Shown here: positions 1 to 64,000 of the stretch, piece after piece
Position numbering within the stretch: position 1 is the first letter of the stretch
Layout of the letters: each line of letters opens with the position of its first letter
DNA from: Methanocaldococcus sp. 28A
GTDB lineage: Archaea > AGJL01 > Methanococci > Methanococcales > Methanocaldococcaceae
Assembly: GCA_049852185.1 (NCBI GenBank)
Contig: CP187540.1
DNA length: 64,000 nucleotides
Strand: one strand, 5' to 3'
The notes under the pieces: generated by a model
The model's input: only the letters and a program-made list of their open reading frames with translations
Databases searched by the model: none
What the model was told of the DNA's origin: nothing
Position numbers and translations under genes: made by a program

Positions 1-1390
1 CATCTTTCTCTACTTCTTTTATCTCTTCTTTTTCTTTAACTTCCTTAGGTTGTATAATTAGCTGCTCTTCTTTAACTTTTTCTTCTTTTTTCTTTTCTTT
101 ATCTAATTTATCTTTCTCTTTTTTCTTTTTTCCTTCTAATTTTTTCTTTTCTTTCAATATTTTTAATATTTCAGAAGCTAACTTATCTCCAACTAAAACT
201 TTTAGCTCATCCTCCTTTATATCAAAGTAATCAATTAAATCAGCAGCTACAGATGGATTTTCTTTAGCTAAAATTTTGAGCATTTGCAAATCAAATTTTG
301 CCCTTTTTGATGATGTATGTGTTTTTTCACCAATTTTCTTTAATATTTTATTTAATATCTCCCTCTCTGCCTTTGTTTGTGTCAATAGCCTAAAAATCTT
401 TGGATAACTATATGGAGTCCATTTTCTATACTTTTCATCTTTTGAGAGAGCAACACCAGCAGTCATTAATGTCGTTGCATACTTCCAAAAGCTGTAGTTT
501 TGTCTTCTCATCACTCTACCTAAATATCTATCCGCCTTTGAGAGATATTCAAAAGCTCTCTCCACCTCATCTAATTTTTCATACTCTTTTGGAACATTTT
601 CAGCTATCCATTCAATTATAACATCTGGTGTTTCATCTACATTCATCAATGCAGTTGTAGCTATCCCATAGTGCGTAGTTTTTAAAATAATCCTCAAAGC
701 ATCAAATATATTTGCCTCTCTTTTCCTATCTGGAAGTTTTTGTGCCGCTTCATAACTCAAATCTCCAGACAAAGCTAAAGCCTCTAAGTCATTTATTGCA
801 CTTCTCAAATCTCCAGCTGAATGTTGGGCAATCATTTTTAATGTCTTATCATCCACATCAAGCCCCTCTTTTTCAGCTATCTTTTTTAGAACTTTATAGA
901 CAGAAGTTTTATTTAACGGGTTTAATTGGATTATCTCAACATAAGGTAAAAGATTCCTTATTGATGTGGCATAGGCATCATTCGCAGTTAAAATTATTGG
1001 ATTCTTTGCCTTCTTTATAATCTTTATTAGCTCAGAGACTCCTCCAGCATCCTCTTTTCCTGAAATACCATCAACCTCATCTAATACAATTAAAAATCTC
1101 TTTCCAAGGACTGAAGATGAATTAGCCGCATGCCCTACAACCTTTTTTATAATTGAAGCATTTCTCTTATCACTCGCGTTCAATTCAATAACTTCAAATC
1201 CATAATCATTAGCTAAGGCATAAGCTAAAGTTGTTTTTCCACATCCTGGAGGTCCTACCAACAAAATCGGTTTTGGATGCTCTCCTCTCAAATAGCTTTC
1301 AATCCATGTTTTTAGCTTTTCTTTAACTTTATCATGTCCTGCAACATCTTTCAATGATTTTGGTCTATATTTCTCCACCCAACTTAACAT
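1..1390 (-). CDS. rfcL: Replication factor C large subunit (3' end runs off the window)
   Basis: Manual translation from ATG at 1390 gives [18 protein letters not shown]...[12 protein letters not shown]...ELNASDKR...DEVDG, with a Lys/Glu-rich tail. Not in the ORF track because it is truncated. Confidence 0.95.
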
Positions 1391-1418
1391 AAACTATCCC
1401 TAACTAAATTATTTTTTA

Positions 1419-2429
1419 TTATTTTTTATTAATTTTAAAATCCAGAGCTAATATATATTCTCTTGGTGCATAGCTCTTAACTATCCTCTTTTCCAAAACC
1501 TCACAATCACATTTCTTTTCAAATAATTTTATTGCTTCATCAAAATCTTTTCCAATTGTATAATAGTGTATAACTCCTCCCTCCTCTACAATATCCAATG
1601 CCTTATCAACAAATTCATAAGCAAATTTTGGTAAATTCATTATAACTCTATTTCCTTTAACATCAACCTCTCTAACATCACTCAATATAGGTATTATTTT
1701 ATGTTCCAATTTATTTAACTTTATATTCATTTTTAAAAGCTCTATTGCATGTGGATTTATATCTATAGCATAGATTTTTTTAGCGTTTCTGCAAGCGATT
1801 GAAAACGGCCCAACTCCTGCAAACATATCAACAACCACATCATCTAAAGAAACTTTTTTCATTATTCTTGCCCTCTCCCCTCCTAATCTTGGTGAAAAAT
1901 AAACTTTTGCAATATCAACATACAATCTATAACCATTCTCTTTGTGGATTGTTAGAGTTCTATTCTCTCCCGCTAAATGCTCTAACTCTCTAACTCTAAA
2001 CTCCCCCTTAACTTCACTTTTTCTTCTAAAAACTCCTTTACATGGAATTAATTTATAAGCTAATTCACCAATCTCCTTTCTTATTTTTTCATCAACTTCA
2101 TCAGAAATTTGTAGAATTACCAAATCTCCAATCATATCATAAGATAAAGAAATTAATCCTTCATCAATCTCTTTTCTATATTTTTTTGATATTATTTCTC
2201 TAAAACTTGGTTTTCTTTTAATTTCTTTTTTCTTTAAATCTTTTTCAACTACCTCGAACTCAATATCTAAAATGTCTTTTAAAATCTCTTCATCAACATC
2301 TTTTATTGGTAAATAAAGATAATTCACATCAGAATTTATTTTATAGTCCTTGTTTAATAAGTTATTTTCTATCAATATTCTTCTTATTCTCTCTCCATGT
2401 TTTTTGTTTATTTTTAGGCAGATTGGCAT
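1419..2429 (-). CDS. trm5b: tRNA (guanine37-N1) methyltransferase Trm5
   Basis: VYFSPRL, DMFAGVGPF and MNLP motifs. Confidence 0.92.
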   Translation of the reverse strand: MPICLKINKKHGERIRRILIENNLLNKDYKINSDVNYLYLPIKDVDEEILKDILDIEFEVVEKDLKKKEIKRKPSFREIISKKYRKEIDEGLISLSYDMIGDLVILQISDEVDEKIRKEIGELAYKLIPCKGVFRRKSEVKGEFRVRELEHLAGENRTLTIHKENGYRLYVDIAKVYFSPRLGGERARIMKKVSLDDVVVDMFAGVGPFSIACRNAKKIYAIDINPHAIELLKMNIKLNKLEHKIIPILSDVREVDVKGNRVIMNLPKFAYEFVDKALDIVEEGGVIHYYTIGKDFDEAIKLFEKKCDCEVLEKRIVKSYAPREYILALDFKINKK

Positions 2430-2468
2430 AGAATCACCAAATAAAATTAAATTATTTAAATTTTATTT

Positions 2469-3062
2469 TTATTTTTTTACAGACTTTAGAACTCTATAAC
2501 CTCCTTTTATTGTAACAGTCTCAACATTTCCAAAGACTTCTTCCATAAATTTTGCTAATGATTTGGCTCCTTGTTTTGTCTGTATAACTACCCAAATCTC
2601 ACCATTATCCTTTAAAAGTTCTTTCCCTTCCTCAATAATCTTATGTAAAACTTCTTTTCCAGCCCTTATTGGAGGATTTGTTATAATTTTATCATACATT
2701 CTATCCCTAACATTTTCATATAAATCGCTATGAATTACCCTAATATCATAACTTTCTAAATTATTTAATTTTATATTCTCTTTAGCCAATTTTATAGCTC
2801 TTCTATTTATATCAGTCATTGTTACTGATTTTACTTCATCAGCTAAAGCTATTCCAATAACACCATAGCCACATCCCAAATCTAATATGTTATCTCCATT
2901 ATTAACAACCACATTCTCGACTAAAATCTTAGTTCCTTTATCAATCTTTCCATAAGAAAAAACTCCACTATCTGTTTTAAATTTTAATTTTTTTCCTCTT
3001 AAAATGTCTTCAACAATTTTTATATCTGATTTGGTTGTGGGCTTTTCTGAGAAATAGTGCAT
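2469..3062 (-). CDS. Class I SAM methyltransferase (RsmC/MTS-like)
   Basis: GVFS, LDLGCGYG and NPP motifs. Confidence 0.88.
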   Translation of the reverse strand: MHYFSEKPTTKSDIKIVEDILRGKKLKFKTDSGVFSYGKIDKGTKILVENVVVNNGDNILDLGCGYGVIGIALADEVKSVTMTDINRRAIKLAKENIKLNNLESYDIRVIHSDLYENVRDRMYDKIITNPPIRAGKEVLHKIIEEGKELLKDNGEIWVVIQTKQGAKSLAKFMEEVFGNVETVTIKGGYRVLKSVKK

Positions 3063-3171
3063 TTTATCACCAAAATCTTTATAACTAACTTTAAATTAAA
3101 ATAATACTCTTAATTATAAAAATTGTTTTTTAAATTTCATCAATAATATTTATTTCATAATAGGTGATAAA

Positions 3172-4089
3172 ATGCATCTCTTAGATTTGGATGTGCTAAG
3201 TAGAGAAGACATTTTAAAGATTATTGAATATGGAATATACTTCAAAAAAAATAGAAGAAAACATGAGAAAATTTTAGAGGGGAAGAGTATAGCAATATTA
3301 TTTGAAAAGCCCTCAACAAGAACAAGAATGAGTTTTGATATTGCTGTGTATGAATTAGGAGGCCATCCTTTAATAATGAACCAGAATGAGATACATTTAG
3401 GAAAGAAAGAGTCTATAAAAGATACTGCAAGGGTTATGAGTAGATACGTAGATGCAATAGTTGCAAGAGTTTATAAACATAGACACTTAGAAGAGATGGC
3501 TAAATACTCATCAGTCCCTATTATAAATGCGTTGAGTGATTTAGCTCATCCTTGCCAAATATTAGCTGATTTAATGACAATAAAGGAATTTAAAGGAAAA
3601 TTTAATGGATTAAAAATAGCTTATTTAGGAGATGGAAACAACGTCTGTAATTCTTTAATCTTAGGTTCTGCTTTAGTAGGAATGGATATCTATGTAGGAA
3701 CACCAAGGGGTTATGAACCAAACGCTAAAACAATATTAAAAGCTAAAGAAATCATTGAAGAATATGGCGAAGGTTCTTTAACATTAACAAATAATCCAAT
3801 AGAGGCTGTTGAAGATGCAGATATTATATATACTGATGTATGGATAAGTATGGGTGATGAAAAAGATAAGGAGGAGGTTTTAAAAATCTTTCCACAATTT
3901 CAAGTTAATAATAAGCTCTTAGAACATGCTAAAGATGATGTTATTGTTATGCACTGCCTACCAGCAAATAGAGGATATGAGATAACTGATGATGTTATTG
4001 ATGGAGAACATTCAGTAGTTTATGATGAGGCAGAAAATAGATTGCATGCTCAAAAAGGACTGTTTAAGTTTATATTTGAGAAATTATAA
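3172..4089 (+). CDS. argF: Ornithine carbamoyltransferase
   Basis: STRTR, HPCQ and HCLP motifs. Confidence 0.97.
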
Positions 4090-4123
4090 CTTTCATTTTT
4101 TAATTTTTAATTTAGGACTGGAA

Positions 4124-5398
4124 TTAACCAGATAATCTTTCAATTTCTTCTGCCAATGATTTCATCCTTTCAGAAATTTCCTTAGCTTCTTTAGCGAATT
4201 TTTGCAATTCTGGTGGAGCTATTCCGATGAATAGGTCTTTCAAGTGTTTAGCAATTATTTCATAGATTTCTCTTGCGTTATTTGATGTAGCCTTCTCTTC
4301 TAACTCAATTGTAATGAAACCATCAGCTAAAGCCGTTTGTCTTGCAGGGTCAGTCAATCTCTTGGCTATGAAGATTTTGATGTGTGGAATTAGATTTAGT
4401 TGTTGAGTTCTTCCAAATTCTTCATCTATTACCCTTCTATCTACTTCTCTTTTCCAATTCTTGCATGAAGCATAAACATAAAATTTTGTGTTTCCTATTC
4501 TTTTCCAAGACCATACATCTACTTCTATAGTTCCTCCACCTCTTGCTGGTAATCTCTTTCCTATTTCAACATAATCAAATCCCATAGATTTTAAAACATT
4601 TGCAACTATTTCCTCTAAAACTTTCCAATCAGGCGTTTTATCGTCAAATTTGAATTTTATTTCATTTACTTCTTTATTTTTTGTTTCTGTAGTAGTTTTT
4701 TTAATGTCTTCATTTTCTTCATTTTTTTCTAATATATCCTCTGGTGGAGATAATTTCTTTATAAATTCATCCTCAAGAAATGGTGCTGGTATTATTTCCT
4801 TAAACCATAAAATTCCTGAATAAATTAACGCATAAATAATATTCTCCATTCTTTTTTCTTGCTCTTTCTTTTCATCTCCTTTTAGACTATAAATATTCTC
4901 TCCCGTTGCAAGTTTGTAAGCGTCAGAAGTAGTGTATAGTGAGTATAATATTGATCCTAAGGAGGTATATCCAGAAGCTTCTAATTTTATACTTTCTAAG
5001 ATTTTCCTTAAATCTTCTTTATCTTCATCTTTGAGTTCGTTAATATATTTTTTCTTAAAATATTTATAGCAAGCTTTTCTAAATTTATCATAATACTCTC
5101 CTTCTATATTCTCTAATTGAGTTTTTACTTTTTTATAATTCTCAAATCTTCTACCTTCAGAAGAGTATTCATTAGAATATAGATTTTCTATAAATATTTC
5201 AGCAGATTTCCAAGCCACATATCCTTCCTTTCCTGATAAAAATCTGGCTAATTCCTTTTTCACAGAATTCATAGTACTTTCTTTACTCCAATCTTCTATT
5301 ACTGCTCTAAATCTCGCATATAACAAAGCTATATAAACTCCAAGAGACTTTGCATCAGTGTCTATCCATTTCTCATTAAACCATTGGGGAATTTCCAT
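4124..5398 (-). CDS. Protein with a C-terminal Mrr-like PD-(D/E)xK restriction endonuclease domain and an unrecognised N-terminal domain
   Basis: LEEIVANVLKSMGF...IEVDVW...YASCKNWKREV pattern in the C-terminal ~170 aa. Confidence 0.7.
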   Translation of the reverse strand: MEIPQWFNEKWIDTDAKSLGVYIALLYARFRAVIEDWSKESTMNSVKKELARFLSGKEGYVAWKSAEIFIENLYSNEYSSEGRRFENYKKVKTQLENIEGEYYDKFRKACYKYFKKKYINELKDEDKEDLRKILESIKLEASGYTSLGSILYSLYTTSDAYKLATGENIYSLKGDEKKEQEKRMENIIYALIYSGILWFKEIIPAPFLEDEFIKKLSPPEDILEKNEENEDIKKTTTETKNKEVNEIKFKFDDKTPDWKVLEEIVANVLKSMGFDYVEIGKRLPARGGGTIEVDVWSWKRIGNTKFYVYASCKNWKREVDRRVIDEEFGRTQQLNLIPHIKIFIAKRLTDPARQTALADGFITIELEEKATSNNAREIYEIIAKHLKDLFIGIAPPELQKFAKEAKEISERMKSLAEEIERLSG

Positions 5399-5575
5399 GA
5401 GTTTACACCTCTTAACATTTGGACATGTCCTACTTGTTCTTATTATTCTGTCTCAATAATATATTCCTTAGAATATCTACTTGGATTTAATGTCATTGTT
5501 GTATTTTTTTCTATATTTAAGTATTTTCTTAATCTTTTTATGGTAAAATATCCATAATATCCCAAAAAATAAAAA

Positions 5576-6412
5576 TTATCTAACATTCCCTTTTAAAAGA
5601 ATATCAATCTTCTCAGTAATTTTATCCAATTCATCTTCTGACAATGGATTAGGAATTACTTTATTTTTATTTTCATAAATTGCCTTTGCTATCTCTCTAA
5701 AAATATTGGCTATCTCACTATCTGGATACATCTCAATAATTGTCTTTTTGTAAATTTCTGCCTTTGTTATAAGATTACTCATTGGTATTTTTCCAATAAC
5801 TTGAGTTCCAATTTTTTTAGCAAACTCTTCAACAATCTCTGGAGCATTTATAACACTCCTTTCATTATAAATAATCCCTCCTAATGCTATCTTTCCCCTA
5901 TTTGCATATCTCTTTATTCCCTTACATATATTGTTTGCCGCATAAATTGCCATTGGGTCACATGTTGTTACGATATAAACATCATCAGCTAAGTGTTTTT
6001 GTAAAGGCATTGCAAATCCTCCACAAACAACATCCCCTAAAATATCATAAATAATTACATCTGGCTTTAATGTTTCAAAAACTCCCAATCTATTTAGCAT
6101 ATCAACTGCTGTAATAACCCCTCTCCCAGCACATCCAACTCCAGGCTCTGGCCCTCCAGATTCAACACAATAAACTCCTCCAAAACCTTCAAAGACTATA
6201 TCTTCCAATTCCATATTATCTGGGCCTTTTTTTCTAAAAACATCTAAAACTGTAGGTATTTTTTTACCAACTAAATTCCTTGTTGTGTCAGCCTTTGGGT
6301 CACAACCAACAACTAAAACCTTTTTTCCTTCTTCTGCTAAAGCTGCAGCTATATTGCTTACTGTTGTAGATTTTCCAATTCCTCCCTTCCCATAGACACA
6401 AAATTTTCTCAT
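5576..6412 (-). CDS. cfbC: NifH-like ATPase (Ni-sirohydrochlorin a,c-diamide reductive cyclase ATPase subunit, NflH/CfbC)
   Basis: [29 protein letters not shown] and DVVCGGF motifs; no nifDK nearby. Confidence 0.8.
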
Positions 6413-6451
6413 AAAAATTCACCTAATATTAATAATTGTTGAGATTAATAG

Positions 6452-7405
6452 TCAAATTAATAGTAATGCAACTATTATAAAGATATCTAAAATTAAAGTA
6501 ATAGCCGCATTAACCATAACTATTTTAGTTCCCAACTTAGCTCCAAAAAGAGAGACTTGCAATGGTAGAGAATGTTTAACATATCTACTTGAAAAAGTTA
6601 AAACATTTCCAATAATTAATCCAATCAAAACTTCTTTTGAATTTAAAATTCCCTCATTTAAAAATCCCCCAGCCATAACTATCGCTGCTTGAACATTCAT
6701 AATTTCTGTCAATGCTAAAATTCCAACATTAGGGTTTAATTTTAATAAGGTGGTTATTGGTTGGACAAATTTCTCAACATAATCAAAAAATCCCACTTTA
6801 GAAAGATAGATAACTAAAGTCATCATAAAGAACATTGTTGGAATCAACCTTTTAGCAAATCTAAGAGTGCTTTTAAATGATTTCTTTACATTCTCTTTTT
6901 TATCCATTTTATTTATATTAGGCATTTCAAAAGAATAATTTTTCGATATAATTGACAAATATAAAAATCCAATTATTGTCTTTATTAAAGCTACTCCTAA
7001 TCTTATTAAAACAAATAAAACCCCTGTCCAACCTAAGATTGGCACAACAATTGGAATAAAAAATGTGAATGTATGTGACAAGACAGAAGGGAAAGAATTT
7101 GCTAAAGAAGTTCCTATAATCTCTTTTTCATTAATTTTATTTTCTTTCAAACCTTCAGCTAAAATTGAATATCCAACAGTTGGGCTAAAAAAGCATGTCA
7201 AAATTGATGAAATTGATATAGGATTTATCTTTAATCTTTTTAGAATTGGAGATAACTTCTCACTAAATTTTTTCATAATTCCTATGTTCATAATGTAATT
7301 TACAATAAAAACCGTAATTAAAACAATAATAGATATTTTTATTGAGTAATATGCCGAGATTATAAAGCTCTCTACTAACAAAGCAATATAATCCACAATA
7401 ATCAC
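6452..7405 (-). CDS. Membrane protein with a nucleoside-recognition (Gate)-type domain
   Basis: Multiple hydrophobic segments with a twofold repeat organisation; resembles the recalled MJ0880 family. Confidence 0.65.
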   Translation of the reverse strand: MIIVDYIALLVESFIISAYYSIKISIIVLITVFIVNYIMNIGIMKKFSEKLSPILKRLKINPISISSILTCFFSPTVGYSILAEGLKENKINEKEIIGTSLANSFPSVLSHTFTFFIPIVVPILGWTGVLFVLIRLGVALIKTIIGFLYLSIISKNYSFEMPNINKMDKKENVKKSFKSTLRFAKRLIPTMFFMMTLVIYLSKVGFFDYVEKFVQPITTLLKLNPNVGILALTEIMNVQAAIVMAGGFLNEGILNSKEVLIGLIIGNVLTFSSRYVKHSLPLQVSLFGAKLGTKIVMVNAAITLILDIFIIVALLLI

Positions 7406-7506
7406 CTATATTATTAAAACTTATAACATATAAATTATAAATCTAAAAAATGAAATTCAAAATGAAAATCAAATACTATCATTAAAAATCAACATCTTTT
7501 ATTATT

Positions 7507-7527
7507 TGTGTGTAATTCATACACACA
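7507..7527. promoter_or_regulatory. Perfect 8-bp inverted repeat (candidate operator) upstream of the fsr promoter
   Basis: TGTGTGTA-attca-TACACACA, ~40 bp upstream of a TTTATATA box at ~7565. Confidence 0.4.
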
Positions 7528-7581
7528 TATTAATTAGTTTAATTAGTAAGCTTTATATTAAGCGTTTATATATATCTAAGT

Positions 7582-7687
7582 TATAGTTGTGTGCAAAAGT
7601 GTTTAATTATAAGGCATTAATGAATGTTTTTCAAAAGGAAAACGTTCTTTCATTCTTAAAGTTTATTTTATTTTGCACACAACTATA
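7582..7687. mobile_element. MITE family A (~106 bp)
   Basis: Terminal inverted repeat TATAGTTGTGTGCAAAA...TTTTGCACACAACTATA; related copies at 10797 and 31508. Confidence 0.85.
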
Positions 7688-7734
7688 AATAAACTAAAGT
7701 ATTAGTAATATAATCACATGTTTCGGGTGAAAAA

Positions 7735-9597
7735 ATGTATGAGTGGAAGTTAAACCAAATAGTTGATAGTGGAATATGTGCAAGATGTGGGACATGTACT
7801 ATAGTATGTCCTAATAGTATATTAACTTTTGATGAGAGACCAAAATTAATAGATGAGTGTTTAAGAAAAGGTCATGGAATGTGTTATGATGTTTGTCCAA
7901 GGGTATCATCAGGAAAATACCAAATAAAAATCAGAGAGAAGTTTAAGGAAGAATATTACTATGGAAAAAGTGACATTGAAGGACAAGATGGAGGGGTTGT
8001 AACAGCATTCCTAAAATACTTATTAGAAAATGGAAAAATTGATGGAGCAATTGTTGTTGGAGATGAGTGCTGGAAACCAGTTTCATTAGTTGTTCAAAAT
8101 GCAGAGGATTTATTAAAAACTGCAAAATCAAAATATGCTATCTCAACTTTAGATGCATTAAGAAAAGCTGGAGAAATGGGACTAAAGAAAGTTGCAGTTG
8201 TTGGGTTACCATGCCAAATTAATGGTTTGAGAAAACTACAATACTTCCCATACTTAGCAAAGCACGATGGAGAACTCGGTAAGAATGGAAAACCAGCTAA
8301 GTTACCAAAAATTGAATATCTCATAGGATTATTCTGTACTGAGAAATTTGAATATAACAACATGAAAGAAGTTTTAGCAAAGCATGGAATAGACATTGAA
8401 AATGTTGAGAAGTTTGATATTAAGAAAGGAAAATTACTTGTTTATATAAATGGAGAGAAAAAAGAAATTGACTTAAAAGAGTTTGAAATCTGCCCAGGAT
8501 GTAAAATTTGTAGAGATTTTGATGCAAGCATGGCTGATGTTTCAGTTGGATGTGTTGGAAGTCCAGATGGTTATTCAACAGTCATAATAAGAACTAAGAA
8601 AGGGGAAGAGATTAAAAATGCTGTTGAATTAAAAGAAGGGGTTAATTTAGAAGAAATTGAGAAATTAAGGCAGCTGAAATTAAAGAGATTTAAGAAAGAA
8701 GTTGAGAGAAGAAAGGAAAATAATGAATTCATTTCATTCTACTGGACAGCTGATTATGGTGGAATCGGAAAGAGAGCTGATGGAACTTACTTCATAAGAA
8801 TTAGAGCAAAGCCTGCTGGATGGTACACTGTTGAAGAAATAAAAGAAATCTTAGATATTGCTGAAAAATACAATGCTAAGATAAAGATAACTGATAGAGG
8901 AGCTTATGAACTCCACGGCATTAGTGGATTTGATGTTGAAGATATAGTATTAAGGTTGAGGGAAAAAGGATTAATAACTGGTTCAGAAGGGCCATTAGTT
9001 AGAGCTACATTGGCATGTCCTGGAGCTGGAAACTGTAGTAGTGGTTTAATAGATACAACAGAACTATGTAAAATCATTGAAGATAACTTCAAAGAAAGAC
9101 CAGCTCCATACAAATTCAAGATTGCAATTAGTGGATGTCCAAACAAGTGTGTAAGACCACAAGTACATGATATTGGTATAGCAGGAGTTAAATTCCCAGA
9201 TGTTGATGAGGAAAAATGTAACGGTTGTGGAAGATGCTTTGAAGTTTGTAAAGTTGAAGCAATTTATATAAGAGGAGAAACTTCCTACACTAACTACAAT
9301 ATCTGTGTTGGATGCGGAAAATGTATAAAAGCATGTCCTAATGAGGCAAGAATCGTTAAAGAAGAAGGATTTATGGTCTATGTTGGTGGTAAAACAGGAA
9401 GAGAAGTTGTTGAAGGAATCAGCATGAAGATGAACAGTGTTGATGAAATACTTAACTTAATAGATAAAGTGTTGGTTGTTTATGACAAATACGCTAAGAA
9501 ACCACAGAGAGAAAGATTAGCTGCAGTTATGAAAAGAGTAGGACAAGAAACGTTCTTAGAGGAGGTTATGGAATTAATGAAAAAAGAATCTGCCTAA
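7735..9597 (+). CDS. fsr: F420-dependent sulfite reductase
   Basis: N-terminal FrhB-like domain (GQDGGVVT, GLPCQ) fused to a siroheme sulfite reductase domain (ACPGAGNC, ISGCPNKC) with ferredoxin motifs; 620 aa. Confidence 0.95.
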   Translation: MYEWKLNQIVDSGICARCGTCTIVCPNSILTFDERPKLIDECLRKGHGMCYDVCPRVSSGKYQIKIREKFKEEYYYGKSDIEGQDGGVVTAFLKYLLENGKIDGAIVVGDECWKPVSLVVQNAEDLLKTAKSKYAISTLDALRKAGEMGLKKVAVVGLPCQINGLRKLQYFPYLAKHDGELGKNGKPAKLPKIEYLIGLFCTEKFEYNNMKEVLAKHGIDIENVEKFDIKKGKLLVYINGEKKEIDLKEFEICPGCKICRDFDASMADVSVGCVGSPDGYSTVIIRTKKGEEIKNAVELKEGVNLEEIEKLRQLKLKRFKKEVERRKENNEFISFYWTADYGGIGKRADGTYFIRIRAKPAGWYTVEEIKEILDIAEKYNAKIKITDRGAYELHGISGFDVEDIVLRLREKGLITGSEGPLVRATLACPGAGNCSSGLIDTTELCKIIEDNFKERPAPYKFKIAISGCPNKCVRPQVHDIGIAGVKFPDVDEEKCNGCGRCFEVCKVEAIYIRGETSYTNYNICVGCGKCIKACPNEARIVKEEGFMVYVGGKTGREVVEGISMKMNSVDEILNLIDKVLVVYDKYAKKPQRERLAAVMKRVGQETFLEEVMELMKKESA

Positions 9598-9681
9598 ATT
9601 TTTTATATTTTTATTTTATTTTTTATTTTTAAATTTAGATTTTTAGATTATTTTATATAAATAAAAATAGAAAAAATTTAA

Positions 9682-10644
9682 TTAATCGTGAATCCCTTTC
9701 TCTGTTATTCTAAACATTGCCTCAGCATCTGGTAAGTGTGGAGAGTCATATAACTTAGCTACTCTTTTATCTCCTTTTGCCTTTCTTAAGAATATTCTAA
9801 ATGTTGCTGCGTGTCCTACTATATGCCCTCCAATTGCCTGTTCTGAAGCTCCAAATATAGCGTCTGGTCTTGCAGCTACCTGGTTTGTTACTATAACAAC
9901 ACAGTTGTATAAATCAGCTAATTTATTGAGTGTAGCCATATGTCTACCTAATTTTTGCTGCCTCTCAGCTAATTTTCCTCTTCCTATATACTCAGTTCTA
10001 AATTTTGATGTCAATGAATCTACTATAATTAACTTTATGTTGTGCCCTTCTCTTATCAAGTTCTCAACGTTTTCTGCATAAAGCATCTGCATATCTGAGT
10101 TATAAGCTCTTGCAACTAAAATATTGTTTAAAACTTCATTTCCATCTAATCCTAAAGCCTCTGCCATTTGGATAATTCTTTCTGGTCTAAATGTCCCTTC
10201 TGTATCAATATAAACTGCTTTTGGTTCATTTAAAATTTCTTCCTTTATAGCATCATCAGCAACTATTCTATCTGGACATTGTAAATTAACACATGCTTGA
10301 TGAGCAATCTGGGTTTTACCAGAACCAAACATCCCTGCAAATTCAGTGATAGACTGACTTTCTAAACCTCCTACTAAAATTTCATCTAAGTTTTTACTTC
10401 CAGTTGAGAGCTTCCATATATTTTTTCTTTGAGTTAAAACTTCACTACCACTTTTAAATCCTAAATTACACAGTTCTCTCGCGGCTTCTATAATTCTTGC
10501 GGCGGCTTTTTCACTAATTCCATCTATTTCTGTTAATTCACCAATTGTTGCAGTTGCAATTTTCATAAAATCAGTGTAACCAGCTTCTTTTAATTTCTCT
10601 GCTGTTGAAGGTCCTACGCCAGGTAGTTGAGTTAAATCATCCAT
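9682..10644 (-). CDS. radA: DNA repair and recombination protein RadA
   Basis: N-terminal Hh[10 protein letters not shown] and [12 protein letters not shown] motifs; no intein. Confidence 0.97.
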
Positions 10645-10796
10645 TATATCACCATGAGCATAAATTTATAGTTGTTAATATATAGATAAATTTGATGACA
10701 ATAGATGATATTGCTAAAGAACTATATGAAACTTGTTATATATAATCTCTTATATTTAACTATATAGAAATTTTTATATTGTAGTTAAATAGGAAT

Positions 10797-10906
10797 TATA
10801 GTTATGTGCAAAATAAACTAAACTTTAAAAAGGAAATTTTGAATGCCTTCCTTGGAGCATTCATTAATTCCTTATTTTATTTAAAATAGTTTTGCACACA
10901 ACTATA
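10797..10906. mobile_element. MITE family A (~110 bp)
   Basis: TATAGTTATGTGCAAAA...TTTTGCACACAACTATA with a central GAATGC...GCATTC hairpin; near-identical to the reverse complement of 31508-31621. Confidence 0.85.
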
Positions 10907-10952
10907 ATTAAAAGTCCTAAAAGAATAAAAACCTAAAGAAATAACTATAATT

Positions 10953-11351
10953 ATGGGGGGTGTAAGTATGATATCAAAATATTTGGTTAGAGATGTTATG
11001 AAAAAAGGTGTAGTTGAAGTAACCTTAGATACAAAGTTATGCGATGTTATTAAAACAATGGCAAAATATGACATATCATCTGTTGTAGTTTCTGATGGAG
11101 AAAGATTTTGGGGAATTATAACTGACACAGATATATTAAAACATTATCATGAACTAAATAAAACTGCTGAAGAAATAATGACAGTAAATCCTATAACAGT
11201 TAGTCCCGGAGCTCCATTGGAAAAAGCTATTGAGATTATGGCTGAGAAAGGAATACATCACTTATATGTTAAATCACCATGTGAAGACAAAATTGTTGGT
11301 GTTTTAAGCTCAAAAGATATTATAAAACTATTTTCAGATTTGATTGAATAA
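10953..11351 (+). CDS. CBS domain protein
   Basis: Tandem CBS pair (VRDVMKK...GIITDTD...IMT). Confidence 0.9.
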
Positions 11352-11465
11352 ACTTACTAAACTTAATTTTGCAATAATACTATTTTATTTTTCTAAATCT
11401 TATTAATGTTTATAAACAATATATGGCCATATATTTAAATATGTGGCTATATAGTTTATATTACG

Positions 11466-12725
11466 GTGATAACTATGAGGGTTTATGTTGAAGGTTATGG
11501 TTGCGTATTAAATACTGCGGACACTGAAATTATAAAGAATTCTTTAAAAGAATATGGCTTTGAATTAGTTAATAGCTTAGATGAAGCAGATATTGTAATA
11601 ATAAACACATGTGTCGTCAGATTAGAAACTGAAAATAGAATGATTTACAGAATAAATGAGATTAAAAATTTAGGAAAAGACGTTGTAGTTGCAGGATGTT
11701 TGCCAAAAGCTTTAAAGAATAAGGTTAATGGATTTTTACACATATATCCAAGAGAATCCCATAGAGCTGGAGAAATATTGAGAGATTATATTGAAAAGAA
11801 CAAAAGAACAATATATGCTGAAGAAGAAATTAACAAAACACTCTATAGAAAGTTAGATTACTTAAAGCCTTCTTTAATTACACCACTACCAATATGCGAG
11901 GGCTGTTTAGGAAATTGCTCTTATTGTATTGTAAAAATAGCGAGAGGAAATTTAATATCCTACCCAAGGGAAAAAATCGTTAATAAAGCCAAAGAATTGA
12001 TAAGTAAAGGAGTTAAATGCTTATTTATAACCGCCCAAGATACTGCATGTTATGGTTTTGATATTGGAGATAACTTAGCTAATTTGTTAAATGAGTTATC
12101 CCAAATAGACGGAGAATTTATAATGAGAGTTGGAATGATGCATGCAAAAAATGTCCAGCCAATATTGGATGAGCTTATAGAAGCTTATCAAAATGAGAAA
12201 GTTGGAAAATTTTTACATCTCCCTTTACAAAGTGGAGATGATGAAATTCTAAATAAAATGAAGAGAGGATATACAGTAGATGAATTTAAAGAAATTGTTA
12301 ATGAATTTAGAAGAAAAGTTAAAAATCTTTGCTTTACAACAGATATAATTGTTGGATTCCCTGGAGAAACAGAAGAGCAGTTTCAAAATACATTAGAAAT
12401 CTTAAAAGAATTAAAGCCAGATTATATCCATGGAGCTAAGTATTCCCAAAGGAGAGGAACAGAAGCTGCAAAAATGAAACAGGTAGATACAAAAATTAGG
12501 AAAAGAAGAAGTGAAATATTGGATAAATTGAGAAGAGAATTGAGCTATTTAAACAATAAAAAGTACATTGGAAAAACTCTGAGAGTTTTAGTTTTAAATG
12601 AAGGAAAAGGTTATACTGACAATTTCAAAGTCGTTAAGTTTGAAGGAGGAGATGTTGGAGAGTTTAGAAAAGTAAAAATTACAGATGCTAAGACATTTGG
12701 ATTGAGAGGGGAAATTGTTTCCTAA
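11466..12725 (+). CDS. tRNA t6A37 methylthiotransferase (MiaB-like, archaeal e-MtaB type)
   Basis: UPF0004 N-terminal Cys residues, CxxxCxxC (CLGNCSYC), GFPGET and a C-terminal TRAM domain. Confidence 0.88.
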   Translation: MITMRVYVEGYGCVLNTADTEIIKNSLKEYGFELVNSLDEADIVIINTCVVRLETENRMIYRINEIKNLGKDVVVAGCLPKALKNKVNGFLHIYPRESHRAGEILRDYIEKNKRTIYAEEEINKTLYRKLDYLKPSLITPLPICEGCLGNCSYCIVKIARGNLISYPREKIVNKAKELISKGVKCLFITAQDTACYGFDIGDNLANLLNELSQIDGEFIMRVGMMHAKNVQPILDELIEAYQNEKVGKFLHLPLQSGDDEILNKMKRGYTVDEFKEIVNEFRRKVKNLCFTTDIIVGFPGETEEQFQNTLEILKELKPDYIHGAKYSQRRGTEAAKMKQVDTKIRKRRSEILDKLRRELSYLNNKKYIGKTLRVLVLNEGKGYTDNFKVVKFEGGDVGEFRKVKITDAKTFGLRGEIVS

Positions 12726-12738
12726 TTATGCTTTTCTA

Positions 12739-13128
12739 TTACTTCTTTAATTCATTTAAAACTTCATCTAAATCAACTTTTTTAATTTCACCAAATTTAA
12801 CCACATCTCCATCTCCTTCATATCTTGGGATGATATGGAAATGAACATGATTAACCTCTTGCCCAGCAGCTTTTCCATTGTTATTAACTATGTTATATCC
12901 ATCAAAACCTAATTTTTTTAATACCTCAATTGTCTTCTTAACTCCTTTTATAAAATTGCAAAGCTCATCATCTGGCATTTCATCAAATCTTTCATAATGC
13001 TTTTTTGGAATAACTAAAGTATGCCCTCTATTTCTTGGATTTATATCTAAGAAAGCTAAGACATTATCATCTTCATAAACAATCTTTGCTGGAATTTCTC
13101 CATTAACTATTTTGCAGAATATGCACAT
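12739..13128 (-). CDS. HIT family nucleotide hydrolase
   Basis: CIFC start and HVHFHII motif. Confidence 0.95.
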   Translation of the reverse strand: MCIFCKIVNGEIPAKIVYEDDNVLAFLDINPRNRGHTLVIPKKHYERFDEMPDDELCNFIKGVKKTIEVLKKLGFDGYNIVNNNGKAAGQEVNHVHFHIIPRYEGDGDVVKFGEIKKVDLDEVLNELKK

Positions 13129-13137
13129 CTTTTCACC

Positions 13138-13295
13138 TTATTTAATTAACACGTCTTTATACTTAAATAGTAATTCAATTCCATAGGACTCCGTCCTATT
13201 GGGATACTCGGGATGCACTACCTCGCTTACGCTCGGTAGTGCCTCTTTGCTGTTATTTAATTAACACGTCTTTATACTTAAATAGTAATTCAATT
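13138..13295. repeat. 72-bp GC-rich palindromic element (13181-13252) flanked by a perfect 43-bp direct repeat
   Basis: TTATTTAATTAACACGTCTTTATACTTAAATAGTAATTCAATT occurs at 13138-13180 and 13253-13295. Confidence 0.9.
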
Positions 13296-14572
13296 ATAGC
13301 TCTTATATCTTTTCCCTGCATCTTTGCTTCATTTAAATATATATTATACAATTGAGGAGTTAATGGTCTCGGCATAGATTTCCACATTTCAGCATGAATC
13401 AATAAATCAAAACATCTTGCTTCTGCTTCACTCAATCCAAGTTTTTTATATTCACCTTCATGAATCTTATAAAGTAAATTTTCTTCCTTTGGCATAGATA
13501 AAACTAAATTACACAGCTCTGTTGTAGGAATTGGCTCAGCAATGGATACAAAAACGTCATCGAGTTCAGCATCTACAATGAAATCTTTAGTTAATAGATA
13601 ATCCATCTCTGTCTCTGTTGGATATGCAACTATAAAGCTTCCTGCAACTTTAACTCCACAGTCCTTTGCTAATTTTATTGCATCTAAATTTTTTTCCCTA
13701 TTAGTTCCTTTTTTCATATCTTTTAAAATTTTATTACTTCCACTTTCAATTCCATAAAACACCCATCCAATTGTGTAATTCTTTATAGCCTCTAATATAT
13801 CCTCATCAACATAATCAACTCTCATATCTGGAACTGATAAATTGTTTTTACCAACAATCTCAGATATCTTTTCCAAAAGTTCAAAAAACTTATTTCTATT
13901 TACTGATTTTTTGAAGCCATATAAACTTCCAGTTCCTCCACTTATTGCTATTCTTTTTGCTCCATATCTTTTGAATGCCTTAACTTCTTCAACAACATCC
14001 TCAACATCTCTACTCCTAATATTCTTTCCAAAAAACTTTGGAACTTGACAAAATGTGCAATTTCCTAAACATCCTCTGTGCGTTTCAATATAAACATTAG
14101 CCCCCCTAACTGATTGTTGCCCTATGTCTTTTGGTATCAATGGGAGAGGATGATTTAGCTCAGGTTTTTCTTTTGGGTAATTTATTACAATCTCTTCTCC
14201 ATCTCTATAAGCTAAGCCCTCCTTATCTCCTTCAATAATTTTTGGTGTTGTTATCTCTCCCTCTCCAACTATAACTCCATCTACATTTAGTTCATTTAAA
14301 ATAATCTCTGGATAAGCTGAAACACATCCAGCAACATAAACTTTGGTTTTATTTTTTCTTACTTTTTTTATAAAATCTATTGTTTCTCTAATCCTTTTAT
14401 CCAATATATGCAAAGTTGAATATAGGCTAAATATAACAACATCTGACTTTAAAAATAATGTTTTATCTATTTTTCTAACTAAATAAACACTATAACCCAT
14501 ATTTTTTAAAATTCCGCCAATAAGCATAGAGCCATAGGTATAAACATCTGGACTGTAAATTGTGATTTTCAT
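13253..14572 (-). CDS. Cobalamin-dependent radical SAM protein, MJ0865 family (likely methyl-CoM reductase glutamine C-methyltransferase)
   Basis: N-terminal B12-binding-like region, GEGE, RGCLGNCTFC and GIESG motifs. Confidence 0.8.
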   Translation of the reverse strand: MKITIYSPDVYTYGSMLIGGILKNMGYSVYLVRKIDKTLFLKSDVVIFSLYSTLHILDKRIRETIDFIKKVRKNKTKVYVAGCVSAYPEIILNELNVDGVIVGEGEITTPKIIEGDKEGLAYRDGEEIVINYPKEKPELNHPLPLIPKDIGQQSVRGANVYIETHRGCLGNCTFCQVPKFFGKNIRSRDVEDVVEEVKAFKRYGAKRIAISGGTGSLYGFKKSVNRNKFFELLEKISEIVGKNNLSVPDMRVDYVDEDILEAIKNYTIGWVFYGIESGSNKILKDMKKGTNREKNLDAIKLAKDCGVKVAGSFIVAYPTETEMDYLLTKDFIVDAELDDVFVSIAEPIPTTELCNLVLSMPKEENLLYKIHEGEYKKLGLSEAEARCFDLLIHAEMWKSMPRPLTPQLYNIYLNEAKMQGKDIRAIIELLFKYKDVLIK

Positions 14573-14749
14573 CCAATCCCCTTTAATTTTATTAAAAATT
14601 ATCTAAACAAAGTTAATCTTAATTTTTTTCTATTTTTTTAATTTTAAAAATTTATTTATAACAAAGTATTTTACAACTGTCTAATATCAACATTCGAAGT
14701 TTCTAACTATATATATAATATTCCCAAACCAATAATGTGAGGTGATACT

Positions 14750-15310
14750 ATGGCAGTGATAAAATTGGATAAAGTAAATAAAAACTTTGTAAATGAAGTT
14801 ATTGAAGCAGGGAAGTTGGTTTTAGGAGAAGATGTCGTAAAATCAATTAAAGCATGTTATCAATGTGGAACTTGCACTGGTAGCTGCCCAAGTGGAAGAA
14901 GAACAGCTTACAGAACAAGAAAAGTTTTAAGAAAGGTTTTGTTAGGTTTAGATGATGTTTTAGATACTGATGATATTTGGTATTGCACAACTTGTTATAC
15001 ATGCTACGAAAGATGTCCAAGAGAAGTTAAAATAACTGAAATAATAAAGACATTAAGAAATATTGCAACTCAAAAAGGAAACATGGCTTTAGCACATAGA
15101 AAAACAGCTTCTTATGTTTTAAGATTTGGACATGCAGTTCCTGCAAACAAACAGATTGTTGAATTGAGAGGAAAACTTGGATTACCAGCAAAGTCTCCAA
15201 CAGCTCAATTCAGTGAAAAAGACTTAGAAGAAGTTAGAACATTAATTAAAGAGTTAGAATTTGATAAATTAATTGGATTTGACTGGGAAAAAATGGACTT
15301 AAAGGAATAA
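14750..15310 (+). CDS. hdrC: Heterodisulfide reductase subunit C
   Basis: [12 protein letters not shown] and [12 protein letters not shown] motifs. Confidence 0.95.
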
Positions 15311-15341
15311 AATAAATAAAATAATAAAATTTGGTGATAAG

Positions 15342-16229
15342 ATGAAATATGCATTCTTCTTAGGATGTATCATGCCACACAGATACCCTGGAGTTGAGTT
15401 GGCTACAAAAAAGGTTATGGAAGAGTTAGGAGTTGAGTTAGAATACATGCCTGGAGCATCATGCTGTCCTGCTCCTGGTGTTTTTGGTTCATTCGACCAA
15501 AAAACATGGCTAACTTTAGCAGCAAGGAACTTATGCATTGCTGAAGAGATGGGGTTAGATATTGTAACCGTATGTAATGGATGTTATGGTTCTTTGTTTG
15601 AGGCAGCTCATATCTTACATGAAAATAAAGAGGCATTGGACTTTGTAAATGAAAAGTTAGACAAGATTGGTAAGCAATATAAGGGAACTGTCAAAGTTTT
15701 ACATCTTGCTGAATTACTCTATAAAGAGATTGGTACTGAAAAGATTAAAGAGAAAGTTGTAAAACCATTAAACAATTTAAATGTCGCTATTCACTACGGA
15801 TGCCACTTATTAAAACCATGTGATGTTAAGCATCTTGACAGTCCAGAAAGACCAACATTATTAGAGGATATTGTTACTGCAACAGGAGCTAAGCCAGTTA
15901 TCTATAAAGATTATTTAATGTGCTGTGGAGCTGGAGGAGGTGTTAGAGCAAGATTCTTACAAATAGCATTAGACATGACAAGAGAAAAAATAAGAAATAT
16001 GTTAGAGGTTAATGCTGACTGTATAGTTAATGTCTGTCCATTCTGTCACTTACAGTTTGATAGAGGACAAATCGAAATTAAGGAGAAGTTTGGTGAAGAA
16101 TACAAGTTGCCAGTTTTACATTTAAGCCAGTTGTTAGGTTTAGCATTTGGAATGAAACCAGAAGAGTTAGCTGTTAGCGTTCATGCAATCCCAGTAGACC
16201 CAGTTTTAAAGAAATTAGGAATAGAATAA
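15342..16229 (+). CDS. hdrB: Heterodisulfide reductase subunit B
   Basis: Two CCG domains ([15 protein letters not shown]) and CPFCHLQFD. Confidence 0.95.
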
Positions 16230-16393
16230 ATCATTAGATTAAAATCAATTTTTTTATTTTTATTTTTTATTTTATCTCTTTTTTTTAGATTTTTTATAAG
16301 GTCAATACTAACTTTTTTAAATGTTTATTTTCAATTTGTATTAAAAATTTTCAACAGAGTGGAGAAAATATTTATATAGTAATTGGTGAAATT

Positions 16394-17467
16394 ATGGTTA
16401 ATAATAGAAATGAGATTGAAGTTAGAAAATTAGAACATATATTTTTATGTAGTTACTGCAATGTTGAATATGAAAAAACAACCTTATTAGAGGATATTGA
16501 GCTAATACATAAAGGAATCTGTGGGATTAATTTTGATGACATAGATACAGAAATAGAATTATTTGGAAAACATTTATCTGCTCCAATTATTGTTTCTGGT
16601 ATGACTGGAGGACATAGCAAGGCAAAGGAAATAAATAAAAATATTGCTAAGGCAGTTGAAGAACTTGGCTTAGGAATGGGCGTAGGTTCTCAAAGGGCAG
16701 CCATTGTTAATGAAGATTTGATAGATACATATAGCATTGTTAGAGATTATACAAACAATTTAATTATAGGTAATTTAGGAGCAGTTAACTTTATAGTTGA
16801 TGATTGGGATGAAGAGATAATTGACAAAGCTGTTGAGATGATAGATGCCGATGCTATTGCCATTCATTTCAACCCATTACAAGAAGTTATACAGCCAGAA
16901 GGTGATTTAAACTTTAAAAACATCTATAAGCTTAAAGAAGTTATTTCAAATTACAAAAAAGGCTATAAAAACATTCCATTTATTGCTAAACAAGTTGGAG
17001 AAGGATTTTCAAAAGAAGATGCATTAATTTTAAAAAATATTGGCTTTGATGCAATTGACATCCAAGGAAGCGGAGGCTCTTCATGGGCAAAGGTTGAATA
17101 TTACAGAGTTAAAGATGAAAACATTAAAAATTTAGTAAAAAAATTTACTAATTGGGGAATTCCTACAGCTGCTTCAATATTTGAAGTAAAAAGTGTTTAT
17201 AATGGCATAGTTATTGGTTCTGGAGGCTTAAGATGTGGTTTAGATATGGCTAAGTGCATAGCAATTGGCTGTGATTGTTGTGCTGTTGCTCTGCCTATAT
17301 TGAAAGCTTCTCTAAAGGGATGGGAAGAAGTTGTTAAAGTTTTAGAAAATTACATAAAAGAATTAAAGATAACTATGTTTTTAGTTGGAGCTGAGAATAT
17401 TGAAGAGCTTAAAAAAACACCTTATGTAGTTAAAGGAACTTTAAAAGAATGGATTTCTCAGAGATGA
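16394..17467 (+). CDS. fni: Type 2 isopentenyl-diphosphate isomerase
   Basis: GMTGG, GVGSQR and NPLQE motifs. Confidence 0.96.
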   Translation: MVNNRNEIEVRKLEHIFLCSYCNVEYEKTTLLEDIELIHKGICGINFDDIDTEIELFGKHLSAPIIVSGMTGGHSKAKEINKNIAKAVEELGLGMGVGSQRAAIVNEDLIDTYSIVRDYTNNLIIGNLGAVNFIVDDWDEEIIDKAVEMIDADAIAIHFNPLQEVIQPEGDLNFKNIYKLKEVISNYKKGYKNIPFIAKQVGEGFSKEDALILKNIGFDAIDIQGSGGSSWAKVEYYRVKDENIKNLVKKFTNWGIPTAASIFEVKSVYNGIVIGSGGLRCGLDMAKCIAIGCDCCAVALPILKASLKGWEEVVKVLENYIKELKITMFLVGAENIEELKKTPYVVKGTLKEWISQR

Positions 17468-17514
17468 AATAAAGTTTTATTGTTAATCCTGTTATCACAT
17501 TGATTTTATTTGAA

Positions 17515-17648
17515 TAGGATTTTCGTAGGAATAACCATAGTTTTGTGCAAAAGGATATGAATTGAGTAATGAATATCTTCCTTTGGAAGAATTTCAAATT
17601 TTTAACATCATAAATATTTTAAATGAAATATAAATTGCGAAAGTCTCA
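17515..17648. mobile_element. Degenerate MITE with family B ends and an internal family A end
   Basis: TAGGATTTTCGTA...TGCGAAAGTCTCA with internal TAGTTTTGTGCAAAA. Confidence 0.55.
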
Positions 17649-17866
17649 ATATATGATACCTTTAGATTCAAAATTACCATAATACCTCACCATATTAAAG
17701 TGAATTCAAACAGTTAATTCTTTAATTGGCATATAAACTGCGAAAATTCTATTTATCTTAGATGTTCGTTTATAAATTTATTTAAAACAATTAAATATTT
17801 GCAGATACAAATACAAAAAATTAAAGAATTTATAAAATTAAAATAAAAATTAAAGGATGTGAGAGT

Positions 17867-19213
17867 GTGAAATTAGAAATTATTGCAATTGGTGGTTATG
17901 AAGAAGTTGGAAGAAATATGACTGCTGTTAATGTAGATGGAGAAATTATAATATTAGATATGGGAATTAGATTAGATAGAGTTTTAATCCACGAAGATAC
18001 TGATATATCAAAACTTCATAGCTTAGAGTTAATTGAAAAGGGAATAATCCCAAACGATACAGTTATGAAAAATATAGAAGGGGAAGTTAAAGCCATTGTT
18101 TTATCTCATGGCCACTTAGACCACATTGGGGCTGTTCCTAAATTAGCTCATAGATATAATGCTCCAATCATTGGAACTCCATACACAATTGAGTTAATTA
18201 AGAGAGAAATCTTAAGTGAAAAAAAATTTGACGTTAGAAATCCTTTAATTGTTTTAAATGCTGGAGAATCTATTGATTTAACTCCAAACATAACATTAGA
18301 GTTTATTAGAATAACTCACAGTATTCCTGACTCTGTTTTGCCTGTTTTACATACTCCTTACGGAGCTATAGTATATGGAAATGACTTTAAATTTGATAAT
18401 TTTCCTGTTGTTGGAGAGAGACCTGATTATAGAGCTATAAAAAAAGTTGGTAAGAATGGGGTTTTATGCTTTATATCAGAAACAACAAGAATAAACCACG
18501 AAGGAAAAACTCCGCCAGAGATTATTGCTTCTGGTTTATTGAAAAATGATTTATTAGCTGCTGACAATGATAAAAATGGTATTATTGTAACTACTTTCTC
18601 TTCTCACATTGCAAGGATAAAATCTATAACTGATATAGCTGAAAAAATGGATAGAACTCCTGTTTTATTAGGAAGAAGTATGATAAGATATTGTGGAATA
18701 GCCCAAGATATTGGAATAGTTAAATTTCCAGATAATTTAAGAATTTATGGAGACCCAAGTTCCATAGAAATGGCTTTAAAGAATATAGCTAAAGAAGGTA
18801 AGGAAAAATATCTAATAATAGCAACAGGACATCAAGGAGAAGATGGCGCTGTGCTATCAAGAATGGCTACTAACAAAACACCATACAAGTTTGATAAATA
18901 TGATTGTGTTGTATTTTCAGCAGACCCTATTCCAAACCCAATAAACGCTGCCCAAAGGTATATGCTAGAATCAAGATTAAAATTGTTAGGAGTTAGAATA
19001 TTTAAAGGGGCTCACGTCTCTGGACACGCCGCAAAAGAAGACCATAGAGATATGTTGAGATGGTTGAATCCTGAACACATAATCCCTTCACATGGTGACT
19101 TCAATTTAACTGCTGAATATACAAAATTAGCTGAAGAAGAGGGATATAGATTAGGAGAAGATGTCCATTTATTAAGAAATGGACAATGCTTAAGCTTTGA
19201 AAGAATTATATAA
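17867..19213 (+). CDS. rnj: Ribonuclease J (beta-CASP)
   Basis: GGYEEVGRN, HGHLDHIG, HSIPD and HVSGH motifs. Confidence 0.93.
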   Translation: MKLEIIAIGGYEEVGRNMTAVNVDGEIIILDMGIRLDRVLIHEDTDISKLHSLELIEKGIIPNDTVMKNIEGEVKAIVLSHGHLDHIGAVPKLAHRYNAPIIGTPYTIELIKREILSEKKFDVRNPLIVLNAGESIDLTPNITLEFIRITHSIPDSVLPVLHTPYGAIVYGNDFKFDNFPVVGERPDYRAIKKVGKNGVLCFISETTRINHEGKTPPEIIASGLLKNDLLAADNDKNGIIVTTFSSHIARIKSITDIAEKMDRTPVLLGRSMIRYCGIAQDIGIVKFPDNLRIYGDPSSIEMALKNIAKEGKEKYLIIATGHQGEDGAVLSRMATNKTPYKFDKYDCVVFSADPIPNPINAAQRYMLESRLKLLGVRIFKGAHVSGHAAKEDHRDMLRWLNPEHIIPSHGDFNLTAEYTKLAEEEGYRLGEDVHLLRNGQCLSFERII

Positions 19214-19251
19214 ATAATATAACTTTTTAATAATTTAATAAATGAGGTGGA

Positions 19252-20208
19252 ATGATGCTATTTGATAAAAACATATTACAAAAAATAGATGAGGAATTAA
19301 AAACTTATGTAAATAAGGATGATAAGTTATATAATGCATCAAAACATCTTTTGTTTGCTGGAGGAAAAAGGATTAGACCATATTTAGCCGTTGCCACTTA
19401 TAAGCTAAAGAAAGATGATATTGACGAAGTGTTACCTGCTGCTGTAAGTGTTGAACTCATACACAACTATACATTAATACACGACGACATTATGGATAAC
19501 GATGATGAAAGAAGAGGAAAGAAAACAGTTCATGTAGTTTATGGGGAACCAATGGCAATATTGGCTGGAGATTTATTATATGCAAAAGCTTTTGAAGCTA
19601 TTTCAAGAATAAAAGATGCTAAAAAAGCTCATGAAGTTTTAAAAATCTTATCAAAAGCGTGTGTTGATGTTTGTGAAGGTCAAGCAATGGATATGGAGTT
19701 TGAAAACTATTATCCTACAATGGAGGAATACTTAATAATGATTAGAAAAAAGACAGGAGCTTTATTAGAAGCTTCTGTAGAGATTGGGGCAATAATGTCA
19801 GATTGTAATGAAGAAGAAAAAAAAGCGTTGAAAGAATATGCAACAAGGATTGGATTAACTTTCCAAATACAGGATGATATATTAGATTTAATTGGAGATA
19901 AAAAGAAGATAGGTAAGCCAGTTGGTAGTGATATAAGGGAAGGTAAGAAAACTATAATTGTAATTCATGCTTTAAAAACATTAGATGAAGATAAAAAGAA
20001 AAGGTTATTAGAAATTTTAGGAAATAAAGATATTGGAGATGAAGAGATTAAAGAGGCTATTGATATATTGAAGCCTTCAATAGAATATGCAAAAGAGCTT
20101 ATGAAACAAACAACAGAAGAAGCAAAGAACTATTTAAAGATATTTGATAAAGATAGAAGAAAAGTTTTAGAAGATTTAGCAGATTTTATAATGGATAGGA
20201 TTTATTAA
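19252..20208 (+). CDS. idsA: Geranylgeranyl diphosphate synthase
   Basis: GGKRIRP, HDDIMDND and QIQDD motifs. Confidence 0.95.
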   Translation: MMLFDKNILQKIDEELKTYVNKDDKLYNASKHLLFAGGKRIRPYLAVATYKLKKDDIDEVLPAAVSVELIHNYTLIHDDIMDNDDERRGKKTVHVVYGEPMAILAGDLLYAKAFEAISRIKDAKKAHEVLKILSKACVDVCEGQAMDMEFENYYPTMEEYLIMIRKKTGALLEASVEIGAIMSDCNEEEKKALKEYATRIGLTFQIQDDILDLIGDKKKIGKPVGSDIREGKKTIIVIHALKTLDEDKKKRLLEILGNKDIGDEEIKEAIDILKPSIEYAKELMKQTTEEAKNYLKIFDKDRRKVLEDLADFIMDRIY

Positions 20209-20413
20209 TGTTAAGGTAAGAAATTATTTAATAGACAGTTAGTTGGTTCTTTCAATATTTTTAAAATCTTATTTTGTATGGAATAATATAGAAACTAAAA
20301 ACGAATAAATAAAAGAAAAAATGGAAATCTCCTATATATTATTATCAAATTAATCACCTTAATAGAAAATATTATATTTTTATTCCTTTATTATTTTCAA
20401 AATCAATTTCTAA

Positions 20414-22378
20414 GTGGTTTTTATGGAATTTAAAAGATATATTATAGAAAAGTTTCCATATCCCAAAATTAGAGAGCCTCAAAAAAAAATGATGCTAAAA
20501 ATTTACGAATGTATAAAAAACAGGAGAAATTTGATAATTGAAGCTCCTACAGGTGTTGGAAAAACCCTCGGCTACTTAATTCCAGCATTATATTTTGCAG
20601 AAAGAGGGAAAAGAGTTTTAATATTAACTGAAACAATAGACCAGCAGGTTAGGATATATGAGGACTTAAGCTCTCTAAAGCATAATTTAAAAATTGGGTT
20701 TCTTATGGGAAAAAGTAACTTTATTTGCAAGTCAAAAGGAGGTAAAGCTAATAGATTATATTGCCAATTGAATAAAAAATGCAAATATAGGCCCAATAGA
20801 AGACCCATCTGCTATTGTGGTACAAAAAAACAGCAAATAAATTTAGGAGATAAAGTAATTTATTACTGTCCATTTTGCACGTGTGATTATCAAAAGGCAA
20901 AAATTGAAAGTATCTTAGCTGATATTATTGTAATGAATAACAGCATGTTTTACTATGCAAAGGAAGATATTGAGGTAAAAAGAGATATTGATATAATTAT
21001 TTGTGACGAAGCTCACAAATTAGAGAATAGCATAAGAAATGCATCAACAATAACCATTAATCCAGATTTAGCAATTAATAGATTAAAATATATGGCTATC
21101 TATTATGCCCCAAATATTTTAAAAAAGAGATTAAATACTGAAGATGAAAATTTTTGGGAAATTATTGAGATGTATTTAATAAGTAGAGGTATAGATATAG
21201 ATATTTGCAAAGATACTATTATTTATACTGGAGAAGATTTAAATTCTTGGAAATATAAAACTGAATTGGCTGTATTAGGGGCTATTTTAGATGGGTATTA
21301 TCAAATAAATAATATAAAGAACAAAATATTAAGATTTAGTGAAAATGAAGAGATTAGATATGAGGAGCTTAGATTTGAAATTGATAATAAGGCGTTAATT
21401 GCTATAGAGCTTGATTTTATCCATAAAAAGAGATTATCAGATTTATATCTCTTAGAATTTATAGAAAATATCAAAAATTTAAGATATATTAATGAAAACT
21501 ATGTGATTTATAGAAGCGGAAATTCCTTATTATGTGAGCCAGTTTTTGTTAGCTCTCATTTAAAAGAGCTTTATGGCAATTCGGTAGTTATTCACTGCTC
21601 AGCAACTATTGGAAATTTAAAAATGCATGCCTTAAAAACAGGAGTTGAAAATCCAGAATTTTTAATTTTAGAAAGCCCTTTTCCAAAAAATAGGAAGAAA
21701 ATTATAGCTCTAAAAGATGGCGTTGATATGAAGTATGAAAAAAAAGATAGAGAAAAAGCAAATAAAAATTTATTAAAAATATTGGAAGCAATAAATGGAA
21801 ATTCATTGGTCCTATTTAAGAGCTTTGAGGATTTAGATAGCTTTTACAAATTCTTAAAAAAAGAAATAACAAAAACAAATATTAAAAATAAAAATATTCA
21901 CGTGTATGAACAGGGAATGGATGGAAAGGAAGCTAAAGAGCTAAAAGAAAGATTTGAAAAAATTGGAGGGATTTTATTAGCAACTGGAAGATTTGCTGAG
22001 GGTGTTGATATCCCTGGAGAAGCATTGGTTGGTGTTGTTATAGATGCTTTACCTTTCCCTGTTCCTACACCTTTAATATTAAGAGAACAAAAAATATTAG
22101 AAGAGAAATTTAAAAGTAGATGTCTTAGAGATGCCCATTGGAGAGCTTTTTTAATGACATCATTTGATAGAATGGCAAGAACATTAGTGCAAATGATTGG
22201 AAGATTAATAAGAACAGAGAATGATTATGGAGTTGTAGTTATACAAGATAAGAGGTTTGCAGATTGGGCTGGGAGAGTTATGAAAGAAAAAGGTTATTTA
22301 AAAGATAATTATGAGGTTATGAGCTTAGATATTGCCATAAACTATATTTCTAAGTTTATGAGCCAATTTGAAAAATAA
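20414..22378 (+). CDS. XPD/DinG-family helicase with a Cys-rich Fe-S region
   Basis: APTGVGKT, DEAH, EGVD and QMIGRLIR motifs. Confidence 0.92.
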   Translation: MVFMEFKRYIIEKFPYPKIREPQKKMMLKIYECIKNRRNLIIEAPTGVGKTLGYLIPALYFAERGKRVLILTETIDQQVRIYEDLSSLKHNLKIGFLMGKSNFICKSKGGKANRLYCQLNKKCKYRPNRRPICYCGTKKQQINLGDKVIYYCPFCTCDYQKAKIESILADIIVMNNSMFYYAKEDIEVKRDIDIIICDEAHKLENSIRNASTITINPDLAINRLKYMAIYYAPNILKKRLNTEDENFWEIIEMYLISRGIDIDICKDTIIYTGEDLNSWKYKTELAVLGAILDGYYQINNIKNKILRFSENEEIRYEELRFEIDNKALIAIELDFIHKKRLSDLYLLEFIENIKNLRYINENYVIYRSGNSLLCEPVFVSSHLKELYGNSVVIHCSATIGNLKMHALKTGVENPEFLILESPFPKNRKKIIALKDGVDMKYEKKDREKANKNLLKILEAINGNSLVLFKSFEDLDSFYKFLKKEITKTNIKNKNIHVYEQGMDGKEAKELKERFEKIGGILLATGRFAEGVDIPGEALVGVVIDALPFPVPTPLILREQKILEEKFKSRCLRDAHWRAFLMTSFDRMARTLVQMIGRLIRTENDYGVVVIQDKRFADWAGRVMKEKGYLKDNYEVMSLDIAINYISKFMSQFEK

Positions 22379-22432
22379 TAACTTTTAATTTATACATTTA
22401 AATTAATTAATATAACATCTAAAAATAAAAAA

Positions 22433-22510
22433 TGGTAGGGCGGCGGGGATTCGAACCCCGGACCACTCGGTTATCAGCCGAGCACTCTAACCAGGCTGAG
22501 CCACCGCCCT
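22433..22510 (-). tRNA. tRNA-Ile(GAT)
   Basis: Cloverleaf with anticodon arm CTCGG-CT-GAT-AA-CCGAG; CCA encoded. Confidence 0.96.
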
Positions 22511-22615
22511 ACAAGTGAAAGCAGAAATTAAATAATAATAACTAATATATATACTTTTCGTTTATTAATTAATTTTAATTTATTGTTTCTCTTTATTAGC
22601 TTTATACATTGCTTC

Positions 22616-23331
22616 TGTGGTATCCTAAAAATATTTCGCATCTATAAATAATAAAAAAGATAACATAAATAATATGGGCGGTGTAAAACTTGAGGATAAA
22701 AAGATTAAGGAAATTATTAGATGGAAGGAGAAGGGATTTAGAACGAGAGATATTGCTAAGAAGTTGGAAATATCCACTCGTAGAGTTCAACAGATATGGA
22801 AAGAATATCGATAGACTGGAGAAATCCCAAATATAAAGCGTAGAGGTTGAAAGCCGAGAGAAATTACTCAGGAAGAGATAGATATTGTCCTTAAAGCAGT
22901 CGAAGAATATAAGGGAACAAGCCCAGTCCATTTGGAGCATTTTATCGAACGTAGGTATAATATACATATTCCACATAATCGTATATATACTATACTGAAA
23001 CAATATGGTAAAATACAACCTAAATAGGAAAAGTTGAACGGATAAATAGAGAGATTGAATATCGACTAAATAGATTTGATAGTTTAGAAGAGTTCGTAGA
23101 TTGAATGAAATCACTAATGTGGTTTCATAGCTCTTCACTACTCTCCGATTGGCATAATAAAATAAAACCACATCGTTCTTTAGATTAGACGAAAACCTAA
23201 GGTTTTCATTGCTCGCTTACTACGTAATCGATTTTAAAACTCCTTATGAAGTTTATTTCGGAAATAATATAGTTAATAATATGGAAGTGATTTCAGGAAT
23301 TATAATTGCGAAATAATTTCAGGATACCACA
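22616..23331 (+). mobile_element. Degenerate IS481-family element with an internally deleted transposase pseudogene
   Basis: TIRs TGTGGTATCCTAAAAATATTTCGCA / TGCGAAATAATTTCAGGATACCACA. Translation MGGVKLEDKKIKEIIRWKEKG...ISTRRVQQIW (with stops), then WHNKIKPHRSL..DFKTPYE. Confidence 0.85.
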
Positions 23332-23395
23332 CCATAATTATAATAACCGTAAAATTTATATATTTCCTTTTACTTTTTATATGTGTCGTTAATGC

Positions 23396-23506
23396 GGGGG
23401 TGTGGTGTAGCCAGGTCTATCATCGGGGACTCCAGTTGCCTATAGGGCACTGGACCACGGCAGGAGAAATCCCTGGACCTGGGTTCAAATCCCAGCACCC
23501 CCACCA
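23396..23506 (+). tRNA. tRNA-Trp(CCA) with a 33-nt intron (23436-23468)
   Basis: GGGGGTG/CACCCCC acceptor stem; CCA anticodon followed by an intron at the canonical 37/38 position. Confidence 0.93.
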
Positions 23507-23596
23507 TTTTTTGCTAAGTAATAATTATTTTTTATGTTTTATTTTTTAATAATTAATTTGTAGATTTGGATATATTTATGAAAATAGCTTCGATAG

Positions 23597-24139
23597 GTGT
23601 CGAAATTGGATGAACTAAAAGTTATATCCTACAACTTATCACTATTAAAAAGATTCTATACTGACGATGAATATAAATGTAAGATGAACGCTTTAATAAA
23701 TAAAATTTTAAAAGCTAAAAAAATCTTTGTTTTTGGTGTAGGAAGGAGTGGATATATTGGAAGATGTTTTGCTATGAGATTAATGCATCTTGGCTTTAAT
23801 TCCTATTTTATTGGAGAAACAACTACCCCATCCTATGAAAAAGATGATTTACTAATTTTAATATCAGGTAGTGGAAAAACAGAGACTGCTTTAACAGTTG
23901 CTAAAAAGGCACAGAAAATAAATAATAATATTGTTGCAATTGTATGCGAATGTGGGACTATAGTAGAATTTGCTGAAGTAATAATCCAATTAGATGTTAA
24001 AAAATCAAAATATTTACCAATGGGGACTACTTTTGAAGAAACGGCTTTAATATTCTTAGATTTAGTTATAGCAGAAGTTATGAAGAAATTAAATTTAGAT
24101 GAAAGTGAAATAATAAAAAGACATTGTAATCTGTTGTAA
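23597..24139 (+). CDS. phi: 3-hexulose-6-phosphate isomerase
   Basis: GVGRSG, ISGSG and PMGTTFE motifs (SIS fold). Confidence 0.93.
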   Translation: MSKLDELKVISYNLSLLKRFYTDDEYKCKMNALINKILKAKKIFVFGVGRSGYIGRCFAMRLMHLGFNSYFIGETTTPSYEKDDLLILISGSGKTETALTVAKKAQKINNNIVAIVCECGTIVEFAEVIIQLDVKKSKYLPMGTTFEETALIFLDLVIAEVMKKLNLDESEIIKRHCNLL

Positions 24140-24245
24140 TTTATTGATAGAACTTTCACATTTCATATATTGACTAACGAGTTTTTATACCGTTTCCCAT
24201 TTCCATATATTATCATAGTATTTAACAAATTTGTATGATAATTTG

Positions 24246-24494
24246 TTAATATTTTCCTAATTTCTTATACAAAATTTCACCAGTCTTTTTATTTCTAATC
24301 TCTAATATTCTATGTAGTGGAATATAGGTATCAAAATATATCAGATAGTTCCCTTTAAGTTCAACATCATCCAAAGGAATGATTTTTTTATTTTCTTCAG
24401 CCCCTCTATGTAGTATAATAACTTCAAAATCTTCTTTTTTATATTTAGGATGCCAAAAGATTTTATTTAATATTTCTTTAAGCATATATCTCAC
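24246..24494 (-). CDS. MJ1316/DUF504 family RNA-repair domain protein
   Basis: ILNKIFW...HRG...IPLHRI pattern; adjacent to a polynucleotide kinase gene. Confidence 0.85.
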   Translation of the reverse strand: MRYMLKEILNKIFWHPKYKKEDFEVIILHRGAEENKKIIPLDDVELKGNYLIYFDTYIPLHRILEIRNKKTGEILYKKLGKY

Positions 24495-24517
24495 ATTTTA
24501 TTTATTATAATTATTTT

Positions 24518-25600
24518 TTATATTAAATCTCTATCTAATAAACCAAGTTCTTCCCCATTTTCATTAATTTTTATTCTCCCAAACCTTATTTCTTTAAGAT
24601 TTTTAATTTCATCATCATTTATTGGTGATAATATCTCTAATCTTTCATTCTCAAAATCAATAGTTTTTAAAATACCTAATCCAATGCATAATCCCTCTTC
24701 ATCAATCAATCCAACTATTAAGTTGTTAAATCTTTCTGGCTCAATGTAGTATAGAATGTTTTTATCAACCTGTCTTGGCATATTTATCAAATCTCTTTTT
24801 ACTATTGTATATCTTCCCTCACATTTACTTCCATAGAGTATTTTCCATTTAAAAAGTGATTCTAATAAGTATTTTTCATCTTCCAAAATTTTCTCTCCTT
24901 GAAATATTTTAGTTCCACTAATAATTACATCATTAAAACCAATATTATAAATTTTTGAGTTTTTGAAGTATTCTTTCCATTTTTCTACTCTAATTTCTTT
25001 CCTCTCTTCTCTGCTAAATGACTTTGCATTTTCATAGACTTTTAAGTAAAAAATTCTAATTTTATTTTTAAAGGGCTTTAATATCTGTCTAAGTTCATTT
25101 CTTTTTTGCAATGCTATTATAATATCTGGCTTAATCATCTCTATTTTCATCCTCTTTAAATCAGCTCCAGAACCATGGATTAATCCTGTAGTATCAACTA
25201 TAACAACATCAGCTTTATCTTTGGCATAATCACACAGCAACTTAGTTCCTACCACCATCTCTCCAAAAAATTGAATTGGAGCTGTTGAACCAATAAAATA
25301 ACTTTTATAAGGTTTAATTTCATACAAATTGCTAAAATTTGTTTCTGGAAAGGCTAAGCTTATAGTTGCTGGAGGTAAAATGCTCTTTTGTCCAATATCA
25401 CAATCAATTATTGCCGCTTTAAATCCAGAGCTTAAAAGTTCATTAGCTAAAAAAGTAGTTAGAGTAGTTTTGCCACTATCCACTCCTCCAAGTAATAGAA
25501 TTTTAATAGGCTTTTGACAATCTTTAAGATTATTTAAAACCTCAAATCTATCATCTGGAACTTCTGATGGATAATGAGATTTGTTCATCATAATACCCAC
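24518..25600 (-). CDS. Polynucleotide 5'-hydroxyl kinase (Clp1/Nol9 family)
   Basis: GGVDSGKTT, DCDIGQ, DTTG and RxxR lid motifs. Confidence 0.9.
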   Translation of the reverse strand: MGIMMNKSHYPSEVPDDRFEVLNNLKDCQKPIKILLLGGVDSGKTTLTTFLANELLSSGFKAAIIDCDIGQKSILPPATISLAFPETNFSNLYEIKPYKSYFIGSTAPIQFFGEMVVGTKLLCDYAKDKADVVIVDTTGLIHGSGADLKRMKIEMIKPDIIIALQKRNELRQILKPFKNKIRIFYLKVYENAKSFSREERKEIRVEKWKEYFKNSKIYNIGFNDVIISGTKIFQGEKILEDEKYLLESLFKWKILYGSKCEGRYTIVKRDLINMPRQVDKNILYYIEPERFNNLIVGLIDEEGLCIGLGILKTIDFENERLEILSPINDDEIKNLKEIRFGRIKINENGEELGLLDRDLI

Positions 25601-26511
25601 CAGATTAAACTGTAAATTATTAAAAATAAAATTACTACATAATCAACTGCTTTAAATGCATTTAAAGATTTTTCTACATTTATTTTTCCACTACCAAGTT
25701 TATAATATCCAATCTTTTCTAAGGTTATATTTAAAGCATTTGCTAATGTAGCCATTGTATAGCCAGAATTTGGTGAAGGAACTCTATTAGCTTCCTTTAG
25801 AAATCCATATATTGCTTTCTTGATATTTCCTTTATAAAATGGGGAAGCAATAATTAGCAAAATCCCTGCTATCCTTGATGGAATAAAATTGACAATATCA
25901 TCTAATCTCGCAGCTAACTTTCCATACCACAAATATTTTTCATTTTTATATCCAATCATTGCATCTAAGGTATTTATTGCTCTATATACAAAAGCTCCAG
26001 GCAATCCAAAAATAATGGCATAGAATAAAGCTCCTATTATGCTATCAGTTATGTTTTCAGACAAACTCTCTACTGCTGCTGAGAGTATATGCTCTTCATC
26101 CAATTTTGATGCATCTCTGCTAACAATGTGTTGAACAGCTTCCCTCGCTTTCTCTATATCTTTATTTTTTATATATTCAATTGGCTTTCTGCAGAACTCA
26201 AATAATGATTTATATCCAATGGTTGTTGATAAAACAAAGGCATAGGTAAGATAATTTAATGGAAATGGTAATGATAAAATAAATTTTTCTAAAAAAATTG
26301 CTATAATCCCTACAACTCCTATTGTTATATTTGTAGTTAAGAAGCCAAATAAAAAATCTCTATATTTATTTTTACATTTTGTAGATTTAAATATATTCTC
26401 TAAAAAATCTATTAAATTCCCTATCCAAACCGTTGGATGAATTTTCTCTGGCAATTCTCCAATAATTCTATCAAATATAACAGTTAAAAATAGAATTATC
26501 GGATTTAGCAT
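25588..26511 (-). CDS. cbiB: Adenosylcobinamide-phosphate synthase CbiB
   Basis: HPTVWIG, IVSRD, ESLSEN, NTLDAMIGY and SPNSG motifs. Confidence 0.95.
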   Translation of the reverse strand: MLNPIILFLTVIFDRIIGELPEKIHPTVWIGNLIDFLENIFKSTKCKNKYRDFLFGFLTTNITIGVVGIIAIFLEKFILSLPFPLNYLTYAFVLSTTIGYKSLFEFCRKPIEYIKNKDIEKAREAVQHIVSRDASKLDEEHILSAAVESLSENITDSIIGALFYAIIFGLPGAFVYRAINTLDAMIGYKNEKYLWYGKLAARLDDIVNFIPSRIAGILLIIASPFYKGNIKKAIYGFLKEANRVPSPNSGYTMATLANALNITLEKIGYYKLGSGKINVEKSLNAFKAVDYVVILFLIIYSLIWWVL

Positions 26512-26523
26512 AATTTCACACTT

Positions 26524-26711
26524 ATAAAACTATCTAAGGTGATTTTGATGAACCTTTTTCTAAAAGCATAGAGGGAAACCCTCTATTGCTATACACCACG
26601 TCCATTATGTTGCCCCTAAAAGGGGCAATTAATGTCCAATATTATTATGAGGCATTGCCGAGCGAAGCGAGGCAATGCATCCGTTTTGATGAAACCTTTT
26701 CTAAAAGGTTC
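26524..26711. repeat. Multi-hairpin palindromic repeat (MJRE-like) flanked by a duplicated cbiB start
   Basis: Hairpins GCCCCTAAAAGGGGC, GCATTGCCGAGCGAAGCGAGGCAATGC and AACCTTTTCTAAAAGGTT; ~35-bp imperfect direct repeat at 26488-26523 and 26712-26747. Confidence 0.8.
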
Positions 26712-26828
26712 AAATAAAATTATCGGATTTAACATTATCTCCACTCTTTCCACGTCCTATAATAGGAGAATCTCTATACATGTATATTTCCTAATTTTTT
26801 TACTATTCTCACTTTTAATTACTTTTAA

Positions 26829-28046
26829 TTATTTTACATTATTTTTAACTATCTCAACAATATTTCCAAAAATTACCTCACTTTTGCAAAAATTAGGCAA
26901 ATATACTGCAGCTTTTCCAGAATTTGTTGCTACTTTTTTATATCCTAAATCTTCTATTGGTGAAACTACCATACAAGTATCTTTAATTATTTTTCCTCCA
27001 GCTTTTTCAATGATTTTAGAATATCCCATTCTATCTGCTATTGCTTTAATATGTAAAGAGCAACAAACCCATAAATCAGCATCTAATTTTTTATCTTTTA
27101 AAATCTCTGCTATTTTTTTAATTTCCATTAAACTGCAGTGAGGACAGCCAACACAAATTAAATCAGGTTCTTCATTTGTTGTATTTAATGTTTCATAAGC
27201 CTCTTTAATATCCTTAATATCAATAGATATTTTCTCAACTTTATCATCAATAACTTCTTTAACCTTACACTCAGCTGTTAAATGTTTAGCATGGTATAAA
27301 GCTACTCCTCCACTTGCTGCCATTGCAGCCCCTAAGGATTTTAAATCATCGTTATTTGGAAGTAATTTGTATAGGTTTTCAAAATAAGGAATGCCATTTT
27401 TTACAATCTTTCCAACTAAATAACCTAAAGCTCCATAAAAACTCTCTCCAAATTTAAAGTTAGATATTAATTGATTATCTAATTCAATGATATGTGTTGC
27501 TTTTCTATTTTCATCTAAGTGGTAGCCATAATATGGTGTTTTTCCTATAATTGCTGATGCCAATGCAGAAGGTCCTCCTTCTCTATTTGTCTTAGCTCCT
27601 AAAACAGAGTTTGCAAAACTCACAGCTGAACTTTCAGCCCAACTTATATGCTCTCCAAATTTTGGAAGATTTCCAACTAAGTAAGGTGTGCAAGTACATC
27701 CAATCTCAACTCCCATTTTTTTAAATGCCTCTATTATTTTTAACTGCTTTTTGGCAAATTCCTCATCTATTCTAAGCTCTTTCCATATATCTAAATCCAT
27801 TCCAGCAGGATTTAGAGTAGAATAAACTTTAACTTTAACATTTTCTTTAGCAAAATCTTCTAAAAATTCTAATCCAATATCTCCAATGGTTTTGTATGAA
27901 ACTCCCGAAATTTGAGCTGAGTTTATTAGTATTAGCTTCTCAGCTCCATAAATATCTCCCAAAGAAACCAACAAATTCATACATCTTCTTAAAACCTCTC
28001 CATATTCTCCATCTAATATTTTCTCTTCTTCTTTAGTTAGATACAT
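26829..28046 (-). CDS. Aconitase X large subunit (phosphomevalonate dehydratase)
   Basis: GVSY, CTCTPY, WAESSA, GCPH and NSGK motifs. Confidence 0.92.
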   Translation of the reverse strand: MYLTKEEEKILDGEYGEVLRRCMNLLVSLGDIYGAEKLILINSAQISGVSYKTIGDIGLEFLEDFAKENVKVKVYSTLNPAGMDLDIWKELRIDEEFAKKQLKIIEAFKKMGVEIGCTCTPYLVGNLPKFGEHISWAESSAVSFANSVLGAKTNREGGPSALASAIIGKTPYYGYHLDENRKATHIIELDNQLISNFKFGESFYGALGYLVGKIVKNGIPYFENLYKLLPNNDDLKSLGAAMAASGGVALYHAKHLTAECKVKEVIDDKVEKISIDIKDIKEAYETLNTTNEEPDLICVGCPHCSLMEIKKIAEILKDKKLDADLWVCCSLHIKAIADRMGYSKIIEKAGGKIIKDTCMVVSPIEDLGYKKVATNSGKAAVYLPNFCKSEVIFGNIVEIVKNNVK

Positions 28047-28057
28047 AATTCCACCAC

Positions 28058-28570
28058 TTAACCAACATAGTTTAATAGCATCTTACCTTTATCACTAATT
28101 TTTATATATCTTGACCTACCTATTTTTTCAGGTTTTTCAATTAATTCAAGTTCTAATAATTTTTCAACAACATTTTTATTAATCCAAACTAAATTATTAT
28201 GTTTTGAGGATTTATTTGAGCTTTTGCTAATTTTTCTCCAATTGATAATCTTTTTTAAATCTTCAATATCATTACCAACAAGTTCTTTTAGTTCTATAAC
28301 TAAATTTTTCATATTTTTAACACTTTGAGGGCTAACTTCTTTTTCATTTTTTCCTTCTACAACCATAACTAACTGCTTTACACTTTCATCATTATTTAAA
28401 TCTACATTTAAAAACTCCTCATTTATTAGAATACTAAGCTCTTTTATAGTTAAACCTCTATTTCCTGCTCTTCCAATAAATTTTAAGAATATTAATAACT
28501 ATTCTCTTGGTAAAGTTTCAAATAGAAAAAAAAGGTTCCAATAATCTTAGAGACTGGAGAAGAAATATAA
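28058..28570 (-). pseudogene. Disrupted gene with a C-terminal winged-helix domain
   Basis: The frame of ORF 28058-28366 extends upstream through an in-frame TAG (28499-28501): ETLPRE*LLIFLKFIGRAG...; the C-terminus LLELELIE...IGRSRYIKISDKG looks like a wHTH. Confidence 0.6.
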
Positions 28571-28622
28571 GCGTGTAGCGAAGCAATAATGTTTTTTGTG
28601 AGAGATTATTTTTTTCTTAATT

Positions 28623-29108
28623 TTAACTTCTTTTGTAAATTTTTTTAAAATATTTATATACCATATTTAAAAATATCGGCATAATATAAAAAACACTAAC
28701 AAAGCCTGCAATAAAGCCAGTTATAAATCTTAACTCATTAAAGCTTTCTCTCAATCCAATTAGTTGAGTGGTTCCATCAATTGCCATGGGAGTTAAAGCA
28801 AATATTAAATACCATTTATTGGGAATTTTAAAATCATTTAGTTTTTTTATAAAGGGATAAATCAGCATTCCTACTAAATATCCAGTATATATACCAAAAC
28901 ATCTTGCACAAACAGCCATTTTATATCCAAATATAAAATAGCTTCTTTTTGGAAGTTGGTGGCATATTAAAGAATATGCAGTATAGATATAAAAAGATAT
29001 TAACTTAAAAATTTCTGAATGCTCACCTAAATATGCAGTATAAGGTGCTAAAAAAATTCCAATGTAAAAAATTATAAAAGAAATCAACATTAAGGCACTC
29101 AAGACCAT
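28623..29108 (-). CDS. DUF2085 family membrane protein
   Basis: ICHQ, CARCFGIY and DGTTQ motifs. Confidence 0.85.
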   Translation of the reverse strand: MVLSALMLISFIIFYIGIFLAPYTAYLGEHSEIFKLISFYIYTAYSLICHQLPKRSYFIFGYKMAVCARCFGIYTGYLVGMLIYPFIKKLNDFKIPNKWYLIFALTPMAIDGTTQLIGLRESFNELRFITGFIAGFVSVFYIMPIFLNMVYKYFKKIYKRS

Positions 29109-29126
29109 TATTACAAACTGCTATCT

Positions 29127-29822
29127 GTGTTTTATAGAATATTATTCCTACCTAATAGAGACGAATACGAGAAATTCAGAGAATACTGCAAAGAGTTGGG
29201 AAAGTTCAAAAGGAAGGAAGTAGAACACTTTGACGAACTTACTCCAGAAGAAGTAAATGAAATTATAAGACATATACTTCATTCCAACAGTGCAACAAAA
29301 ATAAGGGATGCATTGATAATAAGATTAACCTATGACACAGGAGCAAGAATTGGAGAAATATTAAACTTAAAACTTAAAGATTGCGACTTCAAAAAAGGAA
29401 TATTCAAATTTAGAGACACAAAAGGTAGAGAAGTAAGATTAACTGTCTGTGCTCTCGATACTTTGAAAGCATTGAAACATTATATGAATTATTACATGAA
29501 ATCAAAAAAGAGTGAAGATTATTTATTCCAAAATAAAAATGGTGGCAAAGTTGGATACTATTGGATTAGGAAGGTGTTCAATAGGACTGTAAATGAGTTA
29601 GTAGGTAAGGGGATTATCCCAAAAAATAAACGGATTACATTACATTCACTCCGACATGGACGGGTAGTAGATTTGCTAAATAAGGGTTATGGTTTGGATA
29701 TAGTTGGTAGTTACGTTGGACATAAAGATATAAAGACAACTATGGTTTATGCACATTCTAATAGTCGAAAAATGAAATTATTAAAACAGATACAGAAAGA
29801 CTTAGACAAGGGGACTAAGTGA
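29127..29822 (+). pseudogene. Tyrosine recombinase/integrase, apparently N-terminally truncated
   Basis: TGARIGE, DTKG, HSLRH, VGH and TMVY catalytic residues present; only 231 aa; ends ~80 bp from the tRNA-His 3' end. Confidence 0.8.
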
Positions 29823-29901
29823 GGTTAGGGGACTAATTCTTGATAAAAAAATAAATATAAAAAAGACCGAATAATCCTTAAAATTGCTAAAAATAAAAGA
29901 G

Positions 29902-29974
29902 GGCCGGGACCGGGAATTGAACCCGGGTCAGGGGATCCACAGTCCCCCAGGATGGCCACTACCCCACCCCGGCC
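29902..29974 (-). tRNA. tRNA-His(GTG)
   Basis: Cloverleaf with GTG anticodon, encoded G-1 and C73; CCA not encoded. Confidence 0.95.
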
Positions 29975-29984
29975 ACTTTACCTA

Positions 29985-30072
29985 TGGTGCAGGGGCAGGG
30001 ATTTGAACCCTGGAACCCCTACGGGACTGGGTCCTAGGCCCAGCGCCTTTGGCCAGGCTTGGCGACCCCTGC
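29985..30072 (-). tRNA. tRNA-Leu(TAG)
   Basis: Long variable arm, TAG anticodon, CCA encoded. Confidence 0.95.
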
Positions 30073-30118
30073 ACATATAACACTTAATTAACTCCAAAAT
30101 AGAAAATAGAGCAAATGA

Positions 30119-30193
30119 TGCTCCGGCCGGGATTTGAACCCGGGTCGCGGGCTCGAAAGGCCCGCATGATTGGCCGGACTACACCACCGGAGC
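30119..30193 (-). tRNA. tRNA-Glu(TTC)
   Basis: Cloverleaf with TTC anticodon; the 3' end reads A-TCA. Confidence 0.95.
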
Positions 30194-30208
30194 TAATTAT
30201 TAGTTATA

Positions 30209-30286
30209 TGGTGGGCCCGAAGGGATTTGAACCCTTGACCACTCGGTTATGAGCCGAGCGCTCTGACCAGGCTGAGCTACGGGCCC
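30209..30286 (-). tRNA. tRNA-Ile2(CAT) (agmatidine-modified; could be annotated as Met)
   Basis: CAT anticodon in the same arm (CTCGG...CCGAG) as tRNA-Ile(GAT). Confidence 0.88.
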
Positions 30287-30315
30287 ATATCTAACATAAA
30301 AAAATAAAAAATTAA

Positions 30316-30391
30316 TGGCGCCCCCAGCAGGACTCGAACCTGCGACCTACGGATTAACAGTCCGTCGCTCTACCATCTGAGCTATGGGGGC
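30316..30391 (-). tRNA. tRNA-Asn(GTT)
   Basis: Cloverleaf, GTT anticodon, G73-CCA. Confidence 0.95.
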
Positions 30392-30399
30392 ACATAAAA

Positions 30400-30476
30400 T
30401 GGTGCCGCGGGGGTGATTTGAACACCCGACAACTGGATCTTCAGTCCAGCGTTCTCCCAGGCTGAACTACCGCGGC
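30400..30476 (-). tRNA. tRNA-Phe(GAA)
   Basis: Cloverleaf, GAA anticodon, CCA; first gene of a six-tRNA operon. Confidence 0.95.
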
Positions 30477-30532
30477 ACTTAATGTTTGCATAATTATGCA
30501 TTACATTTCAAGTATATAAACTTTTCGGTTAG

Positions 30533-31232
30533 GAGTGTGTCTAAAATCGAGTAATATTTATATATTAATATAACTACAAAATAAAAAAATATGGTAACGA
30601 AAAGACGGAACTCTAAGATATATGATATAAACGAGATATTAGAAGTTTTTGATGATATTATATAGAGGATATTAAATTACCCAAAGGATTGAAGCCAAGA
30701 AAATATTCTATCGAACTTTACTTAAAGTTTCTGTTGTTAAGGAATTTTTAGAAATATCGTTAAGAGCTATGGAAAACTTGACAAAGATGTTTTTTGGAGT
30801 AAGAATTGACCATTCAGTAATCCATTACTGGGAGAAGAAATTAAATAACTATATCATATCGATAGTAAATCAAATCCCCAAGAAATTTTGAAATTTAGAT
30901 TATGAAAAGACATTTATCGACTCAAAAAAGTTTTCGAATAAAAGTTGATAAAAATACATCCTATAACTCGATACGATTCAGAAAATAAAACATTATTTCC
31001 AATATCTATAGGATTAGATAAATCTGGCTTAGAGTTTGCTTATGGAGAGGGATATTTTTATGGTGATGAGGAATACGATGACAAGAATACATTATTCGGA
31101 GCTTTAACCAACAGATTCGGAGATAAATTGAATACTTTCTTAACTTTGGCTTCTATTACTCGAATCGCTATTTAGGTTTGCATATATTCTTTAATCATGT
31201 TGCTGAGGTATCGTATGTAAGTCTTATCTTAG
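30533..31232 (+). mobile_element. Degenerate DDE IS (IS5/IS982-like), copy 1; right TIR interrupted
   Basis: Left end GAGTGTGTCTAAAAT; frameshifted transposase fragments (IDHSVIHYWEKKL, TFIDS, GALTNRFG); highly similar to 44192-44971. Confidence 0.8.
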
Positions 31233-31415
31233 GGTCTGTTCAACATGGACAAATATAGATAAGAGTCCATATTGAACTTGGGCGTCATTAATCTCGCCTC
31301 TCTCTGGGTTCATTGGGAGACATGGGTCTCTGCCCCTGTCGAGAACATAAAAACCTTATGGTTTTTAAGTTCTCGCGCTTCGCTCCGAGAGAACCCCAAC
31401 TCTTCCCACCAATTA
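31233..31415 (-). ncRNA. Putative stand-alone omegaRNA/right end of an IS607-type TnpB element, with no tnpB ORF
   Basis: Shares GGGGTT...CGACAGGGGCAGAG...ATGACGCCCAA and a terminal stem ending in CC with the 3' end of tnpB at 37453-37705. Confidence 0.6.
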
Positions 31416-31507
31416 AAATTAATCGAAAACTGCCCCTTTTAGGACTCTATTTTACTCCAGCATCTGAAGTAGTTATAATCTTTATTTCTTATAATATAGC
31501 ACACATA

Positions 31508-31621
31508 TATAGTTATGTGCAAAACTATCTTAAATAAAATAAGGAGTTAGTGAATGCCTTCCTTTTGAAAAGCATTCAAAATTTCCTTTTTAAAGTTTAT
31601 TTCATTTTGCACACAACTATA
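31508..31621. mobile_element. MITE family A (~114 bp)
   Basis: Same TIR as 7582 and 10797; inverted relative to 10797. Confidence 0.85.
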
Positions 31622-31821
31622 AATACTATCTTGAGGAGGAATATAAAAAGAATTTAAAAAAAGAAGAAAAATGGAAATTCGATTTTAAATTCCAAACTAA
31701 TACATAAAATGCGAAAGTCCTATTATTAGATGAGTTCGATTATTCAATCATGGTTATGCGTAATACTCGGTTGTGTATGCTTAATGTATATATTTATATA
31801 TTCGTAGATACTGGTATTATA

Positions 31822-32700
31822 TCATTCTGAGTAGTAGTTAAATATTTTGTTATATAATTCAATGGCCTTCTCTAAATTTCCCATTTTTTCATAAGCTATA
31901 GCCTTACCAAATTGGGCACCTAAATGATATGGATTCTTTTTTAAAATTTTGTCAAATACCTTAATAGCTTCTTCAAACTCTTTTAGTCTCAAATGGATAA
32001 TACCTAAAATATGTAAAGCCCTAATATCGTCGGGTCTTATCTCAAGTGCTTTTTCTATTGTCATTATTGCTTCTGTAAGTTTATTTAATGATAATAATAT
32101 TTCAGATTTTAGTATAAGTGCTGATAAAAAATTAGGATTAATCTCTAAAGCTTTGTTTAGATGATATAAAGCTTTCTCAAATTCCCCCAATTTATATAAA
32201 ACCAAACCTTTTCCAAAAAGGGCTGTTAGATTTAAAGAACTTTCTAAAACTTTGTTATAACATTTTAATGATTCTTCATATTTTCCAAATTTTCTAAGAA
32301 CTTCAGCTTTCTTAAGCCATGCTAAGACACATTGAGGATTAATTTCTAAAATCTCATCGTATTCTTTTAAACATTTATCTACCATATTCATAAGTTCGTA
32401 ATCAAGAGCTTTAAGAAATCTTATTAAAGTATTTTTAGGATTATATTCCAATCCATTATTAAAAAATTTTAACGCACATTCAAAATTACCCGTTAAAGTT
32501 AGTAAAAGACCTTTTAAAAAATTAGCTAATGGATGCTTTGGATTTATGTTTAATATTTCATCACATATTCTATTTAGGCTTTCTAAAGTTATAGGTCCAT
32601 TAAGAGTTTTATTTAAAATCTTTAGACATTTAGCTATATTTTCCTTATCATTTATATTATCAAAATTACAATTACTATTAAATTGTTTGTTATCTATCAT
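31822..32700 (-). CDS. Tetratricopeptide repeat protein
   Basis: Repeated 34-aa units (ALEINP...A...KG). Confidence 0.9.
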   Translation of the reverse strand: MIDNKQFNSNCNFDNINDKENIAKCLKILNKTLNGPITLESLNRICDEILNINPKHPLANFLKGLLLTLTGNFECALKFFNNGLEYNPKNTLIRFLKALDYELMNMVDKCLKEYDEILEINPQCVLAWLKKAEVLRKFGKYEESLKCYNKVLESSLNLTALFGKGLVLYKLGEFEKALYHLNKALEINPNFLSALILKSEILLSLNKLTEAIMTIEKALEIRPDDIRALHILGIIHLRLKEFEEAIKVFDKILKKNPYHLGAQFGKAIAYEKMGNLEKAIELYNKIFNYYSE

Positions 32701-32979
32701 AATTCCACCGTCCCATAGTAAATCTTTTAAACAGTTAAATTGATATTATTTATTATGTTCCTTATCTTTCCTATATATTTATTAACTATATATTTATTAA
32801 TTTATAGCATTGTATATATTAAGCTTTACCTAAATAACACTAACTAATACATTTCTTTTGGAATTTTTTTAGAGATATTCTTGAACAAAACATTATATTT
32901 ATATTATTTTCATAACATTTTCATAAACTTCTTTTATACGACTTTATTTTTTATTAGTTTTATTACCAAAATATATTAA

Positions 32980-33711
<732 letters not shown>

Positions 33712-33736
33712 TAAAAAAATAATAAAAAATAAATAT

Positions 33737-34807
33737 GTGGTTTTTATGCTTCCAAACAAAAAAGCTTTAGAAATTATTAGAAAGTATATGAAAATTTACA
33801 ATGGAAATAATGAAGAGAACATTAAAGAGAATATAATTAGAAAGTTAAAAGAAGAAAAGGTTTTAGTAGAAACTGAAGATGGAACTTATACATTAAAGGC
33901 AGATGATGATGAAGAGATGATGCATTCAAAGGTTGGAGCTTTAAAAGAAGCAATCTATAAGTTTGCAAAGCCCTCAAAAATTGAAAATTTAAAAAATCCG
34001 AGAGTTTTAGATTTATGTAGCGGTTTAGGATATAATGCTATAGCCGCTTTACATCATAATAAAAATGCAGAGATTGATATGGTTGAAATCTGTGAAGAAG
34101 CTTTATTTTTAACTTTATTTTTAGATATCCCATATAAAGAGCATGAGATTATAAAAGATAAGGTTAGAGAATATTTTTTAAACAAAATTGGCATTGAATA
34201 TAATTCTCCTTATAATAACATCAATCTATATGTTGGAGATGCGAGAAAATATATAATAAAAGGTGATAAAAAATACAACATAGTTTTTCACGATGCATTT
34301 TCACCAAAGAGAGACCCTACTCTCTATACTTACGATTTTTTGAAAGAAATTTATAAAAGAATGGAAGATAATGGAGTTTTGGTATCTTACTCTTCATCTA
34401 TTCCTTTTAGAAGTGCTTTAGTAGATTGTGGTTTTGTAATTTCAGAAAAAGAAAGCATAGGAAGAAAGAGAGGAATAACATTAGCATATAAAAACCTAAA
34501 TTTTAAACCAGATAGAATTAATGAGATTGATGAAAGAATTATAGCTTTATCAGTTATAGCACTACCTTATAGGGATAAAAACTTAAATTTAACTAAAGAT
34601 AAAATAATAGAGGATAGAGAGAAAAGGAGAAAAAAGTTAAAAGAAAATTTAATTAAAATAGGAAAATATCTATCAACAAAACAAATAAAAAAAGGAAATA
34701 TTCCAGAAGAAATTTTAAATATCCAAAAGGAAGATTTAAACTCATCAGAGATTATTAAAAAGATGAGAAGAGAATTTTTCAAAGATGCAAACATTTTTAT
34801 ACTATAA
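33737..34807 (+). CDS. MnmC-like SAM methyltransferase
   Basis: TEDGTYTL, MHS, DLCSGLGYN and HDAFSP motifs. Confidence 0.85.
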   Translation: MVFMLPNKKALEIIRKYMKIYNGNNEENIKENIIRKLKEEKVLVETEDGTYTLKADDDEEMMHSKVGALKEAIYKFAKPSKIENLKNPRVLDLCSGLGYNAIAALHHNKNAEIDMVEICEEALFLTLFLDIPYKEHEIIKDKVREYFLNKIGIEYNSPYNNINLYVGDARKYIIKGDKKYNIVFHDAFSPKRDPTLYTYDFLKEIYKRMEDNGVLVSYSSSIPFRSALVDCGFVISEKESIGRKRGITLAYKNLNFKPDRINEIDERIIALSVIALPYRDKNLNLTKDKIIEDREKRRKKLKENLIKIGKYLSTKQIKKGNIPEEILNIQKEDLNSSEIIKKMRREFFKDANIFIL

Positions 34808-34881
34808 ACCCATAGTTGTTGAGGATGCTAAAATCTCTTTTTAGCATCTTTAAAAATGAATTTTATAAGGAAGTGGAATAT

Positions 34882-36069
34882 ATGAATTTTAGTGAATTAA
34901 ATTTATCAGAGAATATTTTAACAGCCATTAAAAATAAAGGTTTTGAAAATCCAACAGATATCCAAATGAAAGTTATCCCACTATTTTTAAATGATGAAGG
35001 TAATATTGTAGCTCAAGCAAGAACTGGAAGTGGTAAAACTGCAGCATTTGCAATTCCATTAATTGAACTCATCAATGATAGGACTTTTGCACATTATATA
35101 TGTAGTAATGAAAATATGATGCCAAAGGCATCAAATATGCCTTCTAATATTTATACCTACGAAAGTCCTATCAATGAAAACAATGGAATAGAGGCAATAA
35201 TTTTAACCCCAACAAGAGAGTTAGCTATACAAGTGGCTGATGAAATAGAATCATTAAAAGGTAACAAAAATTTAAAGATTGCCAAAATTTATGGAGGAAA
35301 AGCCATTTATCCACAAATTAAAGCTTTAAAAAATGCTAATATAGTTGTTGGAACACCTGGAAGGATTTTAGACCATATAAACAGAGGAACTTTAAACCTA
35401 AAAAATGTTAAATACTTTATATTGGATGAAGCTGATGAAATGCTCAATATGGGATTTGTTGAAGATATAGAGAAGATTTTAAATGCTTGTAATAAAAATA
35501 AGAGAATTTTGTTGTTCTCTGCAACTATGCCAAAGGAGATATTAAACTTAGCTAAAAAATATATGGGAGATTATAAGTTTGTAAGAGCTAAAATATATGC
35601 AAATATTGAGCAAAGCTATATAGAAGTTAATGAACATGAGAGATTTGAAGCTTTATGTAGATTATTAAAAAATAAAGAATTTTATGGATTGGTTTTTTGT
35701 AAAACTAAGAGAGATACGAAAGAATTGGCAAATATGTTGAGAGATATTGGATTTAAAGCTGGGGCAATTCATGGAGATTTAAGTCAATCCCAAAGAGAGA
35801 AGGTTATAAGGCTTTTTAAACAAAAAAGAATTAAAATTTTAATTGCTACTGATGTTATGAGTAGAGGTATAGATGTTAATGATTTAAACTGTGTAATTAA
35901 CTATCATCTCCCACAAAATCCTGAATCTTATATGCATAGGATTGGAAGAACTGGAAGAGCGGGAAAAAAAGGAACGGCAATATCAATTATCAATAGAAAA
36001 GAGTACAAAAAATTAAAATATATAGAGAGAACTATGAAGTTAAAAATTAGAAAATTAAAATTTAAATAA
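34882..36069 (+). CDS. DEAD-box RNA helicase carrying a 33-aa in-frame insertion
   Basis: Q motif, ARTGSGKT, PTRELA, DEAD, SAT and HRIGRTGR; likely start ATG at 34882. Confidence 0.95.
   Translation: MNFSELNLSENILTAIKNKGFENPTDIQMKVIPLFLNDEGNIVAQARTGSGKTAAFAIPLIELINDRTFAHYICSNENMMPKASNMPSNIYTYESPINENNGIEAIILTPTRELAIQVADEIESLKGNKNLKIAKIYGGKAIYPQIKALKNANIVVGTPGRILDHINRGTLNLKNVKYFILDEADEMLNMGFVEDIEKILNACNKNKRILLFSATMPKEILNLAKKYMGDYKFVRAKIYANIEQSYIEVNEHERFEALCRLLKNKEFYGLVFCKTKRDTKELANMLRDIGFKAGAIHGDLSQSQREKVIRLFKQKRIKILIATDVMSRGIDVNDLNCVINYHLPQNPESYMHRIGRTGRAGKKGTAISIINRKEYKKLKYIERTMKLKIRKLKFK
35079..35170. mobile_element. MITE family B (92 bp) inserted in frame in the helicase
   Basis: TAGGACTTTTGCA...TACGAAAGTCCTA flanked by a TCAATGA duplication; 92+7=99 bp. 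Confidence 0.92.
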
Positions 36070-36091
36070 AATTTGTTATATTGTTAGCTTA

Positions 36092-36140
36092 CCGTTTGAA
36101 ACTGTTTAATTTTTCATAGACAAAGATAGACATTTATAGA
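36092..36140 (+). mobile_element. Isolated left end of the IS607-type TnpB element
   Basis: CCGTTTGAAACTGTTTAATT...ATAGACAAAGATAGACATTTATAGA matches the reverse complement of ~38905-38954. Confidence 0.8.
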
Positions 36141-36232
36141 TTTCCATTACTGAGGTAAAACTATCAAGATAACTTCTACCCTTTATGCTTTTAGAATAGG
36201 TTTCATCAAAATTTAAAATTTTTATCTTAAAA

Positions 36233-37240
36233 TTAACAAACTCTTGGTATAGGGTCTCCTATTGGCATATCGACTATTCTCCTTCCTACAATTGTTTCCA
36301 TTACAACCCCTTTATGTTCTTTTGTAGCATAGCCAATAATTTCAGCATTTCTACCTAATGGATGTTCTCTCAAAATCTCTAAACATCTTTCAGCATCTTC
36401 CTTTTTAACAGCCATAACTACCTTTCCCTCATTAGCTATTGTTAAAGGGTCTAGACCAAGGATATCACAAATTGACTGAACTTCATCACTTATTGGAATG
36501 TTGTCCTCAAAGATAGTTATCCCTATATTGCTCTTTTCAGCCATCTCATTTAACGCATCTGCTAAACCTCCCCTTGTAGGGTCTTTCATTGCATTTATTT
36601 GAATTCCTTCTTCTAAAACCTTCTCAATCATTTTATTTATTGGGGCCACATCTGACTTTATATTTGTTTCAAAATCAAATCCTTCCCTTGATAATAGAAT
36701 AGCTAATCCATGCTCTCCTATATTTCCAGAGACAATTATTGCATCTCCCTCTTGAACATTACAATCTCTAATAGCTTTACCTCTATCAACAATCCCTATT
36801 CCAGCAGTTGAAATAATGATATCATCTACTCCATCAGATACTTTTGTATCTCCTGTTACTATTGCTACTTCTGCCTCTTTAGATGTCTCATTTATTGATT
36901 TAATTATTTTCTCTAAATCCTCTAAGTTAAAACCCTCTGGAATGATTAAAGATAGAGATAGAGCTAATGGCTTAGCTCCCATAACTGCTAAATCATTTAC
37001 AGTCCCACTAACAGCCAATCTGCCAATATCTCCGCCTGGAAAAAAAATAGGTTTTACAGTATGTCCATCAACGGTAAAGACAATCTCTTTATCTCCTATT
37101 GGGATAGTTGCTGAATCATCTAAGCTTTCTAACCCAATTCCTCCATTAACTGATGTTATCTCTAAATTTTTCAATATTACATCTTTTATAAGTTCCTGCA
37201 TTACCTTTCCTCCAGCTCCATGCATTCTTGTGATTTTCAT
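36233..37240 (-). CDS. hypE: Hydrogenase maturation protein HypE
   Basis: HGAGG, DPTRGG, ANEG and C-terminal PRVC. Confidence 0.97.
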   Translation of the reverse strand: MKITRMHGAGGKVMQELIKDVILKNLEITSVNGGIGLESLDDSATIPIGDKEIVFTVDGHTVKPIFFPGGDIGRLAVSGTVNDLAVMGAKPLALSLSLIIPEGFNLEDLEKIIKSINETSKEAEVAIVTGDTKVSDGVDDIIISTAGIGIVDRGKAIRDCNVQEGDAIIVSGNIGEHGLAILLSREGFDFETNIKSDVAPINKMIEKVLEEGIQINAMKDPTRGGLADALNEMAEKSNIGITIFEDNIPISDEVQSICDILGLDPLTIANEGKVVMAVKKEDAERCLEILREHPLGRNAEIIGYATKEHKGVVMETIVGRRIVDMPIGDPIPRVC

Positions 37241-37452
37241 AATATATCCCTAACTTTATACTTTTAATCATTTTAATAATCATTTTAATCATGTTATATC
37301 ATAGGGTGTGCATAATTAAAGAGTTAAATATAATGAAATAAAGAATAGAGTAAGATGCGAGAAAAAACTAAGGAGGTGAAATAAAATTGACCACATTGAA
37401 ATAGATATAACTACCATAGATAAATATCTTACTGATAAAATCGAACAACTGA

Positions 37453-38954
37453 GGTTCTCCCAACGTGGTCATATATAGACAAAGATAGACATTTAGGAAA
37501 TTTTAATTAGATATTTTCCGTTATAATTGACTTTATAGACCATCAGAGGGAAATCTGCGATTTGAACAAAATCCGAAGGATTTTGTAGCTCGAACCTTCG
37601 GTTCGATTCCCTTACTGGAAGCTTCGCTTCCACGTTGGGATTGGGCGTCATCAGTTTCCTAATGGAAACCTCTGCCCCTGTCGTGGTAACCCCAGAGCCA
37701 CCCATAATCTCTTTAACTTTTCCTAAACCTCTTTTAAAGATATTAAAGCAACTAACTAACTGTCGATTAAAAGAGTTCTTACAATTAGAGCAAAAAACAA
37801 CCAGTCCTTCTTGGGACTCCATTTTACTCCCGCATATAGGACAAGTTGTCGATGTATAAGCAGGATTAACTAAAATCGTTATCGCTTTATAGCTAATTTT
37901 ATGTATTATGCTATTCCAATTACTCCTATCTAACTTTCGATTAAAATATCTATTTTTATACATCTTTCGTTTATTCAAATCTTCAAAAATAAAAATCGCA
38001 TTTGGGAATAATCGGGATAGTTGAGTAGTTAATTTATGTAAAAAGTCATTAACTCTATTCTTCCTTCTTTCGAACAACCTTTTTATCTTTCTCATAACTC
38101 TTAAAGGACACTTTTTAATTAACTTTTTAAGCAAATCGATTTTTCTATCATAAATCTCTTTAATTCTATGCAGTTCTGATATGTCAATCCTTATCCATCC
38201 CTCTGTTGGATGATATAAATCGAGAGATTTTAAGTTACTATCTACTCCAACGATTATATCTCTATCTGAATAGTTTAGAGCATCTTTAAACGTTAAAAAT
38301 GCTTCATTTTCTTTTAGAATAATTTCTCCTATGGATAAATCCTTAACTTTATCAAAAAACCATTCGTTTTTAATATCTAAAATTAAATATTCTTTTCTTG
38401 GTTTTATGGTTATTCTTATTTCTCCTTTATCTTTATTGTATTTTATTAATGTTGTTTTAACTCTAACAAATAATCTTTTAACTATCGGTTTTGTTTTTGT
38501 CCTATAACCCTTTTTATAATTCGAAGCCCAACTACCTAAGATAGAATAGGCAGTTTTAATAACTCCATCTATATAATGAGAGGCATAATTCCAATTTTCC
38601 AATAGTTTGTTCCTTAAATTTCTTTTAAATTCATTAGATTTCGGTAGTTTTGGTTTGTCTTTTTTAGTCCATTCGATATTATTCCAAATTATGTCTATGC
38701 ATTCGTTTAGTTTATTTCTACATTCGGTTAAAAAGGTATTAAGTGGATAGTTATGGCTAACTTTATATGATAAGACGATTTGATAATCTAATTCTTGGTC
38801 GTTTTTTAATTTTATTTCGTTTGGCATAGTAATCGTTTAATTGTTTTTAGATTGTTATGGTTTTATATATTTTAACTCATATTTAAAGATTATCCGGAAT
38901 ATTTGTCTATAAATGTCTATCTTTGTCTATAGATAATTAAACAGTTTCAAACGG
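37453..38954 (-). mobile_element. Non-autonomous IS607-type element carrying tnpB only
   Basis: Bounded by GG at both junctions (37453-54, 38953-54) with no other duplication; subterminal TAAATGTCTATCTTTGTCTATA motif in inverted orientation at both ends. Confidence 0.75.
37493..38827 (-). CDS. tnpB: TnpB-family RNA-guided nuclease-like protein
   Basis: VGVDSN (RuvC-I), IFEDL (RuvC-II), VNPAYTSTTCPICG..CSNC zinc finger, FNRQ at RuvC-III. Confidence 0.93.
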   Translation of the reverse strand: MPNEIKLKNDQELDYQIVLSYKVSHNYPLNTFLTECRNKLNECIDIIWNNIEWTKKDKPKLPKSNEFKRNLRNKLLENWNYASHYIDGVIKTAYSILGSWASNYKKGYRTKTKPIVKRLFVRVKTTLIKYNKDKGEIRITIKPRKEYLILDIKNEWFFDKVKDLSIGEIILKENEAFLTFKDALNYSDRDIIVGVDSNLKSLDLYHPTEGWIRIDISELHRIKEIYDRKIDLLKKLIKKCPLRVMRKIKRLFERRKNRVNDFLHKLTTQLSRLFPNAIFIFEDLNKRKMYKNRYFNRKLDRSNWNSIIHKISYKAITILVNPAYTSTTCPICGSKMESQEGLVVFCSNCKNSFNRQLVSCFNIFKRGLGKVKEIMGGSGVTTTGAEVSIRKLMTPNPNVEAKLPVRESNRRFELQNPSDFVQIADFPLMVYKVNYNGKYLIKIS

Positions 38955-39387
38955 CGTTATGTTAGCACCAGGGTATAATCCTAGAAAATTAGATGATAAT
39001 AAAAGAAAAATGGATAAGAAGTTTGCAGAGATGAGAAAACGAATAGAACATCTAAATTCAATAATAAAAAATTAGATTATGAATCGATTCTGGACGAATA
39101 TAAAAGGTTTCAATAAAAAATACGTTTTCTTATGTTATCGGTTGTAACTGCACAGATATTAGCTATCTATAACCTAAAAACTCGTGGTTACCATTCCATA
39201 AGGATTAAAGACGTTAGAGCATAAATTTAAATGTTTGAATTATGCACCACACTCTATACTAATAGAATTTATATGCTCAAAGAGCATAAACTTTCATAGT
39301 AGTACTGCAAAAGTCTTAATTATAAAAACTTTTGTCAAATATGTTTATAAAATTTTAAAATTTCTAATTGTAATTACTATTTATTGA

Positions 39388-39792
39388 GTGATAGAAATGC
39401 TTAAAACTCTACCACCAACTTTAAGAGAGAAAAAAAGATATATCGCCTTTAAAATATTGTATGATGAAGAATTAAAAGAGGGAGACGTTGTTAATTTAAT
39501 TAGAAAAGCTGTTTTAGAACATTATGGAATTTGGGGAACATCCAAGGCAAATCCATGGCTTGTTTATTATGATTTTCCCTATGGAATTTTGAGATGTCAG
39601 AGAGAGAATGTTGATTATGTAAAAAGCTCTTTAATTTTAGTTAGTGAATTTAAAGAGAAGCCAATAAATATTATCTGCTTAGGAGTTTCTGGAACAATAA
39701 GAAAAGCAAAAATTAAATTTTTAAAAATAAAGAATCCAAAGAGATGGTATATAATTAGAAAAGAAAGATTGAGAGCTAAAAAGCAAAAATAA
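39388..39792 (+). CDS. rnp2: RNase P protein component 2 (Pop5)
   Basis: LPPTLREKKRYIAF and GVSGTIRKA motifs. Confidence 0.93.
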   Translation: MIEMLKTLPPTLREKKRYIAFKILYDEELKEGDVVNLIRKAVLEHYGIWGTSKANPWLVYYDFPYGILRCQRENVDYVKSSLILVSEFKEKPINIICLGVSGTIRKAKIKFLKIKNPKRWYIIRKERLRAKKQK

Positions 39793-39807
39793 TTTAGGTG
39801 GAGTTTT

Positions 39808-41205
39808 ATGGAAATGAAAAATGTAAATGTAGGATTATTTGGACATATAGACCATGGAAAAACACAATTAGCAAAACAGCTAACAGAGATTGTCTCAACA
39901 TCCGCATTAGATAAACCAAAAGAATCTCAAAAAAGAGGGATAACTATTGATTTAGGATTTTCTTCTTTTATTTTAGATAGATATAGAATTACTTTAGTTG
40001 ATGCCCCTGGACATTCTGAGTTAATAAGAACTGCTATTGGGGCAGGGAATATAATAGATGCTGCTTTATTAGTTGTAGATGCTAAAGAAGGACCGAAAAC
40101 GCAAACAGGAGAACATCTATTGGTGTTAGACTTATTAAACATCCCAACAATTGTTGTTATAAATAAGATAGATATTGCAAGTGATGAGGAAATTAAAAGA
40201 ACTGAAATGTTTATGAAACAAATATTAAGCTCAACTATGAATTTAAAGAACTCCAAAATTGTTAAAATCTCAGCAAAAACTGGAGAGGGAATAGAAGAAT
40301 TAAAGAAAGAGCTTAAAAATTTATTAGATAGCATAAATATTGAAAGAGAGATAAATAGCTATTTAAAAATGCCTATTGACCATGCATTTAAAATAAAAGG
40401 GGTTGGGACTGTAGTAACTGGAACTATACATAAAGGAAAAGTAGAGATTGGAGATACTCTAAGAATTCTACCAATAAACCATGAGGTTAAAGTTAAAAGC
40501 ATACAGTGCTTTAAACAAGATGTTGAAAAAGCTTATGCTGGAGATAGGGTAGGAATGGCTTTAATGGGAATTGAGCCAGATAGTTTGTTTAGGGGTTGTA
40601 TCTTAACTTCAGAAGATACAAAATTAAGGGTTGTAGATAAGTTTATAGCAAAGATAAAGATTCTTAATTTATTTAAATACAATTTGACTCCAAAAATGAA
40701 GGTTCATATAAATATTGGGCTTTTAACAGTCCCAGCTACGATAATTCCATATAAAATAGAGAAAATTAACGATAAAGAAGAGCCAATAATTTTAGAAGAA
40801 ATTACAGGAGGAAATTCTTGCTACTGTATCTTTAAATTAGAAGAGAAGGTTGTTGTTGAGGAAGGAGATAAAGTTTTGATAATGAGATTGGACTTGCCTC
40901 CAACAACTTTGAGAATTTGTGGTTTTGGAGAGGTTGTAGGATTTGAAGATGTAGAAGTTAAAAAGATAGTTGTTAGAGAAGGAAAAATCGTTAAGAAAAA
41001 AGATAAAATCTATATTGAAGGATTGGCTACATCTAAATCATCTGGAGAAAAACTTATTGGAGAAAAAGTTTATGTTCCGGATAAGGATGTGTGGGGAATT
41101 ATAAAAGGAACATTTGGAACTAAGGGAGCTTTAATTGCTGAATTTGATGGGGATATTAGTGGAGGAGAGAAAGTAGTATTGAAGAGAGTTAAAAAATGGG
41201 GGTAA
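39808..41205 (+). CDS. selB: Selenocysteine-specific translation elongation factor
   Basis: GHIDHGKT, RGITIDLGF, DAPGH and NKID motifs with the archaeal SelB C-terminus. Confidence 0.95.
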   Translation: MEMKNVNVGLFGHIDHGKTQLAKQLTEIVSTSALDKPKESQKRGITIDLGFSSFILDRYRITLVDAPGHSELIRTAIGAGNIIDAALLVVDAKEGPKTQTGEHLLVLDLLNIPTIVVINKIDIASDEEIKRTEMFMKQILSSTMNLKNSKIVKISAKTGEGIEELKKELKNLLDSINIEREINSYLKMPIDHAFKIKGVGTVVTGTIHKGKVEIGDTLRILPINHEVKVKSIQCFKQDVEKAYAGDRVGMALMGIEPDSLFRGCILTSEDTKLRVVDKFIAKIKILNLFKYNLTPKMKVHINIGLLTVPATIIPYKIEKINDKEEPIILEEITGGNSCYCIFKLEEKVVVEEGDKVLIMRLDLPPTTLRICGFGEVVGFEDVEVKKIVVREGKIVKKKDKIYIEGLATSKSSGEKLIGEKVYVPDKDVWGIIKGTFGTKGALIAEFDGDISGGEKVVLKRVKKWG

Positions 41206-41352
41206 TATAGTTTTTAGCAAAATTTGTTAAAACCAAAATGAAGATTTAATGTGTCCATTATGTGCCTTATTTATTCTAAAAAGTTTTGCACACAACTATT
41301 ATATATCCAACATAACAAAAATAATTTTATCTCAAGGTTGTCTCAATGAACT

Positions 41353-41778
41353 TTGGTGAGAACTGTGTATGTGGTTGATTTACCATACAAGAAGTTAGGT
41401 GTAGAGTGTGATGGAAAACAGTTAATATTTAAGATGAAATCTAAGGATGTAGAAGAAAGTATAAGAATGAATTTTGAATCAGCCGCTTTATTAAAAATTT
41501 TAATGGAACAGAGTGCAGTAGTAGCAGAAAAAATAAACAAGAGTTTTAAAAAAGACAATATTAAAGATTATCACATTCATGATATTGGAACAGTTTTTGG
41601 TGTTGATGGAAGGGTTTCAATAGGTGTTTTGCCAGCAGATGAAAATAGAGTATCTTCAATTCTCATTGGATTTCATAAAAATGATAAGCATATATCAGTT
41701 GTAGTAAAACCAAAGAAAATTGCTTTGTTAAGCGTTATAATAACAAAAATTATAAGCGAAAATCTAAGATTAGATTAA
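41353..41778 (+). CDS. Conserved hypothetical protein
   Basis: 141-aa ORF with normal composition, between selB and hjc. Confidence 0.7.
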
Positions 41779-42179
41779 ATCATAATATTATCTATTTTTA
41801 ACTGCTTTCCTTTACCAACTACTTCATAAAAATCAATAGCAATAACTTTCATCTTTTCATCAATTACATAGTTTTTTCCATTAGTTGATAAAAGGTGGGG
41901 ATTTATAAATAACATCTCTCCGTTAAATTTTACTGCTAAATAAGGTTTTCCTCCGAATGTTTTAGAGAAGTTAATGAGTTTTTCAACATCTTCTCTGTTT
42001 ATATAAAATTTACTTTTTGAAGAGGATTTGCATTCAAATATTAAAATCTCTCCATTTCTTCCAGCTATTAAATCAACACCCTTACTTCCAGCACTTCTAA
42101 TTACTGCAAATCCTTCCTTTTCTAAAAGTTTTTTTAATTCTCTCTCAAAAGTACTTCCTTTTCTATATTTATGCCTCAT
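41775..42179 (-). CDS. hjc: Holliday junction resolvase Hjc
   Basis: [19 protein letters not shown] and ECK motifs. Confidence 0.95.
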
Positions 42180-42636
42180 TTTTGCTCCCTAATATTTTCT
42201 CAACTATATTTTTAAACTCTTCTACTGATATTTTTTTCTCTTTCTTTATCATTTCATTTTCTTTAGTTAAAACGTCTTCCATTGGTTTTACTCCTTCTTT
42301 TTCAAGTTTATCTAATGCTAAACCAATTTTGTCTAAAACCGCTTGTTCAGCCTCTAATTGGTGAAAACCTTCTCTTGGCCCTCCTCCTCTAAATGCTCTA
42401 CACCTCCTCTTATCCCAAATTGGATAGCCTCTATCTTTACAAAATATCCTATTCTTTTCATAATTTCTAATCTCTTGAGCTAATTTATCTACTAACTCTT
42501 CCTCTCCTTCAATATATGCTCCAAAACATGTTTCTTTTACAACAACAGGTAGATTTAATGAATTTAAATACCTAACTAATTTACCTGGAGTCGTTAGGGA
42601 GTTTTCAGCTAAAACTATAACCTTTGTCTTTTTCAT
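42169..42636 (-). CDS. Methanogenesis marker protein (likely marker 6)
   Basis: KETCFG, KDRGYP, RRCRA and GPREGFHQLE motifs. Confidence 0.75.
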   Translation of the reverse strand: MKKTKVIVLAENSLTTPGKLVRYLNSLNLPVVVKETCFGAYIEGEEELVDKLAQEIRNYEKNRIFCKDRGYPIWDKRRCRAFRGGGPREGFHQLEAEQAVLDKIGLALDKLEKEGVKPMEDVLTKENEMIKKEKKISVEEFKNIVEKILGSKNEA

Positions 42637-42811
42637 TATTTCACCATAAATTTTAATATTAATTTAAATTTACTTTTTATATTTTATAAATTTTATTGTT
42701 AATAAACTAAATCAAAGCTTTAAAAAAGAAAAAATTCTTTTAAATATATTTTGAGCATAAAGATGTTAAAAAGAAAAAAATTAAAATAAAAATAAAATTT
42801 AAAAATAAGAA

Positions 42812-44086
42812 TTATAAATCTCTTGGGTCTACAAGTTCTCCTTTAACAGCACATGCAGCAGCAGTTATTGGTGATGCTAAGTAAATCTCTGCCTCTAATG
42901 AACCTTGTCTTCCTCTGAAATTTCTGTTTGATGTTGAGACACAAACTTCTCCTTTTCCAAGAACTCCATACAATGAACCCATACAAGCAGAGCATGAAGG
43001 GTTTGTAACAACACATCCATACCTTAAGAACTTCTCAATTATTCCTTCTTTTAAAGCTTTTAAATACTCTTCTCTTGAAGCTGGAGTTACAACAACTCTA
43101 ACATCATCTGCTATACCACCATGCTTCTCAATGATTTCAATAGCCATTCTTAAATCTTCTAATCTTCCGTTTGTACAGCTTCCTATGAATACTTGGTCTA
43201 TTGGTTTTCCTGCAACTTCCCTTGCCTGTTTAACATTATCTACATTGTGTGGGCAAGCAAAAACAGGCTCTATCTTATCAGCTTCAATCTCATAAACTTC
43301 AGCAAATTCAGCATCTTCATCTCCTTTTATTATTTCAAATGGTCTTTCAGTTCCATGTTTTTTCATAGCCTCTTTTACATATTGTATTGTTTTTTCATCT
43401 GGTTCAATAATTCCAGTTTTTCCTCCCATCTCAATAGCCATGTTTGTCATAGTCATTCTTGAAGCAATACTCATTTTTTTGACAGTTTCTCCTCCAAATT
43501 GGCATGCTTTATATGTAGCTCCATCCACTCCTACCTCTCCTATAATTGATAAAATAACATCCTTTGAAGTAACATAAGGTTGTAAATCTCCTGTAATGTT
43601 GAAGTAAATAGTTTCAGGAACTTTAAACCATAATTTACCAGTAGCAAATACGTGAGCCATGTCTGTTGAACCTATTCCAGTAGAAAATGCTCCTAAAGCT
43701 CCATGTGTGCATGTATGACTATCAGCACCAACAACAACCTCTCCAGGAGCTATATGCCCTTTTTCTGGCAATACTTGATGACAAACTCCTTCTCTAATAT
43801 CATAAAAGTATTTAATACCTTGTTCTTTAACAAATTTTCTCATTAATATATGATTTTCAGCTGCTTTTATACTATCGGCAGGAACTTGGTGGTCAAATAA
43901 AATAACAATTTTTTCAGGATTCCAAACTTTTTCAATTCCATACTCTTTTAATGTATTGACTGTTAAAGGTCCTGTAATATCATGAACCATTGCCACATCA
44001 ATGTTTGCCATTACAATATCTCCTGGGCTAACATTTTTCTTTCCAGAAGCTTTTGCTAATATTTTCTCTACAATTGTCATTCCCAT
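42812..44086 (-). CDS. leuC: 3-isopropylmalate/citramalate isomerase large subunit
   Basis: HDITG, DSHTCT, GSCTNGR and [10 protein letters not shown] motifs. Confidence 0.93.
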
Positions 44087-44191
44087 ACTTTCACCATTGA
44101 TATCATGTCTTTATAAGAATAAGTGTGGATATACTTTTAGATTCTAAGTGATATAAAAAAGTTAAAGTTTATAAAAATTTGAGTTTGGACA

Positions 44192-44971
44192 GAGTGTATC
44201 TAAAATCGAGTAATATCTATATATTAATATAATAACAAAATAAAAAATATTGTAGCGAAAAGATGGTACTCTAAGATATATGATATAAACGATATATTAG
44301 AAGTTTTTGGATGAGATTATAGAGGATATTAAAATACCCAAAGAATTGAAGCCAAGAAAATATTCTATCGAACTATTTTAAAATTTCTGTTGTTAAGGAG
44401 TTTTTAGGAATATCGTTAAGAGCGATGGAAAAATTGACAGAGATGTTTTTTGGAGTTAGAATTGACCATTCAGTAATCCATTACTGGGAAAAGAAACTAA
44501 ATAACTATATTATATCGATAGTAAATCAAACTCTTAGGAGATTATAGAGTCTCGATTATGAGAAGACATTTATCGACTCAAAAAAGTTTTCGAATAAAAG
44601 TTGATAAAAATACATCCTATAACTCGTTAAGATTCAGAAAATAAAACATTGTTTCCAATATCTATAAGATTAGACAAATCTGGCTTAGAGTTTGCTTATG
44701 GAGAGAGATATTTTTATAATTATGGATACTCTAAGATACTCTAAATAAAATAGTTAAATTCAACTACAAGCCAATAATAAAGAAAATGAAAAGAGATAAA
44801 AGAGCTATGGTAAAGAGGAATATGCAAGGGTTTCTTCGGAGCTTTAACCAACAGATTCGGAGATAAATTGAATACTTTCTTAACTTCGACTTCTATTACT
44901 CGAATCGCTATTTAAGTTTGCATATATTCTTTAATGAGGTATCGTATGTAAGTCCTATTTTAGACACACTC
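44192..44971 (+). mobile_element. Degenerate DDE IS (IS5/IS982-like), copy 2, with both TIRs
   Basis: GAGTGTATCTAAAAT...ATTTTAGACACACTC; transposase carries stops and frameshifts. Confidence 0.85.
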
Positions 44972-45146
44972 ACATTTCGTAACATTTACCTTTTTAATAA
45001 TCATCTCTCTTTGGGTAAGGATGGGTTATATAATTCACTATTGGAATTAAACCACATTGGTCTATTGTAATAAAGATGGAGACAAATTCATAGATTTAGA
45101 TGTTGATAACATCCATATCATCTACTAAAAATTTTAGTTAGAGGAT

Positions 45147-46235
45147 TTACCACATTGAATATAATATACTCCCAAGAATAATCCACCAAACTAAAAGGGT
45201 TATTGAGCTCAAAGTTCTCTCATTTATAAATAACTCCAATATCTCTCCAATTTTAGAAATAAATATATTTTTTCTCTCTTTTAATAATTCTGGGAAAGCA
45301 TTCCATACGTGAAAGCCGTCTAAAGGCATAGCTGGAAGTAGATTAAATAAAGCTAATAGGAAGTTAAACCAGTAAGTCCAGTATATTGTATTTATTAATA
45401 GTGCTGTGTTCTCTGTTGGGGAAACCATAACCCCAATCTTTCCTTCATCAGAACTAATGATTTTATACGTCAGTATTTTATTATCCCTCAAAACTTTTAT
45501 TTCATACTCTTTGTTTGGTTCTATAGTTTTAGCAAATTCTTTAAAATCTTCTAATGAATTTATTTTTTTACCATTAATTTCTAAAATTATATCTCCTTTT
45601 TGCAAAAACTCTGATGCAGGTTCTTTAACATCAACAATTTTTAACTCTGTTGGTAATGTATAACTAAACGATAATAATGGGATAGATATTAAAAAAATCA
45701 ATAAATTTGCTAAAGGTCCGGCTGAAGCAATAGCTCCTTTAATTTTTTTATCTGCATTTTTAAATTCATCTCCCAATTCAACAAAAGCTCCTAATGGAAG
45801 TCCCAATAACAATAAAATTCCAGAGCTCTTAACCTTAATTCCAAATGATTTGGCAAATATACCATGTGCTAATTCATGCACAGAGATTGCTATTAATAGA
45901 GCTATAATCCCAGGAATCCATGGAATTACATCTCCAAACAAAAACACAACTGGTTTTGCAGCTTCTTTTGGAAGAGTTCCTGATATCAACTTTATACTCA
46001 TAACTATTATATTGAAAAGCATAACAAATCCAAGTATTACACATATAGGTATTGATATAATCCCTATTTTCTGCCAAATTTTATACTTCCCTAATTTTTC
46101 AACTGTTTTCATCCCAATTTTAGTTCTTAAAATTCCAAAAATTCCTCCATAAGTTTTTAAGTTTATTGAATCCCTAATAGCATATAGAATCAGCCAAATT
46201 ATTATTGCCACAATTAAGATGAATTTAGATTCCAT
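45147..46235 (-). CDS. Site-2 protease (M50) with a PDZ domain
   Basis: HELAH, AGP, GDII (PDZ) and NLLPAMPLDG motifs. Confidence 0.93.
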   Translation of the reverse strand: MESKFILIVAIIIWLILYAIRDSINLKTYGGIFGILRTKIGMKTVEKLGKYKIWQKIGIISIPICVILGFVMLFNIIVMSIKLISGTLPKEAAKPVVFLFGDVIPWIPGIIALLIAISVHELAHGIFAKSFGIKVKSSGILLLLGLPLGAFVELGDEFKNADKKIKGAIASAGPLANLLIFLISIPLLSFSYTLPTELKIVDVKEPASEFLQKGDIILEINGKKINSLEDFKEFAKTIEPNKEYEIKVLRDNKILTYKIISSDEGKIGVMVSPTENTALLINTIYWTYWFNFLLALFNLLPAMPLDGFHVWNAFPELLKERKNIFISKIGEILELFINERTLSSITLLVWWIILGSILYSMW

Positions 46236-46353
46236 AAACTACTCCTCCATAATTTGATTTTAACTAAATTCATAAATAAAAAAAATAAAAAAAATATATA
46301 TAATAGTTGGTATGAATCCTACTACATAAAAATAAAATAATAATGGTGAGATT

Positions 46354-46791
46354 ATGGAAGCTTTAGTATTGGTAGGGCATGGTAGTAGATTACCATACAG
46401 CAAAGAACTTTTAGTAAAATTAGCTGAAAAGGTTAAAGAAAAAAATATATTTCCAATTGTTGAAATTGGATTAATGGAATTTAATGAACCAACAATCCCT
46501 CAAGCTGTTAAAAAAGCAATTGAGCAAGGGGCTAAAAAAATCATTGTAGTTCCTGTTTTCTTAGCTCATGGTATTCACACAACAAGAGATATTCCCAAAA
46601 TGTTAGGGTTAATTGAAGATAACCACGAACATCATCATCACGAGCATGAACATGGGCATCATCACCACCATCACCATCATGAACATGAAAAGTTAGAAAT
46701 TCCAGAGGATATTGAAATTATTTATAGAGAACCTATTGGAGCAGATGATAGAATTGTTGATATTATAATTGATAGAGCATTTGGAAGATAA
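46354..46791 (+). CDS. cfbA: Sirohydrochlorin nickel/cobaltochelatase (CbiXS/CfbA)
   Basis: VGHGSR, HGIH and a His-rich loop. Confidence 0.9.
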   Translation: MEALVLVGHGSRLPYSKELLVKLAEKVKEKNIFPIVEIGLMEFNEPTIPQAVKKAIEQGAKKIIVVPVFLAHGIHTTRDIPKMLGLIEDNHEHHHHEHEHGHHHHHHHHEHEKLEIPEDIEIIYREPIGADDRIVDIIIDRAFGR

Positions 46792-46798
46792 ATTTAAA

Positions 46799-46887
46799 TA
46801 GGACTTTCGCGGGTATAGATATTAGGAGTTTTGCATCATTTCTTCCTTATTTACCTTAATATAATTAAATAATGTGCGAGAGTTCTA
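46799..46887. mobile_element. MITE family B (89 bp)
   Basis: TAGGACTTTCGCG...TGCGAGAGTTCTA with TTTAAA flanks. Confidence 0.7.
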
Positions 46888-47010
46888 TTTTAAAAATTAT
46901 AAAACATAAAATTATATATTTTATTTTATTGATACTAAAAACACCAAAACTTTTAAACTATTTTTTATCTATTTTTTACAAAATTTTTTGATTTTTATGG
47001 AGGTTGTATT

Positions 47011-47823
47011 ATGTTTGCTCCAGGACATATTACAGGATTTTTCTCAATATATAAACATTATGATAAATTAAAAACAGGTTCTACAGGAGTTGGAATTACT
47101 GTAGATAAAGGAGTAACTTTGGAATTAAAGGAAGGTAATGGAAATGTATTTTACAATGGTGAGAGAGTAGAAATTTGTGTAGTAGAAAAAGTTGTAGAAT
47201 ATTATAAAAAATATGGATATAATGGGAACTATGATATAATCTTCTCATCTGATTTTCCTTTAGGTAGTGGTTTGGGAATGTCTGGAGGATGTGCTTTAAT
47301 ATTAGCTAAAAAATTAAATGAAACACTAAATTTAAATGAAAATTATGTAGAGATAGCCCATATAAGTGAAGTAGAGTGCGGAACTGGATTAGGAGATGTT
47401 ATAGCCCAATATACAAAAGGATTTGTTATAAGAAAATCTCCAGGATTTCCTATAAATGTTGAAAAAATTGCTGTTGATTATGATTATTATGTCATAATTG
47501 AGATTTTTGGAAAAAAAGAGACAAAGGAGATTATAAATAATAAAGAATGGATTAAAAAGATAAACAAATATGGAAAAATATGTTTGAATGAACTTTTAAA
47601 AAATCCTACGTTGGAAAATTTCGTTAAACTTTCATACAAATTTGCAGTAAATACTGAACTAATAGACGAAAAAATTTTAGAAATCTGTGAGGATTTAAAA
47701 TTTACAGTTGGAGCTTCTCAATCAATGTTAGGAAATACTTTATTTTGCATTTCAAAAAAAGAAACATTAGATGATGCTCTATCTATTTTAAAAAATCCAA
47801 TAGTTTGTAAAATATATTATTAA
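47011..47823 (+). CDS. Pantoate kinase (GHMP family)
   Basis: FAPGHITGFF, PLGSGLGMSG, GTGLGDV and SQSMLG motifs. Confidence 0.9.
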   Translation: MFAPGHITGFFSIYKHYDKLKTGSTGVGITVDKGVTLELKEGNGNVFYNGERVEICVVEKVVEYYKKYGYNGNYDIIFSSDFPLGSGLGMSGGCALILAKKLNETLNLNENYVEIAHISEVECGTGLGDVIAQYTKGFVIRKSPGFPINVEKIAVDYDYYVIIEIFGKKETKEIINNKEWIKKINKYGKICLNELLKNPTLENFVKLSYKFAVNTELIDEKILEICEDLKFTVGASQSMLGNTLFCISKKETLDDALSILKNPIVCKIYY

Positions 47824-47923
47824 ATTTTATTTAATACTAATTTTTAATATTCAAATATGCTAACATTTAAGTATTCATGGACAAACAGGTATAATAATTG
47901 TAATAGAAACTTTTAAATATAAT

Positions 47924-49055
47924 AGGACTTTCGCATCCACATTTAAATACTTAGATTAACGATAAACCAATTTCTTCACACAAAGAGATTATGGCATTAC
48001 CAACAGCTATTCGATTTAGTTTTCTTCTAAGTTCGTACCAACTGATATTTTTATCGATTCTAATTTTCTCTAAGAGGTAGAAGGCTCTCATAGAAAGGGA
48101 GATATGACCTAAAATTGGAAATTTTTTTCTAACGAAGAAATTGCCAGTATTACAGCACTGTTTAACACCCCTATGGAATTCCTCGATTCTCCAAGAGGCG
48201 TTTTTGACCTCTTGGAATTCTTCGAAACTCATAAATAGGTTATTAGTTATATAATATTTTGCCTTTCCGTTTTTGGAAAGGCAGAAGAGTCTGACATAGC
48301 CAACTTTTCGTAGATAAACGATTAATCCATTCTTAGGAATTTCCTTAAGGTCTTCGATTGATACCCACTTTCCGTTTTTGGAGAGTTTTATCTTTCTATT
48401 CTTTTTAATTCTGCAGAGGTAGAATAAACCTAAACTATCGATAAGTTTTAAGTTATCTTTACTTGAATACCAACTATCGAAACAGATATATCTAATATTT
48501 AATCCTTTATCCACTAAAGACTTTATTATCTCCCTACATAAATTATTTTTCGTCTTTCCATCTCTTGGTCTGTCATATACTCTAAAATCGATTGGAATAA
48601 TATGTTTTCCATTTGTAATTATGCAATCAACGATATGTATGCCTTTAATTACTCGTTTATGTAGATTACTCCAACAATAATAAGCAAATTCAGTCGATTT
48701 AGAGTAAATTTTATCTATAACAAAGTCATCTATAACGACAATATTATAATCAGGAGTGATTAAATCTTTAACGAAATTAAAAAGCTTTTCTTGTGGGAAG
48801 ATTCCTTCTTCCCAAAGTATTCTATTTATTGTATCGTGAGATATGTCGATTCCGAAAATACGCAACGTTTTCGATAACTCTACACACGAATTAATCTCTG
48901 AAAGTAATATAAAAAGCATATAAACGATAGTCCTCGACATTTTTAGCATATTTTCCCCAAAATAAACTTTTGTTTCGAAAAATTATAATATCTAATAAAA
49001 ATAGATTATCATAAAATATTATAATAAAATATTTAAATATGCTTGCAAAAGTCCT
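47924..49055 (-). mobile_element. Apparently intact IS701-family insertion sequence
   Basis: TIRs AGGACTTTCGCA / TGCAAAAGTCCT, ATAAT duplication on both sides, and a full transposase ORF. Confidence 0.88.
47951..48949 (-). CDS. IS701-family DDE transposase
   Basis: SHDTINR, VIDD..IDK, FDSWY and WRIEEFHRGVKQ motifs. Confidence 0.92.
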   Translation of the reverse strand: MLKMSRTIVYMLFILLSEINSCVELSKTLRIFGIDISHDTINRILWEEGIFPQEKLFNFVKDLITPDYNIVVIDDFVIDKIYSKSTEFAYYCWSNLHKRVIKGIHIVDCIITNGKHIIPIDFRVYDRPRDGKTKNNLCREIIKSLVDKGLNIRYICFDSWYSSKDNLKLIDSLGLFYLCRIKKNRKIKLSKNGKWVSIEDLKEIPKNGLIVYLRKVGYVRLFCLSKNGKAKYYITNNLFMSFEEFQEVKNASWRIEEFHRGVKQCCNTGNFFVRKKFPILGHISLSMRAFYLLEKIRIDKNISWYELRRKLNRIAVGNAIISLCEEIGLSLI

Positions 49056-49666
49056 ATAATAAAAAAGAATTTAATTTTAATTTGGAAAAAATTGAGTATA
49101 GAGGAACATATTGTAGTGTGTGGTTTAAAAAAGATGTGGAAAGTGAATGGCTTGTGGTAGCTAATGAAGATAACTGCATAAATAGTAGATTAGCTGGGTA
49201 TAAGTTTATTGATTTTACTTGGTGGGATAAAATATCATTATTAGAAGAAACCAAAAATAGAGTATTTAATGAGATAAAAAAGTTAATAGGTAGTGATTTT
49301 GAGGATAAGTTATATAGATTTGATAAAACCATTCATGTAAAAAATTTTTACCAAGGAACTTTAAAGAACATAGAAGGAATCTCGGAAGATATGAAAGGTA
49401 AAATATGTGAGATTTGGTGTGAAGCAAATTGGAATGGAAATACAAAAGAATGGATAATGCTCAATGGAAATATGGAAATAAAATTTCATCAACATGTTAG
49501 TGCAGGTGGTGCCTATTATAGTGGTGGTAGATATGGAATATCAAGTAGATGGGTAGGTTCAGAAGCTTGTGCTCAAAATTGGAGATTAACTATGTATTTA
49601 TATCCATACTGCCTCCCATTTAGTATATCTTCTAATTTTGTTCATCAATATCTTGCAATAAAATAA
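49056..49666 (+). pseudogene. Hypothetical gene fragment; its predicted start lies inside the IS TIR
   Basis: ~200-codon open frame beginning at the IS boundary. Confidence 0.5.
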
Positions 49667-49696
49667 ATTATTTTTTTATTTTTAAGAGGGAGATTT

Positions 49697-50527
49697 ATGA
49701 GCCAAACAATTAAAAAACTTATTGTAGGACCATTAATTTATCCATTTTGTAAGGAAAATCTTAAGAATTTTATTATTATTGAGTTAGTTTTAACATTTTT
49801 TGCTTATTGTTATTTAGCAATCCATTTATTTTGGAATACTTTTTACATTTTTTTTATAATGCTAATCTGTTCTTTTTTAATATATTGCATTGAGTTGGGT
49901 TATGCTACAATGGTTTTTGAGGATTCTTTAAATGGTAAAAATGTCCTTCCAAATGTGAAAAATGTTAAAAGATTACTTATTTATGGATTAAAAGGTTATG
50001 GCTATTCTATATTATTTACAACTATTGTATGGTTTTTAGCAATTGTGATATATTTTATTAAATTTGGTAAAATACTCCCTATATTTAGTATTTTAGATAG
50101 GGTTGAGATTTGGAATTCACTCTATAATATTATTTTAAATGTTGTTTATTTAGTTGGAGTGTTTTTATTTAGCAGTTTAATCTTTGCAGTAAGTTGGAAT
50201 ACGATAAACCTTCCAAATCTTTCCGTAAGTTTTTGGAATTATATTTTTATGGACTATATGTATATTTCGATATTTCTATCTTGTTATATATTTCCACTAA
50301 TAATTTTTAAAATTTACTCAAAAATACGTTTTAAAAATTTAATTAATATTGTATCTTCAAAATATATCTTAATTTCTACAATTTGCGGATTATATCTTAT
50401 GTTAATTTTTAAATATATTGTATGGGCGGATATTTTTATTAAGGTTCCTTTAATAGCCTATTTATTTATAACAATAGCAAAGATGTTTGGAGTTTATTTT
50501 AAAGAGTTAAAAAAAATAATAAGGTGA
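49697..50527 (+). CDS. Membrane protein, DUF4013-like
   Basis: GAGGGG RBS; highly hydrophobic; YPF...GY...LP...GLK pattern. Confidence 0.6.
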   Translation: MSQTIKKLIVGPLIYPFCKENLKNFIIIELVLTFFAYCYLAIHLFWNTFYIFFIMLICSFLIYCIELGYATMVFEDSLNGKNVLPNVKNVKRLLIYGLKGYGYSILFTTIVWFLAIVIYFIKFGKILPIFSILDRVEIWNSLYNIILNVVYLVGVFLFSSLIFAVSWNTINLPNLSVSFWNYIFMDYMYISIFLSCYIFPLIIFKIYSKIRFKNLINIVSSKYILISTICGLYLMLIFKYIVWADIFIKVPLIAYLFITIAKMFGVYFKELKKIIR

Positions 50528-51006
50528 TATTATTAAATTTTTCCAATATTATTTTTTATTTTTTATATGGAATTTTATTCATCATATCATTAAGATTTTG
50601 GAAGATTAAAAAAGATAATTCCTTCTTAATATTGTCTATATTGTGTTTTATAGCATTAATTTTACAATTCTTAAATATAAATTTATATTTGTATATATTT
50701 GAATTATTTTTAATTATGGGAATTATTATAACAACTCTGTATATTTTGAGAAAAGATAAATTTTTGTTATTTTTGGCAGTATTTGGGTTAATAATCCCAT
50801 TCTTACAATTTGATATTCCAAACTGGTTATTTAATATTTTATTACTGCCTTTATTTATCTATATTAAATTATTTGTTCCTAAAAATATGGGTGGAAGTTA
50901 TTATTACAGTCCTTTTATAATCATTCCTCTATCCATGTATGGTTATATACTAATTGGCTTAATAATAAGAACAATTTATGGTTATTTAAATAATTATAAA
51001 TTTTAA
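50524..51006 (+). CDS. Hypothetical membrane protein
   Basis: Very hydrophobic 160-aa ORF overlapping the upstream stop codon. Confidence 0.55.
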   Translation: MILLNFSNIIFYFLYGILFIISLRFWKIKKDNSFLILSILCFIALILQFLNINLYLYIFELFLIMGIIITTLYILRKDKFLLFLAVFGLIIPFLQFDIPNWLFNILLLPLFIYIKLFVPKNMGGSYYYSPFIIIPLSMYGYILIGLIIRTIYGYLNNYKF

Positions 51007-51644
51007 ATTTTATTTTTATTTTCAATTCTAAAAACAACTACTGGAATATTAACAACTTTCTTTTTATGAAATTCATATATTGCAGGAATTCTAAAAAATG
51101 CCTTATATATATGAGTTATTTTTCCTCCTTTATCTTCAACATACTTCATAACAAAATCTTTTGTTGGATAGTTGTGTATGGTATAAATTACATCCCCAAT
51201 CTCCAAAGCTTTATCTAAAAATATCCTATCAGCGTGTTTTTTCTGAGCTCCAAAAGGAGGGTTTTGAATAATAACCTTCTTTAAATTTCTATCCTCTCTA
51301 AGCACGTAATCTAAAAATTTATTATCAACATCTCTAATATCCATGCAATAAAAATCTACATCAACATTCAGCTTTTTAGCATTTTCTTTCGCTACTTCTA
51401 TACTCTCTCTATCAATATCTACACCAATAACTCTCTTAGCTCCCAAAATTTTACTACCTATGGCTAATCTTCCAGTTCCACAGCCTAAATCAATAACAAC
51501 ATTGTTATAAAAATCATTCATAGCAAAAAATAAAATATCACTTGCTAATTTTCCATCTATTGTATATTGTTCTAAATCTACTTTTGGATTTGGATGCCTT
51601 TTTAAGGAATCTAATATCATCTCTAAATGCTTTTTCTTTATCAT
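51003..51644 (-). CDS. METTL5-family methyltransferase
   Basis: LEQY, DLGCGTG and NPPFG motifs. Confidence 0.9.
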   Translation of the reverse strand: MIKKKHLEMILDSLKRHPNPKVDLEQYTIDGKLASDILFFAMNDFYNNVVIDLGCGTGRLAIGSKILGAKRVIGVDIDRESIEVAKENAKKLNVDVDFYCMDIRDVDNKFLDYVLREDRNLKKVIIQNPPFGAQKKHADRIFLDKALEIGDVIYTIHNYPTKDFVMKYVEDKGGKITHIYKAFFRIPAIYEFHKKKVVNIPVVVFRIENKNKI

Positions 51645-51721
51645 TTCTTCACCTAATTAAATATATAGTTTCATGGATATCATTTAATATAAAAAAATAT
51701 AAAAAAATAAAATTAATTTAA

Positions 51722-52174
51722 TTATTCAATGTTAATTCCTTTCTTAATTGATGATTCTGCTTTTGGTAATATAATTGATAAAACACCATTTTCAAATTTT
51801 GCAGATGCATTTTCTTCTTTAACAGTTGCAGGAAGTTTTATAGTTCTATAAATCTCTTCTTCTTCAGGTATCTCTGAGTAAATAATTCTTTCACTTTCAG
51901 TAATCATCAATGGACTTCTTTTAGCCCTAATCTCTAATGTATCTCCAATTGCATTTAAAACTATATCCTCTTTATTAACTCCTGGCAACCATGCAATAAC
52001 TTTTATGTGCTTGTCTCCCTCAATAATTGAGATAGGCATAAATCCTTTTCCTGATATTTGAATCCCTGTTGAGCTTTGAATTATTGTTGAGCCTGTTATA
52101 GGTGTTGCAAAGAATTCTTTTAACATTCTTTCAAACAATGTGTCAAATGGGTCTCTTCCAAACATGTCTCCCAC
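51722..52174 (-). CDS. Small heat shock protein Hsp16.5
   Basis: MFGRDPFD, alpha-crystallin domain, AKFENGVL and C-terminal INIE. Confidence 0.95.
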
Positions 52175-52324
52175 CTCTATTTTTTATTCGTCATATAAAT
52201 TATGTTTTTGAAGTTCTATATAAACTTTTTGTTAATCTATAAATTTATATAAACCAATTAAATGTTTATAAATAGGTTTAACATAATTAACAAATTAACA
52301 TAAAATCAGATTGAGGGATTACTG

Positions 52325-53566
52325 ATGTTTGGGAAATTAAAAGAAAAGCTTATAAAAACAGCATCAAAAATTACTGAAAAAATATATAGTAAAGGAGAAG
52401 CTGAAGAAGTTAGAGAAGAAAAAAAAGAAAAACCAAAAATTTCACTAACAAATTTATTTAAGAAAGAAGATAAAAAAGAAAAAATAGAAACAGAAATTAA
52501 AGAACCTGAATCTGAAGTTGTAAAAACAGAAACTTCTAAAGTAGAAGGAGTTAAAGAAATTAAAGAAGAAGAAAAAGAAGAGATTAAAACTATATCCGAA
52601 AGTAAAACAGAAGAGAAAAAAATAAGTTTCTTTGATAGATTTATATTAACAAGGACTATTAAGAAAGTTCTTAAAAAAGAAGTAGTTATCTTAGAAGAAG
52701 ACATAGAAGATGTGTTAGAAGAGTTAGAGATTGAACTATTAGAGGCAGATGTTGCTTTAGAAGTCGTAGAAAAGTTAATTGAAAATATCAAAAATGAATT
52801 AGTTGGTAGAAAGATTTCTCCAGATGATAGTGTAGAAGAGATTACAATAAATGCTGTAAAGAATGCTATAAAAAACATCTTATCCCAAGATAAGATTGAT
52901 ATTGAAGAGATAATCAAAAAGAATAAAGCAAAAGGAAAACCAACAGTTATTGTATTTGTTGGAATTAATGGAACTGGAAAAACTACCACTATAGCTAAAT
53001 TAGCATATAAATTAAAGCAAAAAGGATATAGTGTTGTTTTAGCTGCTGGAGATACTTTCAGAGCTGGAGCTATTGAGCAGTTAGAGCAGCATGCTAAAAA
53101 TGTTGGAGTTAAAGTTATTAAGCATAAAAAAGGGGCGGATTCTGCGGCAGTTATCTATGATGCTATACAGCATGCTAAAGCAAGAGGAATTGATGTAGTT
53201 TTAGCAGATACCGCAGGAAGACAGGCAACAAACACCAACTTAATGGAGGAAATCAAAAAAGTTGTTAGAGTTACAAAGCCGGATTTGGTTATATTCGTTG
53301 GAGATGCTTTAACTGGGAATGATGCTATATATCAAGCAGAAGAGTTTAATAATGCAGTAAATATTGATGGAATTGTCTTAACAAAAGTAGATGCTGATGC
53401 TAAAGGAGGAGCAGCTTTATCAATAGGTTATGCTATTGGAAAACCAATTTTATATTTAGGTGTTGGGCAGAGATATTCAGATTTAATTGAGTTTGATGCT
53501 GACTGGATGGTTAAAAAATTGTTTGGAGAAGAAGAGTTTGAATTTTCAACTGAAAGAGAATTTTAA
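52325..53566 (+). CDS. ftsY: SRP receptor FtsY
   Basis: [22 protein letters not shown] and TKVD motifs. Confidence 0.97.
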
Positions 53567-53587
53567 TAATATATTTTTTATTATTTT

Positions 53588-53869
53588 TTATTCAGAATAT
53601 TTATCTCTATATGCAGCATTTGCAATTGCATGAGCTAAGAAGGGTGCTAAAATTAGATAAACAAATGCCAAAAGTGGCTCACCTAAAGCTATAAAAATTA
53701 AAAAGCATGCACAATCTATAACACCCAAAATATGTATTCTTGCATAAATGATATTTTCTCTATCTTTTTCTATCCATAATCTATAGGAAGCTAATAAAAT
53801 ACCTAATGAAGCTATAAAAACAAGAATGTCATTAACAATCTCAATAAATAGTTCCATAAACATCACCAA
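53588..53869 (-). CDS. MnhG-like membrane protein (probable Ehb hydrogenase subunit)
   Basis: YARIHILG...PFLAHAIA pattern. Confidence 0.7.
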   Translation of the reverse strand: MVMFMELFIEIVNDILVFIASLGILLASYRLWIEKDRENIIYARIHILGVIDCACFLIFIALGEPLLAFVYLILAPFLAHAIANAAYRDKYSE

Positions 53870-53930
53870 TTTATAAGGACATTTATAATGATTAATAATG
53901 ATAAATTAAGAGAAGATTTATTTATATGTT

Positions 53931-54497
53931 TTGGTGAAAGAAATGTTCATAGTGTTTGAAGGTATAGATGGAAGTGGAAAAACAACACAATCAAAAATTT
54001 TAGCTGGAAAGTTAAATGCATTTTGGACATATGAGCCATCAAACAGTGAGGTAGGTAGATTTATAAGAGAAATTTTATCTGGAAAAATAAAGGTTGATAA
54101 TAAGAGCTTAGCTTTATTGTTTGCGGCTGATAGAGTAGAGCACACCAAATTAATAAAAGAAGAGCTAAAAAGAAGAGATGTAGTTTGTGATAGGTATTTG
54201 TATTCTTCAATCGCATATCAAAGTGTTGCAGGAGTTGATGAGAACTTTATAAAATCAATAAATAGATATGCTTTAAAGCCAGATATTGTTTTTTTGTTAG
54301 TTGTGGATATTGAAATTGCATTAAAGAGGGTTAAAACAAAAGATATATTTGAAAAAAAAGAGTTTTTAGAAAATGTGCAGAAAAAGTATTTAGAGTTGGC
54401 TGAAGAAAACAACTTTATAGTTATCGATACTACAAATAAGTCAATAAATGACACTCATGAAGAAATTTTAGATTATCTAATAGATAAGATAATATAA
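53931..54497 (+). CDS. tmk: Thymidylate kinase
   Basis: FEGIDGSGKTT, LFAADR and DRY..SS motifs. Confidence 0.96.
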   Translation: MVKEMFIVFEGIDGSGKTTQSKILAGKLNAFWTYEPSNSEVGRFIREILSGKIKVDNKSLALLFAADRVEHTKLIKEELKRRDVVCDRYLYSSIAYQSVAGVDENFIKSINRYALKPDIVFLLVVDIEIALKRVKTKDIFEKKEFLENVQKKYLELAEENNFIVIDTTNKSINDTHEEILDYLIDKII

Positions 54498-54543
54498 AAA
54501 AGTATATAAATTATAATACTGTTGAGTTATTTGTTAGATAGAC

Positions 54544-55143
54544 TTGTGGGTGGAGATTATGGAAATTACTTATAACATTCCTGTTTCAGAGGTTATGAGT
54601 TTTCCTGTAATTACTGCTACAAAAGACATGACAATCTATGATGTAGCAAATATAATGTCTGAAAAAAATATTGGAGCAGTTGTTATTGTAGAGAATAATA
54701 AGCCAATTGGCATATTAACAGAAAGAGATATCGTAAAAAGAGTAGTTTCAAAAAATTTAAAGCCAAAAGATGTTTTAGTAGAAGAAGTGATGAGCAAAAA
54801 AATAATTACAATTCCTCAAAATGTTTCAATCACTGAAGCGGCTAAAATAATGGCAACTCATGGAATTAAAAGATTGCCAGTTGTAAAAGATGGAGAATTG
54901 GTAGGGATAATTACTCAAAGTGACATAGTTAAAGTTTCACCAGAGTTATTAGCAATAGCTGAAGAATATGCATCAATAATACCAGAAGAAAATGACACAA
55001 TTTCATTAGATACTGATGAGTTTACAGAAGAATACATTAATGGAATATGTGAAAATTGTGGATATCAGGGAAGAGTTAGGTTATATCATGGAAGATATTT
55101 ATGTGATGAGTGTATAGAGGAATTTGAAGAAAAAGAAGAATAA
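54544..55143 (+). CDS. CBS domain protein with a C-terminal zinc ribbon
   Basis: CBS pair followed by CENC...CDEC. Confidence 0.9.
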   Translation: MWVEIMEITYNIPVSEVMSFPVITATKDMTIYDVANIMSEKNIGAVVIVENNKPIGILTERDIVKRVVSKNLKPKDVLVEEVMSKKIITIPQNVSITEAAKIMATHGIKRLPVVKDGELVGIITQSDIVKVSPELLAIAEEYASIIPEENDTISLDTDEFTEEYINGICENCGYQGRVRLYHGRYLCDECIEEFEEKEE

Positions 55144-55189
55144 AAATAAAATTTATCATAATTATAAATATTATAATATTATAATTTTA

Positions 55190-56116
55190 TCATTCATGAG
55201 CAATTCCAATAATATCCTTCAATGTTAAATTTTCCTCTTTTAAAAAGCTAATTATCTCATCACAAACTTTTTTGAATATATCATATCCTCTATAGTAAAC
55301 TCCACTTCCTATTTGAACAGCTGAAGCTCCAGCCATCATATATTCAATAGCATCCTCTCCGCTCATTATTCCTCCAACACCTATTATAGGAACATCAAAA
55401 TTTTCATACAAATCCCAAACAACTTTTATGCCTATTGGTTTTATTGCTCTTCCACTTAAACCACCAAACTTATTTCCTAAAATTGGTTTTTTTGCTCTAA
55501 TATCTATTACCATTCCTCTAACTGTGTTTATAGCCACAAGTCCATCAACTCCCGCATCCACAACTGCCTGAGCTATTTCAACAATATCTGTAACATTTGG
55601 TGTTAATTTAGCAAAAACTGGGATTTTGACAGCTTTTTTAACAGCTTTACAAATACTATAAGATAAATCTGGATTCTGTCCTATTGTAGCCCCATAACCC
55701 TTAGCATGAGGGCAGGAAATATTTAGCTCAATAATATCAACATATTTTTCCATCTTTTTAGCTACTTCAGCAAACTCTTCTTCATCCTTTCCATAAACTG
55801 AGCCAATAATTCTGACATCCATTCTATTTAATTCATCTCTAACTCTCTCTATTTCCTCCAAATACTCATCAACTCCTGGATTTGGCAGTCCCATGGCATT
55901 TAAAAAGCCACCATAAACCTCTACAATAGTTGGATTTCTATGTCCTGGATTTGAATTTAAACCAATAGATTTTGTTGTTACAGCTCCTGCCCCACCTTTA
56001 GCAATTCTTTTTAATGCACTTCCAGTCTCTCCCATTATCCCGCTTGCTAAAAAAACAGGATTTTTAAACTCTATTCCACATAAATTTGTTCTTAGCATAC
56101 ATTCCCACCTAACCAA
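55190..56116 (-). CDS. pyrD: Dihydroorotate dehydrogenase B catalytic subunit
   Basis: NAMGLPNPG, NISCPH, KLTPN and GGLSG motifs. Confidence 0.96.
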   Translation of the reverse strand: MVRWECMLRTNLCGIEFKNPVFLASGIMGETGSALKRIAKGGAGAVTTKSIGLNSNPGHRNPTIVEVYGGFLNAMGLPNPGVDEYLEEIERVRDELNRMDVRIIGSVYGKDEEEFAEVAKKMEKYVDIIELNISCPHAKGYGATIGQNPDLSYSICKAVKKAVKIPVFAKLTPNVTDIVEIAQAVVDAGVDGLVAINTVRGMVIDIRAKKPILGNKFGGLSGRAIKPIGIKVVWDLYENFDVPIIGVGGIMSGEDAIEYMMAGASAVQIGSGVYYRGYDIFKKVCDEIISFLKEENLTLKDIIGIAHE

Positions 56117-56300
56117 AAGTTTTAAATACTAATTCTTATGGTATAATGATATTAAATTTTTGATGATAAATTGTAGTTTCTATAGAGAATAAACTAAAAA
56201 ATTTATTATAGTTTTAAAAATATACTGCGATTTTTTGTAATGATAAAACAGTCAATTCTAATACTATCAAAATTCAATATTATTAAAAGGTGAGCTAAAC

Positions 56301-56573
56301 ATGCCAGCACCAAGATACAGGTCAAGGTCATATAGAAGAATTTATAGAAGAACCCCAGGAGGAAGAATAGTTATCCATTATAAGAGAAGAAAACCAAACA
56401 AAGCAAAATGTGCAGTATGTGGAGCTGAATTACACGGAGTTCCAAGAGGAAGACCAGTTGAGATAAGAAAATTACCAAAATCACAGAGAAGACCTGAGAG
56501 ACCTTATGGAGGCTACTTATGCCCAAGATGCTTAAAGAGATTAATGATTCAGAAAGCAAGAAACATAAAGTAA
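56301..56573 (+). CDS. rpl34e: 50S ribosomal protein L34e
   Basis: RRTPGGR and [11 protein letters not shown] motifs. Confidence 0.97.
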
Positions 56574-56628
56574 AATTTATATAATAAAAGATTGTATAAT
56601 GGTTAATCCATTTTGAATGGGTGAATAA

Positions 56629-57174
56629 ATGATAATCACTATTGGGGGGCTACCAGGGACAGGGACTACAACAATTGCAAAGATGATAGCAGAGAAATAC
56701 AACCTTAAACATGTATGTGCAGGATTTATTTTTAGGGAAATGGCAAAAGAAATGGGCATGGACTTGCAAGAATTTAGTAAGTATGCAGAACAGCATAAAG
56801 AAGTTGATGAAGAGATTGATAGGAGGCAAGTAGAAATAGCAAAGCAGGGAAATGTTGTATTAGAAGGTAGATTGGCAGCATGGATGCTTTTAAAAAATGG
56901 AATTAGGCCAGATTTGACAATCTGGTTTAAAGCCCCCCTTGAAGTTAGAGCTGAAAGAATTAGCATGAGAGAAAGTGTAGATAAAGACATTGCTTTAAAA
57001 AAGATGATTGAGAGAGAAAAAAGTGAGAAAAAAAGATATAAAGAAATTTATAATATAGATTTAGATGACTTATCCATTTATGATTTAGTTATTGATACTT
57101 CAAAATGGGATGTAGAGGGAGTGTTTAATATTGTCTCCTCAGCCATCGATAATTTAGCTAAAAAACAAATTTAA
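56629..57174 (+). CDS. cmk: Cytidylate kinase
   Basis: [15 protein letters not shown] and EGRLA motifs. Confidence 0.93.
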
Positions 57175-57256
57175 AGAGGAGCAATATTAAACCTCCCTCA
57201 TTGGAGGATGAGTTGTGATTCGCGAGAGTCACAACAACAAAAATGAGGTGAGGTAA

Positions 57257-57499
57257 ATGCCAGCTATTGAGGTAGGAAGAGTCTGTATAAAAACAGCAGG
57301 AAGAGAAGCAGGAAAAGTTTGTGTTATTGTAGATATCTTAGACAAAAACTTTGTTATAGTTGATGGATTAGTTAAGAGGAGAAGATGCAATATAAAACAC
57401 TTAGAACCTACAGAGAAAAAAGTTGATATTAAGCCAGGAGCTTCAACAGAAGAGGTTAAATTAGCTTTAGATACTGCTGGATTGTTAAAAGAAGAATAA
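57257..57499 (+). CDS. rpl14e: 50S ribosomal protein L14e
   Basis: [15 protein letters not shown] motif. Confidence 0.96.
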
Positions 57500-57633
57500 A
57501 TCTATTTATCTTTTTTTTATTTATTGAACATTACATTAGTTAATATGAATTTATAAATGTAGAATTCTTAAATAGCATGGAATAAAAATTTTTATAGTAA
57601 AATATAGTAAAATAATTTTTTAGGTGGACTTTT

Positions 57634-58587
57634 ATGCTATTCAATATCTTTAAAAAATCTAAAAAGAGATTGGATGAATTTTTAGATGAAAATAAAGACA
57701 AAGTTTTAACATTAGAGTTAAATAGCAAAGTTGATTGTTTATGTGACTTCACTTACAACTTTATATGGCAAAGTAAATTTAATCCAGAAACCAAAATAAA
57801 AGATAATATCTCTTTCAAAACCCTTGTAGAGCATTTAAAAAATAAAGGAATAGTATATATAAAAGGAGATGTAGGGAAGAGATTTTGCTCTTCCATGGGT
57901 GTTGATTTAAAATATTTTGGTGGAAGTGGAGGAAGGATAAATGTAGGGACGGTTATTGTAGATGGAGACGTTGATACGAGATTTGGAATAAGTATGTTAT
58001 CTGGAACTGTCTATATCAATGAAAAAAATAATATAAAAGAACCTATGGGGAATATTATTGAAGTTGAGAGTGATATAAAAGGCTATAGAAAATTTATATC
58101 TATAACGGAGTTTGTTGAATATAGATATAGAGATGAAAAACTCTTAAAGCCAAATAAATTTGATAAAAATAAGGGAATTTTAGAAATTAATGATAAAATA
58201 AAAAGAGATACTGTTGGAGCAAGATTGAATGAAGATAAAACAATAGTAGTTAATGGAGATGTTGATTTATCCACAGGAATTTTAATGAAAAATGGTAAAG
58301 TTATTGTAAATGGAAATGCTGGAAAAAATACTGGGGCTGTTTTAAATGGTGGAACTGTTATAATTAATGGAGATACTAATGATTTTACAGGTTTTGAAAT
58401 GAAAGAGGGAGTAATAGTTGTTGATGGATATGCTGGAAAGTATTTAGGTGCCAAAAAGAAAGGTGGAATTATATATGCAAGAGATGGAAAAGAAGTTCCT
58501 CCAACAAAAAAATATAATTTAGATAGTGAAGATATTAAGTTCTTAAAAAGTTTAGGTTATACAGGAAAGTTTTACAAATTTATATAA
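57634..58587 (+). CDS. FwdC/GXGXG beta-helix protein
   Basis: Repeated I.V.GD/GN...G..M..G units. Confidence 0.8.
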
Positions 58588-58657
58588 ATTCTTTAAATTT
58601 TTCTAAAAGGAGTAAAAAGAGTATTAAAAGGTTTAGCTAAACCTTAATATTTGTGTT

Positions 58658-58909
58658 TTAAATTTTCTCTGCAAATGCAAACTTGCTTTTTACCGCTGTT
58701 ATTCTTATATTAACTTTATCTCCTTTTTGAGTTTCAGGGACAAAGACAACAAATCCTTCAACTCTTGCTATTCCGTCTCCGCCTCTACCCATATCTTCAA
58801 TTGTAACACTGTAGGTTTCGCCTTCTTTAACTGGAACATTTTTTCTAATTTCATTATTTCTTACATTTCTTCTTCCTTTATTATTAAATCCTTTATTATT
58901 ATTAAACAT
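58658..58909 (-). CDS. Single TRAM domain protein (RNA chaperone)
   Basis: PVKEGE...[15 protein letters not shown]. Confidence 0.92.
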
Positions 58910-59339
58910 TCAATTCACCAAATTTCAAAGTAGTATTCATCGCATTTCGCTCAATATCAATGTTGTCAAAAGGGGTATAAATACTTATGGATGTGTAAAT
59001 ATTTTTATATTTTTACACAACTAATGGAAAATTATATTTTTTAATTATTAGATTTTTTAATTTTACTTTCTTGCTTTTATATACCCCTGCCTTAATTTTG
59101 ATACTAGAAAATTGATAAAAAGTATTACTAATTTTTTCTAAGGAAAATTTTTGTTTTAATTAAATATCATTTATTTACTTTTATTTTGTATGTTTTAGAG
59201 TTAGATAAAACATATTTTATATGAAACAAGGTTTTATTATTGAGATTTTTATTTATGGTTGTGCATTTTATTTATAAAGAGTTTGCACAATCTTTCTTAC
59301 TCTTATAAAGGTTTCAATAATTGGGCAGTCAGAAAAATC

Positions 59340-59399
59340 GATGTTAAAAAGAAAGATTTATATAGGAGTTTGTGTATTAAATAGGTGATAGTTGGTAGG
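59340..59399 (+). promoter_or_regulatory. CRISPR leader/promoter
   Basis: BRE/TATA-like GAAAGATTTATATA ~40 bp before the first repeat. Confidence 0.6.
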
Positions 59400-59667
59400 G
59401 TTTGAATCGTTAGTCCATTAAAACAAGGATGGAAACTATGTCCAATTGTGGTTGATTAATTACATAATGAAAAGTTTGAATCGTTAGTCCATTAAAACAA
59501 GGATGGAAACTTTAAATACACTTCGTAATCTACTTTGATGTCATTAATTGAAGTATCGTTTGAATCGTTAGTCCATTAAAACAAGGATGGAAACACGATT
59601 AATAAAATTGCTTTTCTGATATAAAAATTTGTTTGAATCGTTAGTCCATTAAAATAAGGATGGAAAC
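59400..59667 (+). CRISPR. CRISPR array with four 37-bp repeats and 3 spacers (37, 47 and 36 bp)
   Basis: GTTTGAATCGTTAGTCCATTAAAACAAGGATGGAAAC at 59400, 59474, 59558 and 59631 (the last has 1 mismatch). Confidence 0.96.
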
Positions 59668-59684
59668 AAACTAATAAATGAAAA

Positions 59685-60227
59685 CTATTTTATCCTATAT
59701 TTTAAAGATATTTCCAATAACCTCTCTTTAGCTTTTTTAAACTCTTCTTCATCAACACTCTCCTCAAATCCTAAATACTTCAAAACAAGCTCAGCGTATT
59801 TAAAATATTCATCATCAACTCTATCCTCTCCCAAATAAAGTCCCCTACAATTTCTTAAAAACCATATATCATAGGTTAATGTTAATTTCCCATTTTTTAG
59901 TTGAACAGAATATGGCCTAAGCCTACAAATTAAAGGTCTGGCTTCATAAATTTTACATTTTTTGGTTTTTTTGTCTAAAAATATACATTTTCCTCCAACC
60001 TCTTTAAGTTCTCCAATATATCCATTAAAAAATCCAACATATTTTTTAAAAACTTCAGAAAGAGGAATTTTTAAATATCCAGCTATTTTTGCTAAATCCT
60101 TTTTTGTAACTGTTGGTGCATCACAACAAAACCCACATTTTATGCAGTGATAAGCTATTCCTCCTAAATAAACATCAAACTTTATTTTGTCTTTCTTATT
60201 ATTTTTCATGTTTATCACACTTCCCAC
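59685..60227 (-). CDS. YkgJ-family Cys-cluster protein
   Basis: CIKCGFCC...CIFL...CKIYEARPLICR. Confidence 0.9.
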   Translation of the reverse strand: MGSVINMKNNKKDKIKFDVYLGGIAYHCIKCGFCCDAPTVTKKDLAKIAGYLKIPLSEVFKKYVGFFNGYIGELKEVGGKCIFLDKKTKKCKIYEARPLICRLRPYSVQLKNGKLTLTYDIWFLRNCRGLYLGEDRVDDEYFKYAELVLKYLGFEESVDEEEFKKAKERLLEISLKYRIK

Positions 60228-60909
60228 ATAATATACATGGCTTTATATCTCCAGCTAAAAAATCTAATGCTCTACTAATCTCTAAATGAATAGTTTTAGG
60301 GAATTTATATATAGCATAGCCATATAAAATTCCTGTAATAATATCAACAATCCAGTGCATTCCCATAATTAATGTTGAAATTGGAATTAAAACTGCTAAT
60401 GCAAAGTAAATATAATTTAAAAATTTTTCATCTTTAAAATGTAGTGCCAATAAAAAAGAATATGCTGTATGTAGTGAAGGAATTTCATAAGTGGGCTTAG
60501 TAAATATCCAAAAAAAATGATTATCTATTAAATCCTTAGCAACACCAACCTGAAAAGGAGATTGAACAACAATAATTGTATAAATTAATCCTGCAAATAG
60601 CCATCCTAAAGCTAAATCAACTAAAATAATATCACTCTTTAAAAAATTTTTCTTTATAAACAAATAATAAGCAATTCCTCCAACAATCATAAAAGAGAAT
60701 CCATATAAATAAATAATTTTAAAAAACTCAATAATAATTGGTGGTAATGACTGTAAAACTATGTAAAATTCTTTATTGCATAATGGGAGTTTTAATAACA
60801 AATTGGTTACATCAATTGGTTCTATAATTTGGGAATACCACATTAATCCTCCCCACATAATATAAGCGATAGGATAAACAGCTAATCTAACTAAAATTCT
60901 TTTATCCAC
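60199..60909 (-). CDS. PAP2-family membrane phosphoesterase
   Basis: PSLH and HWIVD motifs; likely start is GTG at 60909 after a GGTGA RBS, not the ORF-track start at 60987. Confidence 0.8.
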   Translation of the reverse strand: MDKRILVRLAVYPIAYIMWGGLMWYSQIIEPIDVTNLLLKLPLCNKEFYIVLQSLPPIIIEFFKIIYLYGFSFMIVGGIAYYLFIKKNFLKSDIILVDLALGWLFAGLIYTIIVVQSPFQVGVAKDLIDNHFFWIFTKPTYEIPSLHTAYSFLLALHFKDEKFLNYIYFALAVLIPISTLIMGMHWIVDIITGILYGYAIYKFPKTIHLEISRALDFLAGDIKPCILCGKCDKHEK

Positions 60910-60934
60910 ACTATCACCATATTGAGGTGGTATT

Positions 60935-62410
60935 ATTAAATTCTTAGAAGTAATTACTGATTTTTTAGAGAAAAACGTAAAAACCATATTTTCCTATCCA
61001 GGAGAGCAAATATTGCCGTTGTATAATGAAATAAATGGAAGTAATATAAAAAATATTATGGTTAGAGATGAGAGAGGAGCTGGCTTCATGGCTGACGGTT
61101 ATGCAAGAATAACCAACTATATTGGAGTTTGCTTAGTAACTGCTGGTCCTGGAAGCACAAATTTAACAACACCAATAGCTAATGCATATAAAGATAACTC
61201 CTCAGTATTGGCAATTACTGGAAGATGCCAAAAAAAATATATTGGAAAAAATTACTTCCAAGAAATAAATATGGATTTTTTAAACTTTTACAAGGGATAT
61301 TTTGTTGATAATGCAGATATAAACTATATTGTTGATGCATTCAATAATTGCTTAACTAATAAAAAACCTGTTCAGCTAAATATCCCAGTTGACTTATATA
61401 AAGAAGAAACAAAAGATATAAATACAAATGCATATATAGATATAAATAAGGACGATAATGAAGATACCTTAAATAATATAAATGAGATTAATGCTAAAAA
61501 ACCACTATTTTTAATTGGACAAGGGATATTTGGAACTTTAAGTTATAAAGAAATGTTAAAAATATCAAAAATACTGCAGAAAATAAATTGTCCTATAGCC
61601 ACAACATTTCCTGCAAGAGGTGTAATTGACGAAACATACAATAATTGCATTGGTTTAGTTGGTAGGAGAGGAGATTTAAAATCTTTATTAGGGGCAGATA
61701 AGATAATAAATATTGGTTCTTCATTATCTTACAATACCTATGTAGAGAGTGTTAGGAAAAAACTTTTAAGTAAAACCTTAACTATAAATCTGAAACCAAA
61801 AAATATCAAAGAGTTAAAAGAATTTTTTGATAATTTGAATGTAGAAAATAACAATTTTATAAATAAAAATAGCAACAAATTTTCTCCCTGTGGAGATTAT
61901 TCAAGTAAAATTAATGAAATTATTAAAAATATTCCAGAAGATTCTATAATAGTAACAGATGCTGGCAAACATACGGTATTTACATGTTTATTAAAAACCT
62001 GTGTTATTCCAAGAAATATTATTTCCTCTCACTCATTTGGAGCTATGGGTTTTGGCTTGCCTGCAACTATTGGAGTTAAATTTGGAACTATTGATTTTAA
62101 CATTGATAGAGAAGTTGTGTTAATTAGTGGGGATGGAGGATTTTTGATGAATATAGAGGAGCTTCAAGTAGTTTCTGAATATAATTTAAAAATCTTAATG
62201 GCTGTGTTTAAAAATAACAGCTTGGCTGAGTTTTGTAAAATAAAGAATCCTAACTTTAACAAAATAGCTGATGCCTTTGGAATTGATAATTGTTACATTG
62301 AAAAAGCTGATGAAATTAGCTCAACAATTAAAGATTATCTAAAAAAGGATAAGCCTTTGTTAATGGTTGTTGAGACAAAAAACGAACCATTACCAAAACC
62401 AAATATATAA
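60935..62410 (+). CDS. Thiamine-pyrophosphate enzyme, acetolactate synthase large subunit-like
   Basis: FSYPGEQ, RDERGAGFMADGYAR, GPG and GDGG motifs; the frame is open back to ATT at 60935 after a GAGGTG RBS. Confidence 0.88.
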   Translation: MKFLEVITDFLEKNVKTIFSYPGEQILPLYNEINGSNIKNIMVRDERGAGFMADGYARITNYIGVCLVTAGPGSTNLTTPIANAYKDNSSVLAITGRCQKKYIGKNYFQEINMDFLNFYKGYFVDNADINYIVDAFNNCLTNKKPVQLNIPVDLYKEETKDINTNAYIDINKDDNEDTLNNINEINAKKPLFLIGQGIFGTLSYKEMLKISKILQKINCPIATTFPARGVIDETYNNCIGLVGRRGDLKSLLGADKIINIGSSLSYNTYVESVRKKLLSKTLTINLKPKNIKELKEFFDNLNVENNNFINKNSNKFSPCGDYSSKINEIIKNIPEDSIIVTDAGKHTVFTCLLKTCVIPRNIISSHSFGAMGFGLPATIGVKFGTIDFNIDREVVLISGDGGFLMNIEELQVVSEYNLKILMAVFKNNSLAEFCKIKNPNFNKIADAFGIDNCYIEKADEISSTIKDYLKKDKPLLMVVETKNEPLPKPNI

Positions 62411-62461
62411 TTAATAATTTAGCACATATGGTTTTAAAAATTTAAATTTCGGAGGGATAGT

Positions 62462-63334
62462 ATGGAAGAAACTTTAAATGAGTTATTTAAAATTTTATCA
62501 AAAGATTTACACTTTAATGCTACTAAATTAAACTCTGAAACTTATGAACAAAATTGGAAAGTCCCAGAAGGATTTATTTCAATAATAGGACTTGAAAATG
62601 CTAAAATGCCTGTATTTTATTATGGAATAACAAACACATATAAAAAAGAGTTTGAAATTAAAAAAATAGTTACACCAAAAGGGCAAAAACAAGTTTTTTC
62701 AAGAATCTACTATATTTTTGATAGAAGAGATATTATTGAAAAAGAAAAATATGTCGTTGCAAATGCATTTAATGGGCTCTTATTAGTTATAGAATTTAAT
62801 AAAAAGGAGTTCATTGAAAAAGCTATTGATATGCTAACAAAAGGTTATGAAGAAGATAAATTCATTAGAGAAGTTATTAATAATATAAAAGAAAAGAATA
62901 TGTTCGACACTATTGAAGAAACTATAAGATTTATAGCCAATAGAGATTACAATTGGTTAATTGGAAGAATAAAATACAATATGGGAATTTTAAAATATTC
63001 TGGGCAAGGTTACTATTTGCTTCCAATAAAAACAAATATGCAAATAACTCCAGGAATAAAAATCAATAATGGGAAAGTTATAATCGATTTAGAAAACTCT
63101 CATCTATTTAAAAACTTTATTGTGTATGTAGATACTATAAACAATAAAATAATTTACAACAAAGAGAGACTTTGTAATAAAAACCCAGCTATATTGGATA
63201 TAATGTCAAAGATAGATGATAACACTTGTCCATGGTGTGGAGCTAAGTTGAGAGTAGTTAGAACAAGAAAAGGAGAATTCTTAGGATGTACAAATTATCC
63301 AAAGTGTTTGTATAGGAGATTTCCAAAGAAATAA
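62462..63334 (+). CDS. Hypothetical protein with a C-terminal topoisomerase-type C4 zinc finger
   Basis: CPWCG...GEFLGCTNYPKC. Confidence 0.85.
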   Translation: MEETLNELFKILSKDLHFNATKLNSETYEQNWKVPEGFISIIGLENAKMPVFYYGITNTYKKEFEIKKIVTPKGQKQVFSRIYYIFDRRDIIEKEKYVVANAFNGLLLVIEFNKKEFIEKAIDMLTKGYEEDKFIREVINNIKEKNMFDTIEETIRFIANRDYNWLIGRIKYNMGILKYSGQGYYLLPIKTNMQITPGIKINNGKVIIDLENSHLFKNFIVYVDTINNKIIYNKERLCNKNPAILDIMSKIDDNTCPWCGAKLRVVRTRKGEFLGCTNYPKCLYRRFPKK

Positions 63335-63341
63335 TTTAATA

Positions 63342-64000
63342 TTATCTCTTTAAATAACTGTAAACTTTTTCAAACATCAAATCAGTTGGGTCTTCTAACT
63401 CAATAACTTCAAGTTTTTTTCCTAAGTTATCTTCAACATAATTTATAATTTCCTTAACATCATTTGTATGAATCATTCTATTTTTTTCAATTAGATATTT
63501 ATCAACTCCAAGCAACTCTTGAGGATAACAGGATATTGTAGGGACTCCAAGAATAGCACTCTCCCTATTCATTGTTCCTCCAGCACCAATCATGAAATCA
63601 GAGTTATACAATAAAGAGAGAGCATCTATTGTTTCATTTGGAACAATAACATTAAGCTCTTTATATATATATTTTTGATTTTCATTTCTTGGAAATACAA
63701 CTATATTACAATCAATTCTCTTTTGAAGCTCTTTAATAATCACTGGCAAAATACCCTTATGCCCATTACAATAGGAAGAGTTTGGGCAAGGTCTCATAAC
63801 TATTGTTGGATTATTATTTAAAATTCCCAATTTTTTTAAAATTTCATTGTCTATTGGATAATATCCCTTTAACCTTGAATTTACATTTGCCATCTCACAT
63901 GTTCCATCAAAATTTACAAAATTTCTTCCTCCAATATCTCTCAACTTATTTTCATCTGTTGCTATTGGCTTAATAATCTCATCTACCAATGGAAGAGTTA
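63342..64000 (-). CDS. DUF354 family glycosyltransferase-like protein (5' part outside the window)
   Basis: GAGGTMNRESAILGVPTIS motif. Confidence 0.85.
   Translation of the reverse strand, partial: TLPLVDEIIKPIATDENKLRDIGGRNFVNFDGTCEMANVNSRLKGYYPIDNEILKKLGILNNNPTIVMRPCPNSSYCNGHKGILPVIIKELQKRIDCNIVVFPRNENQKYIYKELNVIVPNETIDALSLLYNSDFMIGAGGTMNRESAILGVPTISCYPQELLGVDKYLIEKNRMIHTNDVKEIINYVEDNLGKKLEVIELEDPTDLMFEKVYSYLKR

What the first reader, a model, noticed from the sequence alone, without database searches (positions are those of the whole stretch)
23099..23233. Family of 46-48-bp hairpin micro-insertions found inside other mobile elements
Seen: removing 23099-23146 and 23183-23229 restores the IS481 transposase reading EEFVD|WHNKIKPHRSL|DFKTPYE. 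Each insert is flanked by a short duplication (GATTG, GATT). Both share the layout GATT-N3-hairpin-(A/T)GCTC-second segment-C-GATT. The same layout occurs at 37558-37608 inside the tnpB 3' end (CGATT duplication, 46-bp spacing, ACAAAATCC-GAA-GGATTTTGT-AGCTC-GAACCTTCGGTTC). A looser version is at 31340-31390 (CGAGA duplication, 46 bp). Length and structure are conserved while the stem sequences differ. All four lie in IS DNA, and I saw none in host genes. Inference: an ultra-small, structure-defined mobile element, possibly moved by an HUH/REP-type enzyme, that either targets IS DNA or survives only there. I do not recognise it as a described family.
Basis: partly seen in the sequence, partly recalled or inferred. 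Interest (0 to 1): 0.8.

Follow-up and report, generated by a model that had tools for sequence, protein, structure and literature searches.

The report
Tiny two-hairpin mobile repeat family
The four 46-48-base inserts are real copies of a very small, two-hairpin repeat that is scattered through many Methanococcales genomes, sits inside transposons and also in frame inside ordinary genes, and is most likely the palindromic "MJRE" type of repeat already described in a related methanogen.

Summary
All four inserts exist, fold as stated, and are related in sequence. Empty alleles exist for three of them: an intact 385-aa transposase in a relative reads ...EFVEWHNQIKPHRSLSFKTPYE... with neither insert.

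The family is much larger than four copies. There are 40 copies of 8 insertion types in this genome. Copies occur in 21 of 40 genomes of the phylum set, up to 72 per genome, with strong stem covariation.

Insertion is precise, 45-49 nt, and leaves no target duplication. The "GATT/CGAGA duplications" are not transposition footprints. An identical 47-mer at three different sites in three relatives suggests recent mobility.

The "IS-only" idea fails. In relatives, 14 of 49 copies lie in long open frames, and 6 of 10 tested are clean 15-16-codon in-frame insertions in host genes. One type here sits in an archaeal ATPase paralogue. In this genome most copies are passengers of IS families.

The HUH idea is not supported. 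Y1 transposase genes are missing from the genomes richest in copies, and the local IS200/IS605 uses a different hairpin and a TTAC target.

The family is probably the MJRE palindromic repeats of Suyama et al. 2005. That paper was not available, so sequence identity is unverified. Verdict: real, modestly interesting, probably already known in kind.

The parts
23100..23147 (+). Insert T1: 48-nt two-hairpin unit (ATT...CCG convention) inside the C-terminal remnant of the rve transposase. It is present in all 13 copies of this MITE family in the genome.
   Evidence: (47.1 bits, E 1e-8). Empty allele in L231.
23184..23230 (+). Insert T2: 47-nt unit, 36 nt downstream of T1. It is present in 5 MITE copies and absent from 7 of the 13 aligned copies.
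   Evidence: (42.8 bits). Also empty in L231. It is a variant of the 47-mer found in G028, G023 and G002.
22616..23331 (+). About 716-bp decayed, internally deleted derivative (MITE-like) of an rve-type (IS481-like) insertion sequence, with terminal inverted repeats. It carries T1 and T2.
   Evidence: copies at 73-94% identity; alignment; full-length relative, Pfam rve + HTH.
37560..37605 (+). Insert T3: 46-nt unit in the 3' tail of tnpB, antisense to the gene; the ORF reads through it. No empty allele was found.
   Evidence: (60.2 bits, E 1e-11). The same insert is in tnpB copies of G010, G034 and G016.
37474..38931 (-). tnpB-only insertion sequence with 22-bp inverted-repeat ends. The ORF is 37493-38827 (444 aa). 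It carries T3 and is an EMPTY allele for T4, at about 37677|37678 (gtcgtgg|taacccc).
   Evidence: (Pfam OrfB_IS605 + Cas12f1-like TNB).
31345..31390 (+). Insert T4: 46 nt here, 47 nt in the other copies. It lies in a solo 3'-end fragment of a tnpB element (about 31255-31440).
   Evidence: (37.6 bits, E 1.5e-6).

Best explanation
WHAT IT IS
The four inserts are copies of a 45-49-nt repeat unit with this consensus:
ATT-AAAC-GAAAACC-TTC-GGTTTTC-GT-AGCTC-TnCGC-TTC-GCTnCGA-TT
It has an A/T-rich hairpin of 7-10 bp, a WGCTC linker, and a second, G+C-richer hairpin or half-hairpin with a TTC/TAC loop.

The unit belongs to a diverged family spread through Methanococcales. It is most probably the MJRE-type palindromic repeats already described in a related species.

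HOW IT MOVES
The unit is, or recently was, mobile as a whole. It enters DNA precisely, with no target-site duplication, almost always immediately 5' of an A. It can be absent just as precisely.

It encodes nothing, so it must be moved in trans. My committed guess is an enzyme that recognises folded (hairpin) DNA rather than terminal inverted repeats. That means a single-strand or site-specific type of reaction, not a DDE cut-and-paste. The enzyme is not identified.

WHY IT IS IN IS DNA HERE
In this genome the copies are mostly passengers. They were inserted into IS elements long ago and are now copied and carried between genomes by those elements. That explains why 7 of 8 insertion types lie in IS-derived DNA.

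SHOWN VERSUS INFERRED
- Shown: family membership, structure conservation, precise filled/empty alleles, lack of duplication, presence in host genes.
- Inferred: the hairpin-DNA mechanism, the trans-acting enzyme, and identity with MJRE.
For: FAMILY
- Model R1, built only from this genome's copies, finds matches in 18 of 41 related genomes.
- Model R2 finds 40 full-length copies of 8 insertion types here.
- R2 also finds copies in 21 of 40 genomes of the phylum set, up to 72 per genome. At most 150 candidates per genome were scored.

STRUCTURE
- 93.5% of cells are paired, against 77.5% in shuffles.
- 139 cells change on both sides, and 0 of 500 shuffles reach the observed score.
- Slid controls give 30-53% paired.

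PRECISE FILLED/EMPTY PAIRS
- T2: 4 filled, 7 empty and 2 deleted among the 13 aligned MITE copies, plus one more filled fragment.
- T1 and T2 against the intact ORF in L231.
- T4: empty in window copy A and in G034, filled elsewhere.
- T5: filled in 2 ATPase paralogues and empty in 2.
- T8 and T6 against the IS200/IS605 ends of this genome.
- Host genes: 6 of the 10 genes tested show clean 15-16-codon gaps, with nucleotide junctions.

RECENT MOBILITY
- The identical 47-mer is inserted at two sites of one IS copy in G028, with otherwise near-identical flanks.
- The same 47-mer is at the first of those sites in G002 and in a tnpB gene in G023.

NO DUPLICATION
- Junctions are AGA|AAAA, TCA|ACAA, AAC|AAAT, AAC|AACA, ATA|AAGT and GTGG|TAAC.

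PASSENGER STATUS
- T3, T4, T6 and T8 occupy the same positions of the same IS families in other genera.

LINK TO MJRE
- The paper is cited as describing palindromic repeats with coding potential fused into protein genes.
- A same-genus genome (G010) has 23 copies, exactly 3 of them inside ordinary long ORFs. The abstract, as I recall it, reports three in-frame MJRE2 copies.
Against: - The MJRE paper is not held, so no sequence comparison was possible. I recall 141 MJREs of about 100 bp on average. That is more and longer than the 23 copies of about 50 nt that R2 finds in G010. The unit may therefore be only one MJRE group, or a module of larger composites.
- No enzyme was found. Y1_Tnp is absent from the copy-richest genomes.
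- Insert boundaries are not fully uniform (ATT...CCG, TT...CGG, T...CCGA, ACAT...CCGAGA), so the cut sites are not pinned down.
- Most types have no second copy outside their carrier in this genome, so donor copies are not seen here.
- T3 has no empty allele among the copies examined.
- The 17/4/2/17 association with TnpB genes is partly built in, because many copies lie inside tnpB elements, and related genomes are not independent.
Confidence: 0.75

Rival explanations
1. One reading: the unit is a minimal REP/PATE-like element moved as single-stranded DNA by a Y1 HUH transposase (IS200/IS605 TnpA or a RAYT).
For: - There is no target duplication, insertion and absence are precise, and the hairpins are subterminal.
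- On the complementary strand both loops are usually GAA or GTA closed by C-G. I recall this as a very stable DNA mini-hairpin type.
- Loops are inverted between copies (TTAC/GTAA, GAA/TTC), as expected if the DNA hairpins extrude.
- All 6 in-order genomes with a Y1_Tnp match also carry the element.
- Element and TnpB-type IS co-occur: both 17, element only 4, TnpB only 2, neither 17 of 40.
Against: - Y1_Tnp was found in only 7 of 41 genomes and in none of G032 (72 copies), G028 (58, with identical copies at two sites) or G023 (54).
- The Y1 gene of this genome has no element within 1.5 kb (best E 6.6).
- Its IS uses a G+C-rich hairpin, CCGCCC-TTTA-GGGCGG, and sits 3' of TTAC. Neither resembles the unit.
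- The flank next to the unit is only a single conserved A, not a tetra- or pentanucleotide target.
Confidence: 0.25
2. The unit is an ordinary MITE moved by a DDE transposase, with the GATT/CGAGA repeats as target-site duplications.
For: Three of the four window copies are flanked by a 4-5-nt direct repeat. They also sit in a genome rich in DDE and other IS elements.
Against: - The unit has no terminal inverted repeats.
- Cleanly resolved junctions show 0-1 nt of repeat.
- CGAGA is private to one copy of T4.
- Where ATT is absent from the empty site, it arrives with the insert (L034, L057, L084).
Confidence: 0.04
3. The inserts are RNA-level elements: bulge-helix-bulge introns removed by the archaeal splicing endonuclease, or a structured small RNA gene, so that host reading frames are restored in the RNA.
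For: Lengths of 46 and 47 nt would break reading frames. The structure is conserved with covariation. An intron-containing tRNA gene lies 165 nt downstream of the MITE.
Against: - The two hairpins fold independently and the unit's ends do not pair with each other or with the flanks. No bulge-helix-bulge can be drawn (folds).
- Copies inside intact host genes are exactly 45 or 48 nt and are read through in frame, in both orientations. This is what DNA inserts under selection look like, not introns.
- There is no Rfam match at gathering score.
Confidence: 0.03
4. Not a family: unrelated local hairpins or quasi-palindromic duplications that resemble each other by chance in A+T-rich DNA.
For: The loose motif 'hairpin + WGCTC' is no more frequent than in Markov-shuffled genomes: 56 against 61-85.
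Against: - Full-length model matches reach E 1e-13 in other genera.
- The linker and second half are conserved in sequence.
- Identical 47-mers lie at different sites.
Confidence: 0.01

Closest known systems
MJRE1-3 palindromic repetitive elements of Methanocaldococcus jannaschii (Suyama, Lathe & Bork, FEBS Lett 2005; seen only as a citation in PMC2229807 and PMC2996958, abstract recalled)
   Same: Same group of organisms. Short palindromic, hairpin-forming repeats. Low identity between copies. Mostly non-coding, but some copies are inserted in frame in protein genes without breaking them.
   Different: Not comparable at sequence level because the paper is not held. The recalled mean length of about 100 bp and count of 141 exceed the roughly 47-nt unit and the 23 matches in G010. 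The unit may be one MJRE group or a module of larger composites. I do not recall nesting in IS ends, the junction anatomy or the order-wide spread from that work.
REP / REPIN elements with RAYT transposases of Bacteria (PMC2817692, PMC3116915, PMC3733652: abstracts and passages seen)
   Same: Tiny non-coding palindromic repeats maintained for structure. No target duplication. Often arranged in pairs or arrays; pairs and arrays are also seen here in relatives.
   Different: - There is no GTAG/CGTC tag; the 5' end here is RTT-RRRY.
- The unit is not restricted to extragenic DNA.
- No single-copy Y1 gene is flanked by the repeats.
- Co-occurrence with Y1 genes is poor.
- In the two REP papers whose text I searched for 'archaea' (PMC3733652 and PMC2817692), no archaeal REP family is described.
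Rickettsia palindromic elements (RPE) and similar 'selfish' coding palindromes (mentioned in PMC2996958, passage seen)
   Same: Palindromic repeats that insert in frame into housekeeping genes in either orientation and add a short peptide. Here the peptide is 15-16 residues.
   Different: RPEs are bacterial and, as I recall, roughly 100-150 bp. There is no sequence relation.
IS200/IS605-derived miniature elements (PATE-type)
   Same: Hairpin ends and no duplication. They live in genomes with tnpB elements.
   Different: The unit's hairpins and flank do not match the LE/RE hairpin or the TTAC target of the IS200/IS605 present here. At about 47 nt it is far smaller than such derivatives.
Small dispersed repeats (SDR) of cyanobacteria (Elhai et al. 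2008; recalled only, my search for it failed on a format error)
   Same: As I recall: very small (21-27 nt) repeats found nested inside other mobile elements, with hairpin potential and no duplication.
   Different: Different domain of life, size and sequence.

Membership tests
MJRE palindromic repeats (Suyama et al. 2005) | Dispersed palindromic (hairpin-forming) repeats in Methanocaldococcus genomes | tested here: met
   40 copies here. Copies in 13 of 16 same-genus genomes. Folds.
MJRE palindromic repeats (Suyama et al. 2005) | Low identity among copies (old family) | tested here: met
   Mean column identity is 59-67%, with compensatory stem changes.
MJRE palindromic repeats (Suyama et al. 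2005) | Some copies lie inside protein-coding genes without disrupting the frame | tested here: met
   G010 has exactly 3 such copies in ordinary genes. The published number (three) is recalled, and I did not establish that G010 is the published species.
MJRE palindromic repeats (Suyama et al. 2005) | Sequence match to the published MJRE1, 2 or 3 consensus | not testable with these tools
   The paper is not held, and no other held paper gives the sequences.
REP/REPIN-RAYT | Conserved GTAG or CGTC tag at one end of the palindrome | tested here: not met
   The 5' end consensus is ATT-RRAY.
REP/REPIN-RAYT | A Y1 (RAYT) gene flanked by the repeats and co-inherited with them | tested here: not met
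   no element next to the Y1 gene of this genome or of G001. Y1_Tnp in 7 of 41 genomes, and in none of G023, G028 or G032.
IS200/IS605-derived miniature element | Ends and hairpins like those of a resident IS200/IS605, with the same target | tested here: not met
   the IS hairpin is CCGCCC-TTTA-GGGCGG with a left flank TTAC. The unit instead has an A/T-rich hairpin and a single A at the junction.
DDE-type MITE | Terminal inverted repeats plus a fixed-length target-site duplication | tested here: not met
   (no TIR). (0-1 nt repeat at junctions).
Archaeal bulge-helix-bulge intron | Exon-intron junctions lie in two 3-nt bulges separated by a 4-bp helix | tested here: not met
   In the MFE folds the unit forms two independent hairpins and its ends are unpaired. 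This was judged by eye; no dedicated BHB scan was run.

The most novel reading that the evidence does not exclude
This is a currently active, roughly 47-nt mobile DNA, the smallest known in Archaea. It is moved in trans by an enzyme that is not the IS200-type Y1 transposase, inserts without duplication next to an A, and can leave precisely. It colonises transposon ends, the guide-RNA-encoding 3' tails of tnpB genes and, in frame, host proteins. Identifying the enzyme would reveal a new hairpin-DNA transposition or recombination activity in hyperthermophilic archaea.
Probability: 0.2. Interest if true: 0.7.

Novelty: new member of a known kind. Interest (0 to 1): 0.4.

Why it matters
If it is simply MJRE-type DNA, the value is descriptive. 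It explains frame-breaking 46-48-nt blocks that confuse annotation of IS elements, tnpB 3' ends and paralogous ATPase genes in Methanococcales. The covariance model built here could be used to mask them.

The junction data add something that may go beyond the 2005 description, which I could not read:
- Insertion is precise and leaves no duplication, next to an A.
- An identical 47-mer sits at three sites in three genera.
- Loops are inverted between copies.
- There are precise empty alleles.
- Co-occurrence with Y1 transposases is poor.

Together these say that a trans-acting activity on hairpin DNA remains to be found. That activity would be the interesting part.

Tried and rejected
- Loose motif scan (hairpin + WGCTC, optional flanking repeat): no enrichment, 56 hits against 61-85 in Markov controls. 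Dropped in favour of covariance models.
- Chaining BLAST HSPs to find 38-58-nt indels gave almost nothing. A BLAST run with unsupported gap costs failed and a whole-genome run with wide X-drop timed out. Restricting the search to repeated regions worked.
- RNA evidence: no RNA holder was listed for the tnpB stretch, so splicing or expression could not be examined and read laying was not used.
In 79 of the 80 loci listed and searched (the scan reports 124 matching stretches), only the 19-mer itself matched the model, which points to chance or unrelated repeats. The one true match (L099) is the same locus as L073. The spread is therefore given by handles only, and nothing outside this phylum set was tested except G040 (no match).
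- Literature: the MJRE paper and Filee et al. 2007 are not held. Searches found no other description of this unit. The search for the cyanobacterial SDR paper failed on term length and was not repeated.
- Target-site duplication, serine-recombinase-type shared dinucleotide, and bulge-helix-bulge readings were each checked against the junctions and folds and rejected.
- An integron attC-like reading was considered because the 5' RTT-RRRY resembles, from memory, the GTTRRRY core site. I left it as an untested idea.
- Strand bias relative to genome position in G032 was inspected by eye from the list. No pattern was seen, so it was not pursued.
- Earlier notes of this scan: none for this genome.

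Full report
1. WHAT IS AT THE LOCUS

Window 22616-23331 is a decayed, internally deleted copy of an rve-type (IS481-like) insertion sequence with inverted-repeat ends. The genome holds at least 13 such copies at 73-94% identity.

A relative (G028, locus L231) carries an intact 385-aa ORF of the same IS, with Pfam rve plus HTH domains. Its C-terminus reads KEFVEWHNQIKPHRSLSFKTPYEVYF. The nucleotide alignment shows both window blocks as clean gaps. Both inserts are therefore true insertions.

- T1 (23100-23147) is in all 13 copies of the family in this genome.
- T2 (23184-23230) is in 5 copies and absent from 7 of the 13 aligned copies.
- The other two cases lie in tnpB elements. T3 (37560-37605) is in the 3' tail of a 444-aa tnpB ORF that reads through it.
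- T4 (31345-31390) is in a solo 3' fragment of a related element.

2. ARE THE FOUR INSERTS ONE FAMILY?

Yes. They align with 67% mean column identity (22 copies), so they share sequence as well as layout. All four fold as predicted (z -2.8 to -5.5).

An unbiased list of 30-70-nt indels between repeated regions of the genome brought up T2 and T4 again. It also revealed a fifth type, T5.

- Model R1, built from this genome's copies alone, found three more types here (T6-T8).
- R1 also found matches in 18 of 41 related genomes.
- Model R2, built from 48 diverse copies, finds 40 full-length copies here: T1 x13, T2 x5, T3 x4, T4 x10, T5 x2, T6 x1, T7 x1, T8 x4.
- R2 finds copies in 21 of 40 genomes of the phylum set: genus g1 13/16, g2 4/13, g3 2/2, g5 1/1, g4 0/7. 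The maximum is 72 in one genome. At most 150 candidates per genome were scored, so these counts are lower bounds.

The first stem covaries strongly. It is 99.1% paired, 6 of 8 pairs change on both sides, and 139 cells change on both sides against 41 in shuffles, with 0 of 500 shuffles as high. Slid controls give 30-53% paired. That alignment was fitted to the model, which favours pairing.

The consensus is ATT-AAAC-GAAAACC-TTC-GGTTTTC-GT-AGCTC-TnCGC-TTC-GCTnCGA-TT.

A loose 'hairpin + WGCTC' motif is not enriched. The family is defined by the whole unit.

3. HOW IT SITS IN DNA

The clearest case is in G028. One IS copy (L225) differs from the intact copy (L231) by two insertions of the identical 47-mer, at ...AAAGA|AAAAG... 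and ...GTTCA|ACAAC.... The flanks are otherwise near-identical, and only a 1-nt (A) ambiguity exists at each junction. The same 47-mer is at the first of these sites in G002 and inside a tnpB gene in G023.

Further pairs:
- T4: gtcgtgg|taacccc is empty in window copy A and in G034, and filled by exactly 47 nt elsewhere.
- T5: tatttta|atggagg is empty in two ATPase paralogues and filled by 48 nt in two others.
- T8: gatgaatt|aggggagg in the left end of this genome's IS200/IS605 is empty here and filled in G019 and in four derived copies here.
- T6 lies in the right end of the same IS family.
- Host-gene cases are described in section 4.

No junction that could be resolved cleanly shows a duplication longer than one base. 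The base after the unit is A in nearly all cases; T4 is the exception.

The unit usually starts with ATT, and where the empty site lacks ATT it arrives with the insert. The unit is also often followed by ATT. CGAGA is private to one T4 copy; the other nine have TGG.

Boundaries are not perfectly uniform (ATT...CCG, TT...CGG, T...CCGA, ACAT...CCGAGA), so the exact cut positions remain open.

Between copies of one insert the loop is sometimes inverted (TTAC/GTAA in T4, GAA/TTC in T3). This is what strand switching within an extruded DNA hairpin produces (inference).

4. NOT CONFINED TO IS DNA

In relatives, 14 of 49 copies examined have a stop-free frame of at least 330 nt running through them. 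Short loci cap this at about 444 nt.

Ten such host ORFs were compared with this genome by tblastn:
- Six showed a homologous gene lacking exactly 15 or 16 codons.
- Two aligned untidily.
- Two gave no usable alignment.

Hosts include archaeal ATPase_2/MJ1010-like proteins, an ATPase_2 + DUF234 protein and an ATP-grasp protein. The in-gene copies are 45 or 48 nt, occur in both orientations, and add peptides such as EAKLRATKTEGFRLI.

In this genome, T5 is such an in-frame insert in two ATPase paralogues, and a same-genus genome shares it.

Even so, 7 of the 8 types here are in IS-derived DNA, while all repeated DNA is only about 12% of the genome. The simplest reading is hitch-hiking. T3, T4, T6 and T8 occupy the same positions of the same IS families in other genera. 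They were acquired by the IS long ago and are multiplied and transferred with it. T7 lies in a remnant of the rve IS, at or next to the site filled in G028 and G002 (compared by eye). Only T2 looks specific to this lineage.

5. MECHANISM

- A DDE-type MITE is excluded: no TIRs and no duplication.
- A bulge-helix-bulge intron is very unlikely. The hairpins are independent, the unit's ends are unpaired, and in-gene copies are multiples of three read in frame.
- The HUH reading fits the anatomy: hairpins, no duplication, precise absence. It lacks an enzyme, however.
  - Pfam Y1_Tnp is found in 7 of 41 genomes and in none of G032, G028 or G023.
  - The one Y1 gene here belongs to an IS200/IS605 (tnpA + tnpB) with a G+C-rich hairpin and a TTAC left flank. 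It has no unit within 1.5 kb.
- Element and TnpB genes co-occur: both 17, element only 4, TnpB only 2, neither 17 of 40. Part of this is built in, because units lie inside tnpB elements, and related genomes are not independent.

I therefore commit to trans-mobilisation by an unidentified activity on folded DNA. My odds are about 25% for Y1 HUH. Most of the remainder goes to another single-strand or site-specific enzyme or to a now-extinct activity, with a few per cent for the other rivals.

6. WHAT IS KNOWN

[quoted passage not shown] They describe it as reporting repeats with open frames fused into protein genes (passages seen). The paper itself is not held.

From memory of its abstract: 141 elements, 14.3 kb in total, three groups, low identity within groups, and three MJRE2 copies in frame in genes.

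What I see matches in kind. A same-genus genome (G010) has 23 copies, exactly three of them inside ordinary long ORFs. About ten are modules of a larger composite repeat. I did not establish that G010 is the published species.

Two earlier notes of this scan, on other genomes, also filed similar Methanocaldococcus hairpin repeats as MJRE-type. Those are unchecked AI notes and are not independent evidence. One reports 20-90-bp duplications of neighbouring gene ends around its copies. I did not see that at the junctions resolved here, and I did not test for it.

I put the chance that this unit is part of the MJRE set at about 65-70%.

7. VERDICT

The kind of element is most probably already described.

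What may be new:
- the junction anatomy;
- the evidence for recent movement;
- the nesting in IS ends and tnpB tails;
- the order-wide spread;
- the mismatch with Y1 transposases.

Interest 0.4.

Noticed in passing
window 23396-23503 (+): A tRNA gene of 108 nt found by Rfam (43.6 bits) but missed by ARAGORN. It presumably contains an intron. It lies 65 nt downstream of the MITE end, and another tRNA (Ile, 22433-22510, minus strand) lies just upstream. The MITE therefore sits between two tRNA genes.
   Followed up: no
window 37474-37495 and 38910-38931: The tnpB-only insertion sequence ends in 22-bp inverted repeats (TATAGACAAAGATAGACATTTA and its complement). That is unusual for the IS200/IS605 family as I know it. 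About 50-nt left ends paired with T4-bearing right ends form short non-autonomous derivatives elsewhere in the genome.
   Followed up: partly
window 37493-38827 (-), C-terminal part of the TnpB ORF: Where I would expect the last RuvC motif (D..NAA.NI, recalled), this TnpB reads NRQLVSCFNIF. The catalytic Asp may be missing. This was not aligned or tested.
   Followed up: no
G000 contig C2 (10,393 bases): A 66-nt match to the tnpB element recurs at 750-815, 4646-4711 and 8542-8607, exactly 3,896 bases apart. C2 looks like about 2.7 tandem copies of a 3.9-kb unit, possibly a small circular replicon assembled as a concatemer.
   Followed up: no
G000 C1:200418 vs window 37563; C1:1226661 vs C1:200542: Between otherwise near-identical copies, the hairpin loop is replaced by its reverse complement (GAA/TTC, TTAC/GTAA). 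These are multi-base changes best explained by strand switching in an extruded hairpin.
   Followed up: partly
G000 C1:437055, 606728, 620677, 993896, 1244280, 1435444: Another repeat family differs between copies by a 30-nt palindromic block (AAAAGGTATATTATACCTTTT...) and by a 44-nt block. These are unrelated in sequence to the unit studied here.
   Followed up: no
L036 (G015), L047 (G032), L042 (G023), L035 (G024): In relatives the unit often occurs in tandem, in inverted pairs about 150 nt apart, or in arrays with other small hairpins. This recalls REPIN/BIME-like composites.
   Followed up: partly
L099 (contig titled as a Bacteroidales MAG): This 14.7-kb contig carries a stretch that, compared by eye, is the same as the G032 locus L073, unit included. 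It is probably an archaeal contig binned into a bacterial MAG.
   Followed up: no
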